Shown: positions 1 through 64,000, numbered from the stretch's first letter. The stretch: DNA of 64,000 nt from Sphaerodactylus townsendi (GCF_021028975.2 NC_059429.1:73966001-74030000); one strand, 5' to 3'. Numbers and translations: made by a program. The notes: a model not told the origin generated them from the sequence alone.

Positions 1-1338
1 TTGCGTCACTGTCTACAGCAGAAAATTTGAAACCACATTAGACTCCTGAACCTCCGCACCGATCTGGATTGGAGACGTGTTTTTTTTAAAAGGTTCACTT
101 TCATGCAGGTTAGGAAAAACACGTGATGGGGAGGGGGAGCGCCAGAACCGCAATGAATCTGTATTCGGCAGTTCAGCTGTGGGGAGTTCTTCGTGAAACC
201 TGGGTATTTCAGGGGATTATCTCGGGATTATTCGGCAGTAGGGATATGGCCAGTGAGAGACTACCACTGAAAAAGCCCAGTTTCTAGTTGCCACCTGCCT
301 CACCTTTACATAGAAAGGCAGGGGCATAGAGAGCAGGGCATGTGCAAAGGATCTTTACTGGCAAGCTGGATAGCATGGGAGGAGGTGGCTCCATCAAGTA
401 CTCCAATCCCAAACCAGTTACTATCATAAAGGTAAGAACCAATACTTTATAAATTGTGGCCAGTAATACACATGCTGTCTCCCTGTTCCTAGGTCAGTTG
501 GTTGTGTACATGTGTGGGATTTGGCTTTTGGCATCTCACCAAACAATTATGGCATGACAAAAGCTGAATCTTGGTCTTAGCAATACTTGCACAAAAGCAT
601 GATCAGCAACAGGATTGCTTCTGCGTTCCATGGAGACAGGAAGGCGAGAACACATGATTTCCCTCTGGCTACCATGTGCTGAAGCATTAATGTGAATAAG
701 CCCTTAATGAAATGAAAGGCCAAGGCAGTACGAGTTTTTTAGCCTTCAAATTACAACCCAAGATAGCAAGATGAGATGGAGGCTTCAGGATGGGGGCAAA
801 GCCACTCAGTGTAAAGAATATAGGCAAAGAAAAATGAAGGCCCCTTGCATGCTTACCCCGAACAACCTCCCCACCAATTGTATACAGTTCTGTTGTGTTT
901 TGCTCAGTAGGTACTAGGCTCTGGTTCTGTAAGCATTTTGCGGGGTTGAGGAAAATTACTTTCTCCAACCACTACCACTGCCCCTATAAGGTTTGAGTGT
1001 TTGTGTTTCCTTTTTGGTAATTATTCAGGGGAGCATTAGAGATCTGAATGATTTCAGGAGGAGAGTAATGTCTGTTGGAGTTTAGTGGAATTATTAGTTG
1101 ACATTATCTCAATGCATTTAAATTGTGATTTTAATGTCTGTAAGCCACTTTCAGTACTGTAATAAAGGAGAAAAGTGGTGTATAAATATTTTAAATAAAT
1201 AAAATAGGTATGTGGGAGTCACACTTGGGATGAAGTTCCAAAGAGAATAATTGTAATAGATAGATTCTATTTCAACGACATAAACAGATCTTCAAAAGCA
1301 ATCGCCCTTAAATCTTCTTTAGAGAAAAAAGTACTCAC

Positions 1339-1568
1339 TGGTTGGTCAAGTGGGTAAGTGGAGTCAGGAAGGCCTGGAAAATGCTGAGCAGGGGGAAGAG
1401 GTAAGGGTGGAGCTATAGGAGGCGGGAGTAAGAGTGGGGACCCTCTTTTGGGCTGCCGTGGCTTCATCCTGTCAGAGTTGTATCTCAGCATGCCTATCTC
1501 AGCATGCATTCGAGCCTTCTCTGCCATATGTACTTGCTGGAGCTCAGCTATCTCCTTGTCCAAATGGC
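1339..1568 (-). CDS. CCDC17: CCDC17 coding exon 9 (HLDKEIAEL...PPPIAPPLP...DQP)
   Basis: tcaccag acceptor, CCA|GTGAGT donor, proline-rich segment. Confidence 0.85.
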
Positions 1569-4500
1569 CTGGTGAAAAAGGAGATGGGAAAGAGTGCCGA
1601 GCAGAGGGCACACAAGGCTGCAGGCAAAATACATATTTCTCGAGAAGACAATATTGGTAAAAGTGACATTATTGGTACAAGGTTGTTTCATGTTATGAGG
1701 TGGAACAACAGCCAGAAATGTATCCCATTGATGTCCTGGCATTTTACTAGAGCAAGTTCAAAGATCTGTTTCCTCTTTGCTGGACTAGTATGCTACTGTT
1801 TCTGCTGAACTTCCAGAAGGTTACAGTGATTCCAATAGCATCCACGAGAAGTCTATAGAACTTAAATACTAAGTTTCTTTGGAAACATGTGGCCCCCTTC
1901 AAGTATTCTAAGGACATCTTTTGCCATTAGCAGGTCTCTAAATTTCTGAAGAAGTGATCTCAGCAAGTATGTGGAGAGCATCAAAAGAAATGAGGACCTT
2001 TTAGGATACTAGTGGTATAGTGTCCTTATATAAGCTGAACTGAATCATATAGAACACCCAAACTATCTTACAACTCATCCCTTCTATTTTTCAGAAGACC
2101 AACATGAAAACAGAAGTTGTGTGCAGCAAAATGGGGTGGAATAAATGAATACACAGGTAAGTAATTATGAAGAGCCTTGTCCCATAGCTTGGCCCAAAAC
2201 AAAGTTCCCCATATCAAAATGTATGTTAGTCCACCAAAGTCCTAATTGACAGAGGCTAAAATAAGAATCCACCACTCCAGCATTCTCATGGACTATTAGT
2301 ACACATCTCAAATTTCCCAGGCAACATCTTTGACAATATAGACTGGGGACACTACCATTTTCCATTCTCCTTCTGTCCCTTAGGATCTTTGACTTGAATA
2401 GTTCATCGTCCAACCTCTGATTCTCCAGCTCAACAGCCAGAAGTTCAGCATCCAAACCCTGTGGGCTACCTTCATATTCTGCAATGGTAGGAAGGAATGC
2501 CAATTACCAACAGAGTTGAGGAAGTGAAAGAGGTGGGAAGAATTTGCTAAGGTTTCTGAGTTAACATAGCAAACAGGGTATCTTAAAGGCTAACAAAGTA
2601 TGACAGTTTGAGCTTTCATAAGAAATACCACCCTTCATTCCATGGTTTTCCCTAGGCTCCCAGTGGTGAGACTGGGCCTTGGCATAGTTTGGAAACACTA
2701 AGCCCAGCTGAGTCTAAGGAGGATGGGCAAATGCTAGAGTTAAGGGATGAAGAGACAGTCCTGCTGTCCTAGTCTGTGCCACAAAAACCAAGTTTGAGGG
2801 GAAGGTAGTAGGGAAATAGAACTCACTCTTCTTTCTGCCCTTGAGCTCAGGCCTTGATCCAGCTTTCTCCAGGGCTACGGCCTCCACCTGCAGCTCATAC
2901 ATCTGTCTGAGGATGTTGTGATCATTGTTTCCACTCTGCATGTAAGCCAGATACAGAGCCCTGCAGGAAACACATAAAGTCATTATCAAGTTCCTCACAA
3001 CATCCCTACATTATTTATTCCTCACAGGAGTTTATATGACTTGATTTTCAGCATCACAGGCCAAAGTTCAACTGGGTGATCTTTTTATGGAGATGAAAGA
3101 ATGGAGAAAGCTGCTATATTATGGAGATGAAAGAATGGAGGAATGTGTTTAATGCTTGCTTGTGATACAACTGTTAAAGGCTCAATGTTAGGGAGAGGAA
3201 GATGGCAACTCTACAGACTACAATACATCCACTGGAGTTTTCCCCTCTCTCAACCAGTGAAAAGTGCCAAGACAACCCACTCAGAGTTGTAAATTGTAAA
3301 AATGTCCTTAAATTGTAAGAATTCCCTAAAATGTCAACATTCATATTAATTCTCTCTGTTGACAGAAAGCATTGCTCTGTTCATCTTCTCACTATTTTTT
3401 GCTCACTGTATCTCTGAAGAGAGAGGTCCAACAGCTGCAGGGAATGGCAAAAGCCTGAGGGAGACCTTCTTTTCCATTTTGCTTGCAGTACTGCTTGTCT
3501 TTATATTGGTTGGGGGTTCTGGTTTGCCTCTAAAAAGAAATGAAACAGGAAGGATAAAGATATGTATAAAAGCTTGACTTTTTTTTTCTCTTGCCGCTGG
3601 TTCCTTCCCTTCTCAACCTACTCTAAAAATTATGGATGACTGGATGGATCTTAGTATGGTCCTGGACCTCTTCAGATCTAAACATAATGACTTGGTTCTC
3701 ATATCAGGATCATAAAGACCGGGAGCGATCTTCTAATCTAAGCCCTGTGATCCCCAATGTAGTACCCAGGGATACCATGGTGCGTGCCAATGGTTATCCT
3801 GGTACCTGATTATTTTTCCTCCAAACTATGTCTTCCCTAAACAGAAGGGCCAGTTCTGGCTTTCTTCCACACCATTGGAATGGGAAACTTCAGGACACCC
3901 CAGGAAGTTTCACCTTTGGGTTTGCATTTGAAACAATTTATTCCATCACAGAAGAATGCTTGGCTTAGAACCCATCAGCATTCTGTGATCATCCCATCCA
4001 TAGCAGACATTTTGTGGTGGCACCCAGTATGGTTCCTCAAAATTACCCATTTCTTCAGATTTAACAAACTTGCAGACCCCTGTTCTAGCCCCATGACATA
4101 CATATCCTGCATCTACGGCAAGTGGCTGTCTCCCTTGCAGTCTTACTTGCTGTCTGTTGCTGCCTGCAGATGTCCAACCTGTTCCCGCAAGGCATCCAAG
4201 GCAAGCAGGTTCTTCCCCTCCTGGTTTTTCAGCTCCACTAGTAGTTGCTCAATGTGAGATGTAACTGAATTCCCTAACTTCATCTCTGACAAGCGCCCTC
4301 GGATCTCTGGACAAATAAAAAATTGGATGCAGAATAGTGGAGTATCTGAGTTACATCTACTGATATTCTCTGAATCCCATCCCTGTTTAGAATATAATCT
4401 GTCAGAGCCCTGATCCACCAGACTGAGGACATCCATATCTGTGCTGGGTTAATATGTTATCTCTGGTCTACTTCTTAAAAACTGATGAGGTGGCAAATGA

Positions 4501-7500
4501 CCATCAGATTACAGGTGAAGGCTCATATAGTACAAATGTTCCCCACAAGAAAGATCCCTACATACAGAAGACCTAAAAATCAGAGAAAAGGCAAGGCTAA
4601 TAAACCTTCTCCCTAACATGTTAGTTTTATATGGGCAGCAAATGTTGTTCCACAAAAGAGCACACAGATCCTCACCTGTAGTCTGAAACTGTACAAAAAA
4701 GTAACAGATCTGTCTCCTCATTAAGTACATGTAGCTTAGGTCTTGCTATACATTGCCATGTCCTCATTTTGTTGATGGATAACATGAGGCACTCGTATAA
4801 AATGTGCTGAAGGATGTTTTGGGTCTCCCGATACACACCAGTCCTTTCTTGCTTATGACTTTGGAATGTGAAGAAAAGTGATTTCAGAGTGTGTGTCCCC
4901 CGTTCCCCCCGCCTCTCCATTTCTGCATCCTTAAACCATTCCATTCAGCTGCTATTGGATTCAACACAAAATTCATGTAAGCCAGATGAACCTGCAATGG
5001 AGCTACCAGTAATAACGGCTTCATAGGGCAGTCATAAGATGCAAAAAAGGCATTGGCAGAGGCAGGGAAGGATGAAACTGCTCCTCCCTGTACACTGTAG
5101 TTGTTGGCAGAACAGGGTTGGCATGCTTGTGGAAGGAGCAAAACTCCTGTCATGTACCTAGTATAAAGTCATTCTGAATTCTCATTAATATGCATCAGTG
5201 AGTCAGCTCCTAGATTTAAAAACACAACTGGCCATCTAAGCTGCAGTCAAGTTCTTTCTATCTAGCGGCATCTCCTCTCCGTTTCCAGAACTTGTGAGGG
5301 GACAAGCTCTGTGTGCCAGTCCCAGGCCTTTCCTGTTCGATCTTAGCTGTTGGGCTGGACAGTTCAGGTCAGGTCACTCCTTGAAATGGGTTTAAGGGCA
5401 AAGGGCATCTACAGGAGTCTGATAATCCAGTATGTGCTCTAATTTTCTCCTACCATTCCTCTGCTGTTCTAGATAAAGGTTCCTGGCCTGGATATCAGCC
5501 AACTGATGGTCATATGCTTCTGCCAATTGCTCCTGGCGCAGCCAGAATTCCTGCTGATGGAGCATTTGGTGTCTGTTCTCATCCTAGGAGACAACCAAAA
5601 ATGAACTTTAGCACTTTAATCAGTAATCCCTCAGAACTAAGTAATCCTAAAATATATCAGAGAGGAACCAAAAGAGTTTTTGCATTGCTCTTCTCTCTTC
5701 CAGTTAATCCTCACAACACCCTTGTGAGGGTGAGGCTGAGAGATTGTGAGAAGCCCATAGCCACCTGCCAGACTTCCATGGATGAATGTGGGATTTGAAC
5801 CAGGTCATCCCAGGCATCAGTGCTACACTCTAACCACTAGGAAACACCAGTCCTCCACCAACCCATTTCTGGGGACAGAGGGATTTACATATGCAGAATG
5901 TAATTTTCTTGTACCCTCATCTATTGCAGCCCCAAATGCCGCCTGAAATGCATCAGAGAGACAGGCAAAGCCCAAGAATAGCTGGGGAATTGGGAGTCAA
6001 AGTTCTCTCTCTGCTGTGAGAGAAGGGAATCAGGAAAACTCCTTTCCTTCTGTCTCTGGAAACCCTCTGTGGGATCCAAGCCAATAGGTGAAAAGTCAAA
6101 TGTGAATTCTTGGAGAGAAAGTCACAGCATGTCACCTACTGATAGATCTATGTAGTATATTGATCAGAACACTGGGCTTGGAAGTGGGAAATACAGGTTC
6201 AAATGCTTGTCCACCTATATAAACTGGTGTGGTATGGCAGAGTGCTGAACTAGGGTTGGGAATACCAATGTTTGGGTTTCAGCTCAGCCTCTTCAAGTTG
6301 CACTGCAAGACCAGCTTGTTTGCCCTGGCTTTGCAGGGGTTTGAATGGCAAGCATCTTTGGAGGAAGAGAGATTTATTTTATCTTTAGTTTTAGCTAGGG
6401 ATGTTTTAACTATTACTGTAAGCCAACTAGAACCAAGAGGAAAGGCAGAATATACATGTTTCATCAAACAGACTAACAAACAAAATAAAAGTGTCCTGGG
6501 TAAACTTGTGCCAGTCACTCCACTCATGACAGAACAGTTCATAGGGTTACTGTGAGGATGAAATAGTGGAGGGGAGAACCTTGTGTGCTTAATTTGAGCA
6601 TTTGGAGGAAGGCTGAAATAAAAATATGATTGACAGATGACATTGGGCAATTCACTCTCTAAGCCCACCACATTTCTGAAGATTACCTTAAGAGCACCTT
6701 AAAGAGCCACCATGGCATAGTGCCGTGGTGGCGAACCTTTGGCACTCCAGATGTTATGGACTACAATTCCCATCAGCCCCTGCCAGCATGGCCAATTGGC
6801 CATGTGAGGGGACAAGCTCTGTGTGCCAGTTCCAGGCCTTTCCTGTTCCAATTGGCCATGCTGGCAGGGGCTGATGGGAATTGTAGTCCATAACATCTGG
6901 AGTGCCAAAGGTTCGCCACCACTGACTGTAGTGGTTAAGAGCAGTGGACTGTAACCTAGAGAACCAGTTGGTTGTGGCGGGTTTTCCGGGCTGTGTGGCT
7001 GTGGTCTGGTGGATCTTGTTCCTAACGTTTCACCTGCATCTGTGGCTGGCATCTTCAGAGGTGTATCACAGAGATGCCAGACACAGATGCCAGCCACAGA
7101 TGCAGGCGAAACGTTAGGAACAAGATCCACCAGACCACGCCACACAGCTCGGAAAACCCACCACATCCAGTTGAATCCGGCCGTGAAAGCCTTTAACAAT
7201 ACTAGAGGACTAGGTTCGATTCCCCACTCTTCCACATGAAGTCTGCTAAATATCCTTGAATCAGTCAGTTATCTTAGAACTTTCTCAGTCCATGCAGAGC
7301 TAGGCCATGGCAACCCACCTCCAAACATCTCTTGCCTTGAAAACCCTAAGGGGTTGCCATAAGTCAGCTGCGACTTGATGGCATTCATACACACAGCCCC
7401 TTAGAGACCAACAGGATTTCCAGGGTCAGATACAAAGGCAAGCTTTGACTCTTGAAAGTTTGTGCCCTGGAAATATTGTTGGGGTTTAAAGTGCTACTGG

Positions 7501-10079
7501 GCTGAAATCTTCTACTTCAATGCAGCTACCCACTTGAAAGTATTATGAAAACTGCTGTAAAGCTAAAATCCAAGTGCTTTTCATTCAGGTTATTGCAGTT
7601 GCTGAGCACCCCAAGTGCAATATTTTGTCCATCGGACAATAAGATATTTAGCTGGCGAACTGTGCTGTGATTCCTGCATGGAGTGGTGTTGCATCAATGT
7701 CGAGGGCATCTATTTGACACTCGTTGTGATTAACTGGTATTATTTACACAATTGTATCCACATGCTTACCTCCACGTTGTGATCCTTTTATTTTAAGTTC
7801 ATTTTATTATTATTTATTTCCTTTATTTATGCAACATTTATCCCCAGTGGGGCCCCCAAGTGGCTTACATCGTTCTTTGCTCCTCCATTTTATCTTCATA
7901 ACAACCCTGCAAGGTAGGTTAGGTTGACAGTGTGTGATTGTCCAAAGATCAGCCAGCAAGTTTCTATTGCAGAATGGGGAGTCAAACTTGAGTCTCTCAA
8001 ATCATTGACCAATACTCTAACAATTGCACCATGCTGCATCACAACCAGCACCATGTAGCAATTAATTTGTGTGCAAAGGTTTCATTTGCAGTTCTGGCTG
8101 TTTTAATCACACCACTGTAATCCAGAATTAAAATAACTGGAACCACATTTGGAGCTGCTTGATGTAAATCACTTGTCACATAGCATACATGGCTGCATTC
8201 TCAAGAAATTATCACACTACAGAACTCATGTACAAATGGGGACCTTACACTCTCACAACTGAAATTTGTCCTTTTGGTACAACTTGGGACTGTTCTTTTG
8301 ACCAGATTTTTTTTCTGTGTCAAACTACCAAAAGGTTATTCCCATGCAGCACAAAACAGAAAAAGAAAAAAAAATATTTTTCAAGTATTTAATTGAAAAA
8401 TAAACTGGGGAAATTAGGATTTCAACAGCCATTTAAAATGGAGCGGATGAGGTGAATTGTTGGTCTGGTGGAAGATAATTCCATGTTTAGGGAGTAGCAA
8501 TGGAGAAACATTGGAGATTAGGAGATGGGTTAGTACTTTAAGAGAGCAGAGAGAAAACAGAATATTTAAATGTATTGTCAAAGGCTTTCACAGCCAGATG
8601 TAACTGGTTGTGGTGGGTTTTCCGGGCTGCATGGTCATGGTCTGGTGGATCTTGTTCCTAACGTTTCGCTGCATCTGTGGCTGGCATCTTCAGAGGCGCA
8701 TCACAGAGGAAAGTCTGTTACACACTGTGTCCAGAAGACTTAAAGGTTAGTTGTCTGAACAAAATCCAGGAGGAAAGAGGGAACCAAGGAGAGAAACATG
8801 GTCAAAGCAGGTGGTAATGAGATGGAGAGAGAAACTGAGAATAGAAAGAAGACGTTAAGAATGGAAGCTGAACGTCAACTAGAGGAATGTTATAACAATC
8901 AAAACAGGAAACAATAAATCCATATTTTGTTTCGTATTTCAATGGTATTTCAAAGCCTTTCCCTAGAACTGAATGCATTTTAATTGTCTTGAAACTCCTA
9001 CAAGATTCTTTCCCTATTAAAGCCTGCAGACACTCTGCTTTACCTCTGCTTGGGAAGTCTTGAATGTAGGAAGTGTATCTTCCAGGGACATCCTCAGTTT
9101 GTGAAACTGTAAAAGCGAAATAGCATTCCTTTAGTAGCACACTGCACCTCTAAGCATTGGTTAGGGTTCTGACTTTTTCCTGTCAATATTATTGTGTCTT
9201 TAATAGCTGTGTGTCAACAGAAATTCAGAAACAACATCTTTTCCATCACTGTACTACTAAGCTTTGCCTGCTAAAGATCTACTTAACATAAAACCTATAC
9301 GTTTCAGCACTAACTTGCTTCGTTTTGTTTGAAAACATTTGAGTGGAAAGTAGCAATCACATTTCTCTGCTAGTCTATACACTAGTGATGGCGAACCTTG
9401 TTGAGACTGAGTGCCCGAATTGCAACCCAAACCCCACTTATTTATCGCAAAGTGCCAACCCGGCAATTTAACCTGAGGTTTTAGTTTAGAAATAACCGAT
9501 TGGCTCCCTCTTCCTCCGCCCCACCCGCTCGAGCAGGGGCCAGCCTGCTCTAGCCTCCAGCAAGTCCCACGCACACTGCTCTGTGCCTCTCTAGCATCTC
9601 TGCCTCCTCCGTGCCCCCCCCCCCCGCAGCAACCACCCGGAGCACAGGCACCAGGCCTGCCAGCCAAGTCCTCCCTGCTCACCGTGGTGTGCGCATGTTG
9701 TGCTCAGTGGCCCAGGTCAGTCTAGATGTGTGTGTGGGGGGGTGATTTTCCGCCCCACACATGAAGAACTCTCTGTGGCCGTGCCCACAGAGAGGGCTCC
9801 AAGTGCCACCTCTGGCACCCATGCCATAGGTTTACCATCACTGCTATACACAATCATTTGTACACCCATGTTGTGATGGTAAAGATCCTCATCACATGAT
9901 TTCGAGCACAGTGATCTACAGTACAGTCCTATGCAGAGTTATTCCTTGTAATTCCATTGACCTCAGCAGATTTAGAAAGGTGCAACTCTTCTTGAGATTA
10001 CACTGCAATCTTGTAAGTCTTCTAACAGCTTGAACAGCATGAGATTGCAGGACACTGCCTCTTTCTTACTCATCCCACA

Positions 10080-10138
<59 letters not shown>

Positions 10139-13100
10139 TATAAACCGCCCTCCCCCGAAGGGCTCAGGGCGGCGAACAAACAAATAGATAGAGCACAAAT
10201 AAAATCAAAATTTTTAAATAGTTATTAAATATGGCTCTATAAGTTAAAATCGACCCCCATTAAAATGCAGCATCTATCAAAATTACCGATGGCGACCTAC
10301 TCGTAGTCCCCTAAGAAAAGAGGGGGGGAGGAAAGAAGAGGGAGGGGGAACGGCAGGGTCCACAGATTTTAAATGTTTACCAGGCGGTGATGAGCTGTAG
10401 ACTCAGTGTATTTTGGAGATACACTGAATAATGTAACAGACTGGTTCACAGCAAATAAATCACATTGTAATGGGCCATGGGATAGCTGCATCACTGTCAG
10501 GACAAAATGGTCAAGTGAATAACCTCAATATGATACTTCATTCACATCTTGTAATTGGAGATGGCTAGTTTGCCATCTTTAACTGCCTTGCAATATCTCT
10601 GCTTAAATTGTAATAGTAAAGCACTCAGTAGGTGGTTCAGCATGAAACATTTATTACTCTTAGCACAAAAAGAAAAGAGGCTTCCACCTGCTGATTTTAG
10701 TGAGACTTAACTGCTAATGTTTAGGATTGGGATGTTAAAAGTTTTAAAAAATGCTTGAAGGGATGCACCAAATGGGAAGCTGAACCTAAAACATTCAGTT
10801 TTTAATTTGTGATGACACAGGATTTGGGCGACCCAGGTTTGAATTTCCACTCTATCATGAAGCTTGGGTGATTTTGGGCTACTCATACATGCTCAGTCTA
10901 AGCTACCTCACTTTTGGGTCCCAATTGGGAAGAATGGCATGGCATCAATGAAATAAAGTAAGCAAAATATATATTAAAAACCCCAGGCCACAATTTAGTC
11001 TAAATGGGTAACAAATATAGTTTAGGTCTATTGGAGAAGAGTGAGTACCATGTTTTGGAGACCTAAGGATAACGTATAAATAAGGCAGGGGACTCCAACT
11101 GCAAGAAGAGTGATGCTTATATATACACACATCCATTTCTCAGTAGTACCTCTTCGGTCAATTTCTTCAAAGCCTGATTGTCTGAAGCATTTCCTACATG
11201 ATCAGAGCTTCTGAGGGGTTGCGTTGGTTGCTCATGTGCTCTGTTTTCCCAGCGCCTTACATGGTGCATCTTGATGCTTGGCTCTTGTAGCTGATAATTC
11301 TGTCCCACAGAAACCACATAATATGTATATAAATTCAGGGGGGAGGAATGATAGGCAAATATATCATGGCAGAAATTAATGGAACCTTGAATGTCAAAAT
11401 TATGGGCTTTAAGGAAGCAGTTGTGAAAAATACTGCTATAAATGGGGGATCTGCAAGGACTTAAGGGGGAGATTTAATTTCTCCTCCCATACCATTTCTT
11501 CTTTCTCTTCCTGAAAGCCTCCATAACCTGTCCCCTTTTCCTGCTTCCTTCTCTCCTTCCCACCTATCAGCCACTTACTTGAAAACTATGTATAACGCCG
11601 GTTGCCACACCAAATTCAGTCGTCCCAATGCACTTGCCAGGACTTGTGAGGGTGCACCTCACTTTCCCTTGTGTCCTACCCCATACATTATTTCCTTTCC
11701 CCCCCTTCACCTGGTATTCCTCATATCCTCACCATTTCTTGAGTTCTTTCTCCTTCTCACCCACCAGGCAATCATTTTCTTCTTAAAGCTACAAGTGCTG
11801 CTTTTATTATTTGGTGAGGAGGGGTTAACCTCCCATGGTTTTTGTTTGTTTGTTTGTTTGTTTTAGATTTTGAATATTTTTTCTGGTTGGTTAGTTAGAT
11901 AAATTGATACTGCCAAAGGACAAAGCAAAGGTATTGTCAACAACAGAGATGTATCGGGGGTAAATAGCGCCCAGAGTCAACTCTTTCTCTGGGTGCCCCC
12001 GCCACCCTCGCGTCCCCAGTGTCCCACATGTGCTCGGAGGTGGGGATTGGGGGTGTAGCCTGACCCTGAGCCCCACCTCCGCCCTCCGTGCAGGTCAGCT
12101 TTTGCCCAAAATCGGGGGGGGGGCAGGTCTTAGTGGCAGCGGTGTGCCCTGGTGGATGCTACGGCTCCCCACTGCCGATCCCTGTTTTTCCGCCTCCCTG
12201 CAGGCTGGCTCTTGAGCTGACCTGCAGGGAGGCGGGGGGGGGGGGAATCTTGGTGCCGTGCGCCCGGGGACATGGGTGACCTCATGTCCCTAAAGGCTGT
12301 ACGCCTCTGGTGAGCAAGCTAATCTCTCCCCACAGATAGCAGTCTTAACTGATCTCTCCCCACGCCTCTGGTGAGCAAGCTAATCTCTTCCCACAGATAG
12401 CAATCTTAACCGATACTTACACCAAGAAGAAGAATTGAGACCTTCCAGATTTAGGGCATCCTTAAAGATGTTTTTAATTACATTTTCTGGAACTGTTATT
12501 TAACTGTTATCTAACATCCACATATCCTTTACTCAAGGAAGCATTTATCTTGCACAGAAACTGCGCTTTCTCTGACTTCAAACTGCAGGCAAAACATCAG
12601 GAGAGAATGCTGCTAGAACACGGCCATACAGCCCGGAAACCACACAGCTATATACAGCTATGTGTACACATGTGCATGCTCAACATCCTCCTCATGCTTC
12701 AGTTGCAATAGGAGTTATGTGTAGGGTACATTTGAATAAATGTCACTGACAGTGCTCAAGACACCAGTGGTTGTGAATGACACAATTCAAACTAACACCA
12801 TGTAAAATGACACTATTTTTTATCTCTACATTGTTTCATTTCCGTTTTCAGATGCTAGCAGACACCCCTTAGGTCATACACTGTGCTTCTTTAACTAAAA
12901 AAAGCTGGTAGAGGTGAGTGAAAAACCTTGCTGCTGCTTACTATGTGTGTATAGTGTCGTCAAGTTGAAGGAGACTTCTGACGACCCCAGGAAGGGGTTT
13001 CAAGGCATGTGAGAAGCAGAGGTGGCTTGCCATTGCCTTCCTCCGCAGAGTTTTCCTTGGTCTCCCTTCCAAGTACTGTCCCTGCATAACTTTTGAGATT

Positions 13101-13558
13101 TCACAAGATTGGGTTATACCATGCTGCCTTCTTTCCCCTACCGCATACTACTGATTACAGGTGACGACCTCTTTGTGGTATGTACACATCCACAAAAACA
13201 TAAAAGACTGGTATTTTATAAAACATCTGGGAAAGCCTTACATATTAATAGGTCATTAAAACAAATGGACAAAACTCTACCATTCCCATTTTCAACCTCC
13301 AAAATGTAAAGAAGTTGCAAATGGAAGCAATATATACTTTTCAGTCAGTCCGGGATCAACAAAATCTCCTACTGTGCTGTCTGGTGCCTCCATTTGCTTT
13401 GGCTCTTTCCCTCTTCTCAGTGCTTGTCTCTTCTGGTCTCTGGCATCATTTGTAGTTTCTCCTCCAATACAGAATTTTTCCACATGCTTCTGTAGCAGCT
13501 GCCTGGAACGGAATCTCATCTCACAGCAAGGGCAGTGGAAAGCCATCAGATCTGACAT
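1339..13558 (-). CDS. CCDC17: CCDC17-like coiled-coil protein, 5' part of gene (continues beyond left edge)
   Basis: Nine phase-compatible GT-AG exons: 13558-13373, 11299-11150, 9106-9044, 5583-5454, 4306-4147, 3529-3407, 2960-2827, 2478-2356, 1568-1339. The peptides CxxCxMxFRSxxLLxxHxxxFCIG, ALKKLTEE, ALYLAYMQSG..YELQVEAVALE, VELENQRL and LLPPPIAPPLP match CCDC17 as recalled. Confidence 0.82.
2356..2478 (-). CDS. CCDC17: CCDC17 coding exon 8 (YEGSPQGLDAELLAVELENQRL...)
   Basis: ttgcag acceptor, G|GTAGTG donor, phase 1 to 1. Confidence 0.82.
2827..2960 (-). CDS. CCDC17: CCDC17 coding exon 7 (ALYLAYMQSG...KGRKK)
   Basis: cctgcag acceptor, A|GTGAGT donor. Confidence 0.85.
3407..3529 (-). CDS. 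CCDC17: CCDC17 coding exon 6 (GKPEPP...GPLSSEI)
   Basis: tttttag acceptor, CA|GTGAGC donor, phase 2 to 2. Confidence 0.8.
4147..4306 (-). CDS. CCDC17: CCDC17 coding exon 5 (EIRGRLSEMK...QAATDS)
   Basis: tgtccag acceptor, AA|GTAAGA donor, phase 1 to 2. Confidence 0.82.
5454..5583 (-). CDS. CCDC17: CCDC17 coding exon 4 (DENRHQ...LEQQRN)
   Basis: tcctag acceptor, G|GTAGGA donor, coiled-coil peptide, phase 0 to 1. Confidence 0.78.
6723..6924. mobile_element. Palindromic hAT MITE with a central captured insert
   Basis: Arms are reverse complements; TIR C(A/C)GTGGTGGCGAACCT; same family as 16749-16894. Confidence 0.88.
6966..7202. mobile_element. Penelope-like element end, inverted pair
   Basis: Inverted copies of gatgccagccacagatgcagg(c/t)gaaacgttagg; 3' end gtgaaagcctttaacaatac. 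Confidence 0.8.
7021..7061 (-). ncRNA. Minimal type I hammerhead ribozyme motif (PLE-associated)
   Basis: Reverse complement CCU-CUGAAGA-stem II-GAAAC-GUU-AGG; core intact. Confidence 0.65.
8571..8734 (-). mobile_element. Penelope-like element 3' fragment with hammerhead motif (8657-8696)
   Basis: Same family as 6966-7202; CUGAAGA...GAAACGUU on the minus strand. Confidence 0.8.
9044..9106 (-). CDS. CCDC17: CCDC17 coding exon 3 (FHKLRMSLEDTLPTFKTSQAE)
   Basis: ttttacag acceptor, GAG|GTAAAG donor, 63 nt. Confidence 0.8.
9383..9843. mobile_element. Non-autonomous hAT (Charlie/OC1-like TIR)
   Basis: TIR (c/t)agtgatggcgaacc / ggtttaccatcactg; exact 8-bp TSD CTATACAC. Confidence 0.9.
10081..10370 (-). 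mobile_element. L2-type LINE 3' end with (TAA)n microsatellite tail
   Basis: (TTA)n at 10083-10136 abutting aaaccgccctccccgaagggctcagggcgg, the reverse complement of the L2 tail at 55141-55198; 5' boundary approximate. Confidence 0.7.
11150..11299 (-). CDS. CCDC17: CCDC17 coding exon 2 (...NQALKKLTEE)
   Basis: Donor GAG|GTACTA; exon starts at either 11299 or the in-frame 11290. Confidence 0.7.
11944..12309. mobile_element. GC-rich non-autonomous hAT
   Basis: TIR cagagatgta / tacgcctctg; degenerate 8-bp TSD; shares subterminal sequence with 47452-47980. Confidence 0.65.
12301..12414 (+). repeat. Tandem duplication, 61-bp period
   Basis: acgcctctggtgagcaagctaatctct...cttaac at 12301 and 12362. 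Confidence 0.9.
13373..13558 (-). CDS. CCDC17: CCDC17 first coding exon (MSDLMAFHCPCCEMRF...APDST)
   Basis: Acceptor ttcctag 20 nt upstream of the ATG; donor ACA|GTAGGA, phase 0 (donor less certain). Confidence 0.75.
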
Positions 13559-16224
13559 CTTTAGAAGTTTCTGATGTTCTAGGAAAGGCATTGATTATCT
13601 GAAATGTGCCAGCCACTTGATCTTCACTAGCATAACAGAGATACGCAGTTATAGCTACAGGATTTGTGAAGAGCTTTGACACTGCACGTATAGATATTTT
13701 CTTTACACAACTTCATAAAACTGCACCTCACAGAGGCCCTGATGTTTCTTAAAAATTGCTTGGACGCATCCTTCTGCCCCTTTATATATGTCTTGCCAAC
13801 TTCTAGTGGCATACAGACCACTTCTGAGTGACCCAAGAATTAACCAGATATCACTACACCTGTTCCCTAGTGATAGCCAGCGGATTTTGGTCATAGTGAG
13901 GAAGAGAAAGGAGCCATAACTACCAATACCCTCTATCATAAAGTCATGGTTTTGTTTTTCCAGGCATTGTAAGCTTGACCTCACCAGACAAGCGAGGCAG
14001 TTCTCTATGGAGTGGGAAATATTGTACAGCCGTATTGGTCCATGCAAAATCCAAAACAAAGAACAAAATCCATGTAATAGCTTTTATTCCGACAAACCAA
14101 GTCAACACAAAACATTGTGTAACCTCTTGAACTCACTAGAATTCCTTATCAGGGCAGGTTACAAAAATTTAAAAGATAGAAACAATAAAAGAAGATTTAT
14201 CAGGGCCTGAAGCACTAACGGGGAAATGCCAGCTCCCTGAAGATCTGCACATATCTATATGTGCAGCATCAAAGCCTAGCTGCTGGCACAGCTGGGGGCA
14301 GATAGGGGTATTACTGGGGTGGACTTTACTTGGTTTCCACAATCCTTCCAAGCCAGGAATGCCCTAGCATAGCCCTTGGACTTATGCCACCCTTTCCTTT
14401 TGTCCTATGGAAGGCTTTCAAGGACACAATTTCCCCCCCATTTTTGCTACTGCACCGGAGCCCTCTGGTGGAGGTGCAGCAGTGATGCTGCCGTTGGCCA
14501 CCACAGCCTCTGCACTGAGCCATAAAAATCACAAGTAGTCAATTAATTTTATTGCTGGTGTGTAACCACAGCACATTCACCAGGAAGCAGAATTCAATCG
14601 CAGTATCAATTCTTTGATCTTTCACACAAATACAGAAACCAACACAAGTCCCGCCAAAATTGTCTCAAATATCATGGGGCCTTCTGATCTGCCAGCCCCC
14701 CAATATACTATGGTTACCAGCATTTCCCAGGAACTTTCAGATACTACACTAGAGACTTGCCACATGTAACAGGGGCAAGTGTCCTCAAGTTTAATTTAAA
14801 GAAATAAATTAGAGAAAGGCTGGCTTCATAGCTCCATCCTCTAGGCCTAGTCACATGATAGAGGAAGAAAAAGGACAAATGCTCGGTTAATGTTTGTGTT
14901 AAGTGGAAATAAACATTTCCAAGATTACTTCTTGGTTTAGAAGTGCTGCATGATAGACAGATGGGGGTGCATGAGGGCATTCATTAGAATTGTATTTGAG
15001 TGGGGAGGAGGGGGAAACAGGAGGAAATGCATCCCTGTACCTCAAGAAAACCCCCAAAGTGAATGCAATTCAAGGACTAACCTGTTCTGAAGCAGAGTGG
15101 TTTTTGTTGCCTGCCCCGGAAAGGACTCGAACCAGCACTTAGAGTTTCCAGTTGCTATGCTGGTAACTGAGGGTGGTGCCAGTCTGCCAAAATAATAGTG
15201 CAAAGGAGCCCAGCAAGGCGAGGATTATCTCCATGGATATGGCTACTGTTTATGTTGGCATTCACTTTGGTTGGCATAAATAGCACCTAGGGACCAGTAA
15301 GAATGTAGCTTGTTAATATTTTGGCTGTTATGAGAGAGAGGGGTGACCTGTTATCAGAGAGTTGTATAGGATGACAATGGAGATTAAATTGACCAAAAGT
15401 AAACACAACATGTTGCATGAACCAAAGTTTTAAGAGCCATTATTCAAAAAAGTGTAGCACACTGAGAATCTGTGATAAAGGAGCTGATCCCGTGCGTACC
15501 TGGACAGTAGCATTCCCAACTCCTGGTGGGGAATACCTGGAGAGTCTGGGGATGTAGCCTAGAGAAGGAAGGGACCATCCTCAGTATAGTTTAATACCTT
15601 AGAACTCAGTCTCCAAAGCCAGCCCTTCTGCCCCAGGGCAATTGCTGTCTGAAGGTGAGTTGTAACTTCATGAGATCTCTATGTCCTGGGTAACCCTGGA
15701 GAGTGTGCCTGAAGCAGTCTTGTGTTGTTGCACACACTTGTAGGCAGGGACGTAGGTATAGATTTTTTATGGGGGGGGTTCGGGGGGGCCACACCCCCAC
15801 CCGCCCCTAGGGCATGGCCATGCCTCCCCAAGCCCTGCCCCCAGCCTAGAGCTTATAAAGCAGCTCTCCAAGGCCAAGGACGGCAGACTCCCCCGCCCTG
15901 CCCTCCCCTGCCCTCCACCAGCTGGGCTCCAAGCCGGCAGCTGGCAGTTCCTTCTGCCCTCCCCTCTGGGAAGAAGCGTAGAGGGAAAATGGAGCCCGGT
16001 GCAAAATCTGAGTCCCCCCCGCTGCCCCCCCCCCGGGCAGCCGCTGTGATGCTGGAATCCACCCCCAAACAGCATCACTTTCAATGGTGTTTAAACTGGA
16101 GAGCCCAAATTCTCCTTTTAAATCCACCTTAAAGGGAGAATCTGGGGTCCCCAGTTAAATAACATTGAAAGTGATGCTGTTTGGGGGTGGATTATCCCCC
16201 ACCATGAAACAGCATCACTTTCAA

Positions 16225-16520
16225 TGTGGCGTAGTGGTTAAGAGCAGGTGCTTTCTAATCTGGAGGAACCGGGTTTGATTCCCTGCTCTGCCACTTGAGC
16301 TGTGGAGGCTTATCTGGGGAATTCAGATTAGCCTGTACACTCCCACACACGCCAGTTGGGTGACCTTGGGCTAGTCACAGCTTTTCAGAGCTCTCTCAGC
16401 CCCACCCACCTCACAGGGTGTTTGTTGTGAGGGGGGAAGGGCAAGGAGATTGTAAGCTCCTTTGAGTCTCCTACAGGAGAGAAAGGGGGATATAAATCCA
16501 AACTCTTCTTCTTCTTCTTC
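16225..16520 (+). mobile_element. Squam3-like tRNA/CORE SINE
   Basis: tggcgtagtggttaag A box, gggtttgattcc B box, gtgaccttgggc core, (TTC)n tail. Confidence 0.85.
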
Positions 16521-16629
16521 TAAACTGAGGACCTCAGATTCTCCCTTTAAATCCATGCCGAAGGGGGTGGATTTAAAAGGAAATTTGGGGGGTGCCTGCT
16601 GTCAGGGGTTCAATTGTTAAGCTACCAGC

Positions 16630-17440
16630 ACCAAACTTTTGGGGTATCTTTAGGAGACTCTCCTAATGATACCACCCAGTTTTGGTGAAGTTTGGTTCAG
16701 GGGGTCCAAAGTTATGGACCCTCAAAGGTGTAGCCCCATCTCCTATTACCGTGGTGGCAAACCTTTGGCACTCCAGATGTTATGGACTACAATTCCCATC
16801 AGCCCCTGCCAGCACAGCCAATTGGCCATGCTGGCAGGGGCTGATGGGAATTGTAGTCCATAACATCTGGAGTGCCAAAGGTTTGCCACCACTGTCCTAT
16901 TACCTCCCATTGGAAACAATGGGGGATGGGGCACCCCCTTCGGAAGTCTATAGCTTTGGACCCCCTGGACCAAACTTCACAAAACCTGGACGGTATCAGT
17001 AAGAGACTCTCCTGATGTTACCTCCCAGGTTTGGTGAAATTTAGTTCAGGGTGTCCAAAGTTATGGACCCTCAAAGGTGTAGCCCTCATCTTCTGTTAGC
17101 TCCCATTGGAAACAATGGAGGATGGGTCACCCCCTTTGGGAGTCCATAACTTTGGACCCCCTGGACCAAACTTCACAAAACCTAGGTGGTATCAGTAAGG
17201 GACTCTCTTGATGATACCACCCAGGTTTGGTGAAATTTAGTTCAGGGTGTCCAAAGTTATGGACCCTCAAAGGAGTAGCCCCCATCTTCTATTAGCTCCC
17301 ATTGGAAACAATGGAGGATGGGGGCACCCCCTTTGGGAGTCCATAACTTTGGACCCCCTCAACCAAACCTCACCAAACCTGGGTAGTATCATCAGGAGAG
17401 TCCACCAAACAATCCCTGAAAGTTTGGTGCTGCTAGCCCA
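16630..17440 (+). repeat. Tandem array, ~196-bp unit, about 3.3 copies
   Basis: ccaaacttcacaaaacct recurs at 16970 and 17166; units contain internal inverted motifs. Confidence 0.85.
16749..16894. mobile_element. Intact 146-bp palindromic hAT MITE
   Basis: Near-perfect palindrome centred on CCAATTGG; exact 8-bp TSD TCCTATTA. Confidence 0.93.
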
Positions 17441-18120
17441 AACAATGGGCCCCCTGCAGGCCCAAAACCGAAAAACACTAAAAATGTTTTAAAAACCCAC
17501 AAACGGGTGGGCGGAGCTTCGGACATGAAGGGGGGGGGTTCAAACCCGAGAACCCCCCCTTAACTACGTGCTTGTTTGTAGGGAAGAACATTTAGGAGGA
17601 ATATCTGCTCCTTTCTTTGAAACAAAATCCCAAAGTACAAAAACTACAAAAGTGCCTGCCTACCACCCTTTCATTCTTCCACTTTTTTGCTTGCATGTAG
17701 GCTGAACAGATGAAATAAAGAAACGACCATCATAAACATATACCCTTTCCAGACCATTCAAGTCAATGGGATCAGAAGGGTATAACTCCGTTTAGGAACA
17801 TGGTGTTAAACGATCAGTTTCATCCCCGGCTGAACAGTTAGCTAGTTATTATGGTATTTCAAGACAAATATTTACAGTACCAACCACTTTACAATACAAG
17901 CAACAAACGAAAGCATCTTGCTGCAGTCCAATATTTAATTGAGTTCATCTACTTGTAATTTTGTCTCATAAAGAGCCAGTTGCATCTTTTTATTTCTACC
18001 CTGCCCCTTAATGATTCCAGATACTATTTTCAATTGAAGATGCAGGGTATGGGTAAAATTAGGGTTTTTTAAAGGTGCTAGCCGTTCAATACACTGTGCG
18101 CAATACTTTTTGATTACACT

Positions 18121-19139
18121 CTCAGTTTAGAAGAAGACGACGACTTTGGATTTATATCCCCCCTTTCTCTCCTGTAGGAGACTCAAAGGAGCTTACAATC
18201 TCCTTGCCCTTCCCCTCTCACAACAAACACCCTGTGAAGTGGGTGGGGCTGAGAGATCTCCGAGAAGCTGTGACTAGCCCAAGGTCACCCAGCTGGTGTG
18301 TGTGGGAGTGCACAGGCTAATCTGAATTCCCCAGATAAGCCTCCACAGCTCAAGTGGCAGAGCAGGGAATCACACCCGGTTTCTCCAGATTAGAAAGCAC
18401 CTGCTCTTAACCACTATGCCACATTGAAAGTGATGCTGTTTCAGGGTGGGGGATAATTCACCCCAAAACAACATCACTTTCAATGTTGTTTAACTAGGGA
18501 CCCCAGATTCTCCCTTTAAGGTGGATTTAAAAGGAGAATTTGAGCTCTCTAGTTTAAACACCATTGAAAGTGATGCTGTTTGGGGGTGGATACCAGCATC
18601 ACAGCAGCTGCGAGGGGGGTGGGGGCAACTCAGATTTTGCACCAGGCTCCATTTTCCCTCTACGGAGAAGAATTTGGATTTAAATCCCCCCTTTCTCTCC
18701 TGTAGGAGACTCAAAGGGGTTTACAATCTCCTTGCCCTTTCCCCCTCACAACAAACACCCTGTGAGGTAGGTGGGGCTGAGATCTCTGAGAAGCTGTGAC
18801 TAGCCCAAGGGCATCCAGCTGGCATGTGTGGGAGTGTACAGGCTAATTTGAATTCCCCAGATAAGCCTCCACAGCGCAGGCGGCTGAGCTGGGAATCAAA
18901 CTGGCTTCCTCCAGATTAGATACATGAGCTCTTAACCTCCTACGCCACTATGCCGCTGCTGGCTGGGAGGGGGTGGGAGGGCAGGGGAATCTGCCCTCCA
19001 AGCCTTCGAGATCTGCTTTTATAATCGCAAGGCCAGGTGCGGGGCTTGGGGAGGCGTGGCCATACCCTAGGGGTAGGTGGGGGTGTGGTCCCACCCCCAA
19101 AGCCCCCCCCCCCCTAAAAAATCTATACCTACGTCCCTG
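18121..19139 (-). mobile_element. Truncated inverted copy of the composite hAT with two SINEs (18130-18422, 18665-18955)
   Basis: Reverse complement of 15745-16528, including the identical SINE junction. Confidence 0.8.
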
Positions 19140-19555
19140 CATAAGGTATAGTCGGTTTGGGATATCAAATGGCAACGTTTCTTGGAAGACACGTGCCCCA
19201 TCTACTTAAATGACTGCTGAAAAACGACATGTCCTGGGAGACCGTGACTTTAGAGGACGACATATCCCCTATACTTTCCACCAAATGAGTTACTCTCGGC
19301 TTCTTGAGTTGCGCGGCATTTTGGGAGATGTAGTTCTCTGTCAAACAAGGGTAGACGGAACCATGTGCCTAGCGGCATGCTGGTAGCTGTAGTTCTGCGG
19401 GTGTAAGCAATCGGAGAGATGTGGTCCCGGCAGGCTTTGCGGGACCGCCCCATTCAAAAGGGCAGCGGTTGGTTACATGTTTCTTTTCGCTACTGGTTTC
19501 GTGTTCGGAGGTGCTGTCTGTTTGCCGAGCCTCACCGGTGGCCTTGTCCAGTATT

Positions 19556-45942
<26,387 letters not shown>

Positions 45943-46321
45943 TAACCACCTACTAGTTGAATGAATGTTTTTTTCTCTGAACTTTGTCTCCTTTTGTTTG
46001 GTGTTACTGCATTTAAAATGCAATTAGAAGGTTCACCTATCCTACTTTACTGGGGATTCCACCCTTGGTGAATAGAAGGGGCAGAACTCTGCCAGTATTT
46101 CTGGGATTCTGCTTGTTTTTCAATATTGAAGGCCACAGAAGGAGGGTATTCCACTGTCACTTCAATAAGCATGTATATTTTTCAAGTGTCAATACAATCT
46201 TTGCTCTAAATATTACCTTTGGAATGCTACAACTGAATGCAATCCAATTCTCTTTTCTCCAGGATTTTCCTCCTTTTAAAGTTTTTTAAATACAAAAAAT
46301 TAATAGCTTATCTTGTTTATA

Positions 46322-46327
46322 AATAAA
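46322..46327 (+). terminator. Candidate KIF2C polyadenylation signal
   Basis: AATAAA about 380 nt after the stop, followed by T/GT-rich sequence. Confidence 0.55.
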
Positions 46328-47451
46328 TATCGTGAATTCATTCACTTCTGTCTTGTGAGGATCCTGAATTTTTGTGCCAGTCTCCAAATGACCTGCAGAA
46401 AAGCTGAAGCTAATCTTTATGAGGTTGTAACATTTATTTTACTTCATTTATCAACTTTCTCCCCAGTGAGGGCCCAAAACAGTTTATATAGCTTTCCTCT
46501 CTTCCATTTTATCTTCACAGCCACACTATGAGGTAGCGGACCTTAGACTGTCTGACTGGCCCAGTATGGCACAGTAGAGATTTGAAACTGGATCTCCCAG
46601 ATCTCACACTTTTTAATGTTACAGCTAGAGATAACTTTCCATAAGGAGCCTGTTCTCAGCAACTGTCTTGTGGCAAGTGTAAAAGGTATAGTGATCCTCT
46701 AACCAACATTAGACGCAGCCGTTTCTATTTTTACTCATCCTTTTTAACTCTAAAAGTTCCTGTGGTCCTTTCTCTGCCTTTACTCTGCCCCTTATGGGGC
46801 TAATAATAGCAGGGAATTGAGCTTCTAAAGGAGGATTCAATTTAGCTTCCTGCTGGAATGAAAGCAATAGGAAGAAGGAAGTTACTACTCAGAACTGATA
46901 TACACTGGTCCAATCAAGCTGTTCCATGTGAGGTCAGTGAAAGAGGTGAGGTTATGCACATAAAAGTGCAGGGCTGTAACTGGGGCTCAAGAGTGCATAG
47001 ATTACTCCTGTAGCCTATCAGCTATTAAAAATAGCAGAAAAGCATTCCTGGTACATTTTAAGTAAAGTGCAATTTTAGTTCTCTGCTCACCATCCCACCT
47101 ACCCCACACATAATTAAGCTGTATATATGTTTGGAATAGCTCTCTTTTGTGTTCCTCGGTGTGTGCATGACAGATTTGAGTCCACAAGCACCTTAGAGAC
47201 CAACGAGAGTTTCAGGGTTTAAGCTTTTGAGTCAAAATTCCCTTTGTCAGATACTTACCAGGTGGGTGCGATCTATTTTAATTGCTGGAAAACTTCATTT
47301 GCTCACCTTTTTTATGCTACCATTGCTTCTACTCCAAAAAAGGTGTTTAGGTCAGAAATGATAGTTTATAAAACACATATTCCTGTCTGCTGGGTCACAG
47401 AGAAGGGAATATGTGATAAAGAAGGAAAGTACCAGTAAGTGCACCTTAGAG

Positions 47452-47980
47452 CAGGGGTATCCCATGTCCCTGGGCGCATGGCATTTTGTCATGTGGGGGG
47501 CACCAGCCTGGTCCCCAGACTTCTCCTGTGGAGCAGCAACCTGCTCCTTGTGTGCCAGGGCACTCCTCGTCAGCCAAGCTACTCGCCATGGCAGTAGACC
47601 GGCTCAACCTCCACCCCCTGGGGAGGGCAGGAGTCAGCCTACCACCACAATGCCAGTCCAAGCTGCCCACCACCAAGCCCCGGCCTCCCTGCAGGTTGGC
47701 TCCTGGCCCAGCAGCAGGCAGCCCAGGCAAGCGCTGTGGTGGCAGGCCAGCCCCTGGAAGGCAGAAACCAGCTGCCGCTGGGCCCTACCCTCCCCAGCCT
47801 CCATGGAGAGGGTAGGAGCCGGCCTGCAGGGAGCCCCCCCCCCCAACATCTGCATTGGAAGCCATGCCTGCCTCATGGGTCCGCAGCAGGCTCCCAGCCT
47901 GGCCCACGGCTTACAAAGTTAAGGGGGTGTGCTCAGAGCAGGTGTTGCTCTGGGCTCCATTTCCCCCTGGTACACCTCTG
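47452..47980. mobile_element. GC-rich non-autonomous hAT (intergenic)
   Basis: TSD ccttagag / ccttagaa; ends ggtacacctctg; explains the local GC-rich ORFs. Confidence 0.7.
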
Positions 47981-48192
47981 CCTTAGAAAATAAGATCATA
48001 AGATGGAGCATGTGTGCATGAGCATAAAGGGGAAGCAGTATGAGGGAAGCATGCATATTGTAAGGGAGGAAATGAGCACAACCCATCCTGAAAAATCTTG
48101 GCTAAATTTCCATTCTTCCCATTTTTATACTGCTACTGAACATTGTGGGTTCTGTGTGCTACAGCACTGCTCTCCTTAAAAACCAATCCTAT

Positions 48193-48323
48193 CTGGACAC
48201 AGTGTGTAACGGACTTCCCTCTGAGATACACCTCTGAAGATGCCAGCCACAGATGCAGGCGAAATGTTAGGAACAAGATCCACCAGACCATGGCCACACA
48301 GCCTGGAAAACCCACCACAACCA
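48193..48323 (+). mobile_element. Penelope-like fragment with hammerhead motif (48231-48271)
   Basis: Flanked by aaccaatcctatct repeats; CUGAAGA...GAAAUGUU. Confidence 0.8.
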
Positions 48324-48772
48324 ATCCTATCTTGTTCTATCAGCCAATATTTCTCCTCTGCAGAGCCTCTGTATTAAAAATACAGCCATTCATTATAGTC
48401 AGACATCAGTTTTGGGGATGCAATAAGAAACTTGTTTATTATATTCCAAAGTACCTGGAATAAAATGTCTTTGTTGCAGGAAATCTTCCATTGTTCTGAA
48501 AGCCTCACTGGATGATGCTCCTTTTAAAGGTATGATGCCAGAAAGCTTTATCCAGTTAATATATTTTAATTAGTAACCAAAACAAGAACTCTTCTGAGTA
48601 TTTGAGTTATTCAACATGAAAGAAGTTCGTCAAGTATAGTCTGCATTGCAGTTGTACACCTTGATCTATTCCCTGAGTGGGAAGAAGGGCCTGACAAATG
48701 GGCATACACTAGAAGGGTCATATGAAAAACTGGAAGAATAACATAGACAAGAGAGCTCAATATTTGAGGAAG

Positions 48773-60252
<11,480 letters not shown>

Positions 60253-60480
60253 TCAGATAATAGTTTTGCAGCCCAATCCAGAACTGTCAGGCAGATGAGG
60301 ACGGCAGCACTCCAGTGCTTCTCCGCCTCCTCCAGAGAGCTTTTCTGCATTGAGGGAAGCCCTAAAAAGTTTTTTAAAGTGAAAATCCCCCACAGCAGGG
60401 AGTAGAGATGCACCATGATTTCATGGCATATCTGCACCAGCAGCTCTAATAGCGTTAAGGAGGCCTACCAGGCTCTAGAG

Positions 60481-60990
60481 CAGTGGTGGCGAACCTATGG
60501 CACAGGTGCCAGAGGTGGCACTCAGAGCCCTCTCTGTGGGCACACACAAATAGAGTGCCCCCCAACATCTAGGCTGCCCTGGGCCGCTGGGCTCGATTAT
60601 TAGCATTAATCCTAAGACCTAGTTTTGGGGAAGCAGTGTAAGTAACCCTGTTAAGCGCTGTTAAACCCCACTGATTTTCATGTGAAGAACTAAAGCACGA
60701 TCCTTTACCTGGGAGTAAGCTCGGTTGCTGGCAATGGGGCTTGCTTCTGAGTAAACCCTGAGTAAACCCTCGTGATTCACCTGTTGGAAGAGTTGCACGG
60801 TTGCTTCAAAGCAAAGCCACCAACTACCACCAAGCTTGCTCCCGAGTAACGCACACCTCTGAGCCAACCGTTTTTTCTAAACTAAAACCTCAGTATTCAA
60901 ATTAGATTGCCATGTTGGCACTTTGCGATACATAAGTGGGTTTTGGGTTGCAATTTGGGCACTCGGTCTCAAAAAGGTTCGCCAGCACTG
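60481..60990. mobile_element. Non-autonomous hAT (Charlie/OC1-like TIR)
   Basis: TIR cagtggtggcgaacct / aggttcgccagcactg; exact TSD CTCTAGAG (NTCTAGAN preference). Confidence 0.92.
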
Positions 60991-62470
60991 CTCTAGAGGC
61001 TGATTAATGTCAGCCCTGCCCCCCAGCCTGCCCACACCAGCACAGTGTTTTACACTAGCAGGTCTGGGCAATGGAGCCAGCTTCCGGATCAGGCACCATG
61101 CAAGTTGTCTCCCCACCAGCGTATCTGTCTCTTGTGCCAGCAGAAAGGACATTTCACAGGTGCAGAGGTGAGCTGACTCCAGAGGAGGACTTCCACCCCG
61201 ATTGGGCTACCTGTCTAGTAAATTGGGAAATACCACAGACTTTCTAGCTATTCCATAAATAGCTCAGGAGAGGAAGTTTCTTCTAATAATTACTATACTC
61301 AACACACTTTGGCAAAAACAATTAAGCATTACTATTTGTGCATGAATAAATAGAATATTTATCATACATTTTAAAAGGGCCATTTAATTCAGTCCCCAGC
61401 ACATGATTGAGTTCCTGATACATTTATTCAGTTTCTACATTAAAGTCTCAAACAAAGATTTCCCAGCTTTGCTCAGCAGTTTCTTCTAAACACCAGCAAA
61501 TTTTGCAGGATTTCAGACACCTAGTTCCAATCTATCCTGGAGCAGCTTGCATTTGATGTTTCTTTTCCTCTTAGATGCCTTGGAAAAGATCTCTCAATAT
61601 CTCTTATGAAAGTGTTTTAGTTATGTTCCTATTAATCCACTTAGGAAAATTAAAAAGTACCAACAAGATCAGGATGATTTAATAAGAGTTGATAAATGAC
61701 ATACCAAGTATGTGCTCAAAGTATGTTGAATTTTGGGAGCTCCAAATCCCAAGATGCCTTCCACCCATATGTTATCTCTGGCATGCTATAACTGATGATG
61801 AAGCTACTTTATATAATTGAATTGGTATAAGAACTCGTTTTAGGGCAGTTCCACCACAAATGTTCAAAATGTGCCAACAAGCCACACACATTTTAATAAA
61901 ATGGGTCATGATGCTTATGAATTAGTGGTTTTTTTTAATTTAGAGACCCAGTTGTATATTGAGTGATTATGGAAAATAACCCTTTTACTTTACATGTTAA
62001 GATAATGCATAATTTGCAAAATGTAGGTGAAACAAGTACACATCTAATTCTCAACATAGCCAAATATGTGGATGCTTAAACTCAGAAACCGGAGCCATGG
62101 TCAGACCAGACAGATCATTCCACAAGCCTGAGAAAAGTCCCAGGTTTGCAGAAAAATCTGAAATTTTGTAAAACAATACATTGGACACCACCACCCCACA
62201 TCACCTACAGCTTTAAAAAATGCAACACCTACAGTTTTAAGAAATGAATACCCTCTGGCTGCTGCTAGACAACCACAATAGTACCATAATAGTATTGCTG
62301 GTGTTCAAGCCTTAATTTTTGTCAGTAAGGAGAGAGATGGGGTTAGTTGAGGTGTGTGAATGTGGATATGTTGAACAAAAAAAGCAGAATGAAGCCAAAA
62401 AGGCAACACCCCCCACCCCCAAATGCTGATTTTCACACACACCCGATTTTCAGGTCCATTTATGCTAGGG

Positions 62471-62802
62471 CAGTGATGGCGAACCTTTTAGAGACCGAGT
62501 GCCGGGGTGGAGCAAGGGGAAACTGCGTCTGGGGCACGCGTGTGCCCTGTGCCCCTGCCACACTCCGTCCGCCCCCTCCCTGACCTGGAATACCCCTGGA
62601 ACCGCCTGAAATACCCCCGCCGTGCCTCCAGAACGCTCTCACCACGCCCCTGCAGGGGCGCGTGCCCAGTGCGTTGCATACCCCTCATCCCCTTGGTGCT
62701 ATGCCACTGCTGAGTGCCCAAACTGGGACAATGGCGCATGTGCCCACAAACAGGGCTCTGAGTGCCACCTCTGGCACACGTGCCATAGGTTCGCCATCAC
62801 TG
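62471..62802. mobile_element. Non-autonomous hAT (Charlie/OC1-like TIR)
   Basis: Perfect TIR CAGTGATGGCGAACCT; exact TSD TGCTAGGG. Confidence 0.93.
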
Positions 62803-64000
62803 TGCTAGGGGAAAAATGGAGTCCTATGGGTTCCAGTGTTATGAACTCCCAAATGCAAACCCATAGAATAGGATCCCCTACCCATTCTTCACCAAACTCA
62901 AGGGTTTGTATAAGGAGATTCATTAGCAGCTATGTTGCAAATTTGATGTCTCGATTGTAAAAAACAGTGTCCCAGACTGCCACAAAGACCCCCCATTGAC
63001 ACAACATTGAGCTATGTCTAAACTGAGAATCAGAGATAAATTCTTCTAAGCATAAGGAGACTGTTAGGAAATTCTTGCGGGGCTCTGTTGCATGCGGGTT
63101 GAAATAGAGGCACCAAATCTGCAATTTAGCTGCTGGTCATTCTCCTTCCAAGAACCCTCAAGTTTGGTGAAGAGTGGGTCAGGGGGTCCAGTTTTATGGA
63201 GGCCCATTTTTCTCCACTGGAAATAACAAGCGGATGCCACCACTTTGGGGCCCATGAAATTGGACCTAAGGAGAGCAACCTGAAGCTAAGCTGCAGATTT
63301 GGTGGCTATACCTTAAAAACCACCACTGCCACCCTAAGAGCCCCACAAAGATTTCCCTTGGGTTTAACAACCATATCTGTATGTGGATTTGAATTTTATT
63401 GGACTTTTTTTAAAAAAATTCAGGTTTAGTAAAACCAAATTTAAAAAATGGGGCACACCCTAGTGTACATATCATAAGCCAGACAGTGCTAATAGAGATT
63501 GATAATCTTAATACTGAGTTAAATGTTCGAATAATATTTATGTATGCAGTAACACCTCGTTCACATTGTCATCATACAGAATAAAAATATTAGAGCAAGA
63601 TTCGAGCCCATTAACACTTTAAATACTTCAACAAGATTTCCAAGGTATAAGCTTTTGAGAGTCAATAAGAGTGATAATAGTCATGGATAAAATTAGCCAT
63701 ATAAAATCTACAGCATGCAATTTAAATAACTATAAACTGCCACGGTGGTTAAGAAGGCCCAGCAAAGACTGTACTATCTGAGACTTTTAAGGAAACAACA
63801 ACTGAATGGAAAACTCCTGGTGTCCTTTTACCGCTGTGCTATAGAGAGTGTCTTAACCTACTGCATCTGTGTATGGTTCTTCAGTTGCACAGTGGCAGAT
63901 AGGAAGGCGCTCAAAAGGGTGATCACTACTGCACAGAGGATTATCGGCTGCCCTCTCCCCTCCTTGGAAGAACTCTATAATTCCCGAAGCCTAAAGAAAG

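Follow-up and report, generated by a model that had tools for sequence, protein, structure and literature searches.

The insertion, its donor and the host element

The window analysed here is a 64,000-nt stretch of the Sphaerodactylus townsendi genome (NC_059429.1:73966001-74030000). On its minus strand, coiled-coil exons are predicted at 13280-13560 and 2866-2963 and at the two positions given in Table 1; they may belong to one gene, possibly one resembling CCDC17. The exon at 13280-13560 gives a weak C2H2-like match below the Pfam cut-off, and a search of 47 of the 64 listed frames (window 1-30,000) returned no Pfam family for the host gene above the curated cut-offs. On the plus strand, two frames at 19373-20986 match the N-terminal Pfam family of kinesin-13 (KIF2A-like), one of them above the cut-off. 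An insertion of 46 bp in a palindromic MITE, copied from a donor further upstream in the window, is the subject of this study. The donor lies in a predicted intron of the coiled-coil gene, and the MITE likely in the next intron upstream. The preliminary description had called the donor intronic, which agrees with the prediction; since a predicted exon (5454-5583) separates donor and MITE, however, the two would occupy different introns.

Table 1. Positions of the insertion, its donor, related MITE copies and predicted exons in the window
Feature	Position	Strand	Observation
Predicted next coding exon of host gene	4147..4306	-	Splice signals, phase
Filler donor, unique sequence, predicted intron	5293..5338	+	45/46 identity; 2 genome matches; between predicted exons
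Predicted coding exon between donor and MITE	5454..5583	-	AG/GT ends, open frame, phase fits next exon
Host MITE	6723..6924	.	146 bp plus 56 added bases; target-site duplication degenerate
13-bp duplication, first copy, spans axis	6792..6804	+	Left arm ends 7-9 nt past axis
46-bp templated filler, direct orientation	6803..6848	+	Donor match; X9 contig across it
13-bp duplication, second copy	6848..6860	+	Right arm retains 3-4 nt from across axis
Intact 146-bp copy, same subfamily	16749..16894	.	Perfect 8-bp target-site duplication 16741-16748 / 16895-16902
Half element, sister subfamily	36954..37031	+	Right arm alone; centre gone
Half element, same MITE family	40716..40799	+	Left arm ~3 nt past axis; right arm missing

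The host element is a near-perfect palindromic, non-autonomous hAT MITE of 146 bp carrying 56 added bases. Both of its ends are intact, in line with the earlier statement that the two terminal inverted repeats survive. Once the 56 added bases are taken out, what remains is a 146-bp palindrome departing at 4 sites from the intact copy at 16749, which does lack the filler, as had been described. Folded as a single strand, the restored element forms a 70-bp stem with a 4-nt loop. The host copy has no clean 8-bp target-site duplication; what is present is degenerate and one base longer on the right. The element breaks up the head of a SINE-like repeat (6706-6965). The intact copy at 16749 lies within a region of 196-bp tandem units, enclosed by a 465-bp inverted repeat (95%; 16025-16489 / 18159-18623).

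The family has the usual traits of MITEs, being short (146 bp), non-coding, bounded by terminal inverted repeats and present in high copy number (33,871 arms with perfect anchors in the genome). At least three arm subfamilies share one common palindromic core. An 8-bp target-site duplication (at least 7 of 8 bases matching) accompanies 144 of the 206 fetched elements in which both termini are present, and TA occupies positions 4-5 in 137 of these 144. This pattern fits nnnTAnnn, the target consensus reported for the Buster group of hAT elements (PMC3517528), and on these sequence grounds the family is classed as a hAT MITE with a Buster-type target site. Two elements, L008 and L029, are chimeric: the left end is B-type and the right end A-type. 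A sister family with the same arms and a non-palindromic centre was seen in the flanks of L122, L102, L115 and L134, and it would offer a natural control for the hotspot described below.

The filler is identical to its donor, 1,510 bp away on the same strand, at 45 of 46 bases, and identity ends abruptly on both sides; the sole difference is a C>T at 6831. This agrees with the preliminary description, as do the 13-bp duplication CCAATTGGCCATG, one copy of which lies on each side of the filler, and the short microhomology at the junctions (2 nt on the left, 1 nt on the right, near the level expected by chance). Without the shared junction bases the filler measures 43 bp. When a 25-nt core of the filler was searched with up to 2 mismatches in the 1.81-Gb genome (G000), exactly two matches were obtained, the donor and the insert, and a reversed-pattern control gave none. 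With only two genome matches to its core, the 46-mer is not a dispersed repeat, and an origin from such a repeat was rejected. The result supports a local event, as the preliminary description had supposed. Neither this core search nor a DNA search in which 40 of 680 candidates were scored revealed a second MITE with the 46-bp filler, and thus no onward transposition of the window copy was found.

On the position of the insert the preliminary description has to be corrected. It had placed the insert exactly at the centre of the palindrome. The symmetry axis of the host MITE is at 6795/6796, and the ends of the insert lie past it: the left arm extends 7-9 nt beyond the axis, the right arm resumes 3-4 nt before it, and the 13-bp duplication spans it. 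These past-axis ends are the informative feature of the window insertion.

The junctions were also looked for in short reads, with 4 of 9 runs (X1, X6, X7 and X9) compared with the window. A 98-nt contig from X9, an independent run of organism D, spans 6785-6864 without any difference and includes both junctions as well as the insert-specific base at 6831. Flank contigs of the same organism are ~98% identical to the window (~22 differences in 1,700 bases, plus indels). The filler is therefore present in organism D, and the insertion is likely older than the split from that organism. Flank contigs from the two runs of organism C, X6 and X7, match the window with 0 differences over 1,581 and 1,741 bases and include the left end of the host MITE. 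These two runs gave a contig for the donor and none for the junctions, and gaps in such contigs are not proof of absence; contig filtering or graph simplification in a very-high-copy repeat may be the cause, or the filler may be polymorphic. Contigs from X1 do not cover the site.

Insertions at the centre across the MITE family

The preliminary description had treated the event as a rare, lone fossil. This did not hold, as hundreds of family copies carry extra DNA at the centre. Using perfect 17-nt inner arm ends on both sides as anchors in G000, we found 586 loci with lengthened centres (316 by 2-28, 146 by 29-59 and 124 by 60-90 bases), alongside 3,947 loci with centres of normal length. An equal-sized window placed in the arm was lengthened in 254 of 33,871 arms. 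Inspection by eye of 100 listed arm rows showed nearly all to be self-duplications of the element, most of them breaking at the centre. Clear foreign filler of at least 15 nt was present in only 1 of these 100 rows, compared with 28 of 50 cases of the matching size bin at the centre. That single row, L146, proved to be a true foreign filler with a local donor, among two arm candidates that were fetched. The rate of foreign filler is thus ~1.8% of centres versus 0.008% of arm windows (upper bound 0.035%); the two denominators differ, and if all ~17,000 elements are used the difference is still more than tenfold. With the arm rows classified by eye, insertion junctions cluster around the symmetry axis rather than in the arms.

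Elements that happened to lie in the flanks of the fetched loci (~0.95 Mb) were also examined. Of 89 such bystanders, 18 still have the centre together with 25 nt of the arm beyond it, a rough figure since the flanks adjoin damaged copies and some centres hold poly-G that is likely misassembled. Of the 71 that do not, 54 have a surviving arm that passes the axis. Arrays of G- or C-runs start at the MITE centre in L005, L011, L022 and L171 (G000 C4:139318793, C12:47787948, C11:8296664 and C14:35848026), and those of the first three exceed 1 kb with a 16-nt period. These arrays are likely assembly artefacts of the hairpin, and because such kilobase poly-G centres resemble assembly error, part of the damaged class may be artefactual too. 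Many centres contain tandem copies of the element's own arm. At L030, L053, L062, L093, L105 and L178-L184 there are tandem arrays of the arm with periods of ~39-180 bp that break at the centre, which suggests that MITE tips seed minisatellites.

The positions of the junctions relative to the axis were determined for 55 foreign-filler events, taken, like the second sample below, from first-listed loci (contigs C1-C6) with perfect anchors, and hence a partial sample and not a full census. Among the 110 junctions the mode is 4 nt past the axis (+4; 29 of 110). Fifty junctions fall at +3 to +5, compared with 6 at -5 to -3, and 67 lie at +3 or more, where a blunt axial break would predict 1.7. Both ends pass the axis in 31 events, one end in 17 and neither in 7. 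Centre sequence is duplicated in 40 of the 55 events, as happens when bases from across the axis are retained at both ends. Duplication lengths extend from -16 to +52 and are anchored on the axis. A +4 end on both arms corresponds to duplication of the self-complementary 8-mer CCAATTGG.

A second sample consisted of 40 of the 316 loci in the smallest size class (the first 50 listed, minus 2 already sampled and the last 8). Filler was present in 31 of them, and 25 of their 62 junctions lie at +3 to +5 versus 8 at -5 to -3. Six of the 40 loci are pure 8-bp centre duplications of CCAATTGG, occurring in both arm subfamilies, and one locus has +11/+4 ends without filler. In a read comparison swamped by the repeat, many joints end at 6848; these were not counted toward +4, as the window's own junction stops alignments there. 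Since both arms usually run past the axis across the family, the 13-bp duplication in the window is one instance of a family-wide scar. Its right-arm end (3-4 nt) corresponds to the family mode, and its +9 end differs from it.

Donors were sought in the 5 kb to the left and to the right of 50 loci, the first listed among the 146 (the window included), and of 49 of the first 50 of the 124. One locus had been dropped from the latter set as the same element as L083, and after 6 redundant copies with shared fillers were collapsed 93 loci remained. At least 15 bases foreign to the MITE are present in 55 of these 93 independent loci. Twenty-four of the 55 foreign fillers match their own flanks better than those of any of the 98 remaining loci, where 0.56 would be expected; for 28 no donor was found within 5 kb, and 3 are ambiguous. 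We excluded 7 of the 24 (L099, L105, L110, L122, L131, L133 and L140), whose donors take in MITE arms or a neighbouring tandem copy. The remaining 17 fillers have a unique donor 180-2,365 bp away (median 724), 15 of them within 1.2 kb; 10 are direct and 7 inverted, and 9 donors lie downstream and 8 upstream. The 1.5-kb distance in the window is the second longest of the 17. No donor turned up between 2.4 and 5 kb for any filler examined, nor one at 5-15 kb for the 8 donor-less fillers that were tested. L002, which came from a biased search and is not counted, has a similar build, with a 45-nt exact inverted copy from ~1 kb away.

The 17 fillers provide 34 donor junctions, of which 16 are clean and 18 have extra unexplained bases or a second piece. 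Shared bases of 2 nt or more are present at 11 of the 16 clean junctions, compared with 15.6% by chance (P 3e-6). The fillers of L061, L064, L113 and L123 are repeated or composite. At L048 and L130, one or two telomere-like hexamers lie beside the centre junction and could reflect telomerase addition or slippage; as possible slippage products they were left out of the inference of overhang polarity.

Some filler-bearing copies have multiplied. One filler of 16-19 nt, with +9/+4 junctions like those in the window, occurs in ~20 copies on 9 contigs (L155 is possibly a poor duplicate of L157 in the count of 20). All have subfamily-A arms, and 9 of the 16 in which both termini were recognised have perfect, differing target duplications. 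No donor was found for this filler within 1.5 kb of the 20 copies or within 5 kb of 4 of them. A 57-nt filler, 92-94% related to a dispersed repeat, is present in 5 elements, 4 of them with B arms and one (L149) with A arms on both sides. L149 (G000 C5:4205113) lies 7.2 kb from the B-arm element L150 (C5:4212314), which has the same filler. This one case hints at gene conversion at a broken tip that carried only the centre from one subfamily to another, which would be the simplest account of L149. A 72-nt filler is shared by two elements 324 kb apart (L114, G000 C2:177453028, and L115, C2:177776887) that have different target duplications, and no parent for it was found in the genome with up to 1 mismatch over 23 nt. 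The preliminary description had proposed that the window insertion shows how a Pack-type MITE could be born. For the window copy, for whose filler no second MITE-borne copy was found, this is not supported; other copies of the family, with their filler subfamilies and distinct target-site duplications, bear it out.

Probable repair of a break at the hairpin tip, and alternative explanations

We believe that the 46-bp filler probably records a germline double-strand break at the hairpin tip, and that the break was probably mended when an end primed by microhomology copied DNA lying close by. A cruciform-tip break with templated insertion had been proposed from the single site; it remains the best reading, and its support comes far more from the genome survey than from that site. 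The element itself is a near-perfect 146-bp palindrome, which could extrude as a cruciform or hairpin. Cleavage of each strand would follow a few bases to the 3' side of the tip, whether directly or through the opening of hairpin-capped ends after junction resolution. Nicks of a cruciform 3' of the tip and off-centre opening of capped ends would both yield two 3'-overhang ends, each reaching past the axis, most often by 4 nt. Resection can only remove bases, and therefore past-axis ends on both arms need a staggered, two-ended break. One 3' end would next anneal by 1-7 nt to exposed single-stranded DNA within ~2.5 kb, copy 15-80 nt and be rejoined. The 13-bp duplication in the window can be described as +9/+4, in which the +9 end possibly arose from a lower cut or from a short fold-back extension. 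At the level of the family, hundreds of copies with a like scar are observed.

The break, its timing, the polarity of its overhangs and the polymerase are inferred here from sequence. In mouse ES cells, tandem duplications were present in 60.9% of mutants from breaks with 3' overhangs versus 9.8% for those with 5' overhangs (PMC8355091), and large templated insertions at 3'-overhang ends are noted in a review (PMC7407515). Known candidate nucleases are GEN1 followed by Artemis, ERCC1-XPF, and MRE11/CtIP (PMC7999016, PMC12872147), among which the sequence does not choose. Polymerase theta, the usual candidate for the copying step, would be a candidate here as well. The preliminary description had named polymerase-theta end joining or abortive SDSA, between which the sequence does not distinguish.

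Template switching at a replication fork (FoSTeS/MMBIR) could give a similar product. A nascent strand would be displaced past the axis by refolding of its template, prime on nearby DNA and return slightly upstream. Such switching would account for local donors in both orientations, short microhomology, multi-step fillers and the tandem arm copies at many centres, and Tan et al. invoke it for multicopy Pack-TIRs (PMC8277862). However, the return point should then be scattered, yet both ends share the +4 mode and both lie past the axis in 31 of 55 events. Pure symmetric 8-bp duplications also exist. We therefore regard fork switching as unlikely.

It is also conceivable that the centre was broken and the filler was ligated or annealed as a free fragment, such as an oligonucleotide from resection or an Okazaki flap or a cDNA of a nascent transcript, rather than copied in place. 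Pieces freed near the break would fit the filler size of 15-80 nt and the capture radius of ~1-2.5 kb, donor and MITE here lie in one predicted transcription unit, and for roughly one filler in two no donor was found locally. In contrast, the excess of microhomology and the four repeated or composite fillers indicate rounds of primed synthesis, and neither poly(A) nor a spliced filler was seen, which leaves this explanation with a small chance of being right.

Retrotransposons usually produce target-site duplications of about the 13 bp found here, and a LINE-mediated retrocopy of an intron fragment was considered together with an assembly chimera at the hairpin. A retrocopy is countered by the absence of a tail and by duplication sizes that vary from -16 to +52 and follow the axis. 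The poly-G arrays show that assembly can fail at these hairpins, and the runs of organism C have no junction contig, as a chimera would predict; the X9 contig, however, carries both junctions together with a base that differs from the donor, and the filler-bearing subfamilies have distinct target-site duplications. Both origins are very improbable. A scar of hAT transposase, left when an element inserted in the hairpin tip (8-bp duplication of CCAATTGG, or +4/+4), excised and had the gap filled locally, would explain why the modal duplication has the 8-bp length of hAT target sites, and at one locus, L175, both termini lie between two CCAATTGG copies, but this explanation is largely refuted and scarcely credible, as only 11 matches at 6 places genome-wide join a +4 end to a terminus (mostly tandem half-duplications, with at most one nested-looking case) versus hundreds of scars, the centre lacks the TA that the family targets (137/144), and an 8-bp duplication cannot yield the 13 bp at the window site.

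Returning to the break at the hairpin tip, a broader proposal may be put forward tentatively, with somewhat more doubt than confidence, in which the MITE family has a capture device of its own. The tip of the MITE would be cut in the germline with a fixed 3' stagger, most copies would already be asymmetric, and a filler that breaks the symmetry would protect its copy. Transposition would then spread the filler, as would a homing-like conversion of newly broken centres in other subfamilies, which the A-arm L149 next to the B-arm L150 suggests.

Significance and relation to known systems

Taken alone, the insertion in the window is ordinary. The family as a whole amounts to hundreds to thousands of vertebrate germline repair outcomes at one identical substrate, comparable data being otherwise available only from transgenes or from rare disease alleles (Xq27.1). 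It makes countable the position at which natural cruciforms are cut (here ~4 nt past the tip), the reach of a broken end for its template (median ~0.7 kb) and whether Pack-type elements begin at a structural fragile site before they move. The pattern also traces how MITE centres can give rise to tandem repeats and new MITE subfamilies. If the reading of the MITE as a capture device is true, thousands of natural vertebrate germline repairs of breaks at one identical sequence would be recorded across the genome, and the unspecified fragile site in the birth of Pack elements would have been named.

The closest comparison is with the Pack-TIRs of Tan et al. (2021), who describe 370 cases in 100 animal genomes, attributed mostly to gap filling from nearby DNA, with fillers of more than 100 bp (PMC8277862). 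In that account 56.9% of donors lie within 15 kb, most of those at less than 5 kb, the median microhomology is 2 bp, multicopy Pack-TIRs lie far from their parents, and breakpoints have a moderate interior skew only, with internal fragile sites left unspecified (PMC8277862). The words palindrome, hairpin and MITE have no match in its main text (PMC8277862); palindromic MITEs could still be among the 370 cases listed in its supplement. As in Pack-TIRs, an element with intact terminal inverted repeats here holds a copy of nearby DNA, with a cis bias and short microhomology. At the window both termini flank non-element sequence with a unique parent that is 98% identical (at least 90% is required of Pack-TIRs); the 46 bp are fewer than the >100 bp of internal sequence required, though the insertion is Pack-TIR-like in its working. 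Its filler was not found in further copies, unlike those of other family members (20, 5 and 2 copies). Unlike Pack-TIRs, the fillers are 15-90 bp long, belong to one family and lie a few bases from the axis, and element sequence is duplicated rather than lost.

Similar breaks are known from palindromes. Revision of palindromes by centre breaks was reportedly described by Cunningham in 2003. Resolution of cruciforms has been assigned to GEN1 and then Artemis at PATRRs and to ERCC1-XPF at short inverted repeats (PMC7999016, PMC12872147, PMC3300023). In these cases, as proposed here, breaks occur at or near the palindrome tip, repair uses microhomology and central symmetry is lost. The cases described in these sources come from transgenes, plasmids and single human loci and are mainly deletions and translocations, whereas the MITE is a dispersed natural family with +4 ends on both arms and local capture. 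At human Xq27.1, a 180-bp quasi-palindrome is a germline insertion hotspot near its centre (PMC8990796). It is similar in size to this MITE and its centre likewise takes up DNA copies in the germ line, but it is one disease-ascertained locus with interchromosomal inserts of ~50-400 kb, compared with thousands of loci, inserts of tens of bases and mostly local donors, where one was found, for the MITE.

The window filler would also count as a templated insertion of TMEJ, in that it appears to derive from DNA near the break with microhomology. Templates in TMEJ and SD-MMEJ are usually adjacent to the break, and the donors of the MITE lie farther away, at hundreds to thousands of bases. Short microhomology, direct and inverted templates, multi-step fillers and duplication of overhangs are common to the MITE scars and to TMEJ/SD-MMEJ as described (PMC7407515, PMC8355091). 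In the full-text literature searched, which included few subscription papers and no supplements, we found no account of a family of MITEs in which the tips of the palindromes take up local DNA and bear a stereotyped overhang scar. The ingredients, namely breakage at palindrome centres, templated insertions and the gap filling of Pack-TIRs, are already known, and a single insertion is an event of a known kind. What appears to be new is the family-wide hotspot, the +4 signature, the chain from capture to new subfamily, and the union of these at such a scale in one MITE family.
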